The position numbers were made by a program, and so were the translations under genes. A stretch of 64,000 nt of DNA, taken from assembly GCA_965228475.1 (NCBI GenBank), contig OZ245817.1, positions 3,008,001 to 3,072,000 of the forward strand, read 5' to 3'. Positions 1-64,000 of this stretch are shown piece after piece (positions within the stretch are counted from its first letter, which is position 1; each line of letters opens with the position of its first letter). Source of the DNA: Myxococcota bacterium. GTDB taxonomy: Bacteria > Myxococcota_A > UBA9160 > JAFDDA01. A model generated the notes under the pieces. The model was not told where the DNA came from. It worked only from the letters and a program-made list of their open reading frames with translations, and ran no database searches.

Positions 1-64
1 GCGCCGCGCCCGAGAGCGAGCCGAGGGCCAGCAGGAAGCGAGAACCGGAGATCGAACCGGCCAT
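1..64 (-). CDS. 5' part of a possible secreted-protein gene running off the window edge (MAGSISGSRFLLALGSLSGAA...)
   Basis: ATG at 64 followed by signal-peptide-like codons; only 21 codons visible. Confidence 0.35.
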   Translation of the reverse strand, partial: MAGSISGSRFLLALGSLSGAA

Positions 65-127
65 CTGGAGGAGGCCAACGGCCGTCAGGAGGACGGCCAG
101 GAACGTGCGGAACCGGGCGGAGGGAAG

Positions 128-160
128 CCTGGCCGCGAGACGCGAGGTCTCGCGGCCAGG
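128..160 (-). terminator. Perfect 14-bp inverted repeat, probable terminator or stabilising hairpin after the PEP-CTERM gene
   Basis: CCTGGCCGCGAGAC (128-141) / GTCTCGCGGCCAGG (147-160), just downstream of stop at 175; weak U tract. Confidence 0.6.
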
Positions 161-174
161 TTGGAGGCCCTGGT

Positions 175-1074
175 TCAGGAGCGGCGCCGCCGTGCGATCG
201 CGACCCCACCGACGACGGTCGCGGCGAAGACCGCGGCCAGCGCCGGCTCGGGGACCGGAATCGTGGCAGCGAGATTGTCCGCGACGATGTTGCCCGTCAC
301 GTTCAGGAACTCGAGCGAAACGATCTCGAGCTCCACGGACGTCACGTTCACGGCGCAGAAGAAGGTCTGGAGCTCACAGCCCGGTGCGGGCTGGCTGACC
401 GGGTCACCGGCCGGAACCTCGAAGCCCACGCCGGGGAGCGGCACCGTCAGCTGCGTGCCGACCTCGGTCGGTCCGCTGAAGAGCCGATCGAGCGTCCCGA
501 GGACCGGAATGTCCACGGGCGTTCCGCCGCCGAAGCTGAACGGCGCGATGTTGATGTCGACGATGCCGTCGGCGCTTCCGCTCGCCGTTGCGCCGAGCAC
601 GATACCGACCGAGGGGAAGATGGCGCTCCAGCCGCCCGGGCCGGGGACCGTCTCCGACGGGATCGGCGAGGTCGTGACCGGTGCGTCGAGCCCGAGCGTG
701 ATCTCGTCCACGTCGATGTTGAGGTCGAAGTTCAGGGTGCCGAGGATGCCGACGTCGATGCCGACGGTGCCGGTCACCGAGCCCGGGTTCGGGTTGCTGA
801 TGTCGATGTCGTTCAGCGTGACCGAGTTGTCCCAGCCGGGCGAGCCCCAGTCGGCCGTGATCGTGCCCTCGGGCGTTGCCGAGAGAGCGCCGGACACCAT
901 GCCGGTTCCATCGAACGTGCCGATGTTCGAGAACACCGTCACCTTGAGCTCACCCTCGATGTCGCCGCTCAGCGTGCTCGTGTTCAAGACGTTGTAGACG
1001 AGAGGCGCCGCGGTGGCCGTCCCGGCAAAACCGGCCGCCAGCGCGAACGCAAAGAGAGACTTCGTGATCCGCAT
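175..1074 (-). CDS. PEP-CTERM sorting-domain surface protein
   Basis: Signal peptide MRITKSLFAFALAAGFAGTATA; C-terminus VPEPALAAVFAATVVGGVAIARRRRS (PEP, TM helix, basic tail). Confidence 0.85.
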   Translation of the reverse strand: MRITKSLFAFALAAGFAGTATAAPLVYNVLNTSTLSGDIEGELKVTVFSNIGTFDGTGMVSGALSATPEGTITADWGSPGWDNSVTLNDIDISNPNPGSVTGTVGIDVGILGTLNFDLNIDVDEITLGLDAPVTTSPIPSETVPGPGGWSAIFPSVGIVLGATASGSADGIVDINIAPFSFGGGTPVDIPVLGTLDRLFSGPTEVGTQLTVPLPGVGFEVPAGDPVSQPAPGCELQTFFCAVNVTSVELEIVSLEFLNVTGNIVADNLAATIPVPEPALAAVFAATVVGGVAIARRRRS

Positions 1075-1213
1075 CCAACACTTCCTTCCCAGCATTCCCG
1101 CGGCCGGTTCCCAGGGCCGGACGCGAGACCGAACATGTGGCGAGAAGGCGGAGCTGCGGTGCCCGCGCTCCTCCCCTTCCCGTGGCAGCCGTGGCTACCG
1201 ACTGAGCGTTAAG

Positions 1214-1230
1214 TGCAAGACTCAGGCCAA
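1214..1230 (-). promoter_or_regulatory. Putative sigma54 -24/-12 promoter
   Basis: Minus strand TTGGCCTGAGTCTTGCA = GG-N10-GC, upstream of the PEP-CTERM gene. Confidence 0.6.
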
Positions 1231-1304
1231 GGTCCCTTGCAACACGATTTCAGGGACTTGGCGCTCTCGGCCCGCCGGATCGGGCCGGATCGAGCCCCCT
1301 CGAC

Positions 1305-1340
1305 GGAAAACCTTTTCCATTGGAACGGAAGCTCCATTCC
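1305..1340. promoter_or_regulatory. Paired GGAA-N6-TTCC palindromes, candidate enhancer (UAS) sites
   Basis: GGAAAACCTTTTCC (1305-1318) and GGAAGCTCCATTCC (1327-1340), 22-bp period. Confidence 0.5.
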
Positions 1341-1353
1341 GCGGACCGTGTGT

Positions 1354-3096
1354 TCAGAGCCCCTGCGCGCCGAGCGGGGTCTGGCGCCGGAGCTGATCCC
1401 GGAGCCCCTCGATCCGGGCGTCGGGGTGGAGGGCGAGGCTCTCGTCGGCCAGCGCCAGGGCCTGCCGGGGCTCGCCGAGCGCCGAGAGCAGGCCGATGCG
1501 CACGCGCCGACGCCAGAGGTCGAGATCCGCGCGTCCGGCTTCGGGGAGCCGGGAGAGTGAGGCGGGGTCGGCCGCTTCCCAGTCCGCGCCGGCGGGCTCG
1601 CGAACGAAGACGGCCGCGACATCGTCGAGCCAGACCATCCGCCAGTCCGGGTCGCGATGCAGCTCAGAGAGCAGCGACGTATCGGGCAGGAGCGCGTGAT
1701 GGAGGAGCGCGGTGCCGAAGCGATAGCGCCGCTCGAGGCGCCGGAAGTTCTCCGGGCGGCCGCCGTCCTCGACCTCGAAGTCCGCGAAACGCTCGGCCCC
1801 GAACACCTCGAGCCGGCCGTCGACGAGCACCCGGTACGCCGGGAAGAGGCGCGCGATGAGATAGCCCCCGTCGCCCATGCGGTGATAGATCGGGCCGGGT
1901 GGCCGCTCCCGCTCGATCCAGTCCACGGCCGCTTCGGGATACTGGAGCGGGAACAGCGCCGGAGCCGAGCGGCCTTCCGACCCCCAGGCACCTTCGAGGC
2001 TGCGCGCCGCGAACACGCCTCCGAGCAGAACGAGCAGGGCCAGGACGCCGGCGTTCGCGTAGCGACGAAGCCGAGCCGGAACCCGCGTCGCGACGGCGGC
2101 GCCGAGGCTGCGGTTCACGAGCGGAACGGCCACGACGGCGAACAGCGCGAGGTTCCGGCGCGCGGAGAACGCGAGGTACAGGAAGGCGAGCCCGAGCAGC
2201 AGGTCGAAGGCCGAGACTTCGCGCCCCCGCAACGCCCAGCCGAGGAGCAGGAGGGCGATCAACGCCCAGACCGGCGCGAGCGCGGCCACACCCAGCTCGA
2301 GCGACGGCCGCAGCTCGAGGATCACGCGGCCGAACACCCCGCGGTCCTGCCAGCCGCCGATCATGCCGAGCTGCTCGAGCGGAAAGAGCACGCCCTCGAG
2401 GCCGTTCGGGTTCGCAAAGGACACCGCCCCGGAAAGCGCGCCTGCGACGACCAGGGGAAGCCAGCGCGCCCGGCGGTGGCGTTCGCCGGGAACCATCCAC
2501 GGCCGCAGCAGCTCGGCCAGGAACGCCATGCCGAGGACCGCCAACCCCACCGCGAACAGTCCGTGCACGTTCGCCCAGACGAGCTGCAGCGGCACGACCG
2601 CCAGGACGCCCCACCCCCCCGAACGCTCGTGGCGAAAGAGCAGAGCGAGCAACGCGAGCAGCAGGACGAAGGAGAGCAGGTCCGGGCGTTCGAGGAAGCG
2701 GCTCGAACCGATCGCGGCGAGCAACGCCACCGCGACGCCGGTCACGCCCGCGGCGCCGCGGCGGAAGCCGATCGCCGCCGCGCCCCCGAGCACGAGCCAG
2801 ACGAGGCCACCCTTGGCGAGCCGGACCGCCTCGTGCCCGCCGAGCTGGTGCAGGCCGTGGAGCCCGACCTGGAAGAGCCAGTGGAGATCGATCCAGCGGG
2901 CGCCGGGCACCGTGTAGGTGTAGGCGTCCACGCGGGGCACCTCGCCGTGGGCGACGATCCACTCCCCCGTCGCCAGGTGCCACCAGTAGTCGAAGCTGCG
3001 GATCGGCACGAACCCGACCGCCGCCCCGAACAGCGCGATGACGAGCAGAAGAAGTGCAGGCCCGAAGAATCGTTCGAGCGGCGGTGTGCGTTCCAT
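1354..3096 (-). CDS. Polytopic membrane protein, GT-C glycosyltransferase-like, with C-terminal TPR-like helices
   Basis: DYWWHLATGEWI after first TM, many TM segments, ERPD and WANVHG motifs, periplasmic DGRLEVFG; GAGGAGG RBS. Confidence 0.65.
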   Translation of the reverse strand: MERTPPLERFFGPALLLLVIALFGAAVGFVPIRSFDYWWHLATGEWIVAHGEVPRVDAYTYTVPGARWIDLHWLFQVGLHGLHQLGGHEAVRLAKGGLVWLVLGGAAAIGFRRGAAGVTGVAVALLAAIGSSRFLERPDLLSFVLLLALLALLFRHERSGGWGVLAVVPLQLVWANVHGLFAVGLAVLGMAFLAELLRPWMVPGERHRRARWLPLVVAGALSGAVSFANPNGLEGVLFPLEQLGMIGGWQDRGVFGRVILELRPSLELGVAALAPVWALIALLLLGWALRGREVSAFDLLLGLAFLYLAFSARRNLALFAVVAVPLVNRSLGAAVATRVPARLRRYANAGVLALLVLLGGVFAARSLEGAWGSEGRSAPALFPLQYPEAAVDWIERERPPGPIYHRMGDGGYLIARLFPAYRVLVDGRLEVFGAERFADFEVEDGGRPENFRRLERRYRFGTALLHHALLPDTSLLSELHRDPDWRMVWLDDVAAVFVREPAGADWEAADPASLSRLPEAGRADLDLWRRRVRIGLLSALGEPRQALALADESLALHPDARIEGLRDQLRRQTPLGAQGL

Positions 3097-3196
3097 CCCC
3101 TCCTCGGGCCGCGAGCAGCATACCGGAAGGCATCCCCGCGAGGCCGAGCCCCGAACCCGCTTGCCTCGCCGCCCCCGGGCGACGGATAATCCGCGG

Positions 3197-4927
3197 ATGC
3201 GGATGCGCCCTCTCCTGCTGTGCTCCTTCCTCCTCGCCGGCTCCCCGGCCGCGGCAGAGACCTACACCGACGTGACCGCGGCTGCCGGCATCGCCGGGCC
3301 GCAGCACGTCTGGAACCTCCCGCCCGACTGCCTGATCGCCGGCGTCTTCTGCGAGCCCGAGCGCATGAGCGGCGGTGCGGCCGTGGGCGACGTCGACGGT
3401 GACGGCTGGGACGACCTGCTCGTCACACGGCTCGAAGCTCCGGACGTGCTGTTCCGCAATCTCGGCGACGGCACCTTCAGCGACGTCACGGCGGGCTCGG
3501 GGCTCGACCTCCACTCGCGCAACACCAACGGCGCGCTCTTCCTCGACGTCGACAAGGACGGCGATCTCGACCTCTACGTGACGACCCTCGCGGAGGACGC
3601 CCACCTCCTCTTCATCAACGACGGCACGGGCACCTTCAGCGAGGAGGCGGCGGTGCGCGGCGCGGACGTGTTCTCGAGCGGAACGCGCATCGGCTACGGC
3701 CTCGCCGCGGGCGACTTCGACAAGGACGGCTGGCCGGATCTCTACGTCGGCGAGTGGCGGCCCTCGGGCCTCGCGGCGCCGGGCACCTCGAACAGCCGCC
3801 TGCTGCGGAACCGCGGCGCGGCGGCCCCCGGGCACTTCGAAGACGTGACCCTGGCCGCGGGGGTGCAGCCCGCCGTCGTGATCCCGAACGAATCCTGGGT
3901 GTTCGCGCCCGCCTTCGTCGACCTCGACGGCGACTCCTGGCCGGACCTCACCCTGACCTCGGACTTCGGCACGACGCTGCTCTTCTGGAACGACGGCGAC
4001 GGAACCTTCACCGAGGACACGGCCGGTGCGGGCGTCGGCACCGACGAGAACGGCATGGGCTCGACCTTCGGCGACTACGACGGCGACGGCGACCTCGACT
4101 GGTTCGTCACCTCGATCTTCGACCCGGCCGAGACCTGCGAGACGGTCTCCTGCGGCTGGGGCTACAGCGGGAACCGCCTCTTCCGCAACGAAGGCGGGCG
4201 GAGCTTCACGGACCAGACCGATTCGGCCGGCGTCCGCGAGGGCTACTGGGGCTGGGGCGCGGCGTTCTTCGATTCCGACAACGACGGCGATCTCGACCTC
4301 GTCCAGACGAACGGCGTCGACTTCCCGGACGGCACGGGCGGCGTCCCGGTGGGCATCGACGCCGACTGGGAGATGGACCCGATGCGCTTCTGGCGCAACG
4401 ACGGCACCGGCGTCATGAGCGAGGTCTCCGCGGCCGTCGGGCTGACCGACACGGGCTCGGGCAAGGGCCTGCTCGTCTTCGACTACGACCGCGACGGCGA
4501 TCAGGACGTCCTCATCGCGAACAACCAGACCGGGCCGCTCCTCTACCGCAACGACGGCGGCAACGCGAACGAGTGGCTGCGCGTCCGGGTCGTCGGGCGC
4601 GGCGACACGACGAGCGGCTTCGGCACGCGCATCCAAATCTCCGTCACCGGCCCGAGCGACGAGCAGGTCCGCATCCTCGGGGCGACCTCGCATTTCCTCG
4701 GCCAGAGCGAGCGGACGGCGCACTTCGGGCTCGGCGCGGCCACCCAGGTGGCGACCCTCGAGGTCAAGTTCCCGAACGGTGCGAAGCGGATCCTGAAGAA
4801 CGTGCCGTCGGGGCAGGAGATCGTGATCGACCAGGCGGAACTCGGCTGCGGGCTCCTCGGGGTCGAGGCGTGGCCCGCCCTCGCCTGCTGGCTCGCGCGT
4901 CGACGGCGGCGCCCGGCCCTGCGCTAG
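3197..4927 (+). CDS. CRTAC1-family FG-GAP repeat / ASPIC-UnbV protein with C-terminal GCGLLG-TM-basic tail
   Basis: Repeated DxDxDGxxDL motifs, AHFGLG ASPIC motif, signal peptide. Confidence 0.85.
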   Translation: MRMRPLLLCSFLLAGSPAAAETYTDVTAAAGIAGPQHVWNLPPDCLIAGVFCEPERMSGGAAVGDVDGDGWDDLLVTRLEAPDVLFRNLGDGTFSDVTAGSGLDLHSRNTNGALFLDVDKDGDLDLYVTTLAEDAHLLFINDGTGTFSEEAAVRGADVFSSGTRIGYGLAAGDFDKDGWPDLYVGEWRPSGLAAPGTSNSRLLRNRGAAAPGHFEDVTLAAGVQPAVVIPNESWVFAPAFVDLDGDSWPDLTLTSDFGTTLLFWNDGDGTFTEDTAGAGVGTDENGMGSTFGDYDGDGDLDWFVTSIFDPAETCETVSCGWGYSGNRLFRNEGGRSFTDQTDSAGVREGYWGWGAAFFDSDNDGDLDLVQTNGVDFPDGTGGVPVGIDADWEMDPMRFWRNDGTGVMSEVSAAVGLTDTGSGKGLLVFDYDRDGDQDVLIANNQTGPLLYRNDGGNANEWLRVRVVGRGDTTSGFGTRIQISVTGPSDEQVRILGATSHFLGQSERTAHFGLGAATQVATLEVKFPNGAKRILKNVPSGQEIVIDQAELGCGLLGVEAWPALACWLARRRRRPALR

Positions 4928-6126
4928 CGACCGGCCTCGGCCCCCTCGGACAGGTAGGAGAGCGCCATCGCCGCGTGGAGCGCCACGCCCGTCGCGAAGG
5001 CGGACTCGTTCAGCACCATCCGGTTCGAGTGGATGGGCGCGGCCGGCCCGTCGTCCGGGCGCGCGCCCAGGAAGACCATCGCCCCTGGGACCTCGTTCAG
5101 GACGTAGGAGAAGTCCTCGGCGCCCATGATCGGCGCGGGCATGTCGATCCAGCGCTCCTCACCGATCATCTCGGAGGCCACGCGGCGCGTGAAGTCCGCG
5201 AAGCCCGCATCGTTCGAGGTCACGCCGTAGCCCGGAAAGAGGCGCACCTCGCCCTCCATCTGGTGGGCCGCGCAGATGCCCTGCACCACGCGCTCGAGGC
5301 CCTCCCGCATCCGCTTCCGCGTGCGCTCCGAGACGGTGCGGATCGTCCCCATCAGCTGGGCGAGCTCGGGCACGACGTTGAAGGCGGTCCCCGCCTTCAC
5401 CTGGGTGACGGAACAGACGGCGGGATCGAACACGTCGACGCGGCGGGTGACGAGGCTCTGCAGGGCCGCGACGATCTCGCACGCCACCGGGATCGGATCG
5501 CGTGCGTGGTGGGGCATCGAGGCGTGCCCGCCCTTCCCCTTCACGTCGACGACGAAGGCGTCGGCGGCGGCGAGGAGCGCGCCCGGGCGCGAGGCCACCG
5601 CACCCGCGGGCACCGTCGGGTCCACGTGGATCGCGAAGGCCGCCTCGACCTTGGGCCCCTCGAGCAGCCCCTCGTCGATCATGTAGCGGGCGCCGCCCAG
5701 GCCCTCCTCCCCGGGCTGGAACATGAACTTCACGTTGCCCGCGAGGGCCTCGCGCCGGCTCGCGAGCAGGCGGGCCCCGGAGGCGAGCATGGCGACGTGG
5801 GCGTCGTGGCCGCAGGCGTGCATGCGCCCGTCTTCCTTCGAGGCGTAGGCGAGGCCGGTGTCTTCGGGCATCGGGAGCGCGTCGGTATCGGCGCGCAGGA
5901 GGATCGTCGGGCCGGGCTTCGCACCGCGCAGCAGGGCGACGACGCCGGTCGTCTTCTCGTGCTGTTCGACCTCGAGATCGAGACCCTCGAGGGAGTCCAG
6001 GATCGCCTCGCGCGTCCGCGGATTCTCGAGCCCGAGCTCCGGGTGCTCGTGGATCCGGCGCCGCAGGGCGACGGTCTCCGGCAGCAGGGCACGGGCCTCG
6101 TTCAGCAGTTCGGGATCGATGGACAT
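4924..6126 (-). CDS. M20 family amidohydrolase (hippurate hydrolase-like)
   Basis: LRADTDALP, MHACGHDAH, FQPGEEG, GKGGHAS, AEDFS motifs. Confidence 0.9.
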   Translation of the reverse strand: MSIDPELLNEARALLPETVALRRRIHEHPELGLENPRTREAILDSLEGLDLEVEQHEKTTGVVALLRGAKPGPTILLRADTDALPMPEDTGLAYASKEDGRMHACGHDAHVAMLASGARLLASRREALAGNVKFMFQPGEEGLGGARYMIDEGLLEGPKVEAAFAIHVDPTVPAGAVASRPGALLAAADAFVVDVKGKGGHASMPHHARDPIPVACEIVAALQSLVTRRVDVFDPAVCSVTQVKAGTAFNVVPELAQLMGTIRTVSERTRKRMREGLERVVQGICAAHQMEGEVRLFPGYGVTSNDAGFADFTRRVASEMIGEERWIDMPAPIMGAEDFSYVLNEVPGAMVFLGARPDDGPAAPIHSNRMVLNESAFATGVALHAAMALSYLSEGAEAGR

Positions 6127-6201
6127 CGCGAGCCTCCCGGGCGACCCGAAGCGGCGGCGCGCCTATCGGGACGGTGCGCGCCATTGTAGGCTCTCGCGCC
6201 C

Positions 6202-6921
6202 ATGGCCCGCCCCCTCGTCCGCAAGAACTCCGGCAGCACACGCCCGATCCCCGCCCGTTCCCCGGGAACCCTCGGTGGATCGATCGAGCAGCGCATCCCC
6301 CGCTGCCGCCGCTGTCCGCGCCTCGCGGGCTTCCTGGCCGATTCGCGCAAGAAGCGGCCCGACTACTGGAACCGCCCGGTGCCCGGTTTCGGCGACCCGC
6401 ACGCCTGGCTCGTGATCGTCGGCCTCGCCCCCGGGCTCCACGGCGCGAACCGGACCGGGCGCCCCTTCCAGGGGGATGCCTCGGGCGAATGGCTCTACGG
6501 AAGCCTCGAACGCGCGGGGCACTGGGACGGCGAGCGGCTGCGCGGCGCCTACATCGTGAACGCCGTGAAGTGCGTCCCGCCGGCGAACCGCCCCACCGGC
6601 GAGGAGATCACGCGCTGCGCACCGTGGCTGGCGGAGGAGTTCGAACGTCTCGATCGCGCGCGGGTGGTCGTGGCGCTCGGGCAGATCGCCCACCGCGCGG
6701 TCCTGCGGACCTGGGAGCAGACGCCGCTCTCCCACCACCCCTTCGGCCACGGCGTCGTCCACCGCTTCCCGGGCCGCCCGGCGCTCCTCTCGAGCTACCA
6801 CCCTTCGCGCCAGAACACGAACACCGGCACGCTGACCCGGGCGATGTGGGGCCGCATCTGGACCCGCGCCGCACGCTTCGCTCCCGAGCCGCACCCGGGA
6901 AAGCGGGGGCGCCGGCGTTGA
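6202..6921 (+). CDS. udgB: Uracil-DNA glycosylase family 5 (Fe-S)
   Basis: CRRC, GLAPGLHGANRTGRPF, YHPSRQNTNTG. Confidence 0.85.
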   Translation: MARPLVRKNSGSTRPIPARSPGTLGGSIEQRIPRCRRCPRLAGFLADSRKKRPDYWNRPVPGFGDPHAWLVIVGLAPGLHGANRTGRPFQGDASGEWLYGSLERAGHWDGERLRGAYIVNAVKCVPPANRPTGEEITRCAPWLAEEFERLDRARVVVALGQIAHRAVLRTWEQTPLSHHPFGHGVVHRFPGRPALLSSYHPSRQNTNTGTLTRAMWGRIWTRAARFAPEPHPGKRGRRR

Positions 6922-7199
6922 GCGGCGCGGAGCCCGTGCGCAGGCGCCTGCGCATCGAGGGGCGCGTCCAGGGAGTGAGCTTCCGCTACTCGACCACGCA
7001 GGTCGCACGCCGTCTCGGCCTCGGCGGGTACGTCCGCAACCTGCCGGACGGGAGCGTCGAAGCCGCCTTCGAGGGGCCTCCGGGACCCGTCGCCGAAGCC
7101 GAGGCGTTCTGCCAGACCGGGCCCCGCCAAGCCCGGGTGGACCGCGTCGAAGCCCGCGACGAAGCCACCGAAGGCGCCACGGAGTTCGAGATCCGATGA
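6918..7199 (+). CDS. acyP: Acylphosphatase
   Basis: GRVQGVSFR and GYVRNLPDGSVE; TTG start overlapping upstream stop. Confidence 0.9.
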   Translation: MSGAEPVRRRLRIEGRVQGVSFRYSTTQVARRLGLGGYVRNLPDGSVEAAFEGPPGPVAEAEAFCQTGPRQARVDRVEARDEATEGATEFEIR

Positions 7200-7657
7200 A
7201 GCCGCAGCGCCTGAAGATCCTCGGCGCCCTGCTCGCGGCCGCCGCGCTCGCCTGCACGGACGCCGGCTCGGGCCTTCCGCGCGGCGAGGTCACCATCCGG
7301 GGGACGACCGTCGGCGTGGACGTCGCCAACACGCCCGCCCGCCGCGCCCAGGGGCTCTCGGGCCGCCCGGAGCTGGCGAACGGCGAGGGCATGCTCTTCC
7401 TGCACGAAGAGCCGGGCCGCCACGGCTACTGGATGAAGGACATGCACTTCGAGATCGACATCCTGTGGCTGCGCGCCGGCCGCATCGTCGACATCGCCCA
7501 CCGCGCCGCGCCGCTCCCGGCGGGCACCCCGGAGAGCGAACTCCCCGTGCATCAGCCGCGCCGCGAAGCGGATGCCGTGCTCGAGGTGCCGGGCGGGTTC
7601 GCCCGGATGCACGGCTGGGACGTCGGCTCCCGGGTCGAGATCGAGCTGAAGGAGTAG
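7196..7657 (+). CDS. DUF192 family lipoprotein
   Basis: VANTPARRAQGLSGR, GMLF, WMKDM, VLEVPGG; lipobox-like ALAC. Confidence 0.85.
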   Translation: MKPQRLKILGALLAAAALACTDAGSGLPRGEVTIRGTTVGVDVANTPARRAQGLSGRPELANGEGMLFLHEEPGRHGYWMKDMHFEIDILWLRAGRIVDIAHRAAPLPAGTPESELPVHQPRREADAVLEVPGGFARMHGWDVGSRVEIELKE

Positions 7658-7672
7658 GCGCGCGCCGGCGGC

Positions 7673-8968
7673 CTAGGGGCCGAGGAAGCCGACCTTCGCG
7701 GCCGACGGGAACTCGGCGAGGATCGATTCCTTCACCGCGCGTTCGAGGCCGTCGAGGTCGCGGCCCACGGCCTCCCGGAGCGCGTCGTCCTGGGAGTCGC
7801 CCCGGGCCAGGGCCGCCAGCAGGCGCGCGCGCTTCCAGCTGTCGGTCCGCTCGACGAGCCACTGCGCCGCCGCGGTGGAGATCGTGTACGCGATGCGCGC
7901 GTCGTCGCCCTCGAGCCCGGCGAAGCTCGGCGAGAGCCGGTAGAGCGGAATCCACGTCCCGCTGCGGATCCGGTCGCGCAGGCGGATGCGCTCGGAGCGC
8001 GAGAGGATCTCCTCCTGCCGCGACGTGCGCTCCGCCATCTCCGCGAGCCCTTCGTTCAGCCAGTAGGGCCGGTCGCCGCCGGTCTGCTCGCGAAAGAGGG
8101 CGTGGGTGTACTCGTGGAAGAGCAGCGAGCGGAGTTCGCCCTCCGGGTGCGCGGCCGAGACGACGTGGATGCGGCCGTCGTAGAAACCGACCGTGTCGAA
8201 GGAGAAGCGGTGCGCGTGGGCGCGGACGTAGGCCGCCTTGCCGTAGAGCACGACGGTCGTCGGCTCCTGCGGGCGGACGCCCCATTGCCGGACCAGGTGC
8301 TCGTGGGCCTCCTCGAGGTAGCGGGAGACCGTGCGCGCGTAGTCGGGCGTGCGCAGCGCCAGGGCGCGGTCGTAGCGAACGACGAAGTTCGGGCTCTCGA
8401 CGCGGCGGAACGTCGCCGGCCCGGTGTCCGCGCGCAGGAGCCGCCGCTCGTCTTCGAGGGCCGCGAGCCGCTCCTTCGCCGAAGAACGCCAGGTCTCGAG
8501 CTCCGGCCCCGCGTGGGTCAGGAAGGATCGCAGGTGGTCCTCGGCGGTCCGGAAGTGCCCGCGCTGCCGTTCGAGCAGCGCCAGGTACCAGTGGGCGTGG
8601 GCGTTGTTCGGGTCCTGCTCGAGGACGCGGCGCAGCGTCGTGGTGGCGCGGGCCGTCTCCCCCGCGCGCAGGTCGTCGAGGGCACCGCGCAGCTCGCGCA
8701 CCCGCCGCCGTTCGGGGCGGTTCGAATCGGAGACCAGGGGCTCGCCCGCCGGACCGAGGATCTCCCCGTCCCAGAGTCCGCCGAGTTCGACGTCCTCGCC
8801 GACCACCGAACGCTTCGACGGGGGCACCTTGGACGGGTCGCTGGTGAGATGGGTGGTGCCGTTCTCGTCCACCCAGACGAAGGTCTCCGCCGCAGCGTGG
8901 GCAGCGAGAAGGAGGGCAGAGGTCACCAGGAACGAGGCCGCTCGGAGGCGGGTCGACAGAGCGCGCAT
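7673..8968 (-). CDS. DUF4124 + TPR + peptidase MA-like metallopeptidase
   Basis: WVDENGTTHLTSDP (DUF4124), TPR helices, HEYTH...WLNEGLAE zinc motif. Confidence 0.75.
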   Translation of the reverse strand: MRALSTRLRAASFLVTSALLLAAHAAAETFVWVDENGTTHLTSDPSKVPPSKRSVVGEDVELGGLWDGEILGPAGEPLVSDSNRPERRRVRELRGALDDLRAGETARATTTLRRVLEQDPNNAHAHWYLALLERQRGHFRTAEDHLRSFLTHAGPELETWRSSAKERLAALEDERRLLRADTGPATFRRVESPNFVVRYDRALALRTPDYARTVSRYLEEAHEHLVRQWGVRPQEPTTVVLYGKAAYVRAHAHRFSFDTVGFYDGRIHVVSAAHPEGELRSLLFHEYTHALFREQTGGDRPYWLNEGLAEMAERTSRQEEILSRSERIRLRDRIRSGTWIPLYRLSPSFAGLEGDDARIAYTISTAAAQWLVERTDSWKRARLLAALARGDSQDDALREAVGRDLDGLERAVKESILAEFPSAAKVGFLGP

Positions 8969-9042
8969 CCCTTGTTTTTCGGCCGGTTGCGGCCCGGGCT
9001 TGAAGCGCTTCGCGAGAGCGGGCGGAGGGCCCGGGCTCTCCC

Positions 9043-9579
9043 CTATCGCGTCTTCACCGCCTCGGCGGCGAGGTGCCCGAGTTCGGGGAGCAGGAGCTTC
9101 TCGAGGGCCAGGCGGAGGGCGCCCCGGGAGCCCGGCAGGACGAAGACGACCTTCCCCGCGGAGAGGCCGGCGAGCGCGCGCGAGAGGATCGCGGCGGAGC
9201 CGATGTCCTCGTAGGAGAGCATGCGGAAGAGCTCGCCGAAGCCCGGGATCTGGCGGTCGAGCAGCGGGGCCACGGTTTCGGGCGTGACGTCCCGGGGTGC
9301 GACGCCGGTTCCGCCCGTCACGACGATGGCGCGAACGGCGTCGCTCGCGAGGGCGTCGCGGACGGCGGCCTCGATCTCGCTCGGCTCGTCGCGCACGATG
9401 GTGCGGCTCGCCACGACGTGCCCGGCGCCCTCGAGCGCCTCGGCGAGCAGCGCGCCGCCCGTGTCGGTCTCGAGCGTCCGGGTATCGCTCACCGTCAGGA
9501 CGGCGGTCGGCACGCTCGCGAGCGCATCGGCCCGGTGGCGGTGCAGGCCCGCGTGGTCCTTGGCTCCGGGGTCGGACAC
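9043..9579 (-). CDS. moaB: Molybdenum cofactor biosynthesis protein MoaB/Mog
   Basis: LTVSDTR, TGGTGVAPRDVTPE, LPGS. Confidence 0.9.
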   Translation of the reverse strand: MSDPGAKDHAGLHRHRADALASVPTAVLTVSDTRTLETDTGGALLAEALEGAGHVVASRTIVRDEPSEIEAAVRDALASDAVRAIVVTGGTGVAPRDVTPETVAPLLDRQIPGFGELFRMLSYEDIGSAAILSRALAGLSAGKVVFVLPGSRGALRLALEKLLLPELGHLAAEAVKTR

Positions 9580-10244
9580 TAGGCGTGGTCCTCGACCCAG
9601 TACTCGCCCGAGGTGGTGACCTCCTTCTTCCAGATCGGGACGGTCACCTTGAGCGTGTCGATGGCGAACTGGCAGGCGGCGAAAGCCTCCCCGCGGTGCG
9701 GCGACGCCGCGGCGATCACCACGGCAAGGTCGCCGATCGCCAGGTGCCCGACGCGGTGGGCGATCGCGACCCGCGTCTTCGGCCAGCGCTGCTCCGCCTC
9801 CTCGGCGATCTTCTCCATCTCCGCGCAGGCCATCGCCGGGTAGGCCTCGTACTGGAGGTGGCGGATCTCGTGGCCCTTCGAGTGATTGCGCACGGCACCG
9901 AGGAAGGTCACGAGGCCGCCGGCGTCGGGGCCCATCACCCGGGCCGCGACGGCGTCGGCGTCGAGCGGGGTTTCGTGGAGCGAGCAGCGCCCTCCGCCCC
10001 CGGAGACGGGCGGCAGGAAGGCCACCTCGTCGCCGTCGGCGAGGGGCTTGGCGTCCTCGGCCCGCTCCTCGTTCACGGCCACCATCAGGTGGGAGGAGGC
10101 GCGGGCGAAGGCTTCGTGCTCGGCTTCGAGCTGGGCGCGAAGGGCCGCGACGTCGGCCCCGTCGGGCAGGCTCACGTCGAGGTCTTTGGCGCCGACGGCC
10201 TCGCGGATGCTGCCGAACAGGAGGATGCGGACACGGAGCGGCAT
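9579..10244 (-). CDS. Fused MoaD-MoaE molybdopterin synthase
   Basis: MoaD ending PPVSGG internally, then MoaE motifs FLGAVRN, LQYEAY, HRVGHL, PIWKKE. Confidence 0.9.
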   Translation of the reverse strand: MPLRVRILLFGSIREAVGAKDLDVSLPDGADVAALRAQLEAEHEAFARASSHLMVAVNEERAEDAKPLADGDEVAFLPPVSGGGGRCSLHETPLDADAVAARVMGPDAGGLVTFLGAVRNHSKGHEIRHLQYEAYPAMACAEMEKIAEEAEQRWPKTRVAIAHRVGHLAIGDLAVVIAAASPHRGEAFAACQFAIDTLKVTVPIWKKEVTTSGEYWVEDHA

Positions 10245-10304
10245 GGGGCGGAGCCTACCCGACCCGGCCCCGCGCGGCTGCTCCGCCGGCCCGACGAAAA
10301 AGGA

Positions 10305-10356
10305 GAGGCGTACCGCGCCCGTCCGTCCTCGAAAGGGCGGCGGGCGACGGCGCCTC
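10305..10356 (-). terminator. Intrinsic terminator after the bactofilin gene
   Basis: GC-rich hairpin around CGAA loop; followed on minus strand by CCTTTTTCG. Confidence 0.6.
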
Positions 10357-10418
10357 GGGTGGTTCGTTCCGGCTTCGGCCGCTCCTGCTCGGCCGCTCCG
10401 GGTTCGGCCGGGCTCGGA

Positions 10419-10904
10419 CTAGTTCGCGCTGGCGTTCGCGCCGTTGCCCGCGGCGTCGGGCTTGGCCTGTCCGTTCGGCTTCGCGCCCGGCTTCGTCTTG
10501 CCCGCGTCCGCGTTCGAGCCCATGCGGATGCTGCCCTGCAGGCTCGCACCTTCCTCGACCACGAGCTTCGGCGTCTGGACGTCGCCCGTCACCTCGGCGG
10601 TCTTGTGCAGCACGAGCTTCTCGGTCGCGACGATGTCGCCCTCGACCGAGCCGCTCACGATGACGTGTCGCGAACGGATCGTCGCGCTCACCACGCCGGG
10701 CTCACCGACGATGAGCGTGTTCTCGCTCGAGATCTCGCCCTTGAACGAGCCGTCGATGCGGACCGTGTTCTTGAAGGACAGCTTGCCCTCGAACTCCGAC
10801 CCCTGGTCGATGAAGGCGGTCAAGGCCTCGGACGTACCCGAGTCGTAGGAAGCAGGCGGCGCAGCGGGCGCGTCGCCCTCGTTCGGTCGAAGAAACCGGC
10901 TCAT
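10419..10904 (-). CDS. Bactofilin (polymer-forming cytoskeletal protein)
   Basis: FIDQGSEFEGKLSF...VRIDG...VEGDI...GASLQGSIRM; GAGGAGG RBS before ATG 10904. Confidence 0.9.
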   Translation of the reverse strand: MSRFLRPNEGDAPAAPPASYDSGTSEALTAFIDQGSEFEGKLSFKNTVRIDGSFKGEISSENTLIVGEPGVVSATIRSRHVIVSGSVEGDIVATEKLVLHKTAEVTGDVQTPKLVVEEGASLQGSIRMGSNADAGKTKPGAKPNGQAKPDAAGNGANASAN

Positions 10905-10989
10905 TTGGGGACCCTCCTCGTGCTCCATGAGTTCGGCCGCCTCGGGGAAAGACTTGAGGCCGGAGTGGGCCCCCGGAGAGGGAAAATCG

Positions 10990-11607
10990 CTAGCCGGGCT
11001 GGGGGCTCTTCCGGAAGAGATGCGGGGCCGAGAGCCAGCCCCCGGCGAAGCCCGCGAGGTGGGCGAAGACCGCCACGCCCGAGCCACCCAGGCCGAGCGT
11101 GAGGCCCAGGGCGAGCAGGCCCGGCAGGAGCCCGCGCGGGCCGCCTTCGCGCCAGGAGCCGAGACGCAGATGGGCGCCCAGCAGGCCCGCGATGCTGCCG
11201 CTCGCGCCGACGGCCGGCACGAAGGCCTCGGGCTGCGAGACGACGTGGGCGAGGCCGGCGCCGAAGCCGACGCCGAAGAAGAGCGCCAGGAACCGGCCGG
11301 GGCCGCCGCGCACCTCGAGGCTCGGGCCGAAGAGGGCGAGGAAGCCGAGGTTCGAACCGAGGTGGAGCCACCCGGCGTGCAGGAAGATCGCCGTCGCGAG
11401 CGTGAACCAGCGCCCGGCGACGAACTCTCGCGGAACGAGCCCGTAGGACGAGATCAGGGCGTCGAACTCTGCGGCGCCACCGCGCTGCTGGACGAAGAGC
11501 TCGAGGCCGAACCCGGCAGCGAGCAGGAGGGCCAGGCCGACGACCGCGGGGCTCCGGCGCAGCGCGCTCGATGCGGGCGGGAGCGGCCGGTCGACGTCGA
11601 GCGCCAT
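10990..11607 (-). CDS. Rhomboid family intramembrane serine protease
   Basis: FLHAGWLHLGSN, GASG catalytic Ser, AHLAGF catalytic His. Confidence 0.85.
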   Translation of the reverse strand: MALDVDRPLPPASSALRRSPAVVGLALLLAAGFGLELFVQQRGGAAEFDALISSYGLVPREFVAGRWFTLATAIFLHAGWLHLGSNLGFLALFGPSLEVRGGPGRFLALFFGVGFGAGLAHVVSQPEAFVPAVGASGSIAGLLGAHLRLGSWREGGPRGLLPGLLALGLTLGLGGSGVAVFAHLAGFAGGWLSAPHLFRKSPQPG

Positions 11608-11715
11608 GACCCCCGATCATACAGCCGCACGCCCCGCCGGGCGCATCGGCCGAGGCGCTCCGATCGCGCCCGAAGAACCGGTGCCGGGCGCCGAGTTGCT
11701 AGAGTCCGGCATTCC

Positions 11716-12618
11716 ATGGCAGAACCCGCCCCCGACACCGTGCCCGATGGATTGCTGCGCCGGAGCCTCGCTTCCGGGCGCATCCACTCGGCCTACCTGC
11801 TCGCCGGCCCGGGGGAGCGGCCGCGCGAGGCCGCGGAGGCCTTCGCGCGAGCCATCGTCTGCACCGCCGAGAGCGGGCAGCCGTGCGGAACGTGCGAGGC
11901 CTGCCAGCGGTCGTCGCGGGGCGAGCCCGTCGAAATCGACGGCACGGGCAAGTCCGGCCCGCTCTACCGGCACATTGGCGACCACCCGGACCTGCTCTGG
12001 GTCGCCCGCGGGCCCGACGACACCCGCGTGCGCATCGGCCAGGTGCGCGCCCTCCAGGCGGCGCTGCAGCTTCGCTCCCACGGCGGCGGCCGGCGCGTCG
12101 CGGTCATCGCGGATGCGGAGTGGCTGAACCAGGAAGCGCAGAACGCCTTGCTCCGGCTGCTCGAGGAGCCGCCCGAGGACACGACCCTGGTGCTCGTCGC
12201 CGCGAGCGCCGCAGGGCTCCTGACCACGGTGCGTTCGCGCTGCCAGCGCGTGGTCTTCGCGCCGCCGCGGCGCCCGGCCCTCGCCGACGAGGAGACGCCC
12301 GAAGAGACCCGCGAGATCGCCGCCCGCCTCGATGGCATCGCGCGGGAGGACGTGCCCTCCCTGCTCGACTGGGCCGAGGAATATCGCGGCGCGCGGGCCC
12401 CCGCCGCGGCCGCCGTGAGCCACCTGCTCGGGACGGCCTGCGTGTGGCTGAACGAGCGCGTGCGCCGCCAGATCGCCGACGGGGCCCTCGGCGTCGACGC
12501 CGAGCTCGACGCCTTCCACACCCTGCGCGATTGCCGCCGCTCCCTCGTCCAGCACAACGCGAACCCCCAGATGGTCGCCGAACGTGCCCTGCTCGCCCTC
12601 CGCGGGGCCGTCCGATGA
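11716..12618 (+). CDS. holB: DNA polymerase III subunit delta-prime
   Basis: HSAYLLAGP, CGTCEAC, HPDL, AQNALLRLLEEPP, TVRSRCQ; synteny with metG-tatD. Confidence 0.85.
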   Translation: MAEPAPDTVPDGLLRRSLASGRIHSAYLLAGPGERPREAAEAFARAIVCTAESGQPCGTCEACQRSSRGEPVEIDGTGKSGPLYRHIGDHPDLLWVARGPDDTRVRIGQVRALQAALQLRSHGGGRRVAVIADAEWLNQEAQNALLRLLEEPPEDTTLVLVAASAAGLLTTVRSRCQRVVFAPPRRPALADEETPEETREIAARLDGIAREDVPSLLDWAEEYRGARAPAAAAVSHLLGTACVWLNERVRRQIADGALGVDAELDAFHTLRDCRRSLVQHNANPQMVAERALLALRGAVR

Positions 12619-14189
12619 GCGAACGCTTCTACATCACGACGCCGATCTACTACGTGAACGACCGCCCCCACATCGGGCATCTCTACACGACGACGGTGGC
12701 CGACGTGCTGGCGCGCTGGCACCGCCAGGCCGGCGAAGACGTCTTCTTCCTCACCGGCACCGACGAGCACGCGGCCAAGGTCGCCGACGCCGCCGCCGAG
12801 CGGGACCTCACCCCGATCGCCTGGGCGGACCGCAACGCGGAGATCTTCCAGGAAACCTTCGCGCGCTACGGCATCCGCAACGACGACTTCGTCCGCACCT
12901 CGGAGGACCGGCACAAGGAGCGCGTGGTGCGCTGGGTCGAACAGCTCCTCGAGACCGGCGACGTCTACCTCGGGGAATACGAGGGCTGGTACGACCCGGG
13001 CGAAGAGGAGTACGTCGCCGACGCCCGGGCGGAGGAGTTCGAGTTCAAATCCCCCGTCAGCGGGCGCGAGCTCGTTCGCAAGAAGGAGAAGAACTACTTC
13101 TTCAAGCTCTCGGCCTACACGGATGCGCTGCTCGAGCTACTCGAGAAGCGCCCCGGCTTCGTCCAGCCCGACGCCCGGCGCAACGAGGTCGCGGGCCGCA
13201 TCCGCGAAGGCCTGAACGACGTCCCGCTCTCCCGGACCGGCACCGGCGATTGGGGCATCGCCATGCCCGGCGACCCGGAACACCGCATCTACGTCTGGAT
13301 CGACGCCCTCTTCAACTACCTCTCCGCGGTCGATACGGACGAGCGCCGGCACCAGTGGCCGGCCTCGGTCCACCTGATCGGCAAGGACATCCTGTGGTTC
13401 CACGCGGTGATCTGGCCGGCCCTGCTGCTCGCGCTGCACCGCATCCCCGGCAACGAGTGGATCGCGGTCCCCGGCCGGATCTACGCCCACAGCTACTGGA
13501 TCAGCGAGGGGCGCAAGATGAGCAAGTCCCTCGGGAACTTCGTCGACCTCGAGAAGCTCGAAGGCTTCGTCGAGCGCTACGGCCTCGACGCGCTGCGCTT
13601 CTACCTCGTGGGCCAGGGCCCGATGGGCGTGAACGACGCCGACTTCGCGGCGGCGCGCTTCGACGAGCTCTACCACGCCGAGCTCGCCAACAAGCTCGGC
13701 AATCTCGTGAGCCGCACGCTCAACATGAACGCGAAGTTCGCGGACGGGCGCGTGCCCGAGCCGGGCGAGGCGGAAGCGCCCGAAGAAGGCCTGCGCGCGG
13801 CGGCCCGGGCCGCCGGTGAGGCCGTGGCGAACCACATGGAGCGGCTCGAAGTCGGCCGGGCCCTCGACGCCGCGATGGAGCTCGCCGCCGCCACCAACCG
13901 CTACCTCGACGAGCGCGAGCCCTGGAAGGCCGCCAAGGACCCGGCGCGTGAGGCCAGCGTGGCGACGACGCTCTACCACTGCTGCGAGGCCCTGCGCATC
14001 ACGGCCCACCTCCTCGTGCCCTTCCTGCCGGCGACGGCGGCGGAGATCTTCTCGCGGCTCGGCCTCGAGAGCGTCGCCCGCCCGAAGGACGCGCTCGCCT
14101 TCGGCGGCCTGGCGAGCGGCCTCCCGACGACCAAGGGCGCCGCCCTCTTCCCGCGAGTCGAGGCGGTCGACGCGGCGGAGGGGGCCTAG
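12615..14189 (+). CDS. metG: Methionine-tRNA ligase
   Basis: FYITTPIYYVN, HIGH, TGTDEH, YVWIDAL, KMSKS. Confidence 0.95.
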   Translation: MSERFYITTPIYYVNDRPHIGHLYTTTVADVLARWHRQAGEDVFFLTGTDEHAAKVADAAAERDLTPIAWADRNAEIFQETFARYGIRNDDFVRTSEDRHKERVVRWVEQLLETGDVYLGEYEGWYDPGEEEYVADARAEEFEFKSPVSGRELVRKKEKNYFFKLSAYTDALLELLEKRPGFVQPDARRNEVAGRIREGLNDVPLSRTGTGDWGIAMPGDPEHRIYVWIDALFNYLSAVDTDERRHQWPASVHLIGKDILWFHAVIWPALLLALHRIPGNEWIAVPGRIYAHSYWISEGRKMSKSLGNFVDLEKLEGFVERYGLDALRFYLVGQGPMGVNDADFAAARFDELYHAELANKLGNLVSRTLNMNAKFADGRVPEPGEAEAPEEGLRAAARAAGEAVANHMERLEVGRALDAAMELAAATNRYLDEREPWKAAKDPAREASVATTLYHCCEALRITAHLLVPFLPATAAEIFSRLGLESVARPKDALAFGGLASGLPTTKGAALFPRVEAVDAAEGA

Positions 14190-14192
14190 CGC

Positions 14193-15001
<809 letters not shown>

Positions 15002-15005
<4 letters not shown>

Positions 15006-15805
15006 GCGAAACCGAAGACCTCCTCGCCCTCGCCAGCCGGCTCGCCCGGGAGGCCGGCGCGATCCAGCGCGAGCGCTGGGGGACGAAGCTCGAGATCTCG
15101 ACCAAGAGTGCCGAGGTCGATCTGGTCACCGAAGTGGACCGCGCCTGTGAGGCCTTGATCATCGCCGGGATCGACCGCGAGCGGCCGGGCGACGCGATCC
15201 TGGCCGAGGAAGGAGGCGGCCGCGAGATCGACGGCGCCACCTACCGCTGGGTGATCGACCCCCTCGACGGCACGACGAACTTCGCCCACTCCTACCCGTG
15301 CTTCGCGGTGTCGATCGGCATCGAGCGCGAGGGGGAACCGCACGTCGCCGCCGTCTACAACCCGGTGATGGACGAACTCTTCCACGCGACGGCCGGCGGC
15401 GGCGCATTCCTGAACGGCCGCCCCATCCGGCCGACCCCGGAGACGGACCTCGGCAAGGCGCTCGTCGCCACGGGCTTCGCCTACGACCGCCGCAAGAGCG
15501 AGCGCGACAACCTCGACGAGCTCGCCCACTTCCTGGCCCGCGCTCGGGCGATCCGGCGCGACGGGAGCGCCGCCCTCGACCTGTGCGCCGTCGCCTGCGG
15601 CCGGCTCGACGGCTACTGGGAGTTCAAGCTCGCACCCTGGGACGTCGCGGCCGGGCGCCTCATCGTGACCGAGGCCGGCGGCCGCGTGTCCGATACCGCC
15701 GGCGGCCCGGCGCCCGCGTCGGGTGCGGAGATGGTCTCGAGCAACGGCGGGATCCACGAGGCCATGCTCGAGACCCTGGCCACGGCGCGCGGAGCCGCCT
15801 CGTGA
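15002..15805 (+). CDS. suhB: Inositol monophosphatase
   Basis: DLVTEVD, WVIDPLDGTTNF, WDVAAG. Confidence 0.9.
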
Positions 15806-16209
15806 GCCTGCCGGACTCGGACTTCACGCGCGGGCTCGGCATGGAGACGGCGACCTGCGCCGACGGGCTGTGCGTGATCGAGCTCGAGCTCGACGATCGG
15901 CACATGAGCGTCGCCCGCCGCGCCCACGGCGGCGTGCTGTTCACCATGCTCGACACCGCCATGGGCCGCGCGGTGATCTCGCGCCTGCCGGCCGGCAAGG
16001 GCTGCGCCACCGTCGAAGCCAAGATCAACTACCTGCGGCCCGTCCAGGGCGGCCGGCTCCGCGCCGAGGGCCGGGCCCTCGACATGACCCGCCGCACCGC
16101 CTACTGCGAAGGCCTGATCCGCGACGGCGAGGGCCGCATCCTCGCCCGCTCCTCGGGGACCTTCTTCCTCACCGAAACGATCGAGCAGGGCGATCGCGAG
16201 CGCGTCTGA
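15802..16209 (+). CDS. PaaI family thioesterase
   Basis: AHGGVLFTMLDTAMG, INYLRP. Confidence 0.85.
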   Translation: MSLPDSDFTRGLGMETATCADGLCVIELELDDRHMSVARRAHGGVLFTMLDTAMGRAVISRLPAGKGCATVEAKINYLRPVQGGRLRAEGRALDMTRRTAYCEGLIRDGEGRILARSSGTFFLTETIEQGDRERV

Positions 16210-16220
16210 GCCCGGCCGGT

Positions 16221-17651
16221 TCAGGGCGCCGGTGCGTCTTCGACCGGCTCTTCCTTCGACAGGAAGCGGTTGCGGAGCGCTTCGGCGCTCAGCGGCAGGT
16301 GCTCGGCCAGCTCGAATGCGATGCGGTAGATCCGCTCGCCGTCCGCCGAGCGCGCGACGATGCCCCGGTCCGGATCCGGCTCACCGAGCAGGATCTCGGC
16401 GAGCACGGGCCCCTCGGCGCCCTCCTCACCCACCCCGCGGACGCGCAGCCGCACCCGCGGCGGGACCAGACCGAGCGATTCCTGCTCGGCTTCGCCGAGG
16501 GCGTCGGCCACGATGTCGACGCCACGCAACTTCGCGAGCTCGGCCACCATGCGCGCCGCCTTGCCGGGGGCGAGCCGTTCGGGCGAGGACGCCCAGCCAT
16601 CCTCGGTGCGTTCGGCGAGCACGACGTGGGCCCCCGCCTCCGGGTCGTGGAAGGCGATCTCGAGCCCCTTGGCCGCCTCGGCCTCGAAGTTCGCCAGCTC
16701 CTTGAAGCGGTAGGCGGCGACGTCGCGCGGGAAGGCGCGCAGGCGGTCCGTCGAGACCAGGTAGAGGGAATGCTCGCGGGCGCGGACGGGGTGCTGCCCG
16801 CCGGCCTCGTTCTCGCTGCCGACCTTCAGGTGGAAGACCGGCGGCGGTGCGGACGCATCCTCGCCCGCCGGTGCGCCGGTGAGCTTCGCCTCGAACACGG
16901 GCCGGTCGAGTCCGACCTCCGGGTCCGCCGGCGGATCGTCGACGAAGTCGTCTGCGCGCAGGTAGGAGAGGTCCGAGAGCAGGGATTCGACGGCCTCGGG
17001 ATCGGCACGGTCCGAGAGCGGCTCGACCACGCGCCACGCACCCTCTTCCTTGGCGAGCACGACGCCACCGCCCTGCCAGCGCAGCTCCGCCCGCTCGATC
17101 CCGTCCTTGTCGAAGGGCAGGACGCGCTTCTCGCGCAGCTCGTCGAGGGTCCGCCGCAGGGCCGCCGCCCGGAAGCTCGGGATCGTGTAGACGGTCTCCG
17201 CGTCGCCGCGGGCCGCGTAGTGGTTGCCGCCGACGGGCGTCTTGCCGCCGACGCGCACGGCGAACTCGCCGTCCCCGGTGCCGAAGCGGACCTCCGTCGC
17301 ACCCGCGCCGAGGCCGTAGACCTCGGGCGACTGGGGGGACTCGATCACGCCGGCGCTGCGCGTCTCGACGATGGCGGCGACGAGGCCGTCCACGGCGAGC
17401 CCGTCGGTCGGGAAGCTCACGGGCTCGACGAGCCGCCAGCGCCCGTCCTGGCGCTCGAGCCGCGCCGCTCCGGCGTCGCTCGTTTCGAGGGCCAGCCAGC
17501 GGACGTCGGGCTCCTCGAGCTCCGGGAAGAGCTCCCGGGCCTCGGCCTCGGCCTCCTCGGCGTCCCCCTTGCGGACGTTCTCGTTCCACCAGACCCCGCC
17601 CACCACGACCAGGGCGACGAGGAAGAGGATTCCCGTGCTGCGCGGATTCAT
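16221..17651 (-). CDS. DUF4340 domain protein
   Basis: N-terminal TM, repeated W-x-L/V-x-EP...YGL units; follows GldG-like gene. Confidence 0.8.
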   Translation of the reverse strand: MNPRSTGILFLVALVVVGGVWWNENVRKGDAEEAEAEARELFPELEEPDVRWLALETSDAGAARLERQDGRWRLVEPVSFPTDGLAVDGLVAAIVETRSAGVIESPQSPEVYGLGAGATEVRFGTGDGEFAVRVGGKTPVGGNHYAARGDAETVYTIPSFRAAALRRTLDELREKRVLPFDKDGIERAELRWQGGGVVLAKEEGAWRVVEPLSDRADPEAVESLLSDLSYLRADDFVDDPPADPEVGLDRPVFEAKLTGAPAGEDASAPPPVFHLKVGSENEAGGQHPVRAREHSLYLVSTDRLRAFPRDVAAYRFKELANFEAEAAKGLEIAFHDPEAGAHVVLAERTEDGWASSPERLAPGKAARMVAELAKLRGVDIVADALGEAEQESLGLVPPRVRLRVRGVGEEGAEGPVLAEILLGEPDPDRGIVARSADGERIYRIAFELAEHLPLSAEALRNRFLSKEEPVEDAPAP

Positions 17652-19229
17652 CTAACGCCCCGGGGCCCGGCGGCGCCACCACCACGCGCCGACGCCGATC
17701 ACGGCGATCAGCTCGGGCAGGACGAAGAGCGACAGGTATCGGATGGTCGCGAACTCGTCCTGGGACGGGTTGAAGCGCGAGGCGCGCGCGGTGTTCGGCC
17801 GCACGGAAATGGCTTCGACGTCCCCGAGCAGCCAGTTCACGCTGTTCACGAACAGGTCGCGGTTCCGGTAGGCGTCGATCAGCTGGTTCGTCGCGAAGTC
17901 CGAGTCGCCGAACACGACGAGACGGCCGCCCTCGGCCGGCACTTCGCCGTCCTCGGCGGAAAGGCCGAGCGTCCCGGCGACGGCGACGGGCACAGGCCCC
18001 GCGAGGTCGTCGGGGCCCTTCTCGGCGCGACCGCTGCGCAGGTCCCGCTCGCCCCAGGAGTCCGCGCTCGTCCGCACGATCTCCGTGAAGGCCTCGCGCG
18101 CCTCGGGACGCGCCCGCACGCTGCGCGCCTGGTGGAACATGGTCGGCTCGCGCAGGCCCTGGTTGATCGGATGGCTCGGGTACTCGGCCGCGAGCGGCGT
18201 CGTGGCCCGGCCGAACAGGCTCTGCAGGTAGTCGACGATCACGTCCGCGCCGAGCTCGACGCCCCAGTTCGAGAGCGCCCCGTAGAGGTTCGTGTTGGCG
18301 TTCGGATCGACCATCACGAGCAGGCTCCCGCCCCCGTCGAGGTAGCGCGAGAGGGCCGCCTCCTCTTCGGGCAGGAAAGGCCGGGTCGGGCCGGCCAGGA
18401 TCAGCGTGTCCGCGTCCTCGGGGACGTCGCCCCGCGTCGCGAGCAGCAGCGGCTCGAAGCGGTAGTTCTCGTTGGCCAGGGCCTCGGCCGCGCGCGAGAA
18501 GCCCGTCGGCTCGGCCGAGCCCGGGCCCTCCACGGGCCGCTCGTTGTGCCCGGTGAGGAAGTAGACCTTCTTCTCTCCGGTGCGCGTGAGCTTCAGGATC
18601 GCGTTGGTGATGGTCTCCTCGTCGACCTGGTCGATCACCGTCTGCTCGTTCCCGATGGCGACGTGCAGCAGGCCCTGGGCGAGCCGCTCCGGTTCCACGC
18701 CGAGGGTCTCGACGAGGTCCGGGCGCTCGTTCGGATCGGCCAGCGTGTACTGGAAGCGCTCGCTCTCGTAGGCGTAGCGCTCGAGCACGCCCTCGATCTG
18801 CATCTGCTCGACGCGCGAGAAGAGCGCCGTCACCTGGACGTCGCGCTCGAGACCGTCGAGGAGCTTCTGGGTCTGGTCCGAGAGCGAATGGACGCCCGAC
18901 TCGGTCCAGTCGAAGCGCACCGGGTTGCGGGCGGCGAAGTAGCCGAGCGCCGCCACGATCGCGATCGCGAGGGCGGTCTGCACCAGCGCGCTCGTCCCGT
19001 AGGTGCCCACGCGGCGCGCCTCCCCGGAACTCATGCGATCGCGCAGCCCCTCGAAGCCGACCACCAGCCAGACGACGATGAGGAGCACGCCGACGACGAA
19101 GTTTCCCCAGATCCAGGAGAGATCCCAGAGCGCCACGCCCGGACTGAACGCCGAGAGCAGCAGGCTCGCGATCCCGAAGAGCAGGGCCACGACGCCGAGA
19201 GCGCCGAACAACGACGTGAATCGACTCAT
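17652..19229 (-). CDS. GldG-family ABC auxiliary protein
   Basis: RFDWTESGVHSLS, KVYFLTGHNE, VFGDSDF, C-terminal TM with WWWRRR. Confidence 0.85.
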   Translation of the reverse strand: MSRFTSLFGALGVVALLFGIASLLLSAFSPGVALWDLSWIWGNFVVGVLLIVVWLVVGFEGLRDRMSSGEARRVGTYGTSALVQTALAIAIVAALGYFAARNPVRFDWTESGVHSLSDQTQKLLDGLERDVQVTALFSRVEQMQIEGVLERYAYESERFQYTLADPNERPDLVETLGVEPERLAQGLLHVAIGNEQTVIDQVDEETITNAILKLTRTGEKKVYFLTGHNERPVEGPGSAEPTGFSRAAEALANENYRFEPLLLATRGDVPEDADTLILAGPTRPFLPEEEAALSRYLDGGGSLLVMVDPNANTNLYGALSNWGVELGADVIVDYLQSLFGRATTPLAAEYPSHPINQGLREPTMFHQARSVRARPEAREAFTEIVRTSADSWGERDLRSGRAEKGPDDLAGPVPVAVAGTLGLSAEDGEVPAEGGRLVVFGDSDFATNQLIDAYRNRDLFVNSVNWLLGDVEAISVRPNTARASRFNPSQDEFATIRYLSLFVLPELIAVIGVGAWWWRRRAPGR

Positions 19230-19230
19230 T

Positions 19231-20016
19231 TCAGCGCCACCTCACGCTTTCGACGACGGCTTTCGTGAGCAACAGGGGCACGGCGATCATCACACCGAAG
19301 TAGGCGAGATCCGCCGTATCCACGAGCCCCTGGGAGAGGCTCTCGAAGTGCGTACTCACCGAGAGCCAGGAGAGGAACCCTTCGAGCCACGGGGCGTTGC
19401 CCATGGCTCCGAGCTGCCCGATCACGCCGACGATCAGGAGCAGCAGCAGGATCACGAAGGCCAGGATGAAGGCGATGATCTGGCTGCGGCTCACCGAGGA
19501 GGCGAAGCAGCCGATCGCCGCGTAGGCGAGCCCCGTCAGCAGCAGCGCGAGCAGCCCCGCGGCCGTGCGCGCGAACTCGGGGTCGCCGTACTGGAAGAGC
19601 ACCAGCGGAAAGAACCCGAGCAGCACGCCGAGCAGCAGCACGAACACCGCCGCGGCCAGGTACTTGCCGAGCACGATGTCCCAGACCGTGAGCGGGCTCG
19701 TCAGCAGGAGTTCGTCCGTGCCGTTGGCCTTCTCCGAGGAGAAGAGCCCCATCGTGATGCCGGGGATCACGAAGATCAGCACCACGTTCATGCTGCTCAG
19801 AAAGGGCGTGATCAGGCCGTCATTGAGGTTGAACTGCTGCAGGAAGTCGAAGGCCTGGAACTGCTGCGCCTGGCGCAGGGTCTCGACGAAGCTCACCACG
19901 CCGAGCAGGAAGAAGAACCCGGCGAGCAGCGCATAGAGCGTCAGGACGACGTAGGCGACGGGCGACACGAAGAGCGAGGAAAGCTCCCGCGCCGCGACGG
20001 CGGGAATCCGCTTCAC
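19231..20016 (-). CDS. ABC transporter permease (GldF-like)
   Basis: RELSSLFVSPVAY, EKANGTDELLLTSP, IVLGKY. Confidence 0.85.
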   Translation of the reverse strand: MKRIPAVAARELSSLFVSPVAYVVLTLYALLAGFFFLLGVVSFVETLRQAQQFQAFDFLQQFNLNDGLITPFLSSMNVVLIFVIPGITMGLFSSEKANGTDELLLTSPLTVWDIVLGKYLAAAVFVLLLGVLLGFFPLVLFQYGDPEFARTAAGLLALLLTGLAYAAIGCFASSVSRSQIIAFILAFVILLLLLIVGVIGQLGAMGNAPWLEGFLSWLSVSTHFESLSQGLVDTADLAYFGVMIAVPLLLTKAVVESVRWR

Positions 20017-20810
20017 GGCCGGCCCTCCTCGCCCGCGGTCACCGGGGCGTCGTCGTCGCCGCCCGGGGCGTCGTCTTCCACCCCCGGGAAATCGCTGGCG
20101 GCCGTCCGCGCGAAGAGTTCCTCGAGGCGCCGGCCGCCCGACGTGAGCTCGGCGAGCGGGGCGTCCTCCATCTTCCGGCCGCGGTTGATCAGGATCACGC
20201 GGCCGCAGATCGCCTCGACCTCCGCGAGGATGTGGGTCGAGAGGATCACGCAGTGATCCCCGCCCTCGCCGGCGGCGAGCTCCTTGATCAGGGCGCGGAT
20301 CTCGCGGATCTGGATCGGGTCGAGGCCTACGGTCGGCTCGTCGAGGACCAGGACGGGCGGCGTGTGCACGATCGCCCCGGCGAGCCCGACGCGCTGTCGG
20401 TAGCCCTTCGAGAGCGCGCCGATCACGCGGCGCCGCACCTCGGTGAGGCCGCAGCGCTCGAGCGCGCGGTCGACGGCGGCCTTGCGCTTCGCCCGCGGCA
20501 CGTCCTGGATGGTCGCCGCGTACTTGAGGTAGCCCTGCACGTCCATCTCGGGGTAGAGCGGCGGCGTTTCGGGCAGGTAGCCGACGGAGCGGCGTGCGGC
20601 CTGGGCATCGGCGAACACGTCGTGACCGTCGATCACCGCCGTGCCGTCGCTCGGCGGCATGAAGCCCGTCAGCATGCGCATGGTCGTGGTCTTCCCGGCA
20701 CCGTTCGGCCCGAGGAACCCCACGACCTCACCGCGCCCCACCTGGAACGAAACGTCTTCGACCGCGACGAGATCCCCGTAGCGCTTCGAAAGGCCCTTGG
20801 CCTCGATCAT
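20013..20810 (-). CDS. ABC transporter ATP-binding protein (GldA-like)
   Basis: GPNGAGKTT, LSKGYRQR, LDEPTVGLDP. Confidence 0.9.
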   Translation of the reverse strand: MIEAKGLSKRYGDLVAVEDVSFQVGRGEVVGFLGPNGAGKTTTMRMLTGFMPPSDGTAVIDGHDVFADAQAARRSVGYLPETPPLYPEMDVQGYLKYAATIQDVPRAKRKAAVDRALERCGLTEVRRRVIGALSKGYRQRVGLAGAIVHTPPVLVLDEPTVGLDPIQIREIRALIKELAAGEGGDHCVILSTHILAEVEAICGRVILINRGRKMEDAPLAELTSGGRRLEELFARTAASDFPGVEDDAPGGDDDAPVTAGEEGRP

Positions 20811-21493
20811 CCCTTTCCCCCGTGTTCTCCGACTCCGTTCAAGAAGATCTCGACGACGGTGCGTCCGACCCTCTCGTAGTAGGCACGATCCCGGCGCTCG
20901 CTCTCGCCGCGGTCCGTCTCCCCCTCGCCCTCCTTCTGGATGACGTTGAGCACCACGCCCGTGATCACGATCTCGAGCGCGCCGATGAAGACGTAGCAGG
21001 CGACGTCCGGGTCGAGGTCCTGGCGGACCTCCCCCGCCTCCTGCCCTTCGCGCAGGATGCGCGCGACGATCTGGAACAGCCGCCCCACGGCCCGGATCTG
21101 GCTCGGCTGCGCGAAACGCGAGGAGCGCTGGATCTCGAGCACGAGCACCTTCACCCACTCCGGGCGCACGTGGTGGCCGCCGAGGATGATCGTGGCCACC
21201 CGCCCGAGGCGCTCCTCCGCGCTGCCGGGCTGACCGGCCACGTGCTCGAGGGTGTCGAGGAAGGCGCCCCAGCGCTCCTCGAAGATCGAGCTCAGGACCT
21301 CTTCCTTGTTCTTGAAGTAGTGGTAGACGAGGCCGTAGGCGATGCCCGCCTCCGCGGCGATGTCCGCGATGCGCGAGCCGTGGTAGCCGCTGCGCGCGAA
21401 GACCTTGATCGCGGCCTCGAGGATGAGGGCGCGCTTGTCCGTGCGGTTCCGGGATTCGCGGTCGGGCTGGCTGGGGTCGGCGGGCGCAGTCAT
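20807..21493 (-). CDS. TetR/AcrR family regulator
   Basis: IADIAAEAGIAYGLVYHYFKNKEE HTH. Confidence 0.9.
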   Translation of the reverse strand: MTAPADPSQPDRESRNRTDKRALILEAAIKVFARSGYHGSRIADIAAEAGIAYGLVYHYFKNKEEVLSSIFEERWGAFLDTLEHVAGQPGSAEERLGRVATIILGGHHVRPEWVKVLVLEIQRSSRFAQPSQIRAVGRLFQIVARILREGQEAGEVRQDLDPDVACYVFIGALEIVITGVVLNVIQKEGEGETDRGESERRDRAYYERVGRTVVEIFLNGVGEHGGKG

Positions 21494-21689
21494 GACTCGT
21501 GGGGCGCATCATCGCGACGCGCAACAGGGGTTGCGAAGGATTCGTTCGGCCGCGAGGTTTCGAGCGCGGGCGAGTATAGCAGCAGGACCGGCCCTGGCTG
21601 CCGCCGCCCCAGGCTCGAATGCTAGAGTCCGGGCACCCCGAGTCGGGGTCCCCCGCCGATTCATTCGCCCCCGGAGGCCGTAGCCGAGC

Positions 21690-22814
21690 GTGCGCGTCGC
21701 ATTGGTCATCGAGCGCTTCCTGCCGCGCGGCGGAGGCGTCGAATCGGTCGCGTGGAACGTGGCCGCCGCCCTCGTCCGGCACGGGATGGAGGTCCACGTG
21801 CTGTGCCGCGACGGCGAGGACCAGGCCGGGGTCACCCGGCATGCCCTGGCCGTCCCGACCTTCTGGCAGCCCCTGCGCGTGGTCGCGTTCTCGCGCGCGG
21901 CGGCCCGCTGCGCGGAGCGCGAAGGCTTCGACGTGGTCCACAGCTTCTCGCGGACGCGGCGGCAGGACGTCTTCCGCGCGGGCGGCGGATGCCACGCGGA
22001 CTACCTCGAGCGCGCCCACGGCCCGCTCGGCCGGCGCCTCCGTCGCCTCTCGCCCCGCCACGCCCTGCTGCTCGGCATCGAACGCGCGGTCTTCGCGGAC
22101 CCGCGGCAGATCATCCAGTGCAACAGCACGATGGTGCGCGACCAGATCGCCGCGCGGCACGGCGTCGCCGGCGAGCGCTTCGTCGTGATCCCGAACGGGG
22201 TCGATCTCGATCGCTTCCGCCCCGGGGAACCCGCGGAAACCGAAGCGCTCCGCGCCGAGCTCTCGACGCCGGCCGGGCCGGCCTGGCTCTTCGCGGGGTC
22301 GGGCTTCCCGCGCAAAGGGCTCGACACGGCGCTGAAGGCCCTGGCCCTCGCAGGCAGCAGCGGGACGCTCTGGGTCGCCGGCGGGGACGCCCCCGGGCCC
22401 TGGCAGGAGCGCGCGGCGGCGCTCGGGCTCGGCGACCGCGTCCGCTTCCTCGGCGCACGCGACGACCTCGAACGCCTCTACGCCGCGGCCGACGCCCTCC
22501 TCCTCCCGACCCGCTACGACGCCTTCGCGAACGTCTGCCTGGAAGCCCTGGCGTGCGGCTGCCCCGTCGTGACCAGCGGAACCAACGGCGCCGCCGACGT
22601 GGCCGCCGAGGCGGGAATCGTCGTCGAAGACCCGGAGGACGCGGCGGGCTTCGCGAAAGCCCTCGAGCAGCTCGGCGAGGGCGAAACGCGCGCGCGGCTC
22701 GCGGCGCGAGCGCGCCCCGTCGCCGAGCGCTTCGGCTGGGACGTCCACGCCGAGGCGCTGCAGGCCCTCTACCGGCGCGTCGCCGGCTCGGATCCGCGCG
22801 GGGTGGCCGCATGA
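21690..22814 (+). CDS. GT4 glycosyltransferase (WaaG/RfaG-like)
   Basis: GGVE, IPNGVD, RKG, DAFANVCLEALACG. Confidence 0.85.
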   Translation: MRVALVIERFLPRGGGVESVAWNVAAALVRHGMEVHVLCRDGEDQAGVTRHALAVPTFWQPLRVVAFSRAAARCAEREGFDVVHSFSRTRRQDVFRAGGGCHADYLERAHGPLGRRLRRLSPRHALLLGIERAVFADPRQIIQCNSTMVRDQIAARHGVAGERFVVIPNGVDLDRFRPGEPAETEALRAELSTPAGPAWLFAGSGFPRKGLDTALKALALAGSSGTLWVAGGDAPGPWQERAAALGLGDRVRFLGARDDLERLYAAADALLLPTRYDAFANVCLEALACGCPVVTSGTNGAADVAAEAGIVVEDPEDAAGFAKALEQLGEGETRARLAARARPVAERFGWDVHAEALQALYRRVAGSDPRGVAA

Positions 22815-24394
22815 GCGAGATCGGCTGGATCGCGGGCGACCCGCTCGTACGGGCCGTCGTCGAGGACTGGTTCCTCGACCCCGAGCGGCCGGGGCACGGC
22901 GCGACCGTGCTGCGCGACAACCCGCGCCGGCGCCTCGTGCGCATCGATTCGAAGAGCGCCGGCACGCTGCTCGTGAAGCACTACCGCCTCGGCTCGGGCC
23001 GTCACCGCGGCCGCGAGCGCGTGAAGGGCTGGTTCCGGCGCTCTCCGGCCGACCGCGAGTTCCGCACCCTGGCACGCCTGCGTGACGCCGGGCTGCCCGT
23101 CCCGCCGCCCCTGGCCCGCGGCACCCTCCCGGGCGGCGACCGCCTGATCGTGACCCGCTACCTGCCGGGCGAGACGCTCGGCGAGGCCCTCCACACGGAC
23201 GCCAAGTCGCGGCGGGCCCTGCTCGTTTCCCTCGGCGCCGTGCTCGCACGGCTCTACGCGCGCGGCATCGTGCACGGCGACCTCCACGGCGGGAACGTGC
23301 TCTCGACCTCCCACGGCCCGGTGCTGCTCGACCTGCAACACGCGCGGCGCACGAAGCGGCGACGCGCCAAGGAAGCGGACCTCGCCCGGCTCGAGCACTC
23401 GCTCTGGGCGGCGGGCGTCCCCCGGACGGATCGCCTGCGACTGCGCGCGACGGCCCTGCGCCTGGCTCGCCCCTTCGACCGCAAGGCCCGGAAGGCCCTC
23501 GCGCGCGTCGGGCGCGCCACGGGCGACCGCTTCCACGAGCACGCCCGGAGCCGCCACAAGCGCGCCCTCCGCCCGGGCCGCCGCTTCGGAAAGATCCGCG
23601 TCGAGAACCATCGCGGCATGCGCTTGCGCGACCTCGAGGCCAGCGAAGTCGTCGAAGCCCTCGCCCAGCACCGCGAGGCCCTCGCCCGCGACGACGCCCG
23701 CGTACTCAAGGACGACGGCCGCTCGCGGGTCACCGCCCTCACGGTCGGCGACCACCGGATGATCGTGAAGGAGGTGATGCCGCGGGGCCTGTGGCGGCGC
23801 CTGGCGGACCGCTTCCGCGGCAGCCCCGCCCGCCGCGCCTGGTACGGCGGCCACGGCCTGGCGGCCCGCTTCCTCGGCGTCGCGATGCCCCTGGCCTACC
23901 TCGAGCGCCGCCGCTTCGGCCTCCCGGCGGGCTCCCTGGTGTTCCTGCGCGATCTGCGTCCCGCCGTGCCCGCCGACACCTTCCCCGGCGACGCGGCGAG
24001 CCTCGACCGGGCCGTGGCGACCCTCGGCCGGGTGGCGCGCGACCTCCACGCCCGCGGCGTCGACCACGGCGACCTGAAGTCGAGCCACGTCTATCTCGAC
24101 GCCCACGCGATCGGGCTCGCGCCCAAGCTGATCGACCTCGAGGGGCTCCGCTTCGGACGCAAGGTCTCGGACCGCCGGCGGCTGCGCGCCCTCGCCCAGC
24201 TGAACGCCTCGCTCCCGGACGAGTTCCCCGATGCGGCGCGCCTCGCGGCGTTCTCGCGCTATGCGGCGCGCCTCCCCTTCCGAAGAGGGCGAGAGCGGGC
24301 GTTGCGTTGGGTCATCGCGGAGAGCCGCGCGCGGAAGCACCGCTGGAGCGGAGCGGCGTGCCGGGAAACGGGCGGGGAAGAGCGCGGGGGCTGA
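22811..24394 (+). CDS. Tandem-domain LPS kinase (Kdo/WaaP family)
   Basis: Two kinase cores: HGDLHGGN...LLDL and HGDLKSSH...LIDL. Confidence 0.8.
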   Translation: MSEIGWIAGDPLVRAVVEDWFLDPERPGHGATVLRDNPRRRLVRIDSKSAGTLLVKHYRLGSGRHRGRERVKGWFRRSPADREFRTLARLRDAGLPVPPPLARGTLPGGDRLIVTRYLPGETLGEALHTDAKSRRALLVSLGAVLARLYARGIVHGDLHGGNVLSTSHGPVLLDLQHARRTKRRRAKEADLARLEHSLWAAGVPRTDRLRLRATALRLARPFDRKARKALARVGRATGDRFHEHARSRHKRALRPGRRFGKIRVENHRGMRLRDLEASEVVEALAQHREALARDDARVLKDDGRSRVTALTVGDHRMIVKEVMPRGLWRRLADRFRGSPARRAWYGGHGLAARFLGVAMPLAYLERRRFGLPAGSLVFLRDLRPAVPADTFPGDAASLDRAVATLGRVARDLHARGVDHGDLKSSHVYLDAHAIGLAPKLIDLEGLRFGRKVSDRRRLRALAQLNASLPDEFPDAARLAAFSRYAARLPFRRGRERALRWVIAESRARKHRWSGAACRETGGEERGG

Positions 24395-24407
24395 GAAGCC
24401 CGGCGCT

Positions 24408-24713
24408 TCAGCTCGAGAGTTCCACCCACTGGTAGTAGGCGGCCGAGTTCCGGATGCGGCCGCCGCGGCCGAGTTCGAGCGAGATGCCGCCGCCCTCGCC
24501 GGCGCTCGCCAGCACCTCGCGGAAGGCTTCGATCTTGCGGGCCGGGTCTTCGGGGTTCAGGCCGTGGAAGACGATCTCCACGCGGTCCCGGTTCTCGAGC
24601 ACGTTCATCACGAGCGTGCAGAGCGTGAAGAGCTTGCCGATCTCCTCGCCCGCTTCGACCGCGAAGCGCGGAACCTCGACCTTCGAAAGCTCGAAACCGT
24701 ATTCGAGTCGCAT
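24408..24713 (-). CDS. Hypothetical protein, 101 aa
   Basis: GGGAGG RBS, own promoter, typical codon bias; no family recognised. Confidence 0.65.
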   Translation of the reverse strand: MRLEYGFELSKVEVPRFAVEAGEEIGKLFTLCTLVMNVLENRDRVEIVFHGLNPEDPARKIEAFREVLASAGEGGGISLELGRGGRIRNSAAYYQWVELSS

Positions 24714-24736
24714 GAACCCTCCCAAGGAGCCGCGCG

Positions 24737-24765
24737 AGGTTGGCCCCGGGCCTGCCCGGTGTCAA
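24737..24765 (-). promoter_or_regulatory. Putative sigma70 promoter
   Basis: TTGACA-N17-CAACCT on minus strand. Confidence 0.5.
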
Positions 24766-24824
24766 GCCGGTCCGCGAGCCCACGCCCGGCGGGCGGGCCG
24801 CTCCGGCCTGCTCGCGGGCCTTCG

Positions 24825-25571
24825 CTAGGCGTTTCGTTCGAGCTGTTCGATCTTCGCGACGAGCTCTTCGCGCGTCAGCACGCCGCGTTCGATCAGCAGG
24901 TGCGTCAGCGCCTGGAGGATCCGCCGCGTCGAGGCGTCCCCTGCCCCGCCCGCGGGCTCGGCCGCTGGGCGCTCGGCGCTCTCCGAGACCGGAGCCTCCG
25001 GCTCGTCGGGCTCGATCGAGAGCGCATCGTCGCCGTGGAGCAGGCAGTCCGGCCCGACGACGCCGCCCCCGATGTCGAGCTCTTCGTCCCCGGCGCCGGC
25101 ATCGCCCTCGCCGCCGATCTCGTAGTAGCGGCGGAGGCCGGCTTCGAGTTCGCGGAAGGCGACCAGCACCGGGCAGATCTCGTAGCCCGTGCGCATCTGC
25201 AGGGCGTCGAGCGCGTCGAGGTCGGCGGGCTCTTCCATCCCGAGGTAGAGGTACCGGGAGGGCCCGTCGACGTCGATGAACAGGGGCAGGCAGCGCATCT
25301 TCTCGGCCAGCTCGCGCGTGACGAGCGCGAGGACCTCGTTCTCGATCTCGCGGCCGCGGATCTCCGCCAGCGGGTAGCCCATGAGCTTCGAGAGCTGGCG
25401 CATGAGCGGCGCCTCCTCGACGAAGCCGAGCTTCACGAGCGTCTTGCCGAGGCGGTTCCCCCAGCGCTTCTGGTCCGCCAGGGCGGATCGCAGCTGGAAA
25501 TCGTCGATCAGGCCGGATTCGACGAGGGCTTCACCGAGCTTTCGGCGGGTCGGACCATGGGGACCAGGCAT
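24825..25571 (-). CDS. Stand-alone MshEN / T2SSE N-terminal domain protein
   Basis: KLGEALVESGLIDDFQLRSALADQ...RLGKTLVKLGFV; no ATPase domain. Confidence 0.8.
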   Translation of the reverse strand: MPGPHGPTRRKLGEALVESGLIDDFQLRSALADQKRWGNRLGKTLVKLGFVEEAPLMRQLSKLMGYPLAEIRGREIENEVLALVTRELAEKMRCLPLFIDVDGPSRYLYLGMEEPADLDALDALQMRTGYEICPVLVAFRELEAGLRRYYEIGGEGDAGAGDEELDIGGGVVGPDCLLHGDDALSIEPDEPEAPVSESAERPAAEPAGGAGDASTRRILQALTHLLIERGVLTREELVAKIEQLERNA

Positions 25572-25603
25572 CGACCCGTCATCGGCCAGTGCGGCGCCGA
25601 ACC

Positions 25604-26632
25604 TTACCGGTCTTGCCCGGTTCCGGCGGGCTCCGGGGCCGAGCCGCCCTCCGGATCCTCGAGACGCAGGAAGCAGCGCGCGTGGCCCGCTCCGACCGGG
25701 ACGTCCGGGGGCGCCTCCGCGGCACAGCGGTCGAAGACCTTCGGGCAGCGCGTGTGGAAGCGGCAGCCCGGCGGCGGCGCCGACGGTGAGGGGACGTCCC
25801 CCCGCACCTGGGCGCGGACCCGCCGCACGTCGGGGTCGACCGAGGGCACCGCCGCCAGCAGGCCTTCGGTGTAGGGGTGCGCCGGGGTCTCGAAGACGGA
25901 CTCGGTCGGCCCCTCTTCCACGATCTGGCCGAGGTACATCACGGCCACGCGGTCGGCGAGGTAGCGCACGACCGAGAGGTCGTGGGTGATGAAGAGGTAC
26001 GAAAGGCCGCGCTCTTCCTGGAGGTCCGAGAGCAGGTTCAGGATCTGCGCCTGGATCGAGACGTCGAGGGCGGAGACGGATTCGTCGCACACGATGAGCC
26101 GCGGCTCGACCGCCAGCGCCCGGGCGATGCAGATGCGCTGTCGCTGGCCGCCCGAGAACTCGTGCGGGTAGCGCCACATCGCGTCGGGGTCGAGCTGCAC
26201 GCGGGACAGCAGCGCGGCGATGCGATCCGTGCGTTCGCTTTCGCCGTCGCCGATGCCGAAGGAGACCATGCCCTCGGCGATGGCGTCCCGGATGCGCATG
26301 CGCGGGTCGAGCGAGGCCATCGGATCCTGGAAGATGATCTGCACGTCGCTTCGCCGCTCGCGCATGCGGTCCGGCGAGAGCGTGCGGAGGTCTTCGCCGT
26401 CGAACCACACCTCGCCGGCCTGGGAGCCGACGAGCCCGAGGATCGAGAGCCCGACCGTGGTCTTGCCGCAGCCGGACTCGCCGACCAGCGCGAGCGTGCC
26501 GCCGGCGGGGACGTCGAAGGAGACGTCGTCGACGGCGCGCACGTGGCCGACCGTCCGCTGGAAGAGGCCCTGCTTGATCGGGAACCACGTGCGCAGCCCG
26601 CGCACGCGAAGCAGCGCGTCCTGCTCGCTCAC
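25604..26632 (-). CDS. oppF: Oligopeptide ABC ATPase (OppF/AppF)
   Basis: GESGCGKTT, FSGGQRQR, HPYT, GCRFHTRC. Confidence 0.9.
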   Translation of the reverse strand: MSEQDALLRVRGLRTWFPIKQGLFQRTVGHVRAVDDVSFDVPAGGTLALVGESGCGKTTVGLSILGLVGSQAGEVWFDGEDLRTLSPDRMRERRSDVQIIFQDPMASLDPRMRIRDAIAEGMVSFGIGDGESERTDRIAALLSRVQLDPDAMWRYPHEFSGGQRQRICIARALAVEPRLIVCDESVSALDVSIQAQILNLLSDLQEERGLSYLFITHDLSVVRYLADRVAVMYLGQIVEEGPTESVFETPAHPYTEGLLAAVPSVDPDVRRVRAQVRGDVPSPSAPPPGCRFHTRCPKVFDRCAAEAPPDVPVGAGHARCFLRLEDPEGGSAPEPAGTGQDR

Positions 26633-27609
26633 GAGGAGGCCTCCCGCTCGACCACGTGGCAGCGCACGACGTGGTCCGGGGCCGGCCGCGTCTCCCCCGG
26701 GAGGTCCGTGGCGCAGTGGTCGAGCACCCGGTCGCAGCGGCCCGCGAAGCGGCAGCCCTCCGGCCACTCGTCCGGCGGCGGGACGGTGCCCTCGATCTCC
26801 GCGAGGCGCGCGCCGCGCTGGGCGAGCGCCGGCATGGAGCGCAGCAGGCCCTGGGTGTAGGGGTGCCGGGCGGCCCCGAGCACGGTCTCGCGGCTCCCCT
26901 CCTCGACGAAGCGCGCCGCGTACATGACGGCGACCCGGTCGGCGAGCTCGTTCACGATGCCGAGGTCGTGGGTGATCAGCAGGATCGACATTCCGGTGTC
27001 GCGCTGGATCTCGCGCAGCAGCTCGAGGATCTGGGCCTGAATCGTCACGTCGAGGGCCGTCGTCGGCTCGTCGGCGATCAGGAGCTTCGGCTCGCTCGAG
27101 AGCGCCATGGCGATCATCACGCGCTGCTTGAGCCCGCCCGAGAGCTGGTGCGGGTAGGCGTCGAAGCGCGCATCGGGGTCCGGAATGCCCACGCGGTCGA
27201 AGAGCTCGACGGTGCGGGCGCGCGCCGCCCGGGCATCCGCCGGACCGTGGAGCTGGATCGCCTCGACCACCTGCGCCCCGACGGTCTGCACCGGGTTCAG
27301 GCTCGTCATCGGCTCCTGGAAGATCATGGCGACGTCGCTGCCGCGCACGCGGCGCATCTCGGGCACCGGCAGGGCCATGACGTCGCGCCCGAGCAGCTCG
27401 ATGTTCCCGGCGACGATGCGGCCGGGACGCGGCACCAGCCGGAGCAGCGAGAAGGCGGTCATCGACTTCCCACAGCCAGACTCACCGACGAGCGCCAGCA
27501 CCTCGCCGCGATCGATGTGGAACGTGGCGCCGTCGACCACCGGGAGCAGCCCGTCCGGCCCGGGGAACGCCGTCGTGAGGCCCTCGACCTCGAGGATCCG
27601 GTCGCTCAT
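26629..27609 (-). CDS. oppD: Oligopeptide ABC ATPase (OppD)
   Basis: [28 protein letters not shown]. Confidence 0.9.
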
Positions 27610-27650
27610 GCGAGCTCCGCTGCCTGGGGCCGGTCGCTCATGCGAGCTCC
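27598..27650. repeat. Exact 21-bp direct repeat at oppC/oppD junction
   Basis: CCGGTCGCTCATGCGAGCTCC at 27598-27618 and 27630-27650. Confidence 0.9.
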
Positions 27651-28666
27651 CGGGCCGTGCGCGGGTCGAGCACGTCGCGCACGGCATCACCGACGCGGTT
27701 CACCGCCAGGATCAACACGAACAGGGCCGAGGACGCCGCGGTCAGGTTCCACCAGACCGCCGGGTCGCGGGAGAGTTCGTCGCGGGCCTGGTCGATCATC
27801 TGCCCCCACGATCCTTCGAGGCCGATCCCGAGCCAGGAGAGCACCGCCTCCGAGAGCACGAGGCCCGAGAAGAGCAGCACGAAGGTGATCACCACCAGGT
27901 GCATCAGGTTCGGCAGGATGTGCCGGACGATGATGCGGGCGTCCGAGACGCCGAGGGCCCGGGCCGCGCGCACGTAGTCGAGCTCGCGCAGCTTCAGCGT
28001 CTCGGCGCGGGAGAGCCGGCACATGCCGACCCAGCTCGTCACCCCGAGCGCCACGCACACCTGCACCGTGCCGTTGCCGAGCACGGCGATGAGCGCGATC
28101 AGCAGGAGCAGCCCGGGCATCGAGGCGAGGGTCGACATCACGAAGAAGACGACGTCGTCGAGCCAGCCGCCGCGGTAGCCGGCCGTCACGCCGAGGAGCA
28201 GCGCGAGCAGGATCGCGATGGAGCTCGTCAGGCCGCCGATCAGCAGGGCCACGCGCGCGCCCTTGAGCGTGAGGTGCAGCACGTCGCGCCCGATCTTGTC
28301 GGTGCCGAGCAGGTGGGCGCCGGGATGCTCGAGCTCGCCGCGCCCGGAGAAGAGCTCCGTCGCGCGGGGTGCGGAGTAGCTCTGCTCCTTGAAGTCGAGC
28401 GGGAACATCCGGTCGACCATCGTGCGCGGAAGCCGGGCGGCGGTCCCGCCCGCGACGGGCGCGTCGTCGATCCAGGCGACGGAGTCCATGCCCGCGAGCA
28501 GCACGTAGACGCCGACGACCGCCACGGCGATGGGGCGACGGCGGCCGATGGCCGCGAAGGACTCGCGCCAGAAGCGGCTGCGGCGCACGAGCACGACCGT
28601 CGCCACCAGCACGGCGGCGAGGAACGCGAGGACGACGTTCGAGATCACGTGGGGTTCGAGTTCCAT
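27638..28666 (-). CDS. oppC: Oligopeptide ABC permease (OppC)
   Basis: HLLGTDKIGRD, EAA-like DYVRAARALG, RHILPN. Confidence 0.9.
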   Translation of the reverse strand: MELEPHVISNVVLAFLAAVLVATVVLVRRSRFWRESFAAIGRRRPIAVAVVGVYVLLAGMDSVAWIDDAPVAGGTAARLPRTMVDRMFPLDFKEQSYSAPRATELFSGRGELEHPGAHLLGTDKIGRDVLHLTLKGARVALLIGGLTSSIAILLALLLGVTAGYRGGWLDDVVFFVMSTLASMPGLLLLIALIAVLGNGTVQVCVALGVTSWVGMCRLSRAETLKLRELDYVRAARALGVSDARIIVRHILPNLMHLVVITFVLLFSGLVLSEAVLSWLGIGLEGSWGQMIDQARDELSRDPAVWWNLTAASSALFVLILAVNRVGDAVRDVLDPRTARELA

Positions 28667-29631
28667 CACTCGAGCCTCACCCGCGGGTCGACGAGCGTGT
28701 AGCTGATGTCCGTCAGCACCTGTCCGAGGATGAAGAGCAGCGAGCCGATGTAGACCATCACCCGGAGCGTCGAGAAGTCGTTCCCCTGGATGGCTTCCAC
28801 GGTGATCGCGCCGAGCCCGGGGATCCCGAAGAAGGATTCGAGCAGGATCGAGCCGGTGAAGAGGAATGGGATCGAGAGCACGACCCGCGTGAGGATCGGG
28901 ATGAGCGAGTTGCGCAGCACGTGGCGGGTCATCAGGCGGCCGTCGCCGCAGCCCTTGGCCCGCGCCGTCCGGACGTAGTCGCGCTGGGTCTCCTCGACGA
29001 ACACCGTGCGGTAGAAGCGCACGGATTCGCCGACGCCCGAGAGCAGCCCGACGAGGATCGGCAGCGCCAGGAAACGGTGGATCACGGCCGGCGACGGGTC
29101 GAAGCCCGAGACGGGGAACCACTTCAGCACCTTCGCGATCAGGTACTGGCCCCCGATGATGTAGAGCAGGATCGAGACGCTCATCGCGAACACGGCGAGG
29201 AACACACCGGTGGTGTCGATGTAGGTCTCCCGGAAGTATGCGACGAAGAGCGAGAGCGTCACCGAGACGATCAGGCCGAGCAGGAAGAGCGGGACCGTCA
29301 GCGAGAGGCTCGGGCCGATGCCCTCCCGGAGGCGGCGGCTGATCGGCACGTCGTCGGCGTCGCTCTTGCCGAAGTCGAAGGTCAGCATGCTCGTGAAGTG
29401 ATCCACGAGCTGGGTGTCGAAGACGTCGTCCGGGTTCCACAGGGCCGGCCGGTCGTAGCCGTGGTTCTCGATCCACTGGGCGATGGCCTCGGGCGGCGCC
29501 TTCTCCCCGAGCGCCTGGCGCGCCATGTCCTCGGGCTGGGCGTAGAGGAAGAACAGCACGAACAGGAAGAAGAGCACGCCGAGAACGACGCCCGCGCCGT
29601 AGACGAGTCTGCGGATGACGTAGGCGAGCAT
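28666..29631 (-). CDS. oppB: Oligopeptide ABC permease (OppB)
   Basis: YVIRRL, DFGKS, DYVRTARAKG, RHVLRNSL. Confidence 0.9.
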   Translation of the reverse strand: MLAYVIRRLVYGAGVVLGVLFFLFVLFFLYAQPEDMARQALGEKAPPEAIAQWIENHGYDRPALWNPDDVFDTQLVDHFTSMLTFDFGKSDADDVPISRRLREGIGPSLSLTVPLFLLGLIVSVTLSLFVAYFRETYIDTTGVFLAVFAMSVSILLYIIGGQYLIAKVLKWFPVSGFDPSPAVIHRFLALPILVGLLSGVGESVRFYRTVFVEETQRDYVRTARAKGCGDGRLMTRHVLRNSLIPILTRVVLSIPFLFTGSILLESFFGIPGLGAITVEAIQGNDFSTLRVMVYIGSLLFILGQVLTDISYTLVDPRVRLE

Positions 29632-29643
29632 CAGGCTTCGCCC

Positions 29644-29680
29644 CTCATTGTCGCTCGCAGCGCAACGCTCATTGTCGCTC
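29644..29680. repeat. 13-bp direct repeat at oppA/oppB junction
   Basis: CTCATTGTCGCTC at 29644-29656 and 29668-29680. Confidence 0.85.
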
Positions 29681-31681
29681 CCGGAAGAACGTCACGATGC
29701 CCGGGATCACGAGCACGATCGCGGCCACCGCGAGGGCGTAGGCGGGCCAGAGCAGCGGCTCGTTCCAGGCCGCGCGCAGCTCGGCGCGTTGCGCGGCGTC
29801 GATGTCGCGGTACTTCAGCACCGAGAAGGACATCCCGAGGGGCTTCACGTTGCGCACCCAGGGCTGATAGAGCGCATAGCTCTCGCGGTGATAGAACTCG
29901 ATCCAGGGCCGCTCGGTCTCGATGATCTCGCGCATCTCGTGGATCAGCTCGAGGCGGCGCGCGTCGTTCCCGCGGGCGCGCATCTCGAGGAAGAGCTCGT
30001 CGTAGCGGTCGTTCTGGAAGTTCGCGGTGTTGGGCCCGCCGCTCGCGGTCTGCCCCATCGGCCCCCAGAGCAGGAAGAGGAAATTCTCGGGGTCCGGATA
30101 GTCCGCCACCCAGCCCCACAGGAAGATCTGGTACGAACCGGTGCGGACCTTCTCGCGGAACTGGTTGTAGTTCGTCGCGGCGATCTCGACGTCGAGACCC
30201 AGCTCGTTCCAGGCATCCACGAAGTACTGGTAGCGGAGGCGCCCCCGGGCCGAGGTATCGGGCGTATCGAAGGTGAGCTTCAAGGGGCGGCCGGTCTCCG
30301 GATCGATGCCGTCGGCGAAGCCCGCCTCGGCCAGGAGCGCTCGCGCGCGCGGGACGTCCACCTGACGGTAGGGGTTCCGGTAGTCCGGGTCGTGGCCGTA
30401 GATCCCGGGCGGGATCGGCGACTGCGCCGGGATGCCGCGGCCGTTCGTGAAGATCTCCGTGAACTCCTCGGTATCGATCACGAGGCTCATGGCCTGGCGG
30501 AGCTTGCGGCCGGCCGCGCCGGCTTCCTTGCCGACGAGGTCGTCGAGCATGTTGAAGCCGAGGTAGAAGACGTCCGGGTCGACGTTCTTCTCGAGGGCCA
30601 CGCCGCGCGCGGCCATGTCCGGCGAGAGCCCACCCTCGTGGACGACCTGGTCGAAGCTCTCCTCGATGATCCCCGAGGCGTCGTAATACCCCTGGAGGAA
30701 CTTGCCGAAAGTCGGCAGCGGCTCCTTGTCGAGCCGCAGCTCGAGACGCTCGATGAAGGGCAAGGGCTTGCCGACGTACGCAGGGTCGAGCCGGCCCGCG
30801 GCCGCGTCGTGCGGCTCGCCCTCGCTCGGGTAGACCGCCGCGGGCGCCTGCCATTCCGGGTGGCGGATGCCGTACCAGTTCGGGTTGACCTCGAGGGCGA
30901 TGCGGAAGCGCTTCGCGTACTCGACGATCTTGTACGGCCCGGCACCGACGGGATGCTCCGCGAAGAGATCGCGCCCGTCCTCGCCGTCGTAGTAGGCCAC
31001 GGCCTCCCACGGCACCGGCGTCGTGAACTCCATCGCGAACCAGTAGAGGATCTGCGGGTAGGGCTCGCCGAGCGTGATCTCGAGCTCGAGGGGCGTCGGC
31101 ATCTGCAGGCCCTCGACGGGGCCCGCCGCCGCGTACTGCTCATCGATGCGCAGGGCGGCGAACTCGGGATCCGATTCGCGCCGCTCCTTCAGCCGGTCGC
31201 CGAACTCCTTCAGCCCGACGATCTTCGCGAAGGTCTTGATGACCGGGCTGTTCACGCCCGGGTCCGCGATGCGCATCAACTCGAAGGCCACGTCGGAGGC
31301 GAGCACCTGGCGCGTCCGGCCGGAGCCCGAGAGCTCGAAGCACGGATCGTCCTGGAAGAGCAGCCCGTCGCGCAGCTCGAAGCGGTACTTCACGCGGCCG
31401 TCGGCCTGGGGCTCGGCCTCGGGGATGGCCACCGCGATGCCCGGAATGAGCTCGTAGGGACGCTTCAGGAAGTGATACTCGAGCAGGGTCTCGTAGATCG
31501 GGCCGGTGACCTGATGGTCCACCACGGAGTAGGCGACGGCCGGGTCGAGGGTCTTCGGCGCGGTCGCGTAGGGCGCGTACTGGATCTTCCGCGTATCGTC
31601 CGCGTCCGGGTACGGGTTGTTCCCGCAGCCGAGCGGGACGGCCAGGAAGAGCGCCGCAACGAGGAGACGGAGCGAACTCAT
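29669..31681 (-). CDS. oppA: Family 5 ABC substrate-binding lipoprotein (OppA-like) with C-terminal TM
   Basis: Lipobox-like PLGC, KTLDPA, PVGAGPY, GWVADYPDPENF. Confidence 0.85.
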   Translation of the reverse strand: MSSLRLLVAALFLAVPLGCGNNPYPDADDTRKIQYAPYATAPKTLDPAVAYSVVDHQVTGPIYETLLEYHFLKRPYELIPGIAVAIPEAEPQADGRVKYRFELRDGLLFQDDPCFELSGSGRTRQVLASDVAFELMRIADPGVNSPVIKTFAKIVGLKEFGDRLKERRESDPEFAALRIDEQYAAAGPVEGLQMPTPLELEITLGEPYPQILYWFAMEFTTPVPWEAVAYYDGEDGRDLFAEHPVGAGPYKIVEYAKRFRIALEVNPNWYGIRHPEWQAPAAVYPSEGEPHDAAAGRLDPAYVGKPLPFIERLELRLDKEPLPTFGKFLQGYYDASGIIEESFDQVVHEGGLSPDMAARGVALEKNVDPDVFYLGFNMLDDLVGKEAGAAGRKLRQAMSLVIDTEEFTEIFTNGRGIPAQSPIPPGIYGHDPDYRNPYRQVDVPRARALLAEAGFADGIDPETGRPLKLTFDTPDTSARGRLRYQYFVDAWNELGLDVEIAATNYNQFREKVRTGSYQIFLWGWVADYPDPENFLFLLWGPMGQTASGGPNTANFQNDRYDELFLEMRARGNDARRLELIHEMREIIETERPWIEFYHRESYALYQPWVRNVKPLGMSFSVLKYRDIDAAQRAELRAAWNEPLLWPAYALAVAAIVLVIPGIVTFFRERQ

Positions 31682-32511
31682 CGGAGCCTCGCCTCGTCTT
31701 CGCGGACCCTCGCCTCGTCTTCGCGCTCGATGCGGAAGAGCGCGTCCGGGGTCTCCGGGTCGAGCTCGACGGACCGGTAGGCCACCGTGGCCCGCGAAGC
31801 GAAGCGCGGGAACTCGAATGCGATGCGATGTGCGAACGGCTGATCCCCCACCGGCCGGTAACGATCGTAGCCAACCTGCCAGGCGACCTCCCCGTTCGTG
31901 TGGCGTTCGATGGCCCGGGCGAGCCGCCCCTCGGCGTCGAAGCGAAGCTCGCGCGCCAGGCGCCCGGCGGCGTCGTGGAGGGCCACCTCGACGGTTCCGT
32001 CCGGGTGACGGCTCCCGCCGGCGGGCTCGAGCCCGGCCCGCGGCGGCGGCCCGCCGAGCAGGAAGTGCACCGCCTGGTCGAGGCGCAGGGGCACCCCGGC
32101 GATGTCGTGGAGCAGCCCCGGGTAGAGCGGGCCGGCGTCGCGAACGTCGTTCACGCTCTCGTGGTAGTCGTAGCGGCCGCGGTCGACCACCAGGATCGCG
32201 ACGGTGACCAGGAACGCCTGGATCTCCATCCGCAGCCGCGCGGGACGCGCCACGACGACCTTCTGGTCGAGGCGCTGGGAACCGCTCGGGTCGTAGAGCT
32301 TGAGAGAGGCACCCCCGCGCAGCCCTCCCCTCCCGGCGACGGTGTTCTCCCAGCCCGTGACGAGCGTGGCGAGGAGCGGGTCCGATGCATCGAGGGGGAT
32401 CGGTGCGCCCGGTTCGGCCGGCGTACCGCGGAGGCTCGCGCACCCCGAGCCGAGGGCGAGCACCCCGGCCAGCAGACACACCCGGCCTGCCCAACGCGCG
32501 GCGTCGATCAC
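31678..32511 (-). CDS. LolB-like / DUF4292-like lipoprotein
   Basis: Lipobox-like GSGC, beta-rich body; follows TPR lipoprotein as lolB does in other Gram-negatives. Confidence 0.55.
   Translation of the reverse strand: MIDAARWAGRVCLLAGVLALGSGCASLRGTPAEPGAPIPLDASDPLLATLVTGWENTVAGRGGLRGGASLKLYDPSGSQRLDQKVVVARPARLRMEIQAFLVTVAILVVDRGRYDYHESVNDVRDAGPLYPGLLHDIAGVPLRLDQAVHFLLGGPPPRAGLEPAGGSRHPDGTVEVALHDAAGRLARELRFDAEGRLARAIERHTNGEVAWQVGYDRYRPVGDQPFAHRIAFEFPRFASRATVAYRSVELDPETPDALFRIEREDEARVREDEARLR
31687..31725. repeat. In-frame 21-bp-period duplication (REDEAR twice)
   Basis: CCTCGCCTCGTCTTCGCG at 31687-31704 and 31708-31725. Confidence 0.85.
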
Positions 32512-34355
32512 TGGGTCGAGAGCTCTCGCTCGAGGGATTCGAGTTTCTGGCGGAGGTCGGGCTGTTCGTTCTCGCGCGGGTCGAGTTCGATCGCCTCGCG
32601 GTAGCGCTCGAGCGCCTTCGGCTTGTCGTCGAGCAGCAGGTAGACGTCGCCGATGTGCTCGGAGATCACGGGGTCTCCGCCGGTCAGCTCGGCCGCGCGC
32701 TTGAGCGTCCGTAGGGCCTCGTGAAGGAGCTGGCGCCCCTCGGCCGGGTCGCTGCCTTCGAGCAGGGGCAGCGCCCGCATGTAGTAGACCCAGCCGAGGC
32801 TGTCGGTGATGTAGCCGTCGTCGGGCCGGAGATCCCGCGCGCGCGTGATCAGGCTCTCGGCTTCGTCGAGCCGCTCGCCGCGCTCGGCCCAGGTGTACCC
32901 GATGTAGTTCAGGGCGCTCGCGTTGTCGGGGTTCTTCTCGATCGAGAGGTGCATGTAGCGGAGCGCGTCGTCGAAACGCCCGGCTTCGCCGTAGAGCATC
33001 CCGATGTTGTAGAGCAGGTCGTCGTCGTCCGGCGTCTCCGCGAGCCGCGCCTCGAGCATGGCGATCGCGCCTTCGAGATCGCCCGTCTTCGAGCGCAGCC
33101 GGGCCACGTAGAATTCGAGCGGGCGCGTCGGCTCCGCTTCGAGGGCGATCTGGGCCTGGGCCAGCGCGCGCTCGAGATCCCCGCGCTGCTCGAAGATCGC
33201 GGCGATCTGGCTGCGCGCGTCGGCGTAGCGCCCGTGGCTCGCCGGAATCTTCTCGAAGGCTCGGAGCGCCTCGTCCACGCGGTCCATGCGCTGGCGCAGG
33301 ACCCCGAGGAAGTAGGCGATCTCGTAGTCCTCGGGGCTGTCCGCCAGGGCCCGCTCGAAGCGGTCCGCGGCGCTCGCGTGGTCGCCGGCGTCGAACTCGA
33401 GCAGCGCCAGGCGGATCGCCGAGCGCGCGTCGGCCGGGTGGTGGCGCACGAGTTCCTCGAGCACCTCCCGGGCTTCGGCGCTGCGGCTCGTGGCGATCAG
33501 CGCATCGGCCAGGGCCGCGAGGGTCGCGCGGTGGTGCGGGTACTCGAGCAGGACGTCGCGGTAGACGCCGATCTCGCCCTCGCGGTCCGAGCGGTCCCGA
33601 TAGAAGCGCGCCAGCGCCGCGTAGACGGAGAGACTGTTCGGAGACTGGTCGAGCGCGACGCGCAGGGCCGCCTCGGCCTCGTCCATCTTCCCGAGCTGCT
33701 CGTAGGCCCGGGCCTGGGCGAAGTAGCCGCGCATGTTCTCGGGGTCTTCGGCGACCAGCCAGTCCGCGATCTCGAGAGAGGCCTCGTGGCGCTCGGAGTC
33801 GGCGAAGATGCCGTAGAGCAGGAGCGCCGCTTCCCGGTTCACCGGGTTCCCGTCCTCGCCCTTCAGGATCTCCTCGGCGGGCGCGAACTGGCGGCGCAGG
33901 CGGTGGATCTTGCCGAGGAAGACGCGGCCCGCCGGATCGTCGGGATCGATCTCGTGGGCTCGCTGCGCGTGTTCGAGGGCCAGGTCGAGCTTCCCGCTGC
34001 GCCAGGCCAGGGCACCGACCTTGCGCTGCAGGTAGGCCGAAGCGGGGTCCTTGGCGGCGGCCCGGCCGTAGGCGGCCAGGGCTTCGTCGAGGCGGCCGGC
34101 GAGCTCGTGGTCGCGGCCGACGAGGAAGTCGTACTCGGCGATGGCGCCCGGCCGGATCTCCGGCCCCGGATCCCGGACCTGACCCGGCGCCTCGGCAGAA
34201 GAACCGCCCGCACTGCCGATCGGCTTGTCGAAGGTCGCGCAGCCGACCGCGAGGGAGGCCGCGGCGACGGCCGCGAGACGAAGCGCCCGCGAGGCGCGAG
34301 CGCTCGGGGCGGGTTCGGTTTCTCCACGGATCCGCGGCGGTGCGGGCAGCGACAT
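32508..34355 (-). CDS. Multi-TPR lipoprotein
   Basis: LAVGC lipobox, many TPRs, ALNYIGYTWAE and DSLGWVYY motifs. Confidence 0.85.
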   Translation of the reverse strand: MSLPAPPRIRGETEPAPSARASRALRLAAVAAASLAVGCATFDKPIGSAGGSSAEAPGQVRDPGPEIRPGAIAEYDFLVGRDHELAGRLDEALAAYGRAAAKDPASAYLQRKVGALAWRSGKLDLALEHAQRAHEIDPDDPAGRVFLGKIHRLRRQFAPAEEILKGEDGNPVNREAALLLYGIFADSERHEASLEIADWLVAEDPENMRGYFAQARAYEQLGKMDEAEAALRVALDQSPNSLSVYAALARFYRDRSDREGEIGVYRDVLLEYPHHRATLAALADALIATSRSAEAREVLEELVRHHPADARSAIRLALLEFDAGDHASAADRFERALADSPEDYEIAYFLGVLRQRMDRVDEALRAFEKIPASHGRYADARSQIAAIFEQRGDLERALAQAQIALEAEPTRPLEFYVARLRSKTGDLEGAIAMLEARLAETPDDDDLLYNIGMLYGEAGRFDDALRYMHLSIEKNPDNASALNYIGYTWAERGERLDEAESLITRARDLRPDDGYITDSLGWVYYMRALPLLEGSDPAEGRQLLHEALRTLKRAAELTGGDPVISEHIGDVYLLLDDKPKALERYREAIELDPRENEQPDLRQKLESLERELSTQ

Positions 34356-34468
34356 GTTCCCGGACGAGGCTAACACTTCCCGGGGCGTATCGGCCCTTCG
34401 CCCCGGCGAATGGAGGGCGAAGCGATGCCGAAGGCCGGGGCCCGACGGGGCCGGGTGCCCGAGAGGCG

Positions 34469-35080
34469 CTAGCGCGTGAGGTAGCCCTGGTCCCGCAGGA
34501 ACCCGACGAGCTGGGCGACCGATTCGTCGACGCTCTGGGTGTTGGTATCGAGCACCAGCTCGGGCTGCTTCGGCTCCTCGTAGGGCGCCGAGATGCCGGT
34601 GAACTCCGGGATCTCGCCCGCGCGAGCCTTCTTGTAGAGGCCCTTCACGTCGCGGCCCTCGCAGGTCTCGACGCTCGCCGAGACGTAGGCCTCGACGAAG
34701 TCGCCCTGGCCCAGACTCTCCCGGACGGCGTCGCGGTCCGCCCGGTAGGGCGAGATGAAGGAGCTCAGCACGATGATGCCGGCGTCGGTGAAGAGCTTCG
34801 CCACCTCGCCGATGCGGCGGATGTTCTCCGTCCGGTCCTCGGGCGAGAAGCCGAGGTTCGCGTTCAGCCCGTGGCGGATGTTGTCGCCGTCGAGCACGTA
34901 GGCGACCTTGCCCTCGGCCATCAGCGCATTCTCGGCGGCCACGGCGATGGTCGACTTGCCCGAGCCCGAGAGGCCGGTCAGCCAGATCGTGACGCCGCGC
35001 TGGGCGAGGCGCTTTTCGCGGTCCTCGCGGGAGACGGTCCCCTCGTGCCAGGTGATGTTGGTCGCCTTCTGTTCTGCCAT
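34469..35080 (-). CDS. cysC: Adenylyl-sulfate kinase
   Basis: WLTGLSGSGKST, LDGDNIRHGL, DVKGLYKKAR, FTGISAPYE. Confidence 0.95.
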   Translation of the reverse strand: MAEQKATNITWHEGTVSREDREKRLAQRGVTIWLTGLSGSGKSTIAVAAENALMAEGKVAYVLDGDNIRHGLNANLGFSPEDRTENIRRIGEVAKLFTDAGIIVLSSFISPYRADRDAVRESLGQGDFVEAYVSASVETCEGRDVKGLYKKARAGEIPEFTGISAPYEEPKQPELVLDTNTQSVDESVAQLVGFLRDQGYLTR

Positions 35081-35145
35081 GGGGTCCTCGGGTCGCGCTT
35101 GGGGTTGGGCAGGCCGGAGCCTGCGAGGCGGCGCAGCCTAGCGCA

Positions 35146-36366
35146 TCAGTCCCGACGGCGGCGCCCGGCGCCCGGCCGTGCCTCGCGGGCGCGACGCACC
35201 TCCTCGGCCACACGCCCGGCCACGAAGTCGATTTCGGCCGCGGTGTTGAAGCGGCCGATGCCGAAGCGGACCGAGGCCCGCACGCGCTCCTCGGGCAGGC
35301 CCAGCGCCAGCAGCACGTGGCTCGGCCGGGGGTCCGCCGAGCTGCAGGCGGAGCCGGTGGAGAGCGCGACGTCCCGCAGGCCCAGCAGGAGCGTGTCGGC
35401 ATCGACGCTTTCGAACGCCAGGTTCAGGTTTCCCGGGAGCCGGTGCGCGAGGCCGCCGTTCACGTGGACCCCGTCGAGCTCCTTCTCGAGCGCGAGACGC
35501 AGGCGCTCGCGCAGGGCGCCCACCCGCGCGGCCTCCTCCTCGCGCTCCGCGACCGCCAGCGCTACCGCCTCCGCGAAGCCCGCGATGAGCGGCACGGGCA
35601 GCGTCCCCGAGCGAAGGCCGCGCTCGTGCCCCCCGCCGTGGAGGAGTGGCGCGACGCGGATCCGCGGCCGCCGCCGGCGCACGACCAACGCGCCGACGCC
35701 CTTCGGCCCGTAGAGCTTGTGCGCACAGAACGAGACCAGGTCGACGTCGAGCGCCCCGGCGTCGAAGGGGATCTTGCCGATGGCCTGGGCCGCGTCGGTG
35801 TGAAGGGGGACGCCGCGTTCGTGGGCGATCGCGGCGAGCTCCGCCAGGGGCTGGAGGGATCCGACCTCGCTGTTCGCGGCCATCACGCTCACGAGCCGCG
35901 TGTCCTCGCGAAGGGCTTCGGCGAGCTCCGCGGGGCGGACGAGGCCGTCCGCATCGACCCGGAGCTTCGTCGTCTCGAAGCCTTCCCGCTCGAGGGCCTC
36001 GGCGGGGTCGAGAACGGCGGGATGTTCGATCGCCGACACCACGACGTGTCCCCGCGGCTCGCCCGGGCCTGCGGGGGCCGCCGCCCGGGCCACCCCGAGC
36101 ACGGCGAGGTTGTTCGCCTCGGTGGCGCCGCTCGTGAAGACGACTTCCCGGGCCTCCGCCCCGACCGCCCGGGCCACGGTTTCCCGGGCCTGCTCGACGG
36201 CCGCCTCGGCGCGCCAGCCGAACAGGTGGCCGCGGCTCGCGGCGTTGCCGTAATCCTCGGCCCAATACGGAGCCATCGCCTCCACCACCCGCGGGTCGAC
36301 GCGGGTGGTGGCGTGATTGTCCAGATAGATGGGTGTGGAGGGCGCCGCGTCCGGGCTAGGCGGCAA
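35146..36366 (-). CDS. iscS: Cysteine desulfurase
   Basis: IYLDNHATT, HKLYGPKG, RSGT, STGSACSS. Confidence 0.9.
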   Translation of the reverse strand: MPPSPDAAPSTPIYLDNHATTRVDPRVVEAMAPYWAEDYGNAASRGHLFGWRAEAAVEQARETVARAVGAEAREVVFTSGATEANNLAVLGVARAAAPAGPGEPRGHVVVSAIEHPAVLDPAEALEREGFETTKLRVDADGLVRPAELAEALREDTRLVSVMAANSEVGSLQPLAELAAIAHERGVPLHTDAAQAIGKIPFDAGALDVDLVSFCAHKLYGPKGVGALVVRRRRPRIRVAPLLHGGGHERGLRSGTLPVPLIAGFAEAVALAVAEREEEAARVGALRERLRLALEKELDGVHVNGGLAHRLPGNLNLAFESVDADTLLLGLRDVALSTGSACSSADPRPSHVLLALGLPEERVRASVRFGIGRFNTAAEIDFVAGRVAEEVRRAREARPGAGRRRRD

Positions 36367-36682
36367 AAGACTCGCCGCAGCCGCAGGTGGTGCTGGCGTT
36401 CGGGTTGTTGATCTTGAACCCCGTCTCCTGGAGCGTATCGACGAAGTCGAGGCTCACGCCGACGAGGTAGAGCGCGCTCTTCTCGTCCACGAACACGCGA
36501 ACGCCGTGGCCCTCGATGACGTGGTCGTTCTCGCCGGTCTGGTCGTCGAAGGAGAGCTGATACTGGAGGCCCGAGCAGCCGCCGCCCACGACCTTCATGC
36601 GCAGGCCGTGGCTTTCCCCCTTGCCATCGCGCTCGAGGAGCTCCTGGATGCGCGTGGCCGCGGTTTCGGTGACTTCGATCAT
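36356..36682 (-). CDS. iscA: A-type Fe-S carrier (IscA/ErpA/HesB)
   Basis: GGGCSG, CGCGESF. Confidence 0.9.
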   Translation of the reverse strand: MIEVTETAATRIQELLERDGKGESHGLRMKVVGGGCSGLQYQLSFDDQTGENDHVIEGHGVRVFVDEKSALYLVGVSLDFVDTLQETGFKINNPNASTTCGCGESFAA

Positions 36683-36704
36683 GGCGAACCTCCAACAGGG
36701 CCAA

Positions 36705-36732
36705 AGGGTAGGACCGAGCCCCGGGGCGTCAA
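36705..36732 (-). promoter_or_regulatory. Putative sigma70 promoter for iscA-iscS
   Basis: TTGACG-N16-TACCCT on minus strand. Confidence 0.5.
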
Positions 36733-36742
36733 GTTTTTGGGG

Positions 36743-37504
36743 TCAGGCGGGCCCCGCGGCCCCCGGAACGCCATCGGCAGGTCGGAGGTGCAAGAACACT
36801 TCCCGGTTGCCCTTCGGCCCCGGGAGACGGCTCTCGGCCCGGCCGGCTTCGGCCCAGCCGAGCGCGCGCGCGGCCTCGGCGACCCGGGCCACGGCGGCGG
36901 CGCGGTCGGCGTCGTCGCGCACCACCCCGCCCCTCCCGACCCGGTCGCGGCCGACCTCGAACTGCGGCTTCACCATCACCAGGAGTTCGGCGCCCGGGCA
37001 GCGCTCGGCCAGGGCCGGCAGTACGAGGGTCGCCGAGATGAACGACACGTCGACGACGACGAGCGCGACCGGCCCGGGCAGGGCGTCCTCCGGGAGCGCG
37101 CGGGCGTTCGTCCGCTCGAGCACGTGCACGCGCGGGTCGCCGCGGAGCCGGACGTCGAGCTGCCCGTAGCCCACGTCGACGGCGGTGACGTGGACGGCGC
37201 CGTTCTGGAGCAGGCAGTCCGTGAAACCGCCCGTCGAGGCGCCGACGTCGAGGCAGCGCTGGCCCGAGGGGTCGATGCCGAGGTCTTCGAGGGCGCCGGC
37301 GAGCTTCTCGCCGCCGCGCGAGACGAAGCGCCGGGTCTCCCCGCGCACGCGCACGGACGCCCCGGCCGCGACCCGCGTGCCGGGCTTGTCGATCGGGGTG
37401 TCGTCGACGAGGACGCGGCCGGCCCGGATCAGGCCCTGGGCCTGGCTCCGGCTCTCGGCCAGCCCTTCCGCGAGCACCCGTTCGTCGAGGCGCTCGCCCT
37501 TCAG
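36743..37504 (-). CDS. tlyA: TlyA family RNA methyltransferase (probable CTG start)
   Basis: RLD S4 motif, FVSRGGEKL, LDVGASTGGFTD, VKPQFE, GNRE. Confidence 0.9.
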   Translation of the reverse strand: MKGERLDERVLAEGLAESRSQAQGLIRAGRVLVDDTPIDKPGTRVAAGASVRVRGETRRFVSRGGEKLAGALEDLGIDPSGQRCLDVGASTGGFTDCLLQNGAVHVTAVDVGYGQLDVRLRGDPRVHVLERTNARALPEDALPGPVALVVVDVSFISATLVLPALAERCPGAELLVMVKPQFEVGRDRVGRGGVVRDDADRAAAVARVAEAARALGWAEAGRAESRLPGPKGNREVFLHLRPADGVPGAAGPA

Positions 37505-39414
37505 GAGGGTTCGGACCCGGTGCCGCGCGCGGCGAGCTCTCGCACGGCGGCGGCAATGCCCGGCGCATCGAGGCCGAGTTCCCCGCGCAGGTCGTCCGGG
37601 TTTCCGTGTTCGACGAGGCGGTCCGGAATCCCGAGACAGCGCACCGGCCGCTCGACGCCCGCCTCGGCCAGGGCCTCGAGCACCGCGCTGCCGAAGCCGC
37701 CGGCGATGGCGTGCTCCTCGACGGTGACGACCACCTTGGCGCGGCGCGCCTGGGCCACGATCTGCTCGGTGTCGAGGGGCCGCGCGAAGCGGGCGTTCAG
37801 CACCGCGACGTCGAGCCCTTCCCCGGCGAGTTCGTTCGCCGCCTCGAGGGCCGGGTGCACGGGCAGCCCGAAGGCCACGACGAGCGCGTCCGCCCCGTCG
37901 CGCAGGAGCTCGGCGCGCCCGACGGGCAGCGCCTTCACCTCGGCGTCGAGGGGCACCCCGTAGCCGGCACCCCGCGGGTAGCGGATCGCCGCCGGCCCCG
38001 GATGCTCGACGGCCGTGCGCAGCATGTGGCGGAGCTCGTTCTCGTCCTTCGGCGCCATCACCAGGATGTTCGGCAGGTTCCGCAGGTAGGCGATGTCGTA
38101 GAAGCCCTGGTGGGTCGCGCCGTCCGCGCCGACCAGGCCCGCGCGGTCGAGGGCGAAGGTCACGTCGAGGTCCTGCAGGCAGACGTCGTGGACGACCTGG
38201 TCGTAGGCCCGCTGGAGGAACGTCGAGTAGATGGCGGCGACGGGCTTCATGCCCTCGGCGGCGAGGCCCGCGGCGAAGGTCACGGCGTGCTGCTCGGCGA
38301 TCCCGACGTCGTAGCAGCGCTTCGGGAAGACGCGGCCGAACAGGTCGAGGCTCGTCCCGTCGGGCATCGCGGCGGTGATGCCGACGATGCGCTCGTCTTC
38401 CTTGGCCAGCTCGATCAGCGTCTCGGCGAAGACCTTCTGGTACTTGGGCGGCCCGGGGCGCGACGGCGGCATCTTGCCCGAGGCGATCTCGAAGGGCCCG
38501 GGCCCGTGGTACTTCAGCGGGTCGCGCTCGGCGGGCTCGTAGCCGCGCCCCTTGGCGGTGATCGCGTGGATCAGCACCGGCCCGTCGCCGGCGTCCAGCA
38601 TGCGCTTGGCGTTCTCGAGCGTCTCGAGCACGACGTCGACGCGGTGGCCCTGGATCGGCCCGACGTACTTGAACCCGAGCGCCTCGAAGAGCAGGCCCGG
38701 CGAGAAGAAGACCTTGACCGACTCCTCGGCCTTCTGCGCCCAGTGCAGCATGTCGCCGGGCATCGAGGTCAGGAACTCCTTGGTCCAGCGCTTGATGCTC
38801 CGGACCATGGGTGCCGAGAGCTTGCGCGAGAGATAGGACGAGAGCGCGCCGACGTTCGGGAAGATCGACATCTCGTTGTCGTTCAGGACGACGAGCAGGT
38901 TCTTCTGCTGCAGATCCCCGGCGTGGTTCAGGGCCTCGAAGGCCATGCCCGCCGTCATGCCGCCGTCGCCGATCATGGCGATGGCGTGGTTCGGCTTGCC
39001 CTGGTGCTCGAGGGCGCGCGCCATGCCGAGGGCGGCGGAGATCGACGTACCCGCGTGGCCGGCCCCGAAGTGATCGTGCTCGGACTCGCTGCGGCGAAGG
39101 AACTTCCCGATCCCCCCGGCCTTGCCGATCTCGTCGAAGCCCTCGCGCCGGCCCGTCAGCATCTTGTGGGCGTAGCCCTGGTGCCCGACGTCGAGCACGA
39201 GCCGGTCCTCCGGCGTGTCGAAGACGTAGTGGATCCCGGTGATCAGCTCGACGGCGCCGAGGCTCGAAGCGAGGTGTCCGCCCGTCCGGCTGATCCGCTC
39301 GACGATCTCGCTGCGCAGCTCCTCGGCGACCTGGGGGACCTGCTCCCGGGACAGCGCCCGCAGGTCTCCCGGCGCATCGATCTCCGGCAGCAGCTTCTTC
39401 TCGGTTCGGCTCAA
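37501..39414 (-). CDS. dxs: 1-deoxy-D-xylulose-5-phosphate synthase
   Basis: GGHLASSLG, DVGHQ, GDGGMTAG, GIAEQHA, RYPRG. Confidence 0.95.
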   Translation of the reverse strand: MSRTEKKLLPEIDAPGDLRALSREQVPQVAEELRSEIVERISRTGGHLASSLGAVELITGIHYVFDTPEDRLVLDVGHQGYAHKMLTGRREGFDEIGKAGGIGKFLRRSESEHDHFGAGHAGTSISAALGMARALEHQGKPNHAIAMIGDGGMTAGMAFEALNHAGDLQQKNLLVVLNDNEMSIFPNVGALSSYLSRKLSAPMVRSIKRWTKEFLTSMPGDMLHWAQKAEESVKVFFSPGLLFEALGFKYVGPIQGHRVDVVLETLENAKRMLDAGDGPVLIHAITAKGRGYEPAERDPLKYHGPGPFEIASGKMPPSRPGPPKYQKVFAETLIELAKEDERIVGITAAMPDGTSLDLFGRVFPKRCYDVGIAEQHAVTFAAGLAAEGMKPVAAIYSTFLQRAYDQVVHDVCLQDLDVTFALDRAGLVGADGATHQGFYDIAYLRNLPNILVMAPKDENELRHMLRTAVEHPGPAAIRYPRGAGYGVPLDAEVKALPVGRAELLRDGADALVVAFGLPVHPALEAANELAGEGLDVAVLNARFARPLDTEQIVAQARRAKVVVTVEEHAIAGGFGSAVLEALAEAGVERPVRCLGIPDRLVEHGNPDDLRGELGLDAPGIAAAVRELAARGTGSEPS

Positions 39415-40256
39415 ATCGTTCTCCGGACTGCCATTCTCGCGAGCTCTCGCAGGGGCTCGGCGGGCTCCCCCAGCGCTTCCACCAGGGCCAGGGCTTCGGC
39501 CAGCAGCTGCTCGGCTCGCGCGCGCGCCGCTTCCGCCCCTGCGACCGGGACCAGCGACCCCTGTTCGCCCTCGTCGCCGGCGTCGAGCAGGTCGTCGGCG
39601 ATCTGGAAGGCCAGGCCGACGCGCTCTCCGAACCGGCGCAGCGCCTGCAGTGTAGCCGCCCCGGCCCCGGCGACCTGGGCACCCAGGAGAACCGAGGTGC
39701 GGATCAGGGCGGCGGTCTTGCGCAGATGGATCCACTCGATGTCGTCGGCGCTCGGCGGCGCGGTCGCGCCGGCCGCGAGGTCTTCGGCCTGGCCCCCCAC
39801 GAGCTCCCGGGAGCCGGCGGTCCGGGCCAGCTCGCGGGCGGCGGCGCGCGCGGTCGCGGCGTCGAGGGCGTCGTCCGCGAGGAGCACGCGGAAGGCTTCG
39901 GCGAGGAGCGCGTCGCCGGCGAGCACGGCGGTCGCTTCGTCGAAGGCGACGTGCACCGTGGGCCGGCCGCGGCGGAGGGCGTCGTCGTCCATGCAGGGCA
40001 GATCGTCGTGGACGAGCGAGTAGGTGTGGACCAGCTCGACCGCCGCTGCGGCCGCGGCGGCCCGCTCGGGCTGCCCGCCGGCGGCCTGGCAGGCCGCCAT
40101 CACCAGCGCGGGCCGGAAGCGCTTGCCGCCCGGAAAGAGCAGATGCCGCATCGCCGCGTGCAGCCGCCCGGGGCGCTCGCTCGGCGGCGGGAGCTCGGCC
40201 TCGAGCACGGCATCCACCCGCTCGCTGCACTCGGCGAGATAGCCTTCGACATCCAT
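39411..40256 (-). CDS. ispA: Polyprenyl (farnesyl/geranyl) diphosphate synthase
   Basis: GGKRFRP, HDDLPCMDDD, FQIADDLLD. Confidence 0.9.
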   Translation of the reverse strand: MDVEGYLAECSERVDAVLEAELPPPSERPGRLHAAMRHLLFPGGKRFRPALVMAACQAAGGQPERAAAAAAAVELVHTYSLVHDDLPCMDDDALRRGRPTVHVAFDEATAVLAGDALLAEAFRVLLADDALDAATARAAARELARTAGSRELVGGQAEDLAAGATAPPSADDIEWIHLRKTAALIRTSVLLGAQVAGAGAATLQALRRFGERVGLAFQIADDLLDAGDEGEQGSLVPVAGAEAARARAEQLLAEALALVEALGEPAEPLRELARMAVRRTI

Positions 40257-40534
40257 CAAACGGACCCCTCGACGTCGTCCTCGTCGAAGGGGGTCTCGAT
40301 GGCTTCGCCGTTGCGCTCGACGAGCACGTCGATGCGTTGGCGCGCCTCGGCGAGCTGCGTCGCGCACTGACGCGAGAGGGCGACCCCTTCCTCGAACCGC
40401 GTGAGCGATTCCGCGAGGTCGAGCTCCCCGCCCTCGAGTTCGCCGACGATGGCTTCGAGCCGCTCGAGGGAGGCCTCGAACGGCAGCGGCTCCTCTTGCT
40501 TGGCGTTCTTCGCGCTGCGGGTCCGGGCTGCCAT
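40256..40534 (-). CDS. xseB: Exodeoxyribonuclease VII small subunit
   Basis: FEASLERLEAIVGELE...FEEG; synteny. Confidence 0.9.
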   Translation of the reverse strand: MAARTRSAKNAKQEEPLPFEASLERLEAIVGELEGGELDLAESLTRFEEGVALSRQCATQLAEARQRIDVLVERNGEAIETPFDEDDVEGSV

Positions 40535-40612
40535 GAGGCGTCGGATGCTACCCACCCGCACTTCGCGAGTCAATTGCGGGCAGCCACACAAGCCTTCGAA
40601 ACCAAAAGGGTT

Positions 40613-42016
40613 TCAGCGTTCCCGGCGGTCCGGCGTTGCGCGCGGAAGGCTGGGCGGGCGCGTGACCTCGGCGCCGATCTCGCCCTCGGCCAGGCGGATC
40701 CGGAGTGCGTCGCCCGGGGCGACGTCACCGGGGCGCCGGACGATCGCCTCGTCCGCCTCGCGCTGGACGAGGGCGTAGCCCCGGCCGAGCACGGCCAGCG
40801 GCGAGAGCCCGTCCAGACGGGCGGCCAGGGATTCGAGACGCGCGGTGGGCGCGGACAGCACGCCGCGGCCCGCGCGCGAGAGCCCGGTGGCGGCGGTCCG
40901 GAAGCGGCCGCGGCGGCCCTCGACGAGGCGCGGCCCTTCCCGCCCGAGGCGGGTGCCGACGGCGACGAAGCGCTCGGCCTGGCTCGCGAAGCGCCGCTCG
41001 ACTTCGCGGGCGAGGCCGCGCTGGAGTGCCGCCAGCCGCTCCGCCTGGAGCGCGAGCCGCGTATGCGGGGCGAGCATGCGGAGGGCCGAACGCTGCTCGC
41101 GAAGCAACGCCGCGCTCTCTTCGACGGAGAGGCGGGCCGCCTGCACGAGCCGGTCCCAGCGCTCGGCGAGCCGTTCGCCGTCGGCGGCGCGGTCCGGCAG
41201 GGCGGCGGCCGCGGCCGCCGAAGGCGTGGGGGCGCGCAGGTCCGCGGCGAGGTCCGCGATCGTCACGTCGATCTCGTGTCCGACGCCGCACACCACGGGC
41301 ACCGGGCAGGCGCGAACGGCGCGGGCGACCGCCTCGTGATTGAAGGCTTGCAGGTCCTCGAGGGAGCCACCGCCCCGCACCAGCAGCACGACGTCGACGT
41401 CCGGGCGCGCGGCCACCGCGGCGAGGGCCGCGGCGATCTCCTCGGCGGCGCCCTCCCCCTGCACCCGGGTCGGTGCGAGAAGGAGCGGCGTGCGTCCGTC
41501 GCGGCCGGCGGCGACGCGCAGCACGTCGTGCAGGGCCGCAGCGGTCTCGGAGGTGACGATGCCCACCCGGCGCGGCCGCTCCGGCAGAGGCCGCTTCAGC
41601 GAAGGATCGAACAGGCCCTCGGCGTCGAGCCGCGCCCGGAGCTGCTCGAAGGCGATCTGCAGAGCGCCCTCGCCGCGCGGTTCGAGGGCGCGCACGATGA
41701 GCTGCAGGTCGCCCCGCGGCTCGTAGATCGTGAGTTCGCCGTAGGCGAGAACGGCCATGCCGTCTTCGGGGTCGAAGGCCAGGCGCCGCGCGTTGCCGCG
41801 GAAGAGGACGGAGCGCAGCTGGGCGTCCTCATCCTTCAGCGTGAAGTAGGCGTGGCCCGAAGCGGGGCGGCGCAGGTTCGAGACCTCGCCCGCGACCCAG
41901 ACGCGGCCGACCGCGCCCTCGAGCAGCTCGCTGAGGCCCGCCATGAGCTCGCCGACGCCGAGCACCTGGCGTCCCGGCTCGGCGAGGCGCGCCGGCTCGT
42001 GGCTCCCGCCGTACAC
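40613..42016 (-). CDS. xseA: Exodeoxyribonuclease VII large subunit
   Basis: GEVSN, SGHAYFTLKD, RGGGSLEDL, GHEID, APTPS. Confidence 0.95.
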   Translation of the reverse strand: MYGGSHEPARLAEPGRQVLGVGELMAGLSELLEGAVGRVWVAGEVSNLRRPASGHAYFTLKDEDAQLRSVLFRGNARRLAFDPEDGMAVLAYGELTIYEPRGDLQLIVRALEPRGEGALQIAFEQLRARLDAEGLFDPSLKRPLPERPRRVGIVTSETAAALHDVLRVAAGRDGRTPLLLAPTRVQGEGAAEEIAAALAAVAARPDVDVVLLVRGGGSLEDLQAFNHEAVARAVRACPVPVVCGVGHEIDVTIADLAADLRAPTPSAAAAAALPDRAADGERLAERWDRLVQAARLSVEESAALLREQRSALRMLAPHTRLALQAERLAALQRGLAREVERRFASQAERFVAVGTRLGREGPRLVEGRRGRFRTAATGLSRAGRGVLSAPTARLESLAARLDGLSPLAVLGRGYALVQREADEAIVRRPGDVAPGDALRIRLAEGEIGAEVTRPPSLPRATPDRRER

Positions 42017-42019
42017 CGG

Positions 42020-43468
42020 CTAGGGGGCGGCGGGCGCGGCCGGGCGGGCGACGGTCTGGGGAGCGGGCCCGCCGCGGTCCCGGTTCGCGGCAGAGAGCCG
42101 CTCGAAGTAGCGCCAGCTCTTCAGCACCTCGACGGCCCGGCGGAGCTGGCTGTCCTCGGCTTCGGCCTCGGGTGCCGTTCCGGCGGCCGGTTCGGGTGCG
42201 GCCTCGCCATCGGCTCCGGGCGAGTCCTGGGCCTCCGGCGCATCGCCCGGGTCGGCGTCTTCCTGGGTGAAGTGGCCTTCGAGATCGGCCTCGCGGACCC
42301 GCCGCAGAGCCGAGGCGGCCTTGGCGTCCTCGGCCTCGCGCTCGACCACGATGTCCGGCTCGATGCCGACCTCCTGGATCGAGCGGTCGCCGGGCGTGTA
42401 GTAGAGCGCCGTCGTCAGGCGGAGCCCCGAGCCGTCCTCCAGCGGGATGATGGTCTGCACCGAGCCCTTGCCGAAGGTCTGCGTGCCGAGCACGAGCGCA
42501 CGGTCGTGATCCTGGAGCGCGCCGGCGACGATCTCCGAGGCGCTGGCCGTGCCCGCGTTCACGAGGACCACGATCGGGTAGCCGCCCTCGGTCTCCTCGG
42601 CGTTGGCCTTGAACTCGTGGCGCTGGCTCTCGATGCGGCCCTTCGTGTAGACGACCAGCCCGTCCGAGAGCCACACGTCGGCCACCTCGACGGCCTGGTC
42701 GAGCAGACCGCCCGGGTTGTCGCGCAGGTCGAGCACCAGGCCCGCCAGGTCGCCGCCGTTCTCTTCGCGCAGGGCCTCGAGGCTCTCGCGCAGGTCCCGC
42801 CCGGTCCGCTCCTGGAAGGCGCGCAGGCGCACGAGGCCGTAGCCCTCCTCGAGCAGGTCGTGGTCGACGGAGACGATCTTCACGGTGTCGCGCACGATCG
42901 AATAGGGCTGGGGCAGCTCGAAGCCTTCGCGGTCGATCTGGATCGTGATGCGCGTGCCCTTGCGCCCGCGCATGAGCTTCACCGCCTCGACCAGGGTCAT
43001 GCCCTTGGTGGGCCGGCAGGGCTCGCTCCAATCCGCGGGCTTCCGCGTCGGGCAGATGCCGACGATGCGGTCGCGCGCCTTGATGCCGGCGCGCGCCGCG
43101 GGCGTGCCCTCGATCGGCGAGATCACCTCGATGAAGCCGTCGCGCCGCTTCGCGATCTCGATGCCGAGGCCCGCGAACTCGCCCTTGGTATCGATCTGCA
43201 TCTCCTTGTAGACGTCCGGCGCCAGGTAGGAGGAGTGCGGATCGAGGGTCTCGAGCATCCCGCGTACGGCCCCTTCGATCAGGTCCGATTCGTTCACGGG
43301 CTCGACGTAGTTCTTGCGCACGAGGTTCAGGACGCTCGTGAAGAGGTTCAGGTCTTCGTAGCGGGTGGCCGCGAGGGACTGGACGCTGCCCGAGAGGCCG
43401 AGGAAGAAGGCGGCCGCCGCCACCCCGGAAGCGAAGGGTACGACGTAGCGGAATCGTTGGCGGCCCAT
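42020..43468 (-). CDS. ctpA: S41 C-terminal processing protease
   Basis: LDPHS, PDZ, DLRDNPGG, ASASEI, FGKGSVQ. Confidence 0.9.
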   Translation of the reverse strand: MGRQRFRYVVPFASGVAAAAFFLGLSGSVQSLAATRYEDLNLFTSVLNLVRKNYVEPVNESDLIEGAVRGMLETLDPHSSYLAPDVYKEMQIDTKGEFAGLGIEIAKRRDGFIEVISPIEGTPAARAGIKARDRIVGICPTRKPADWSEPCRPTKGMTLVEAVKLMRGRKGTRITIQIDREGFELPQPYSIVRDTVKIVSVDHDLLEEGYGLVRLRAFQERTGRDLRESLEALREENGGDLAGLVLDLRDNPGGLLDQAVEVADVWLSDGLVVYTKGRIESQRHEFKANAEETEGGYPIVVLVNAGTASASEIVAGALQDHDRALVLGTQTFGKGSVQTIIPLEDGSGLRLTTALYYTPGDRSIQEVGIEPDIVVEREAEDAKAASALRRVREADLEGHFTQEDADPGDAPEAQDSPGADGEAAPEPAAGTAPEAEAEDSQLRRAVEVLKSWRYFERLSAANRDRGGPAPQTVARPAAPAAP

Positions 43469-43538
43469 GCGGATCTCCTCGGCGGAAAGCCGTCCTTGCT
43501 TGACGGCCCGTCTTCCGGCGGGTGAGGGATTCGGGAGT

Positions 43539-44672
43539 CTAGCCCCCTCCCCCGCCCGCGAGCCAGCCGCCGGGGTCGAGGGCCTCGGCGCCGCGGCGCA
43601 CTTCGAAGTAGAGAACCGGCCCCCGAAGCGATCCACTTTCGCCGGCCGTTCCCAGGACGTCGCCCGCTGCGAGGTTCTCGCCCACGGCGACCGCGACCTC
43701 TTCCAGGTGGGCCGAGACGGTGAAGTAGTCGTCGCCGTGATCGAGGATCACGAGGTTCCCGTAGCCGCGGAAACGTCCGGCGAAACGGACGGTGCCGCCC
43801 GCGACCGAGCGCACGGTGGTGCCCCGCCGCACGCCGAAGTCGATGCCCTTGTGGAAGGTCTCGGTGCCGAACTCGTCATCGACCTCGAGGCCGAAGGAGC
43901 GGACGATCCGGGCCTCCACCGGGGGCGGCAGCTCGCCGCGCAGGCTCGCGAAGGAGCCCAAGGGCCCGCGCGAGCGGAGGGAGGCGAGCTTGTCTTCGAG
44001 GGCGCGGGCGGCGCGCTCGAGCTCGACCAGGGCGGCGCGCTCCCGTTCGCGGTCGGACTGGACCGCCGCGAGCAGGCGCCGGCGCTCCTGGCGTTCGGCG
44101 CGCAGCGCCCGTTCGCGCTCGGCCAGCTCGGCCAGCGCGACGTCGCGCCGCGCGGTGGCCTCCTGGGTCGCGGTCCGCGCGGCGACGAGCGCCTCCGCCT
44201 CCGCGCGGTGACGGTCGAGCATGACGCGGTCGTGGGCGAGGAGCCGGCGGAGGGCCCGCGAGCGGGCCAGGAACTCGCGCAGCGAGCCCGCGGAGAAGAG
44301 CAGCCGGACCGGCCCGAGCTCGCCGGCCTTGTAGAGCGAGACGGCGCGGGCCGAGAGCGCCTTGCGCGTGTTCGCGAGGTCCCGCTCGATGCGGCGTTCG
44401 TCCCGGGCGAGGGTCTTCGCGCGCTCCCGCGCCACGACGACGGCCTCGCGCGCCTCGCGCTCCGCCTGGGCGATCAGGGCCGCGCTCTCGTCGAGCGCCT
44501 CGAGCGCGTCGAGCAGGCCGTGCTCCTTCGCCTCGTAGCGCTCGACCTGCGCGCGGCGCTTCTCGATCGCCGCGTTCAGGCGTTCGAGTTCGTCCTCGCC
44601 GTCGCGCGCCAGCGCGGGCGAGCTGAAGGCCAGGGCTAGCCCGCACCCGAGCGTGATCGCCGCCGCCCTCAC
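43539..44672 (-). CDS. envC: EnvC-like murein hydrolase activator (coiled coil + M23)
   Basis: Signal peptide, long coiled coil, HKGIDF, YGNLVILDH, LYFEVR; follows ftsX. Confidence 0.85.
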   Translation of the reverse strand: MRAAAITLGCGLALAFSSPALARDGEDELERLNAAIEKRRAQVERYEAKEHGLLDALEALDESAALIAQAEREAREAVVVARERAKTLARDERRIERDLANTRKALSARAVSLYKAGELGPVRLLFSAGSLREFLARSRALRRLLAHDRVMLDRHRAEAEALVAARTATQEATARRDVALAELAERERALRAERQERRRLLAAVQSDRERERAALVELERAARALEDKLASLRSRGPLGSFASLRGELPPPVEARIVRSFGLEVDDEFGTETFHKGIDFGVRRGTTVRSVAGGTVRFAGRFRGYGNLVILDHGDDYFTVSAHLEEVAVAVGENLAAGDVLGTAGESGSLRGPVLYFEVRRGAEALDPGGWLAGGGGG

Positions 44673-45574
44673 CGGTCCGTCCGGACCGAGGCCATGGCCG
44701 AGAGCGAACCGACCAGGCCGAGCACCGAGCCGAGCACCAGGACGGCCAGGATCTCCGGCGCGGAGAAGAAGACCGGCTCCGCGCTGCCGATCAGGAAGGC
44801 CAGGGAGCTCGCGAGCAGCGCCGACGCCGCCCGGAAGAAGAGCCAGAGCAGCCCCACCGCGAGGAGCGCGCCGACGAGACCCTGGAGCAGGCCCTCGAGC
44901 AGGAACGGGGTCGCGATGAAGCCGCGGCTCGCTCCGACCAGGGCGAGGATCTCCACTTCGTCGCGCCGCGCGTAGACCGCCAGCCGGATCGTGTTCGCGA
45001 CGATCAGGAAGGCCGCGAGCGAGAGCACCGCCCCGAGCGCGACGGCGACCCAGCGGAGCGCCGAGAAGACCCGGCCGTACGTCTCGACCCACTCCTCGCC
45101 GTGGCCGACCTCGGCGACGCCGGGCATCCCCGCGAGCGCCTCGGCCAGGCGCGCGACGCCGCCGGCCGTGCGTTCGCCGGGTTCGAGGGCCACGTCGAGC
45201 GAGGCCGGCAGCGGGTTCTCCTCGAGGCCGTCGAGCAGCCCGGCGCGGCCCCCCGCCGCACTCTCGAAGCGGCGCAGAGCTTCGTCCCGCGTCACGACTT
45301 CGACGCTCGCCACGCCGTCGAGGCCGCTCGCGCGGGTCGCCAGGGCGCGGGTGGCGCGATCGTCGAGGCCGTCCTCGAGGTAGGCCGTCACGGTCAGGTC
45401 GTCGCCCACGTGTTCGACGAGGCCGGCCATCTGCTTCAGCACGAGGCCGAACACGCACGAGACGAGCAGCATGGTCGCGATCGTTCCGACGGCGACGGCG
45501 CTCGTCACCGGACTCGAGCGCAGACCCGAGACGGCCTCGCGCAGGAAGTAGAAGCCCCGCCACAGGCGCGTCAT
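44669..45574 (-). CDS. ftsX: Cell division permease FtsX
   Basis: NPLPASL, IVANTIRLAVYARRDE, PFLLEG. Confidence 0.9.
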   Translation of the reverse strand: MTRLWRGFYFLREAVSGLRSSPVTSAVAVGTIATMLLVSCVFGLVLKQMAGLVEHVGDDLTVTAYLEDGLDDRATRALATRASGLDGVASVEVVTRDEALRRFESAAGGRAGLLDGLEENPLPASLDVALEPGERTAGGVARLAEALAGMPGVAEVGHGEEWVETYGRVFSALRWVAVALGAVLSLAAFLIVANTIRLAVYARRDEVEILALVGASRGFIATPFLLEGLLQGLVGALLAVGLLWLFFRAASALLASSLAFLIGSAEPVFFSAPEILAVLVLGSVLGLVGSLSAMASVRTDR

Positions 45575-45596
45575 GGTGCGAGCCGCCGCGGGCGCT

Positions 45597-46316
45597 TCAC
45601 GGGGCCGCCTCGGGAGGCGGGGGGCCGGCGCTGTCCGAGAGCCGGCCTTCGACCAGATGCAGCACGCGGTGGCCGTAGCGCTCGACCAGGCCGAGGTCAT
45701 GGGTCGCCACCACCACCGTCGTCCCCCGCGCGGCGGCCGCCACGAGCAGGTCCATGATCTCGATCGTCAGCTCGGGGTCGAGGTTCCCCGTCGGCTCGTC
45801 GGCCAGGAGCAGCTCGGGCTCCCCGACCAGCGCCCGCGCGATCGCGACGCGCTGCTGCTCCCCGCCCGAGAGCGCGAGCGGCGGCGAGTGCCGGCGGTGC
45901 TGCAGCCCGACCTGTTTCAGCATGCGGAAGGCCCGGCCCTTCACCTGCCGCGCCGGCTCCCCGCGCACCGCGAGAGTCAGGCCGACGTTCTCCTCGACGG
46001 TGCGCCGCGAGAGCAGCTTGAAGTCCTGGAAGACCACGCCGATCCGCCGGCGCAGGGTCGGGACGGCCGAGTCCGAGAGGCGCGCGATGTTGCGGCCGCC
46101 GATGATGATGCTGCCCTCGCTCGGCTGCTCCTCGGCGAACAGGAGCTTCAGGAGCGTGGTCTTCCCGGCCCCGCTCGGGCCCGTCAGGAAGACGAACTCG
46201 CCCTTCCCGATGCTGAGGTTCACGTCGCGCAGGGCAAAGGCGCCGGGCAGGTACGACTTCGAGACGTGGAAGAACCGGACGAGCGCCTCGCGGCCGGCTT
46301 CGTCGGTGAGGCTCAC
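45597..46316 (-). CDS. ftsE: Cell division ATPase FtsE
   Basis: GPSGAGKTT, IGVVFQDFKLL, LSGGEQQR, ADEPTGNLD. Confidence 0.9.
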   Translation of the reverse strand: MSLTDEAGREALVRFFHVSKSYLPGAFALRDVNLSIGKGEFVFLTGPSGAGKTTLLKLLFAEEQPSEGSIIIGGRNIARLSDSAVPTLRRRIGVVFQDFKLLSRRTVEENVGLTLAVRGEPARQVKGRAFRMLKQVGLQHRRHSPPLALSGGEQQRVAIARALVGEPELLLADEPTGNLDPELTIEIMDLLVAAAARGTTVVVATHDLGLVERYGHRVLHLVEGRLSDSAGPPPPEAAP

Positions 46317-46873
46317 CGCTTGCTGCGGTGTCGCGCGGACTCCAGCAGATAGTCCAGCACCACCTCGTCGAGGGGGCGCTGGCCGCCTTCGGCCGCCGCG
46401 CCCTCGTCGCTCGGGCTGGCCTCCGGTGCCGGGGCCGGCTCGGGCGCGGCCGGAGCGCTCTTCGCACGCACCGCGCTCTTCGCACCCACCGGACTCGGCG
46501 GTGCGGGCTCGGGCTTCGCGATCTCCTCGGCGGCCACGCGCTGGATCGGCGTCGGCGCCTCGGGCTCCTGCGAAGCCTTCGAACCTCCGCCCTTGCCGGA
46601 GCCGAGCCGCTCGCGGATGACGGCGTTCAGCTGCCCGCTCTTCAGCTTCTCGACCATGGCGCCGTGCTGCTCTTCCATCAACGCCTTCACGGCGGTCGGC
46701 AGGTCCGCGTCTTCCTGCAGCAGGTGCTCGTAGCTCCGCTTCTCGGAGGCGAGAATGTTCCCGCCATGGAACAGGTGGGTGATGACGTGCGGATGCGCGC
46801 GCCCACTGTCCTCGGTCTGGACGTGGAACACGACACCCTTGTGCCGCACGTTCGTATTGAACCCCGAGAGCAT
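46313..46873 (-). CDS. Hypothetical protein coupled to ftsE
   Basis: Globular N-terminus (MLSGFNTNVRHKGVVFHVQTEDSG), P/A/E linker, C-terminal PLDEVVLDYL; GTGA overlap with ftsE. Confidence 0.7.
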   Translation of the reverse strand: MLSGFNTNVRHKGVVFHVQTEDSGRAHPHVITHLFHGGNILASEKRSYEHLLQEDADLPTAVKALMEEQHGAMVEKLKSGQLNAVIRERLGSGKGGGSKASQEPEAPTPIQRVAAEEIAKPEPAPPSPVGAKSAVRAKSAPAAPEPAPAPEASPSDEGAAAEGGQRPLDEVVLDYLLESARHRSKR

Positions 46874-47127
46874 CGCGGGCCAGACCCCCCAACGGCCACA
46901 CAACTGCCGGGCGCGAAGACGCTTCGATCGCCCGAACCCTGTGTAACCAAACCCCGCCCAAGCAGGCAAACCCCGACGCCGAGCGCCCGGATCCACCCCG
47001 CTCTTGCATCGGCTGCCCCTGTCCAATGCTGAAACTCGAGTATCATCCGCCGGCCCCAAGGAGCCGGGGCGCGCTCGATCAGACCGGCTCCGTCAAGCCC
47101 GGGCACGCCCGTGCCGTTGAGGACGAC

Positions 47128-47889
47128 ATGACTCGGACCCGTCGAACGTTGTGGTGCCTGGCCCTCGCTGCCCTGGCCGTCGGACTGGCCGGCTCGCCGG
47201 CCGCGGCCCAGGACGCCCCCCTCGTCACCCAGGACGACGTTACCCAGAGCGATTCCTGGCTCGACTCCATGAACCGCGGCAGCCGCGAGTTCAACTTCTG
47301 GATGTTCGACCACGTCCTGGAGCCGACCGCGCGTGGCTACAACTACGTCATGCCCAAATGGGGCCAGCAGCGGGTCCAGAACTTCTTCGAGAACCTGAGC
47401 CGGCCGCGCGACATCGTGAACAGCCTGCTCCAGGCCAAGGGACGGCGCGCCGGGAACCACCTGGCCGCGTTCCTCGTGAACTCGACGGTGGGCATCGCGG
47501 GCCTCTTCACCGTTTCGGAGCGGCTGACCTTCCTCGACGTCGAGCCGCCCGAGACCACCAACGAGACCCTCGGCGTCTACGCGATCCCGCCCGGCCCGTA
47601 TCTCGTGCTGCCGTTCCTCGGCGAGTCCTGCCCGCGCTGTCTCGTGGGCATGGTCGGCGACGCCGCCCTGAACCCGATCTTCTGGATCCCGGGCAACGCC
47701 GGCATCTACGCGGGCGTCGGCGCCCGGACGCTGACGGCCTTGAACCTCGTGGCCAAGCAGATGCCCTCGGCCTACAGCGGCAGCGACTCGGAGTGGGACG
47801 CCTACCGCGAGCGGATCAGCGAGCGCACGGCCTACGACGAGTCCAAGCGCCTCTTCTTCGAGAACCTGGAACTCGACGTCCTCGACTGA
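47128..47889 (+). CDS. mlaA: MlaA/VacJ family protein
   Basis: MNR...FN, NFFENL, LVNSTVGIAGLF, GPYLVLPFLG. Confidence 0.8.
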   Translation: MTRTRRTLWCLALAALAVGLAGSPAAAQDAPLVTQDDVTQSDSWLDSMNRGSREFNFWMFDHVLEPTARGYNYVMPKWGQQRVQNFFENLSRPRDIVNSLLQAKGRRAGNHLAAFLVNSTVGIAGLFTVSERLTFLDVEPPETTNETLGVYAIPPGPYLVLPFLGESCPRCLVGMVGDAALNPIFWIPGNAGIYAGVGARTLTALNLVAKQMPSAYSGSDSEWDAYRERISERTAYDESKRLFFENLELDVLD

Positions 47890-47954
47890 TCCCGGGTACG
47901 GGGATCCCGAGGGCGAAGGCCGGGCCTCCGCCCCCGGGCCGGCGGGCGCACCCC

Positions 47955-48614
47955 TCATGCGAAGAGGTGAGCCCGCCCTCCCTGGTGTTGCCTCGCGAGC
48001 GCGAACGCCGCGAAGCCCATGAGCAGCAGCGCGGCCGGCTCCGGCACCGCGAGCGGGGCGCTCCCCGGGGTCGGCGACGCCAGCACGATGAAGTCCGCCG
48101 CGTTGTCGCCGGTGTCGACGTTGGCGAAGCGGCGCGCGAGGCTCGATCCGGCGGCCGGATCGGGCGCGGCGCTGCCTTCTCCGGCGAAGATCTCTCCGGC
48201 TCCGAAGACGCCGTAGCCGAGGGCATCGAGCACCGAGGTCTCGCTCCGGAGCACCACCGAATCCGGACCGTTCTGGAAATCGAAGTTCGCGAGCAGGTCG
48301 GCCCCCGGCACCGCGGTGCCCCCGCCGCTCGCCGTGTCGGCGACGACGAAGACGCCGTCGGGCCCGATCGTGCCCGAGAGCGCGATCACCGGGCCGGCGG
48401 CGCCGTTCGAGCCGTTGATGCCCTCGAGAAAGAGCCCGTCGAGCGACGTCCCCGCAGCGCCGTAGAGCTCGACGAAGCCGAGGCCGTCGTCGCTCCCGGG
48501 GGCGTCGTAGAGGACTTCGGAAATCACGGGCATGGCCGCTGCGGGCAGGGGAAGGAGCCAGGCCAGGGCGAGCAGCGCGCGCGCTCCCGACCGGCCCATC
48601 GAGTGGAGGATCAT
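47955..48614 (-). CDS. Lamin-tail-domain protein with PEP-CTERM
   Basis: VISEVLYDAPGSD...FVELY, DTGDNAADF, PTPG, then VPEPAALLLMGFAAFALAR. Confidence 0.8.
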   Translation of the reverse strand: MILHSMGRSGARALLALAWLLPLPAAAMPVISEVLYDAPGSDDGLGFVELYGAAGTSLDGLFLEGINGSNGAAGPVIALSGTIGPDGVFVVADTASGGGTAVPGADLLANFDFQNGPDSVVLRSETSVLDALGYGVFGAGEIFAGEGSAAPDPAAGSSLARRFANVDTGDNAADFIVLASPTPGSAPLAVPEPAALLLMGFAAFALARQHQGGRAHLFA

Positions 48615-48649
48615 GTCGTTCTCCCGGGACACGGGGCGGGGTGAGCGAG

Positions 48650-50233
48650 TCACTTCGGAGGGCCTCCGGACCAGCGCTCGGCGGTGCGTTCGCCGAACCA
48701 GCCGCCGGTCCAGGCATCGATGCCCGCGCCGAGCTCGTCGGCGCGCAGCCGCAGGCGCGCCGCTTCGAGGGGCCGGCCCTCGGGCAGGGCGAGGAGTTCG
48801 AGCTGCACGCGGCGGCGCTCGAAATAGAGATGACGGAGTTCGTCGAGGACGTCGTCGCGGAGTTCGAGGAGCTCTCGAACCTCCCGGGAAACGTCCACGG
48901 ATTCGGGGTGATGCAGCACATCCCCGAAGTCCCAGCTGAGGGCGAGGGAAGCCTCGAAGCCCGCCTGCCGTTCTCGCTCAAAGTCGAGCAGGCGGCGGGT
49001 GTCTCCCGAGAGGAAGGCCTCGTCGCGGTCGTCCGTGACGCTCGTGCCGTGATCGCGCTCGAGGCGGAGGGAGAGCGTCGGCAGCCAGCCGCGCCGCTCG
49101 GCCCCCCGCCGCAGCCGGCGCAGGCGCCCGGGCTCGAGTTCGAGGTAGGCCAGCGCCGCGCGGCGCACCTCCTCGATGGACGGCTCGCGCCGCTCGCCGA
49201 GAAGCCGCACCGGCAGATCCGTGATGGCGCCCGCCGCCGGCGCCAGGGCCGGACGCTCCGCCGGCTCGGGTGAGGCCGGCGCAGCATCGGCGTGCTCGAA
49301 CGCCCTGCGATGCAGCCCGCGGTCCGTCGCCGCGAACCAGGCGCCGGCGCCCCCTGCGAGGCCATGGACCGCCAGGGTGTCGAGCGGCGGATGCGCGCGC
49401 TGCCACGGGCCCTCCGGACCGGTGGCGAAGTACGTGCCCCGCTGCGAGGTCAGCCAGACTCCCCGGTCGCTCACGAACAGCCGTTCTGCGCGCGCTCCCG
49501 CCGGGAGCGTCGCGCAGGCCCGGCGATCCGAGACGGCGCGGCCGTCTTCCGAGACGACGCGGCCGTCTTCGGAGACGACGCAGCCGTCTTCGAGCAGCGT
49601 GAGCCGGGCGAGTCCCTCCGGCGCGAACGCCACGTCGACGGCGCGCGCGAGCGGGGCTTCTGCGCCCGGAACGAAGGCACCGGCCCCGAGGTCGAACTCG
49701 CCCCAGTACGCGCGCCCGTCGACCACGAGCCCGAGCGCGATCCGACCCGAGTCGCTCGAAGCGTCCGCGCGGGCGGCCAGCGCCGTCGCCTCGCCCGGCG
49801 GAAGACCGCCCCCGACGCGCAGCCAATCCCCGCCCGGTGCCAGCCGGCGCAGGCCATCCGCCGTGGCGGCGAGCCAGGCGTCGCCCGCCCGCGCGAGACG
49901 AAAGGCCGGCGGCACCCCGGCGCCGCGCGTGGCCACCCGGCTCCGCGCGCCGACGTAGTGCAGGCCGGCCTCCCCGGCGGCCCAGAGCCCGCCGTCGCCG
50001 TCGAAGGCGAGGTCCCGGATGCCGGGCACCTTCAGCGGGTGGAAGAGTTCGGCCGGCTCGGCGCTCCCGAGCCGGAGGCCCTCCGCGTCGGCGACCGCGA
50101 GGGCACCCCCGGCAGCGACCGCCACCGCGCGCGCGGGCCCGGGGTGAACCGGCTCGCTCCGCCACGGAGCCGCCGCGATGCCGGAAGCGGCGACGGCCAG
50201 GGCGAAGACGAGAAGCGTCGGAAGAACCTGCAC
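48650..50233 (-). CDS. Secreted beta-propeller-like protein with helical C-terminal domain
   Basis: Signal-like N-terminus, repeated W-x-A-T-x-x-G-L blades, C-terminal EPSIEEVRRAA...WLPTLSL...LSWDF. Confidence 0.6.
   Translation of the reverse strand: MQVLPTLLVFALAVAASGIAAAPWRSEPVHPGPARAVAVAAGGALAVADAEGLRLGSAEPAELFHPLKVPGIRDLAFDGDGGLWAAGEAGLHYVGARSRVATRGAGVPPAFRLARAGDAWLAATADGLRRLAPGGDWLRVGGGLPPGEATALAARADASSDSGRIALGLVVDGRAYWGEFDLGAGAFVPGAEAPLARAVDVAFAPEGLARLTLLEDGCVVSEDGRVVSEDGRAVSDRRACATLPAGARAERLFVSDRGVWLTSQRGTYFATGPEGPWQRAHPPLDTLAVHGLAGGAGAWFAATDRGLHRRAFEHADAAPASPEPAERPALAPAAGAITDLPVRLLGERREPSIEEVRRAALAYLELEPGRLRRLRRGAERRGWLPTLSLRLERDHGTSVTDDRDEAFLSGDTRRLLDFERERQAGFEASLALSWDFGDVLHHPESVDVSREVRELLELRDDVLDELRHLYFERRRVQLELLALPEGRPLEAARLRLRADELGAGIDAWTGGWFGERTAERWSGGPPK
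49530..49592. repeat. Three tandem 21-bp units (in-frame EDGxxVS)
   Basis: GAGACGRCGCRGCCGTCTTCS x3. Confidence 0.9.
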
Positions 50234-50246
50234 GGGGCGCCGGGAG

Positions 50247-50262
50247 AGCAATCGCCATGCCA
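50247..50262 (-). promoter_or_regulatory. Near-consensus sigma54 promoter
   Basis: Minus strand TGGCATGGCGATTGCT (consensus TGGCACG-N4-TTGCW). Confidence 0.75.
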
Positions 50263-50385
50263 GCGCCCGGTCCCCTGAAGCGCCGCCCCGCCGCGGCGCG
50301 ACCGGGAGGCTTCGCGCTCGGCGTCGCCCGCCGTTCGCGCGGACATCGCCCGGCGCGCCCCACCCCCCTGCAATTCTTCTTGCGG

Positions 50386-50414
50386 TTGACGCGGAGGGGA
50401 CCCTTCCGAAGAAT
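50386..50414 (+). promoter_or_regulatory. Putative sigma70 promoter, leaderless
   Basis: TTGACG-N17-AAGAAT, 7 nt before ATG 50422. Confidence 0.5.
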
Positions 50415-50421
50415 CCCGGCC

Positions 50422-51189
50422 ATGCGCCCCGCGAACCTGCTCCCGCCGCCCCGCTCGTGGCTCCTGGTCCTGGCCGCGAGCCTGACTCTCGCGGCCGCCC
50501 CCGCCGGCGCCGCCGAGAAGCCCCGCATCTACAAGTGGGTCGATTCGAACGGCATCGCCCACTACACGACGGACCCGGAGCGGATCCCGAAGGCCCTGCG
50601 CAACCGGATCGAATCCCTCGATCGCGCCGAGACGCGCAGCGAGCCGACCTTCGCGGCCCCGGCGCCCGTCGAGCCCGCGCCGATGCGGGAGCCCGAGCCC
50701 CTGCGTTCGCCGACGCCCGCCCCGGCCCCCGAACCCTCGCTCGCCGCGCCCGCGCCGAGCGCCGACGCGGTGCCGAGCGCCCCCGTCGCACCGAGCCCGG
50801 CGACCGCCGCGAGTGCACCGCCCCCGGCTCCCTCCGCCCGGCCCCTGGACGAACCGGCCGCGCTGCAGGGCAGCGGCACCGAGGAGTGGGCCACGCGCAA
50901 CGCCCTCCCCCGCCGCTCCGCCGCCGCCGACGCCGATCCGAACTCCCCCGAAGGCCGCGCCGCCCTGGCCCGGGAACGCGAAGCCCTCGACGCGCGAATC
51001 GCCGAGGTCGAAGCCGCGATCACCGCCGACGAGAACGTGCTGAAGGATCTCATCACCGACCCGCAGCTCGACGAGGACACGCCGCTGTTCGACCGCCCCG
51101 AGTTCCTCGAGGTCTCGCGGCGTCTCCCCGAGCTCCAGGCCCAACTCGACGAGCTGCGCGGGCGCCGCGACCAGCTCGCCACCCCCTAG
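50422..51189 (+). CDS. DUF4124 domain protein with Pro/Ala linker and coiled coil
   Basis: Signal peptide, IYKWVDSNGIAHYTTDPERIP. Confidence 0.8.
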   Translation: MRPANLLPPPRSWLLVLAASLTLAAAPAGAAEKPRIYKWVDSNGIAHYTTDPERIPKALRNRIESLDRAETRSEPTFAAPAPVEPAPMREPEPLRSPTPAPAPEPSLAAPAPSADAVPSAPVAPSPATAASAPPPAPSARPLDEPAALQGSGTEEWATRNALPRRSAAADADPNSPEGRAALAREREALDARIAEVEAAITADENVLKDLITDPQLDEDTPLFDRPEFLEVSRRLPELQAQLDELRGRRDQLATP

Positions 51190-51198
51190 GCCCGAACC

Positions 51199-52155
51199 GT
51201 GCCCCCCGCCGACGCCGCACCCTGGGTCGCCCTCGCCGGGGGCGTCGGGGCCGCGCGCTTCCTGCGAGGGCTGGTCCGCGCGGTGCCTCCGGCCGAGGTC
51301 ACGGCCATCGTGAACACCGGGGACGACGCGGAGTTCTACGGTGTCCACGTCGCGCCGGACTGCGACATCGTCACCTACACCCTGGCCGGGCGGATCGACC
51401 GCACGCGCGGCTTCGGCCTCGAGGGCGACACCCACATCCTCGTCGACTCCCTCGAGCGCCTCGGCCACGAAGCCTGGTTCCGGCTCGGCGACCGCGACTT
51501 CGCGAACTGCCTGCACCGCACGCTCCGGCTCCGCGACGGCGCCGGGCTCGCCGAGGTCGCCGACGAGCTGCGCCGCCGCTTCCGCGTGGAGACCCGTATC
51601 CTCCCCATGTCCGAGGACCCGTGCCCGACCTACGTCGACCTCGAGGACGGCCGCCGCCTGCACTTCGAGGAGTACCTGATCCGCGAGGGCTCGCCGGACA
51701 GCGTGACCGGCGTGGACCTCACGGCCGCGGAGCGAGCGCGCCCGGCGCCCGGCGTGCTCGACGCCCTTGCCGGCGCCCGCGCCGTGCTGGTCTGCCCGAG
51801 CAACCCGGTGGTCTCGATTGGGCCGATCCTGGCGGTGCCCGGCGTGCTCGATGCCCTGCGCGAACGCCATGCGGCCGGCCGCCCGATCGTCGCCGTCTCG
51901 CCGATCGTCGGCGGGCAGCCCATCAAGGGCCCGGCCGCCCAGCTCCTGCGCGGCGTCGGCTGCGAGGTCTCGGCGCGCGGCGTCGCGCGCCACTACCGCG
52001 AGTGGATCCACGGCATCGTGATCGACGAGCGGGATGCGGAGCAGGCCCCCGAGATCGAAGCGCTCGGTCTCGGCGTGCGGGTCGTCGACACGATCATGCG
52101 CGACGCCGGAGCCGCCGAAGGGGTGGCCCGCGCCGCCCTCGAGCTCTGCGCGTGA
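51199..52155 (+). CDS. cofD: 2-phospho-L-lactate transferase (CofD/FbiA)
   Basis: LAGGVGAARFL, VNTGDD, WFRLGDRD, PSNPVVSIGPIL, KGPA. Confidence 0.9.
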   Translation: MPPADAAPWVALAGGVGAARFLRGLVRAVPPAEVTAIVNTGDDAEFYGVHVAPDCDIVTYTLAGRIDRTRGFGLEGDTHILVDSLERLGHEAWFRLGDRDFANCLHRTLRLRDGAGLAEVADELRRRFRVETRILPMSEDPCPTYVDLEDGRRLHFEEYLIREGSPDSVTGVDLTAAERARPAPGVLDALAGARAVLVCPSNPVVSIGPILAVPGVLDALRERHAAGRPIVAVSPIVGGQPIKGPAAQLLRGVGCEVSARGVARHYREWIHGIVIDERDAEQAPEIEALGLGVRVVDTIMRDAGAAEGVARAALELCA

Positions 52156-52820
52156 GCGCCGCACCGCCGAGGGCTGGCTTCGATGCCCTGGTCCCCGTGA
52201 AACGGCTCGTCGCCGCGAAGTCACGCCTGCTCCCGGGACCCGACCGCAGCGCCGCCGGGCGGCTCACCCTGGCGATGCTCGAAGACGTGCTCGCCGCGCT
52301 GTTCGCTGCCGAGAGCATCCGGCGCGTGGCCGTGGTCACCCCCGACGAGGAGGTCGCCGCGCGGGCCGAGGAGCTCGGCGCGCTCGCCCTGCTGCGCACG
52401 GACCCGGGCCTGAACCCTTCCCTCGACGCCGGCGCGGCCGAGCTCGCGGGCCCCGAGCAGGACGGCCTGGTCGTCATCCTCGGCGACGTCGCCGGAGCGA
52501 CCGCCGAGGACATCGACGCGGCCTGCGCGGCCTTGGCGGAACTCGAACGCCCCGGGGCCGTCCTCTGCCCGGCGAAGGACGGCGGCACCGCGGCGCTCGC
52601 CCGGGCCCCCCACGACGCCATCGCCGCCCGCTTCGGCGAGGCCAGCGCGGCCCGGCACCGGGCGGCCGCGGCGGAGGCCGGGATCGCCTTCCGGGAACTC
52701 CCCCTGCCCTCCCTCGCCATCGACCTCGACGAGGAGGAAGACGTCCGCGCCTTCCTGCGGACCGACGCGGGCGGCCGCTGCACGCGGCCCCTCCTGCGCG
52801 AGCTCGGCTGGCGCCCGTGA
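52152..52820 (+). CDS. cofC: Phospholactate/PEP guanylyltransferase (CofC/FbiD)
   Basis: VPVKRLVAAKSRL, GLNPS, DGGT, RFGEAS, IDLD. Confidence 0.85.
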   Translation: MSAAPPRAGFDALVPVKRLVAAKSRLLPGPDRSAAGRLTLAMLEDVLAALFAAESIRRVAVVTPDEEVAARAEELGALALLRTDPGLNPSLDAGAAELAGPEQDGLVVILGDVAGATAEDIDAACAALAELERPGAVLCPAKDGGTAALARAPHDAIAARFGEASAARHRAAAAEAGIAFRELPLPSLAIDLDEEEDVRAFLRTDAGGRCTRPLLRELGWRP

Positions 52821-53560
52821 CGGTGGCGCCGATTACGCTCCACCCCCTGCCCGGGATTCCCGAGGTCCGCCCCGGCGACGACCTGGCGGCTCTGCTGCGC
52901 GCCGCCGCCGGGGCGGCCGGCGTGACGCTCGCGGACGGCGCGCTGGTCGTCGCCCAGAAGATCGTTTCGAAGGCCGAGGGCCGCCTCGTCGCGCTCGCGG
53001 ACGTCGAGCCTTCGGAGGAAGCCCGGCGCATCGCCGCCGAGGATGAAAAGGACCCGCGCCACGTCGAGGTCGTCCTGCGCGAGACGCGGCGCATCGTCCG
53101 GCGCGGGCACCGGGTGCTGATCAGCGAGACCCATCATGGCTTCGTCTGCGCGAATGCCGGCGTCGACCTCTCGAACGCCCCGGGCGAGGAGATCGCCGTG
53201 CTGCTGCCCGAGGACCCGGACGCCTCGGCGCGCCGCCTCCACGAGGCGCTCGGCGGCGGCCCGGCCGTCGTCGTCTGCGACACCTTCGGGCGGCCCTGGC
53301 GCGAAGGGCTCGTCGACGTCGCCATCGGTTCGGCGGGCATCGCGCCGATCCAGGACCAGCGCGGCAGCCGCGACCGTGCGGGGCGCGAGCTCCTCGTCAC
53401 CACGATGGCCACGGTCGACCAGCTCGCGGCGGCGGCGGGCCTGCTGATGGAGAAGAGCGCCGGCGTCCCGGCCGTGTGGATCGCGGGCGTTGCCCCGACG
53501 GGCGACGGGTCGGTCCGCGAAGGGATACTGCGCGACGCCGAGACCGACCTCTTCCGCTAG
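52817..53560 (+). CDS. cofE: F420-0:gamma-glutamyl ligase (CofE, short form)
   Basis: GIPEVRPGDDL, KIVSKAEGR, ANAGVDLSN, DTFGRPWR, DLFR end. Confidence 0.9.
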   Translation: MTVAPITLHPLPGIPEVRPGDDLAALLRAAAGAAGVTLADGALVVAQKIVSKAEGRLVALADVEPSEEARRIAAEDEKDPRHVEVVLRETRRIVRRGHRVLISETHHGFVCANAGVDLSNAPGEEIAVLLPEDPDASARRLHEALGGGPAVVVCDTFGRPWREGLVDVAIGSAGIAPIQDQRGSRDRAGRELLVTTMATVDQLAAAAGLLMEKSAGVPAVWIAGVAPTGDGSVREGILRDAETDLFR

Positions 53561-53569
53561 CGCCCGGCG

Positions 53570-54349
53570 CTAGCCCGCCGAGAGCGAGAGCGGCAGCTCC
53601 AGGAACTCCTCGTAGACGAAGTCGCGGTGCTCGATCAGGATCGGATCGAGCGCCTTCCGGGTCGCCTCGTCCGCGGCCTCGAAGGCGGCGCGCATCAACT
53701 CGGGCATGGGGCAGTGCTCCGGCGGCAGCGGCCGCACGAGCGCCATGAACGTCGCGCTGTAGATGTCGAGGGCGGAGAGCGCCTCGCCGACGTAGAAGCG
53801 GCTCCCGGCCTCGCGCTGGGCCTGCAGGCGTCGCGCCAGGGAGGCGAGGATCGCGACCACCCGCTCTCCGTAGTGCGCGGCCTCCTCGGGCCGGTAGCCG
53901 TACTTCGGGGCGAGGTAGGCGGCGACGCCCTTCGGGAACCCCCCGCGCTCGTTCAAGCCATCGTCGACGCCCTGGTTGCGGCGGCACCAGCCGAGGCCCA
54001 TCTCCCCGCAGATCTCGTGGGACCAGCCGACGACGAGCGCGCGTTCCTCCGCGTCCGCGGGCAGGAGGGCCGGCGCCGGCGCCAGCCGCTCGGCCAGGAG
54101 CAGGATCTCGGCCCAGCCCTTCCGCGGCGCCTCGTCCTCGTACATCGCCACGGGGCCGCTGCGCTCGCCGGTCCACTCGGCCATGGCCGGGTTCGCCTGA
54201 TCGAGGGCCACGGCCTTCCACGGGATGCCCTTCACGTGGAGGATGCCCTTGGCCGCCTCGCCCCAGGGGCTCGGCACCCCGGTCACGACCACCATGCGCA
54301 GCCCGCTCGCGCGCTGCGCCTCTTCCAGCTCGACGTACTCGATCGGCAA
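53570..54349 (-). CDS. Glutathione S-transferase-like protein
   Basis: N-terminal PSPW, C-terminal FYVGEALSALDIY; AGGAG RBS. Confidence 0.6.
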   Translation of the reverse strand: MPIEYVELEEAQRASGLRMVVVTGVPSPWGEAAKGILHVKGIPWKAVALDQANPAMAEWTGERSGPVAMYEDEAPRKGWAEILLLAERLAPAPALLPADAEERALVVGWSHEICGEMGLGWCRRNQGVDDGLNERGGFPKGVAAYLAPKYGYRPEEAAHYGERVVAILASLARRLQAQREAGSRFYVGEALSALDIYSATFMALVRPLPPEHCPMPELMRAAFEAADEATRKALDPILIEHRDFVYEEFLELPLSLSAG

Positions 54350-54394
54350 TGGGAACTCCTGGTTGGTTCGGGCCGGCGTGCTAGCGCTGGCGCC

Positions 54395-54994
54395 CTAATC
54401 GGCGAGCGCCGCGTCCACCGCGCCCCAGATCTCGGCGATGCCGAGGCCCTTGGCCGCGGAGGTCGGGACGACCGCGTCCGCGGGCATGTCGAAGACGCGA
54501 CAGATCTCGCGAAGGCGCTTGTTGCGCTGGTTGGCACTCAGCTTGTCACACTTCGTGACCGCCACGAGTACCGGGATCTCCTGCTCGACGAGCCAGTCGA
54601 CGAGGTCCGTCTCGTCGTCCTTCGGATCGCGGCGCACGTCCTGCAGGAGCACCGCCATCCGCAGCGGCTCCCGCCCGGCGAGGTAGCCCTCGACGAGGCT
54701 CTTCCACTTTTTCCGCTCCCCGAGCGAGACCTTCGCGTAGCCGTAGCCCGGGAGGTCGACGAAGAGCAGCGAACCGCGCTCCCGGCGCGCTTCGAAGAAG
54801 TGGACCAGGCGCGTCTTGCCCGGCGTCGCGCTCGTGCGGGCGAGCTTCTTGCGCGCGACGAGCTTGTTCAGGAGGCTCGACTTGCCGACGTTCGAGCGCC
54901 CGAGGAAGGCGACCTCGGGCAGCCCGTCCTTCGGGAACCCCTCGGGCCCGGCGGCGGTCGCCACGATCTTCGCGTCGAGAACCCGGCCCTTCAT
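54395..54994 (-). CDS. engB: Ribosome-biogenesis GTPase EngB/YihA
   Basis: GRSNVGKSS, PGKT, DLPGYGYA, TKCD. Confidence 0.95.
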   Translation of the reverse strand: MKGRVLDAKIVATAAGPEGFPKDGLPEVAFLGRSNVGKSSLLNKLVARKKLARTSATPGKTRLVHFFEARRERGSLLFVDLPGYGYAKVSLGERKKWKSLVEGYLAGREPLRMAVLLQDVRRDPKDDETDLVDWLVEQEIPVLVAVTKCDKLSANQRNKRLREICRVFDMPADAVVPTSAAKGLGIAEIWGAVDAALAD

Positions 54995-55007
54995 CGCCTC
55001 CGCCCCC

Positions 55008-56156
55008 TCATCGGGCTAGGAACTCCTCGAGACGCTCCAGGGCCTCGGCGATCACGGACTCGCTGGCCGCGCAGGAGAAGCGGAGCCAGCCTTCGCCGGC
55101 CTCGCCGAAGTCGATGCCGGGGATCACCGCCACGTGGGCCCCCTCGAGGATCTCGAAGGCGAGCTTGCGCGAATCGGCGCCGAAGCGGCGGGCGTCGGCG
55201 AAGACGTAGAAGGCGCCGGCCGGCTCCGTCGGAACGCCGAAGCCGAGGGCCCGGAGGCCGTCGACGAGCAGCCTGCGGCGCCCGCCGTAGGCTTCGCGCA
55301 TCCGGGCGACGGTGGCGGCGCCGTGCTCGAGCGCCGCGATCCCCGCGCGCTGCACGAAGTGGTTCGCGGAGATGAAGAGACTCTGCTGGAGCACCTGGAG
55401 CGGCCGCAGGGCCGGCTCGGGCACGATGGCGTAGCCGAGCCGGAAGCCCGTCATGGCGTAGCGCTTCGAGAAGCCGTCGAGGACGAAGGCGTCGCCCCCC
55501 GTCGCGAGCGCCGAGGTCACCTGGGCGTCGTCGTAGACCAGGCCGTCGTAGATCTCGTCGGAGATGAGCGGGAGGCCGAGCCCGGCCAGTTCGTGGACGA
55601 CCTCGGGGGGCTGGATCGCGCCGGTCGGGTTGGCCGGCGAGCTCGTGACGATCGCCCGTGTGCGCGGCCCGAGGACCGCGCGGACCTTCGCCGGATCGAG
55701 CCGGTAGCCGTCTTCGGCGACCGTCGGCACGAAGACCGGCGTCCCGCCGCAGAAGCGGATGAAGTTCGGGTAGCAGGCGTAGTGCGGCGTCCCGACGACG
55801 ACCTCGTCCCCCGGGTCCACGAGCAGCGAGAAGACCAGGAGCATCGCGGGCGAGGTGCCGCTCGTGACGATCACCCGGTTCGGGTCGAAGTCGACGCCCG
55901 CTCGGGCGCCCTTGTCCCGGGCGATGGCCTCGCGCAGCTCGGAGAGGCCGCGGCTGTCCGTGTAGCGGGTCTCGCCCGCGGCGATCGCCTCGCCGCAGGC
56001 GGCCTCGACCTCGGGCGGCGGCGGGAAGCCGGGCTCCCCGATCCCGAGGTGCAGCACGCGGGCGCCGCCGCGCTCGAGGGCGAAGGCGCGCTCCATGACC
56101 TCCATGGCGAGGAAGGGCTCGAAGGCCCGGCTGCGAGCGGCGAAGTGGAGCGCCAT
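55008..56156 (-). CDS. Class I/II PLP aminotransferase
   Basis: SPANPTG, ISDEIY, GFSKRYAMTGFRLG. Confidence 0.9.
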   Translation of the reverse strand: MALHFAARSRAFEPFLAMEVMERAFALERGGARVLHLGIGEPGFPPPPEVEAACGEAIAAGETRYTDSRGLSELREAIARDKGARAGVDFDPNRVIVTSGTSPAMLLVFSLLVDPGDEVVVGTPHYACYPNFIRFCGGTPVFVPTVAEDGYRLDPAKVRAVLGPRTRAIVTSSPANPTGAIQPPEVVHELAGLGLPLISDEIYDGLVYDDAQVTSALATGGDAFVLDGFSKRYAMTGFRLGYAIVPEPALRPLQVLQQSLFISANHFVQRAGIAALEHGAATVARMREAYGGRRRLLVDGLRALGFGVPTEPAGAFYVFADARRFGADSRKLAFEILEGAHVAVIPGIDFGEAGEGWLRFSCAASESVIAEALERLEEFLAR

Positions 56157-56228
56157 CGAGTCCGGGTAGCCGAGCGCTCCCCGCGGCGCAAGTGCCCCGA
56201 ATCGTTCGGCTTTCCCCCACGGCGCCGT

Positions 56229-56257
56229 TTGACGCTCCGCACCCGACCGATTACCCT
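56229..56257 (+). promoter_or_regulatory. Putative sigma70 promoter of the ccm operon
   Basis: TTGACG-N17-TACCCT. Confidence 0.55.
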
Positions 56258-56290
56258 CCCGGCTCCTCTCGTGCCAACCAAGGGTCCTCG

Positions 56291-56764
56291 ATGTCCAAGG
56301 GAACGCAGATGATTCTCGGCGCGACGGCGATCGCGCTGCTGGTCGCCTGGTACGCCACCGCGAACCTCGGCGGCCTCGCGTCCTTCCGCTACTACGAGAC
56401 GCTCGACGAGTTCATCGCCGCGGGCGCGCCCTCCGAGCCCGCCCGCGTGCACGGCTACGTCGCCGACGGCACGATCGAGCGCGACGTGGCCGGCAAGACG
56501 GTCCGCTTCCGCGTCCAGACCCTGCCGCCCCACGCCGGCGGCCCGGCGAGCGAGACCTTGCCCGTCCTCTTCTCCTCGCTCGACGTCCCGGACCTTTTCC
56601 AGGACGGCGCGGAGGTCGTGGTCGAAGGGCGCATGGACCCCGGCGCCCAGGTCTTCGTCGCGGACCTCGTGCTCGCGAAGTGCCCCTCGAAATTCCAGGC
56701 GGACCCCGATGCCGCCGAAGCCGCAGCGGCTCCGAGCGGCGACGCTCGGCCGACCCCCCTCTAG
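56291..56764 (+). CDS. ccmE: Heme chaperone CcmE, Cys-type (System I*)
   Basis: N-terminal TM, VPDLFQDGAEVVVEG, LAKCPSKF. Confidence 0.9.
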   Translation: MSKGTQMILGATAIALLVAWYATANLGGLASFRYYETLDEFIAAGAPSEPARVHGYVADGTIERDVAGKTVRFRVQTLPPHAGGPASETLPVLFSSLDVPDLFQDGAEVVVEGRMDPGAQVFVADLVLAKCPSKFQADPDAAEAAAAPSGDARPTPL

Positions 56765-56766
56765 CG

Positions 56767-58733
<1,967 letters not shown>

Positions 58734-58734
<1 letters not shown>

Positions 58735-60599
58735 TGCGCCGAGCCCTCCTCACGTCCGCGTTGCTGCTCGGCCTGCTGCACGGGGCCGGGCCGGGCGCTT
58801 TCGCGCAAACGCCGGGGGAACCCGCGGGCGAAAGCGCCGGCGCTCCGCTCGAAGCGCCCGACGTTCCGGCGGGCGAAGCGACCCTGCGCGGCCAGGTCAT
58901 CCACTCGGACCGGACGGACTCCGCGGCGGCCGGAATCGACGTCGTGCTCTACGCCCTCTCGAGCGGCCAGCAGCCCGGCGTGCGCCGCACGACGACCGAC
59001 GCGGAAGGCCGCTTCCGCTTCGAAGGCATCGCCGCCCGGCCCGACGTCGCGTACCTGCTCGGCGCGCGCTACGCCGGCCTGCCCTTTCCGGGCGACCGCA
59101 TCCTCTTCGAAGCGGGCGAGACCGAGCGGGTGGCCGAGATCCGCATCTCGGAGCCGACCGCCGACGCCTCCCAGGTCGAAGTGCTCCAGTCGAGCCTGCG
59201 GGTCGAGTGGCTCGGCGACCGGCTCGCCATCGGCGAAGTGCACCGCCTGAACAACCGGGCGAGCCGGGTCTACCACGTGCCCGAGGGCGAACGGGCCGGG
59301 CGCACGCCGCCCCTGCACGCCGAGCTGCCCGAGGGCGCCACGGGCTTCGCGATGCCCATGGGCCTGGTGCCCGAAGGCGCGCTGCGCGACGGCCGCGACT
59401 TCCGCTTCTGGGGGCCGCTCTACCCCGGCCAGCAGGAGATCTCCTTCCGCTACGAGCTGCCGATCGAGTCCGGCCTGGTGGGCCTCGAGAAGCGCTTCCC
59501 CTCGGCGGCGGGGCGGATCCGGGTGTTCGGGCGCGAGGGCGGCCCGCTCGAGGGCGCCGAAGGGCTCGAGCCGAAGGATGCCGTCGAGGACGAGGGCCAG
59601 CGCTTCGAGCCCTGGGAGCGCGAGAACGCACCGGCGGGCTTCGCGACGATCCTGCGCCTGCGCGTGCCGGAGTCGACCGCGGACCGCGAGGCGGTCGCGC
59701 TGGTCGAAAGCCAGATGATCCTCGAGTTCGACGACGTCGCCCTCTCGGTGAAGGAGCAGCACCAGCTCGAGGTCCCGGGAGAGGCCGCCGCACGCGCCAC
59801 CGGGAACGACCCGATCGTGGAGATCGCGCTGCCGGCGGCCGCCGAGGACGTGCGCTTCTCCGGGGACGCCGCGGCCCTCGGCCTCGTGCGCACGGACACG
59901 GGGATCGGCCTGCTCGGCCCCCTCGCGCCGGGCACCCACGCCGTCGGCCTCGCGTACACGCTCCGCAACGACGCGGGCAGCGTCGCCTTCTCGCGGCGTT
60001 TCGACCGGCGGCTCCCGCTGATGCGCGTGTACGTCGCCGACTCCGGCGTGGCCGTCGAAACGAACCGCCTGCACCGGCGGCGCCCCGTGCGCGACGCCGA
60101 CCGTACCTACCTGCTCTTCGAGGCCTTCGAGGTCGAGGGCGACGAGCTTCTCGAGTTCTCCCTGCGGCCGCTGCCGCCCCGCGCGAAGTCGCGGACGCCG
60201 GCCCTGGCGCTGGCCCTCCTGGCCGGCGTGGCGGGTGCGCTCTTCCTGGCGCGGCCCCTCGGCGCGGCCGTCGGCGCCGAGGACGAAGAAGACGCCGAAG
60301 CGGACGTCACCGCCCGGGAAGAACGCGAAGCGCTCTACGAATCGATCCGGGATCTCGAGCACGATCACGAGACCGGGAAGCTCGAGGAGGCCGACTACGA
60401 GGGGCTGCGGCGCGACCTCCGGGCCCGCGCCGCCGCGCTGCTGGCCCGCGAACGCGCCGCCCAGCCCGTAGCGGACGCCGCAGCCGGCGAGGGCCCGGCG
60501 GCCACCGTGACGTGCCACGCCTGCGGCGCCGAGATCGCCGCGACCGACCGCTTCTGCTCCCACTGCGGCGCAGCCCAGGCGCAGTCCCACTCGGCGTGA
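58734..60599 (+). CDS. Ccm-associated membrane protein: Ig-like domains, TM, CcmI-like helix, zinc ribbon
   Basis: Signal peptide, TTTDAEGRFRF, duplicated GPLxPG domains, IRDLEHDHETGKL, CHAC...CSHC. Confidence 0.7.
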
Positions 60600-61327
60600 C
60601 CGGCTGGCCCATCGAAGCGCGCGGCCTCGAGAAGCGCTTCGGTCCGGTGCGGGCCCTGCGCGGCCTCGATTGCCGCGTCGAGGCCGGGAGTTCGATCGCC
60701 GTGGTGGGCCCGAACGGCGCCGGCAAGACGACGCTCCTGCGCATGCTGGCGGGGCTCTCCCGCCCGAGCGCCGGCACGCTCGAGGTCGGCCCTCCGGGCA
60801 ACGATCGGCGGCGGGCCCGCGCCGGCATCGGCTACGTCGGCCACGCCACCCTGCTCTACCCGGAGCTCACGGCCCGCGAGAACCTCGCCTTCGCGGCGCG
60901 GCTGCAGGGCATCGCCGAGCCCTTCGCGCGCGCGGACGAGCGGATCACCGAGCACGGCCTCGGGGGCTTCGCGGACCGGCCGGCGGGCACCTACTCCCGC
61001 GGCATGGCCCAGCGCACGGCCATCGCGCGCGCCCTCGTCCACGACCCGGCGCTCGTCCTGCTCGACGAGCCGTTCACCGGGCTCGACCCGGAGGCGAGCG
61101 AGCGGCTCGCCGCGCGTCTGGCGGACCTGCACGGCGCGGCGCGCACGGTGCTCCTCGTCACCCACGACCTCTCGCGCGCGGCCCGCTTCGCCGAGCGCGT
61201 GATCGTGCTCGAGCGCGGACGGATCGCCGTCGACCTGCCGCGCGGCGCGGCGCCACCCGACGTCTTCGAAGCGAACCTTCGCGAGACCCTCGGGTCCCGG
61301 TCGAACGCCCCGGAGCTCCGGCCTTGA
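60596..61327 (+). CDS. ccmA: Heme ABC exporter ATPase CcmA
   Basis: GPNGAGKTT, YSRGMAQR, LDEPFTGLD; operon context. Confidence 0.85.
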   Translation: MTGWPIEARGLEKRFGPVRALRGLDCRVEAGSSIAVVGPNGAGKTTLLRMLAGLSRPSAGTLEVGPPGNDRRRARAGIGYVGHATLLYPELTARENLAFAARLQGIAEPFARADERITEHGLGGFADRPAGTYSRGMAQRTAIARALVHDPALVLLDEPFTGLDPEASERLAARLADLHGAARTVLLVTHDLSRAARFAERVIVLERGRIAVDLPRGAAPPDVFEANLRETLGSRSNAPELRP

Positions 61328-61980
61328 ACGTACTCCGCGCCGTGCTCTGGAAGGATCTCCTTGCCGAGTGGCGAAGCCGCGACCGCCTGCCCGCCATGCT
61401 GGTCTTCGCCCTGCTGACGGTCCTCGTGCTGCGCTTCTCCCAGCCCCCGGGTGAGGGCGCCGGCGCGGCGCCGGGCCTCCTGTGGGTCGCCTACGTCTTC
61501 GCCGCCGTGCTCGGCATGAACCGCGGCTTCGCCCTCGAACTCGAGAACGAGGCGCTCGCCGGCCTCGCCCTGGCCCCCGTCGACCGCGGCTGGATCTACC
61601 TCGGCAAGTTCCTCGCGAACGTCCTCCTGCTCGGCATCGCCCAGGCGACGACCGCGGTCTTCTTCGCCGTGCTGTTCGACGTCGATCTGCTCGGCGTCGC
61701 GGCGCCCTTCCTCGGCGTGGCCCTGCTCGGCGCCATCGGGCTCTCGGCAGCCGGCACCCTGTTCGCCGGCATCGCCGTCCGCACCCGCTACCGCGAGGTC
61801 ATGCTCCCCCTCCTGCTCTTTCCGCTGCTCGTCCCGCTGCTCGTCGGCGCGGTCCAGGCGACGGCCTCGCTGCTCGAGGGCGAGGGGGTCGACGGCAGCG
61901 CGCTCCAGCTCCTGGCCGTCTACGACGCCGTGTTTCTGATAGCCTCCACCATTCTCTTCGAGTACGTGCTGGACGAATGA
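61324..61980 (+). CDS. ccmB: Heme exporter permease CcmB
   Basis: WKDLLAEWRSR, LLFPLLVP. Confidence 0.85.
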   Translation: MNVLRAVLWKDLLAEWRSRDRLPAMLVFALLTVLVLRFSQPPGEGAGAAPGLLWVAYVFAAVLGMNRGFALELENEALAGLALAPVDRGWIYLGKFLANVLLLGIAQATTAVFFAVLFDVDLLGVAAPFLGVALLGAIGLSAAGTLFAGIAVRTRYREVMLPLLLFPLLVPLLVGAVQATASLLEGEGVDGSALQLLAVYDAVFLIASTILFEYVLDE

Positions 61981-62708
61981 CGCCTTCGACCCCTCCGATC
62001 GACGCCTCCGACAACGCCGTGGAACGGCTCGCCCGCGCCGCACAGCGCCCGACCGGCGTCGTGCTGGCGATGCTCGTCGTGTGGATGAGCTGGGTCGTCT
62101 GGAACGCGCCCGCCGACGTCACCCAGGGCGTCGTCTACAAGATCCTGTTCGTGCACGCGCCGGCCGCCTTCGCCGCCTACCTGGGCTTCATCCTCACCGC
62201 GATCGGCGGCGCGCTCTACCTCTGGAAGAACGACGAGCAGTGGGACCGCCTGGCGGTCGCCGCCGCGGAGGTGGGCGTCCTCTTCTGCACGATCAACATC
62301 GTGACCGGGCCGATCTGGGCCAAGGCGATCTGGGGCAAGCCCTGGGTCTGGGATCCGCGGCTGGTCGTGACCGCGCTGCTGTGGGTGACCTACCTCGCCT
62401 ACACCCTGCTGCGCGGCTTCTCGGAAGAAGGGCCGCGGGCGGCGCGCTTCGCCGCGGTCTACGGCCTGGCCGGCGTGCTGCTGATTCCGCTCAACTATTT
62501 CGCCATCGATCTGTTCCAGGGTCGCGGAATGCACCCGGAGAACCTCGAGCGCGGCAGCCTCGGCGTGGGGATCGGCCTCCCCTTTCTCGCCGGCACCCTC
62601 ACGACGCTCACGGCGTTCCTCTTCCTGCTCTGGCTGCGGCTCGACGTCGGTGGCCTGCGCGCGCGTGCGGACCAGCTCGACCGCGAGCGGTGGGAGGCGG
62701 AGGCGTGA
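61977..62708 (+). CDS. ccmC: Heme exporter CcmC
   Basis: FVHAP, WWD domain WAKAIWGKPWVWDPR, MHP. Confidence 0.9.
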   Translation: MTPSTPPIDASDNAVERLARAAQRPTGVVLAMLVVWMSWVVWNAPADVTQGVVYKILFVHAPAAFAAYLGFILTAIGGALYLWKNDEQWDRLAVAAAEVGVLFCTINIVTGPIWAKAIWGKPWVWDPRLVVTALLWVTYLAYTLLRGFSEEGPRAARFAAVYGLAGVLLIPLNYFAIDLFQGRGMHPENLERGSLGVGIGLPFLAGTLTTLTAFLFLLWLRLDVGGLRARADQLDRERWEAEA

Positions 62709-62833
62709 CCTGGGTCGTTGCTGCGTACGCGGTCGCCTTCGGCGGCGCCGCGCTCTACGGATTGCACCTCGTCCGCTCCCGATCGGCGCTCCGTAAGGCC
62801 TTGAGAGACGGGCGGAATCGAGATGGCAGTTGA
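62705..62833 (+). CDS. ccmD: CcmD-like small membrane protein, 42 aa
   Basis: GTG overlapping ccmC stop; WVVAAYAV TM followed by basic tail. Confidence 0.7.
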   Translation: MTWVVAAYAVAFGGAALYGLHLVRSRSALRKALRDGRNRDGS

Positions 62834-62859
62834 CAGCCACGGGCGGGGCTCGGTATAAC
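62830..62859 (+). promoter_or_regulatory. Strong sigma70-type promoter
   Basis: TTGACA (62830-62835)-N18-TATAAC (62854-62859); closest to consensus that I found in the window. Confidence 0.75.
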
Positions 62860-62865
62860 GGCAGA

Positions 62866-63340
62866 ATCTCGTAAGCTGTGGCTCTAGCTGGTTTTTTCAG
62901 CTCTCGATCGACGCGGTCGGCCCTCGCGAAAGTGGGGCTCGATCGTCGGAACGCAAGGCTTCTGGTATCCGCCCCCCACGGCGCTGCCCTGATCGCCAAC
63001 CGTGCCACCCGCGCCCTGCGCAGGAGGCCGGCCCGGGGGACGGCTCGCAGAAGCAAGGACTGTGAAAGTTCTTGCGCAAGCGATGGCCATCGCACCGGGT
63101 GAGGGTAGTTTGGTTCTCGATTCAAGCCTTCCGGATTCCCAACACACCCGCACGGCGGGACGTAACCTGTGTGTAACGGGGCCGCAGGGGCTCGAGGCAA
63201 CGGCGCGGAACGAGGGTGGTGCTCGTCCGGCCGGGGTGCCGTGGCACGGGGCTTGCCTTAGTACGGTCTGAATTCGCGAGGCCGAGCCCCCACCCACCAC
63301 CGGGGCGGACGTCGGGCTCGACCAGCCGGGAGGCATCCAA
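62866..63340 (+). ncRNA. Candidate large structured non-coding RNA / 5' leader of unknown class
   Basis: No credible ORF; multiple hairpins and nested long-range complementarities (see findings); boundaries inferred from promoter and next ATG. Confidence 0.6.
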
Positions 63341-63344
63341 GAGG

Positions 63345-63845
63345 ATGGCCAGCATGAAACGTGGCGTCGGATACTGCGAGAACACGGACTGCGAGGACTA
63401 CGCCAAGGGCGTGTTCCTGCTGAACCACGGCGACACCTTCTATTGCCCGCGCTGTCGCCAGCTCGGCAAGGTCGAGAAGGAGCGCGGGTTCTACACCGGC
63501 AACTCCGACGTCTTCAAGGAAGTCCGCGTCGAGTACAACTTCGACCCGATCAACGGCATCTACCGCGAGATCGCGATCGTGCGCGACGAGAGCCTCTGGG
63601 GCCGCAACAACGTCTACACGCTGCAGTCGCCGCTCATCAAGACCGAGAAGCGCGCCCTCAAGGTCGCCGAAGCGATCCTCGCCAACCTGAACCGCTACCG
63701 CGGCCTGCTGAACGGCGACGACATCCCGCGCACCACCGAAATCATCTTGTCCTTCGACGAGCCTTTCGACGAGTTCTCGCGGAAGCTCACCCAGCTCTCG
63801 AAGGAATGGGAGGCCAGCGGCCTGCGAGAGCAGCAGCAGCGCTAG
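63345..63845 (+). CDS. Hypothetical Cys4 (putative zinc-binding) protein, 166 aa
   Basis: CENTDC...CPRC; strong codon bias; alternative ATG at 63354. Confidence 0.8.
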   Translation: MASMKRGVGYCENTDCEDYAKGVFLLNHGDTFYCPRCRQLGKVEKERGFYTGNSDVFKEVRVEYNFDPINGIYREIAIVRDESLWGRNNVYTLQSPLIKTEKRALKVAEAILANLNRYRGLLNGDDIPRTTEIILSFDEPFDEFSRKLTQLSKEWEASGLREQQQR

Positions 63846-63875
63846 CCCCCACCGAACGCTTTCTCTCCTTGCCTT

Positions 63876-63912
63876 CGCCTCGCTGGATGGTCCAGCGGGG
63901 CGTTGGTGTTTC
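63876..63912 (+). terminator. Intrinsic terminator
   Basis: 12-bp stem CGCCTCGCTGGA/TCCAGCGGGGCG followed by TTGGTGTTTC. Confidence 0.65.
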
Positions 63913-63931
63913 TGGGGGGCGTTGGTGTTTC
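63897..63931. repeat. 16-bp direct repeat
   Basis: GGGGCGTTGGTGTTTC at 63897-63912 and 63916-63931. Confidence 0.85.
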
Positions 63932-63946
63932 GCGGGCCTTTCAGCG

Positions 63947-64000
63947 CTAGCGGCCGCGGCCGGCGCGCGTCGCGAGGTCGATCCGCATGGTCTCGAGGAT
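63947..64000 (-). CDS. 3' end of a convergent gene entering from outside the window (ILETMRIDLATRAGRGR)
   Basis: Open frame with typical codons ending at TAG 63947. Confidence 0.35.
   Translation of the reverse strand: MLETMRIDLATRAGRGR

Follow-up and report, generated by a model that had tools for sequence, protein, structure and literature searches.

The gap of 510 bases at 62830-63340 of the window (the whole stretch of DNA analysed here, 64,000 nucleotides long) precedes the gene of a zinc-ribbon protein, and is best read as a control region rather than as a single large folded RNA. Judging from its sequence, we consider it probable (roughly 0.7) that the gap is a conserved tandem sigma-70/sigma-54 control region with an enhancer, similar in layout to glnAp1/glnAp2 and acting mainly as DNA. 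The sigma-54 promoter would drive expression of the zinc-ribbon gene via a leader of approximately 80 nt. Three conserved boxes (B4, B5 and B6) are candidate sites for a sigma-54 activator (an enhancer-binding protein), perhaps together with a helper protein, and keeping them to one face of the DNA helix would allow looping to deliver the activator to the sigma-54 promoter. A sigma-70-type promoter located approximately 410 nt 5' of the sigma-54 box and pointing in the same direction may supply activator-independent transcription across the entire region, comparable to E. coli glnAp1 5' of glnAp2. Once bound, the activator could additionally stop read-through from the upstream promoter, although this roadblock is conjecture. 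We infer protein binding, the transcription start sites and the interplay of the two promoters from the motifs and their arrangement. The coordinates of all features are given in Table 1.

A mostly uncultured class of Myxococcota keeps a sigma-54 promoter, a housekeeping-type promoter and, between them, three boxes in phase with the DNA turn before one gene, and the boxes offer a handle for tracing the activator and the signal that govern the zinc-ribbon protein. Our search of the literature on sigma-54 enhancer-binding proteins and upstream activating sites in Myxococcota found no paper on this locus.

Table 1. Features in and around the gap at 62830-63340. Positions are those of the window; box distances are relative to the predicted sigma-54 start.
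Feature	Positions	Strand	Remarks
ccmC	61980-62708		Adjoins ccmD-like ORF; Pfam CcmC, E 2.3e-30
ccmD-like ORF, 41 codons, end of upstream ccm operon	62708-62833	+	Weak Pfam CcmD match, E 0.021
A/T-enriched stretch, possibly UP-like element	62814-62829	+	Directly 5' of -35; putative function
Sigma-70-type promoter, TTGACA-N18-TATAAC	62830-62859	+	-35 at 62830-62835, -10 at 62854-62859; predicted start near 62866
Conserved post-promoter block	62860-62905	+	T-run 62892-62897; 62% identity to congener
Fast-evolving spacer	62906-63059	.	CGATCGA hairpin, 5' arms of helices 1-4, C-rich tract 62969-62979
Box B4, CTGYGA-N5-A-N-TTGCG type, candidate activator site	63060-63076	.	About -208 to -192
Box B5, GGWAG-N4-CTTCC type, candidate activator site	63101-63119	.	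About -167 to -149; degenerate in window
Box B6, two GCA(G/A) repeats 11 bp apart, candidate activator site	63173-63187	.	About -95 to -81; degenerate in window
Sigma-54 (-24/-12) promoter, TGGCAC-N5-TTGC	63242-63256	+	Consensus 10/10; predicted start near 63268
5' UTR of predicted sigma-54 transcript	63257-63344	+	RBS GGGAGG 63328-63333; 68% identity to congener; extent predicted from promoter position
Zinc-ribbon protein gene, 166 aa	63345-63845	+	Second in-frame ATG at 63354
Terminator-like hairpin and T-run	63876-63902	+	Terminator scan: 12 pairs, 9 G-C

Two predicted promoters ahead of one gene

Of 81 homologous Myxococcota loci, 80 carry a sigma-54 element matching at least 8/10 consensus positions, the sole exception having just 14 nt of upstream sequence, and in 70 loci the match is at least 9/10. 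The background for a match of at least 9/10 is 0.009 per 700 nt (9 matches in 705,658 bases), and the minus strand of the same upstream regions yielded only three elements at 9/10. The element is on the gene strand in every case, 65-288 nt 5' of the ATG (98 nt in the window). In an ungapped alignment anchored on the element, information was confined to the -24 and -12 positions, with no fixed-distance motif 5' of the sigma-54 box. The genome encodes a single copy of rpoN (PF04552, 214.7 bits) and has 27 matches to the Sigma54_activat domain (PF00158), 21 of which score above 150 bits; none of these 21 strong activator genes adjoins the locus. Across loci, GGAGGC 7-mers are frequent ahead of the start codon.

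The near-consensus promoter recognised in an earlier note on this DNA is present in the window, with a 6/6 match in the -35 hexamer, a spacer of 18 nt and a 5/6 match in the -10 hexamer. Our promoter scan omits it because the scan demands a T at the final -10 position, which is absent here. In 71 of 80 loci a -35 hexamer is conserved 300-540 nt 5' of the sigma-54 element (TTGACA in 63, TTGACT in seven and TTGACG in one), and the background for an exact TTGACA is 0.043 per 400 nt. A strict -10 pattern matched three of the 80 loci, most carrying TATAAG, TATCAA or TACAAA instead; with the pattern relaxed, a -10-like hexamer was found 16-19 nt past the -35 in 54 of the 71 loci. The promoter pair, with both members on the plus strand ahead of one gene, recurs in 71 loci.

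The 5' end of the region borders a ccm operon, with ccmC found 5' of it in 70 of 81 loci, and the stop codon of the ccmD-like ORF (TGA, 62831-62833) falls within the -35 hexamer. The A/T-enriched stretch ahead of this hexamer is 100% identical to that of the congener, synonymous ccmD positions included, and an 'aaatcaaat'-like stretch is found directly 5' of GGTTGACA in many loci. Downstream of the promoter, the first 45 nt (62860-62905) have a mean identity of 77% over 15 close pairs, compared to 67% for the sequence beyond. The spacer that follows is only 34% identical to that of the congener, compared to 83% for the third codon positions in the gene next to it, and 62931-62977 is missing in the congener altogether. 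When the gap was searched by blastn against the fetched loci, the congener alone matched, in two pieces at 75-77% identity. Other genomes gave three further matches of 35-39 nt, which resemble G+C-rich chance matches. The control-region model leaves unexplained the post-promoter T-run and a conserved C-rich block that many loci have 5' of B4.

The gene downstream looks monocistronic, since a terminator-like hairpin lies directly behind it. All 28 class members sampled encode its product; in 123 genomes from elsewhere in the phylum it was not found. Identity is 93-99% in the best 80 loci; across the class it is 73-96%, and of the 27 other genomes only three fall outside 91-96%. Pfam gave only a sub-threshold match to the S27a zinc ribbon, and the 439 relatives have no recorded Pfam domain save for one fused entry of 280 aa (P0038; GST families PF14497, PF13410 and PF00043). 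An AlphaFold2 model built from 28 aligned rows (mean pLDDT 58.5, pTM 0.43) was too poor for a fold search, and the ESM Atlas held nothing above 0.9 beyond the protein's own Myxococcota clusters. Relatives of the gene are abundant in RNA-library contigs from sediments and wastewater, whereas a search for RNA sequencing runs from the organism itself gave none. Four metatranscriptome contig sets from relatives align to 63339-63847 only and are uninformative on the gap. These contigs also have loose ends of 12-255 nt that extend 5' into unlike sequence.

Three boxes and their spacing

Boxes B4, B5 and B6 were recovered from a MAFFT alignment of 71 loci. B4 forms an aligned block over the 71 loci and has the NTGCG end in 57 of them; the B5 motif is present in 47 and the B6 motif (GCAR-N6-8-GCAN) in 53, and the two GCA triplets of B6 are invariant or nearly so in a 26-row alignment. 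The copies in the window are imperfect: in B5 the CTTCC half is not clean, and B6 has GTA as its first repeat.

The distances between the boxes, and from B6 to the sigma-54 element, fall into discrete classes approximately 10-11 nt apart, which is about one turn of DNA. The B4-B5 spacer is 11-15 nt in 37 loci, 22-26 nt in 25 and 33-36 nt in two (seven others). The B6-sigma-54 spacer is 50-56 nt in 36 loci, 60-66 nt in 21, 72-76 nt in four and 82-86 nt in two (eight others), and the B5-B6 spacer is 40-45 nt in four, 50-56 nt in 33, 60-65 nt in eight, 71-75 nt in three and 81-85 nt in two (21 others). At a period of 10.5 nt, Rayleigh R for the three box spacings is 0.80, 0.65 and 0.68 (99.9th percentile of the null, 0.31-0.36); the loci are related, so that both the counts and R overstate independence, and distinct spacing values alone give R of 0.42, 0.34 and 0.50. 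Switches from one spacing class to another occur inside several subgroups. The distance from TTGACA to B4 has an R of 0.07 at 10.5 nt. The motifs, their conservation and these quantised spacings are direct observations.

Passages of a published account place sigma-54 enhancer sites approximately 100-150 bp upstream, acting through DNA looping (PMC7057263). The positions of the boxes agree with the distances described there, in line with the reading of them as candidate activator sites. The boxes are probably transcribed too, given the conserved promoter 5' of them, and may also have a role as RNA. The non-Watson-Crick cells of B5 are G-T 16 times and A-C twice, a strand bias that would suit RNA. 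The middle position of B5 is T/T in 21 of 59 loci, uncompensated, and variation in B4 is likewise uncompensated. When treated as hairpins, B4 and B5 are 71.0% paired compared to 71.7% in shuffles, with covariation of 0.132 compared to 0.141.

RNA structure and other readings of the gap

The earlier note described the gap as a highly structured RNA of approximately 480 nt, either a new large ncRNA or a complex regulatory leader. It is a complex, conserved regulatory region, as the second term implies, but we found no conserved RNA structure in it. The minimum free energy of the 486-nt stretch on the plus strand is -223.8 kcal/mol, compared to a mean of -221.9 kcal/mol for 100 dinucleotide shuffles (z -0.29), and 39 of the 100 shuffles equal it. 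An abundance of G-U pairs had been thought to favour the plus strand, but the minus strand has the lower z (-1.02). Over 71 loci the mean z is -0.70 for the plus strand and -0.65 for the minus strand, with no difference between strands (p 0.69), and four sub-segments have mean z values of -0.34 to +0.11. There is thus no excess stability in the window or in the 71 loci.

Covariation across homologous loci gave no support for structure either. RNAalifold returned zero consensus pairs for 26 spacing-matched rows over the best-aligned 200 nt. The whole region in 14 rows gave 11 pairs with three double-change cells, a score reached by 20 of 500 shuffles; the 5' half is poorly aligned, so that weak structure there could escape detection. 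Separate RNAalifold runs on 12 subgroups produced noisy, mutually inconsistent structures and were set aside. Two pairings noticed by eye, GCGUGUGC/GCACACGC at long range and GGAGGCGAC/GUCGCCUC, were also rejected; each occurs in one or two close subgroups with mostly unchanged sequence and is absent from the window and the congener.

The individual elements that had suggested a structured RNA are real in the window. Both hairpins, GCAAGGAC/GTTCTTGC and CCCGC/GCGGG, are present, as is the palindrome at 63080-63093, and the CGATCGA/TCGATCG arms are at 62905-62911 and 62939-62945. The four nested long-range helices are perfect in the window (8, 9, 7 and 5 bp), but the congener keeps only 0/8, 5/9, 3/7 and 2/5 of their pairs. 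The 3' arm of the second helix (63241-63249) turned out to be the -24 box of the sigma-54 promoter, and the segment whose alternative pairing had hinted at switching overlaps a box of the same promoter. Complements of 5-9 bp are expected across 500 nt because the G+C content of the window is 72%; in a genome of this composition, a structured RNA does not follow from nested complements of that length together with a good promoter. Fold energies at shuffle level, the absence of covariation and the loss of the helices in the congener are results of the kind that the note itself had named as counting against its proposal, and the core claim of a structured RNA with nested long-range helices and a switching alternative is unsupported. 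The note saw no hallmarks of RNase P, tmRNA, SRP, group I/II introns or common riboswitches, and our searches likewise matched the gap to no known RNA family. Rfam 15 (4227 models) gave no match at gathering score in the whole window and only two chance-level matches at E <=10 in 62700-63450 (E 2 and 9), and ARAGORN found no tRNA or tmRNA in the gap.

We regard it as unlikely that the upstream promoter makes an ncRNA or long structured leader in which the conserved blocks are RNA motifs, perhaps protein-bound (e.g., by the zinc-ribbon protein itself, in autoregulation), with the sigma-54 promoter embedded near the 3' end. A promoter with a consensus -35, directed into the region in 71 of 80 loci, and conserved blocks spanning approximately 300 nt would both fit such an RNA, as would the G-T excess in B5. 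By eye, six related loci have hairpins at the same place with differing sequences, and in locus L085 a candidate long-range pairing has G-to-C on one side and C-to-G on the other. Of the palindrome, 6/7 pairs persist in the congener, and there is one double change. Set against these are the folding, covariation and Rfam results, the broken long-range helices, boxes that vary without compensation, a 5' half with 34% identity within the genus, and spacer steps of approximately 10.5 nt, which are a property of the DNA helix.

It is quite unlikely that a long RNA from the upstream promoter crosses the enhancer and that the conserved blocks, the C-rich block and the boxes among them, serve a second time in this RNA as elements bound by a protein, the highly conserved zinc-ribbon protein being the most appealing candidate. 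If true, a new kind of autoregulatory leader, shared by the class, would be superimposed on a sigma-54 enhancer.

A product of another sort, a very short or attenuated RNA that runs from the upstream promoter to the hairpin and T-run near 62880-62897 and is separate from the downstream boxes, seems to us very doubtful. The conservation of the first 45 nt would suit it, as would the T-run found approximately 27-35 nt past the -10 box in 33 of 71 loci, which in a few loci is abutted by a strong G+C hairpin (e.g., -17.3 and -11.2 kcal/mol). However, the T-run is absent from the other 38 loci, the hairpins ahead of it are mostly weak (-2 to -17 kcal/mol, -4.2 kcal/mol in the window), the terminator scan found nothing near 62880-62897 and a product of approximately 30 nt would be unusually short.

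That the gap codes for a small protein or leader peptide, in a 74-codon GTG frame (62878-63102) or the 'MEA(T/I)A' frame of relatives, is hardly credible and was rejected on frame breaks: an ATG-GAG-GCN start-like motif occurs in about 10 loci, a 'MAL.G' start with two synonymous changes is common to the window and the congener, and by eye the TGY (Cys) alternation in B4 looks synonymous, but the spacer from start motif to B4 is 26, 26, 27, 27, 28 and 30 nt in six close loci and leaves no single frame, B4 varies in length and has an in-frame stop in one locus, the start codon is missing in another, the congener's frame ends after seven codons and the one gap ORF scanned (minus strand, 62884-63336) has no Pfam match.

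Comparison with known systems

Large bacterial ncRNAs in Rfam include GOLLD, ROOL, OLE, HEARO and raiA, along with RNase P, tmRNA and 6S. The RNA proposed for the gap would be like them in size (300-500 nt), in having its own promoter and in its intergenic position, but the gap differs from them in matching no model and in having neither excess fold stability nor covariation.

Read as a control region, the gap shares with generic sigma-54 promoters and their upstream activating sites, as portrayed in passages of PMC7057263, the -24 GG and -12 GC at exact spacing, conserved sites approximately 80-210 bp upstream and whole-turn spacing. It is unlike them in having three boxes over about 130 bp. 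The 54-bp spacer between B6 and the sigma-54 element has no IHF site recognisable by eye. Dependence of activator sites on the face of the helix is known from work on NifA and NtrC.

The insulator system, in which CT-rich motifs in sigma-54 promoters silence read-through translation according to a preprint (bioRxiv 10.1101/086108), likewise has a sigma-54 promoter region that is read through from a promoter further upstream, as is proposed here. C-rich tracts are found here at 62969-62979 and in the leader near 63288-63299. They differ from those insulators in that they are mostly interrupted by A, have no clear complement to GGGAGG by eye and are much more than 25 nt from the RBS.

In layout, the gap resembles the glnA control region. 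The glnAp1-glnAp2 distance is about 115 nt, whereas the two promoters here are approximately 410 nt apart (300-540 nt across loci). The boxes are 3' of the upstream promoter, at least 200 nt past its -10 and without overlap, unlike the repressing sites that overlap glnAp1. Their motifs are not NtrC sites, and the gene that would be regulated encodes an orphan zinc-ribbon protein. The glnHp1/p2 pair resembles the arrangement of glnAp1 (sigma-70) and glnAp2 (sigma-54). At the glnALG promoters, NtrC represses p1 and activates p2, as described in passages of PMC3870243. In the arrangement given there for E. coli glnALG, as in the gap, a housekeeping-type promoter and a sigma-54 promoter stand in tandem and in the same orientation ahead of one gene, with activator sites (candidate sites in the gap) between or around them.

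The zinc-ribbon gene and its two predicted promoters

Comparison of homologous loci suggests that the gap, a non-coding stretch in a window of 72% G+C, serves as a conserved control region in which two promoters lie in tandem and a sigma-54 enhancer is present, rather than as a large structured RNA.

Features in and around the gap (window positions)
Feature	Position	Description	Basis
CcmC	61980-62708	cytochrome-c maturation operon, upstream of gap	Pfam E 2.3e-30
CcmD-like ORF	ends 62833	end of cytochrome-c maturation operon	weak match
Upstream promoter (putative)	62830-35, 62854-59	TTGACA, 18 nt, TATAAC	
Gap	62834-63344	between CcmD-like ORF and zinc-ribbon gene	
T-run	62892-62897		
C-rich block	62969-62979	CCCCACCCCCC type, often followed by GGGGAAGC	
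B4	63060-76	consensus CTGYGA...TTGCG	71-region alignment
Palindrome	63080-93	GCGATGGCCATCGC	
B5	63101-19	consensus GGWAG-N4-CTTCC	71-region alignment
B6	63173-87	consensus of two GCA(G/A) repeats, 11 bp apart	71-region alignment
Sigma-54 promoter	63242-63256	gene's strand	10/10 consensus match
Zinc-ribbon gene	63345-63845	166 codons, downstream of gap	
Terminator-like hairpin	63876-63902	3' of zinc-ribbon gene	

All 28 genomes sampled from the class carry the zinc-ribbon gene: the genome of the window, 23 from its order and four from another family. Protein identity is 73-96% across families and 91-96% in 24 of the 27 others; a search with the 166-aa protein as query did not find it in 123 Myxococcota genomes beyond the class. 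Pfam returned only a sub-threshold zinc-ribbon match and no Pfam family for this protein. Among its 439 relatives a Pfam domain is on record in one only, a 280-aa fused protein (P0038; GST families), and some carry the automatic name 'S27AE'. The AlphaFold2 model has low confidence (pLDDT 58.5), and above a score of 0.9 the ESM Atlas returned the protein's own clusters alone. Relatives of the gene abound in contigs of four RNA libraries, which gave 542, 474, 7 and 361 matches to the coding part. Inspection by eye suggests a hairpin between the ribosome-binding site and the first ATG, with CATCC (63335-39) and GGATG (63344-48) as its arms and a loop of 4 nt; this pairing, retained in many loci, at times via a G-U pair, would mask the first ATG and not the second at 63354. 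The next gene in the congener, a genome of the same genus, is convergent (L002 366-926), with a NUDIX hydrolase-like motif recognised by eye.

Upstream regions were compared in the best 80 of 209 genome loci, with zinc-ribbon proteins 93-99% identical, all from MAGs labelled Myxococcota or deltaproteobacterial, some of them mislabelled. MAGs with this Myxococcota-specific locus that are labelled Spirochaetaceae/Spirochaetales, Longimicrobiales or Desulfobacterales (L012, L017, L021, L027 and others) are probably mislabelled bins. The motif TGGCAC-N5-TTGC recurs in these regions. Of 81 loci, 80 have a sigma-54 element that scores at least 8/10 and shares the strand of the gene, and 70 reach at least 9/10; the one exception has just 14 nt of upstream sequence. 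Elsewhere in the loci, 705,658 bases contained nine matches at the 9/10 level. The element lies 65-288 nt 5' of the ATG. The genome contains rpoN, and its strong genes for enhancer-binding ATPases number at least 21.

The near-consensus promoter sequence described in the earlier note is present and conserved. In 75 of the 80 loci, a TTGAC(A/T/G) hexamer precedes the sigma-54 box by 300-540 nt; four located inside ccmC were dropped, which left 71 (63 TTGACA, seven TTGACT and one TTGACG). TTGACA has a background frequency of 0.043 per 400 nt. The hexamer usually comes after GG and an A-rich stretch, and a TAnnAn or TAnnnT hexamer follows 16-19 nt 3' in 54 of the 71. This promoter accompanies the zinc-ribbon gene even without ccmC upstream. 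The CcmD-like ORF has its stop codon (62831-62833) inside the -35 hexamer; its final 45 nt are the same as in the congener at 43 positions while the remainder has diverged, so promoter constraint appears to override coding drift. Among the 71 loci, 33 have a T-run at a near-constant 27-35 nt past the -10 box, in most cases behind a weak hairpin; it may serve to terminate or pause transcription or to bend the DNA.

Conserved boxes between the promoters

When the 71 regions were aligned with MAFFT, three conserved blocks emerged between the two promoters (B4, B5 and B6), candidate activator sites. Their spacers fall into classes: 11-15 nt (37 loci), 22-26 (25), 33-36 (2) and other (7) for B4-to-B5; 40-45 (4), 50-56 (33), 60-65 (8), 71-75 (3), 81-85 (2) and other (21) for B5-to-B6; and 50-56 (36), 60-66 (21), 72-76 (4), 82-86 (2) and other (8) for B6-to-sigma-54. 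Rayleigh R at 10.5 nt was 0.80, 0.65 and 0.68, respectively, statistics that ignore kinship; the loci are related, so the spacing figures overstate independence. Spacing class switches inside several subgroups. The TTGACA-to-B4 distance had no 10.5-nt periodicity (R 0.07). Steps of one DNA turn would be expected of protein sites facing a promoter across a loop, and sigma-54 enhancer sites normally lie ~100-150 bp upstream, with looping, according to PMC7057263. The C-rich block, kept 5' of B4 in many loci (L049, L060, L084 and others), contains GGGAAG, which resembles a half-site of B5; the two-promoter control model leaves this block unaccounted for.

Folding and covariation across the gap

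The earlier note proposed a large, highly structured RNA here, and the conserved upstream promoter, which implies that the region is transcribed, points the same way. Its sequence features are present: the local hairpins and four long-range helices (1-4) whose 8, 9, 7 and 5 bp are all perfectly complementary. No known RNA family was matched: Rfam 15 gave no match at gathering score in the whole window and only two chance-level matches (E 2 and E 9) in 62700-63450, and ARAGORN gave neither tmRNA nor tRNA. The fold, covariation and congener comparisons argue against such an RNA. For the plus strand (486 nt), the MFE was -223.8 kcal/mol versus a mean of -221.9 in 100 dinucleotide shuffles, 39 of which were equally stable (z -0.29). 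The minus strand has z -1.02, and the argument that G-U pairs favour the plus strand therefore fails. Over 71 loci, the strands were alike (mean z -0.70 plus and -0.65 minus; 12 dinucleotide shuffles each), and four sub-segments had mean z from -0.34 to +0.11 (40 mononucleotide shuffles each).

Covariation did not favour the proposed RNA. In the A3 alignment, 26 of the 71 loci chosen for equal spacing and hence nearly gap-free from B4 to sigma-54, RNAalifold predicted 0 pairs. With the B4 and B5 inverted repeats forced as helices, 71.0% of cells were paired versus 71.7% in shuffles, and the covariation score was below the shuffle level (0.132 versus 0.141; reached by 353 of 500 shuffles). The B5 middle pair is T/T, uncompensated, in 21 of 59 loci; on the side of an RNA, B5 has 16 G-T cells versus two A-C cells. 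A whole-region alignment (14 rows of the 71 loci, three subgroups) gave 11 pairs, -7.5 kcal/mol and three double-change cells, with a covariation score matched by 20 of 500 shuffles; the 5' half of the region aligns poorly, and any weak local structure in it might have gone unnoticed. Also in favour of an RNA, inspection by eye of close subgroups found some hairpins of differing sequence at conserved positions and one apparent compensatory change, and the C-rich block and the T-run ~30 nt past the -10 box are both unexplained.

The nested helices are broken in the congener (G001, locus L007), which has the same gene order, an almost identical zinc-ribbon protein and a gap alignable in patches only. 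Helix 1 retains 0/8 pairs, its entire 5' arm being lost because 62931-62977 is absent there; helices 2, 3 and 4 retain 5/9, 3/7 and 2/5, and the GCAAGGAC hairpin 1/8. The sole surviving element is the palindrome (6/7 pairs, one double change). It sits in the 24-nt B4-B5 spacer, in a segment wholly missing from loci with a 13-nt spacer. Identity to the congener is 34% over 62911-63059, versus 83% in the adjacent gene at third codon positions. Given the position of the sigma-54 box, the helix 2 3' arm (63241-49) and the partner of the alternative pairing suggested as a switch (63236-44) both overlap the -24 box.

A small protein encoded in the gap was rejected: an ATG-GAG-GCN start-like motif lies 26-30 nt from B4 in six close loci, B4 varies in length and holds a stop codon in one locus, and the frame closes after seven codons in the congener.

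Relation to known tandem promoters

Protein binding, the transcription starts and what the upstream promoter does in the proposed tandem-promoter control region are inferred. Among known systems, the region is closest in kind to glnAp1/glnAp2, as described in PMC3870243.

Follow-up and report, generated by a model that had tools for sequence, protein, structure and literature searches.

What is the function of a small four-cysteine protein whose gene stands behind several hundred nucleotides of leader, and is that leader an RNA partner of the protein or something else? The locus raising this question lies near the end of the 64,000-nucleotide stretch of Myxococcota DNA analyzed here (the window). 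An earlier note on this DNA had proposed that the gene is co-transcribed with a structured RNA, with which its product would form a ribonucleoprotein or through which it would regulate its own synthesis. The gene and its borders are as follows.

63345..63845, + strand: gene for a predicted cytoplasmic 166-aa Cys4 protein of pI 6.0, recognized by ORF translation, conservation and composition

63329..63338, + strand: conserved motif containing the Shine-Dalgarno sequence, 5' of the ATG; GGAGG(C/T)-N1-3-(T/C)CC in 55/78 loci

63876..63902, + strand: terminator-like hairpin (12 pairs, T tail imperfect) that separates the gene from the NUDIX-hisG-hisI run converging on it

Translation and comparison with 80 homologues bear out the ORF and the C-x4-C...C-x2-C signature read from it: the cysteines follow the pattern C11-x4-C16-x17-C34-x2-C37, and all four are retained in 80/80 homologues and are also invariant across 87 diverse ones. 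The protein had been rightly described as devoid of a transmembrane segment (peak 19-residue hydropathy of 0.52), unusual in composition and strongly constrained. Its Gly+Ala+Arg+Pro content falls at the 0.8th percentile of called genes, making it an outlier in this 70% GC genome, and the 80 homologues differ from it by a median of 43 synonymous codon changes vs. 6 amino-acid changes over 162 codons. Like its family (median pI 6.2), it is close to neutral, the conserved basic residues R6, K21, R61, K99, K102 and R103 being intermixed with the acidic residues E46, D81, E101 and E109.

The constraint coincides with a sharply delimited distribution. A single-sequence search recovered the gene in 48/48 genomes of the class to which the window belongs and in 0/203 others of the phylum, and a profile built from 87 sequences recovered it in 77/78 class genomes and 0/323 other genomes of the phylum, the one class genome devoid of a match being 84% complete. 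The class is probably UBA9160, which is renamed Vahlivitia in the accessible portion of a recent preprint (bioRxiv 10.64898/2026.07.10.737566). Identity to the window protein amounts to 91–96% in 42 of the 46 full-length class matches, the others reaching 86, 79, 77, and 73%. Across these 46 genomes, identity ranges from 84 to 92% for EF-Tu (20 genomes with a match) and from 77 to 93% for a 99-aa part of S12 (39 genomes with a match); hence, the Cys4 protein is more conserved than EF-Tu and S12 in 42/46 class genomes. Within this one bacterial class, the protein is nearly universal, ultraconserved and mostly encoded in a single copy. A second copy, divergent and partly truncated, occurs in several genomes of one family (L111:5137-5628, L112:3933-4388), and the two copies looked at have weak sigma54-like sites of their own. 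Many database entries exhibit N-terminal extensions of up to 280 aa that resemble mis-called starts, and a search for longer proteins returned four near-identical extended forms and no fusion to a tail protein, a result that is weak as proof of absence.

The surroundings of the gene are maintained, with ccmC on its 5' side in 63/70 loci and hisG on its 3' side in 51/64, the neighbors reaching a median identity of 36–69%. The gene is the sole one placed by the gene caller between ccmC and the convergent NUDIX gene. The claim that it is the only CDS between promoter and terminator stands, since the further leader ORFs of 74, 89, and 150 aa were rejected as genes in the absence of conservation, and a ccmD-like ORF of 42 aa overlooked by the gene caller (62705-62833) overlaps the -35 box of the upstream promoter, P1, with its stop codon. 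The terminator announced 3' of the gene corresponds to the hairpin listed above. Farther upstream, the ccm operon includes between ccmF and ccmA a 621-aa gene (58734-60599 of the window) that ends with a C-terminal Cys4 motif and has homologues in 65/80 loci.

The sequence separating ccmC from the Cys4 gene contains the following elements.

62830..62859, + strand: P1, sigma70-type promoter TTGACA-N18-TATAAC, a conserved pattern with a predicted function

62969..62977, + strand: C-rich element 3' of P1, in which C occupies 8 or more of 9 nt

63058..63079, + strand: motif A, imperfect palindrome TGYG-N10-CG(C/G)A, putative enhancer for a pilus-locus activator

63101..63122, + strand: motif B, palindrome GGAA-N6-TTCCCA, putative enhancer common to PEP-CTERM genes

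63158..63177, + strand: probable motif C of the GCA-N8-GCA type with an 11-bp repeat, weak here and placed by eye from its phase

63242..63256, + strand: P2, sigma54-type -24/-12 promoter TGGCAC-N5-TTGC, with a predicted start near 63268

The structured RNA proposed at 62866-63340 was not confirmed. Rfam searches at the gathering cut-off and at E<=10 returned nothing credible in the leader, the proposed transcript folds no better than its shuffles (z -0.60), and among 32 homologues z averages -0.43 over the initial 120 nt and -0.11 in the part 5' of the sigma54 site, vs. -0.16 in a CDS control. The sequence itself is unconserved beyond the closest of 80 relatives, the only one to align, and only patchily; leaders can be aligned solely within small groups, and the window's leader falls in none of these. 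In one subgroup of eight leaders, which excludes that of the window, a 19-pair stem has 93.8% of its cells paired (20/500 shuffles). Covariation in these eight sequences is not significant (49/500 and 147/500 shuffles; 6/63 pairs), at low power. A clade-limited 5' hairpin is possible in this subgroup. In four RNA datasets, contigs of relatives cover the CDS (543, 10, 306, and 132 contigs) and none covers the leader, as expected from the divergence of the leaders and from the selection of the datasets; nine RNA runs contained only 5% of the sequence words.

Short elements of the leader are more persistent. The C-rich element (at least 8 C in 9 nt) was found in 18/56 loci vs. 0/56 for the equivalent G-rich element and 10.7% of shuffles, and C-runs were also seen by eye in three shortened leaders described below; such an element could still act at the RNA level. 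A role of the C-run as an anti-Shine-Dalgarno sequence was rejected, its mean predicted pairing with the Shine-Dalgarno region being 0.05. In thirteen other leaders (L029, L043, L048, L052-L054, L057, L058, L061, L066, L077-L079), a second GGAGGC motif precedes the C-run, often together with a short C/G hairpin. An upstream ORF starting there was rejected by eye because start and frame vary, and the motif, which the window does not carry, is a possible RNA-level site. Directly after P1, a TAAG...T-tract (62870-62897) recurs by eye in many leaders and has the look of a degenerate IHF site.

Both promoter motifs are conserved far beyond the sequence that surrounds them. The P1 pattern occurs in 63/78 loci, 300–550 nt upstream of the sigma54 motif, vs. 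1/78 on the antisense strand and 0/68 far upstream, and was recovered in 48/53 held-out loci; it was overlooked by a consensus scanner that demands a final T. Its conservation implies that a leader of 385–750 nt can be transcribed. The co-transcription from a single promoter assumed earlier did not take into account P2, whose GG-N10-GC -24/-12 element lies 69–292 nt 5' of the ATG in 79/80 loci (one short locus being dropped), vs. 2/80 on the antisense strand, 1/71 far upstream and 1.8% of shuffles, and is found in 53/55 held-out loci. The genome encodes an RpoN scoring above cut-off, together with roughly 22 sigma54 activators. A transcript from P2 would have a 5' UTR of only ~77 nt.

Upstream of P2, motif A was detected in 73/78 training loci and motif B in 68/78. 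Since the motif matrices were trained on these same loci, held-out metagenome loci were tested, namely 55 of 81 after removal of 9 duplicates, 2 divergent and 15 short loci; of the 53 in which the sigma54 site was recovered, motif A was found in 44 and motif B in 36. The motif C family, phased at -72/-83/-93/-103, occurs in 70/78 loci with a shuffle match rate of 18%, and in the window its matrix selected a different, out-of-phase site. Proteins bound to one face of DNA require spacing by whole helical turns, a constraint that RNA helices do not impose. Measured from the sigma54 site, the positions of the three motifs fall into steps of ~11 bp (periods of 11.3, 11.4, and 10.7; jitter p 0.002, a value overstated by the relatedness of the genomes), and the coherence of the motif distances relative to P1 is low. 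Similarly, the spacing from A to B is 31–34 in 40, 42–44 in 19 and 52–53 in 2 of 64 loci, and 35–41 in none; in the held-out set it is 31–32 in 8, 42–44 in 21, 35 in 1 and of another value in 2 loci (n=32). The sigma54 site is thus preceded, ~80–250 bp away, by helically phased sites of the activator type; in all, three phased DNA motifs and two conserved promoter motifs precede the Cys4 gene.

Motifs A and B are not confined to this locus. In the genome of the window, motif B reaches at least 13 bits at 13/131 sigma54-like sites, its own included, vs. 0.37% of random windows. Where motif B scores at least 11 and a called gene follows, 7/13 sites precede PEP-CTERM-type genes vs. 5/72 others; reciprocally, a sigma54-like site accompanies 16 of the 96 PEP-CTERM-like genes recognized by pattern, and motif B is present at 12 of these 16. 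Motif B is also found 5' of an ECF sigma factor gene. PEP-CTERM genes are expanded genome-wide, with 54 TIGR02595 matches besides the 96 found by pattern, two lying in the window (178-1074 and 47958-48632, both on the - strand). A minor-pilin operon headed by a 24-bit sigma54 site has motif A 86 nt 5' of that site; the operon stands behind a run of pilB, pilT, pilC, kinase, and activator genes (names read from their sequences). Among the 10 of 25 class loci having the sigma54 site of this operon, 9 carry motif A (control 0/10). Motif A was also noticed at the gene of a 110-aa membrane protein, between the sigma54-like site at its head and a small XRE-type HTH gene (G000:C1:2180590-2181395).

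Natural deletions separate the long leader from the gene. Three small genomes (2.2–2.8 Mb) lack the sigma54 site and motifs A and B and have kept the gene and P1, the latter only 167–195 nt 5' of the ATG, which leaves a leader of <200 nt. Their proteins are the most diverged (73–79% identity), and they retain rpoN; a PEP-CTERM search gave 13 matches in one of them and none in the other two. The loss of the long leader with retention of the gene indicates that the former can be dispensed with. The sigma54 module is likewise missing from the six phage copies tested; the expectation that homologues would share the long leader was thus contradicted on both sides.

Taken together, the long stretch 5' of the gene is, judging from its sequence features, a DNA control region with two promoters, and not a structured RNA partner. 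P1 would provide basal, sigma70-type expression, and P2 sigma54-dependent induction by enhancer-binding activators looping to the polymerase, the activator at A being that of the pilus locus and the activator at B that of the surface-protein regulon; we assign this reading a probability of about 0.9. These two inputs would wire the gene into the pilus and surface-protein program.

This type of promoter logic is known, the motif sequences being new. The closest precedent is the PEP-CTERM box linked to PrsR and sigma54 (Haft et al., 2006; PMC1569441), described in the accessible part of that article as a 17-nt motif ending in TTTACA and followed by a 32–92 nt spacer; one PEP-CTERM gene is RpoN-dependent according to the available part of a second article (PMC9850573). 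As in that system, so far as these portions describe it, PEP-CTERM genes have a palindrome-like enhancer 5' of a sigma54 -24/-12 site, and the exosortase EpsH is present (two above cut-off in the genome). By contrast, motif B ends in TTCCCA and starts 90–178 nt before the sigma54 site, a search for PrsR (TIGR02915) found none above cut-off in the genome (best score 418 vs. 502.6), and the Cys4 protein is cytoplasmic and devoid of a PEP-CTERM tail.

The protein itself belongs to an unassigned family, as had been stated: Pfam, NCBIfam, and PHROG searches yielded no family at cut-off (no PHROG match and one sub-threshold NCBIfam match), and no paper on it appeared among the articles listed in literature searches. 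A structure model of high confidence (pLDDT 94) consists of a beta stalk bearing the ribbon, a three-stranded sheet and a helix, an extended segment and C-terminal helices. Its strands 57-67, 72-80, and 89-94 followed by helix 101-115 agree with the beta-rich segment and basic helix foreseen in the earlier note, the conserved basic residues K99, K102, R103, and K106 lying on one helix in the model. No helix-turn-helix was found in the protein. Two segments have recognizable relatives.

63375..63455, + strand: Cys4 zinc-ribbon segment, C11-C37, with an eS31-like sequence

63501..63695, + strand: beta-hairpin/strand/helix domain, residues 53-117, phage tail hub/tip-like by structure comparison

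The predicted zinc ribbon finds support in the invariant Cys4 and in residues 14-40, which resemble the ribbon of eS31 (PDB phmmer E 4e-4; profile E 7e-4), and it would bind zinc. The top 20 PDB sequence matches are eS31/S27ae chains, PF01599 is matched at E<=0.1 by 11/87 members (best member E 0.0028), and the likeness explains the "S27AE" ribosomal label of some JGI database entries. The ribbon shares with eS31 (S27a/S27ae) a similar G-x-F-L-x-N-H-G-D-x-F-Y-C stretch, but its PF01599 score is 16.8 bits (17.5 for the best of six proteins) vs. a gathering cut-off of 22.3. It also differs by its C-x4-C-x17 cysteine spacing, 120 further residues, near-neutral pI and bacterial and phage distribution, with neither a ribosomal operon nor a ubiquitin fusion. 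In structure comparison, the whole model aligned its ribbon with many generic ribbons at Z 2.3–3.5, and eS31 chains were absent among the rows listed; a likeness to RbpA is trivial (Z 2.4–2.9, ribbon only).

Residues 53-117 superpose on one domain of phage tail hub/tip proteins such as lambda J, T5 pb3, Mu gp44, and the gp27-like hub of VgrG (PF13550), at Z 5–7.2 over 57–67 residues, all below the Z 8 caution line of the tool. Individual superpositions gave Z 6.8 (rmsd 1.8, 58 aligned) for these residues, Z 7.0 (rmsd 1.7, 57 aligned) for the C-terminal model and, at best, Z 7.2 (rmsd 3.6, 66 aligned). All 16 chains with Z>=5 are tail hub/tip proteins of phages and injection systems, a result seen again with the C-terminal model. 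Sequence support is weak, PF13550 being matched at E<=0.1 by 3/87 members and the family profile giving a probability of 0.4% against a single lambda J segment; moreover, hub proteins comprise 300–950 residues, whereas here one small domain is found in 166 aa, among ccm and his neighbors. Foldseek searches of PDB and BFVD returned nothing at E<=0.001, and the ESM Atlas returned two Myxococcota clusters (0.99 and 0.96), a viral cluster (0.84), and named clusters at <=0.81. A predicted homodimer with two Zn (score 0.02, mark 0.42) carries no weight either way. The pairing of an eS31-like ribbon with a hub-like domain is an unusual combination.

Homologues are also carried by phages. Eight IMG/VR contigs encode one; six of them measure 184–298 kb and the remaining two 33 and 74 kb, and two of the eight look like the same region. 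The two copies measured directly share 66 and 51% identity with the window protein. An INPHARED phage search with the Cys4 protein gave no match, and the accessible part of a myxophage preprint (10.64898/2026.09.14.751636) reports few viruses recovered for this class. A quickly built, unrooted tree places six viral copies and 74 unlabeled divergent proteins on one side of a branch, apart from cellular copies (SH-aLRT 82), a pattern that suggests a large viral radiation. A metagenome scan returned 79 close (>=85%) loci and 1 divergent locus out of 80, so the viral origin of these 74 proteins is read from the tree only, and a cluster look-up of ten divergent homologues gave no useful names. Small non-structural genes, and not tail genes, surround the phage copies examined, and the sigma54 site was found in 0/6 of these loci. 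IF-1 adjoins the gene in 2/6 loci, both with the same gene order and apparently of a single lineage; elsewhere, a PIF1 helicase lies upstream in two loci, a deaminase is found in one and a peptidase M24 near one. Three related large phages also share a conserved 63-aa ORF 5' of the gene (L120:5189-5377, L121:5201-5389, L122:1164-1352), whose L120 copy has neither a Pfam match nor a homologue in the host genome, and an apparent tRNA cluster was seen by eye in another phage locus (L119:1225-1653).

Several readings of the protein can be weighed against these observations. Small lineage-restricted regulators such as WhiB, GcrA, MucR, Lsr2, and TraR are carried by phages. The Cys4 protein resembles WhiB, GcrA, MucR/Ros, Lsr2, DksA/TraR, and RbpA, all of them small, often metal-binding, clade-wide, highly conserved and stand-alone, several with phage copies, but it has no sequence match to any of them. 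By analogy with these cases, the stand-alone gene, multi-input promoter, class-wide retention and phage copies lead us to favor, tentatively and at somewhat less than even odds, a class-specific global transcription regulator. Contacts with RNA polymerase, sigma or DNA would be made by its zinc ribbon and by the basic side of helix 101-115, and phages carrying their own copy, free of the sigma54 module, would redirect host transcription. The near-neutral pI of 6.0, the lack of a helix-turn-helix, the triviality of the RbpA likeness and sequence leads pointing to eS31 and tail hubs count against it. That the protein forms a ribonucleoprotein with, or autoregulates through, a structured RNA from P1 is very unlikely. 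The conservation of P1 and the stem of the eight-member subgroup are compatible with such an RNA, and the strand-specific C-rich element keeps it alive, but the Rfam and folding results, the homologue z values close to those of the CDS control, the insignificant subgroup covariation and the three genomes with leaders of <200 nt argue against it. The upstream region behaves as DNA, with motifs that are spaced by DNA helical turns and recur before unrelated sigma54 promoters.

The ribbon may alternatively bind rRNA or the small subunit, making the protein a ribosome-associated or translation factor, accessory and specific to the class, that phages would carry as a translation gene. The eS31 matches, a conservation above that of EF-Tu and S12, the adjacent IF-1 and the nearby peptidase M24 of a third locus point that way; we regard this reading as unlikely, the eS31 likeness being confined to ~27 residues below the Pfam cut-off and partly driven by cysteines, the protein not being basic and its gene lying outside any ribosomal operon under a sigma54 enhancer, with both IF-1 loci looking like one lineage and four other loci having different neighbors. 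The S10-spc ribosomal cluster of the genome (G000:C1:1646555-1652205) lacks L3, L24, and S14 at their usual places, and all three are encoded elsewhere; a role as stand-in for a lost ribosomal protein was rejected, as these three, the ones checked, were found in 5/5 genomes and are not replaced by the Cys4 protein. Equally doubtful is a protein-interaction hub derived from phage and domesticated in the ancestor of the class, which would serve as an adaptor or scaffold in pilus/envelope control or proteolysis and would not act on nucleic acid. The hub/tip matches of the model, the grouping of six viral copies with 74 divergent homologues and the pilus and surface genes as regulon partners agree with it, but the Z scores stay below 8, the lambda J profile probability is negligible, an unrooted tree gives no direction of transfer, and the phage copies examined are not among tail genes. 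A scenario joining these elements, in which a phage-origin gene with a tail-hub-like domain and an eS31-like ribbon was domesticated by the class ancestor into a highly constrained core transcription or translation factor reading pilus and surface signals, a step taken over by the divergent copies of large phages, appears distinctly improbable.

Whichever way it acts, the presence of the Cys4 protein throughout one class and in 0/323 other genomes searched in the phylum probably points to a core process restricted to a large uncultured class. The phage copies constitute natural variants of the protein and a marker linking large phages to these hosts. Finally, two candidate enhancer motifs are gained, one for a PEP-CTERM regulon without canonical PrsR and one for a pilus locus.
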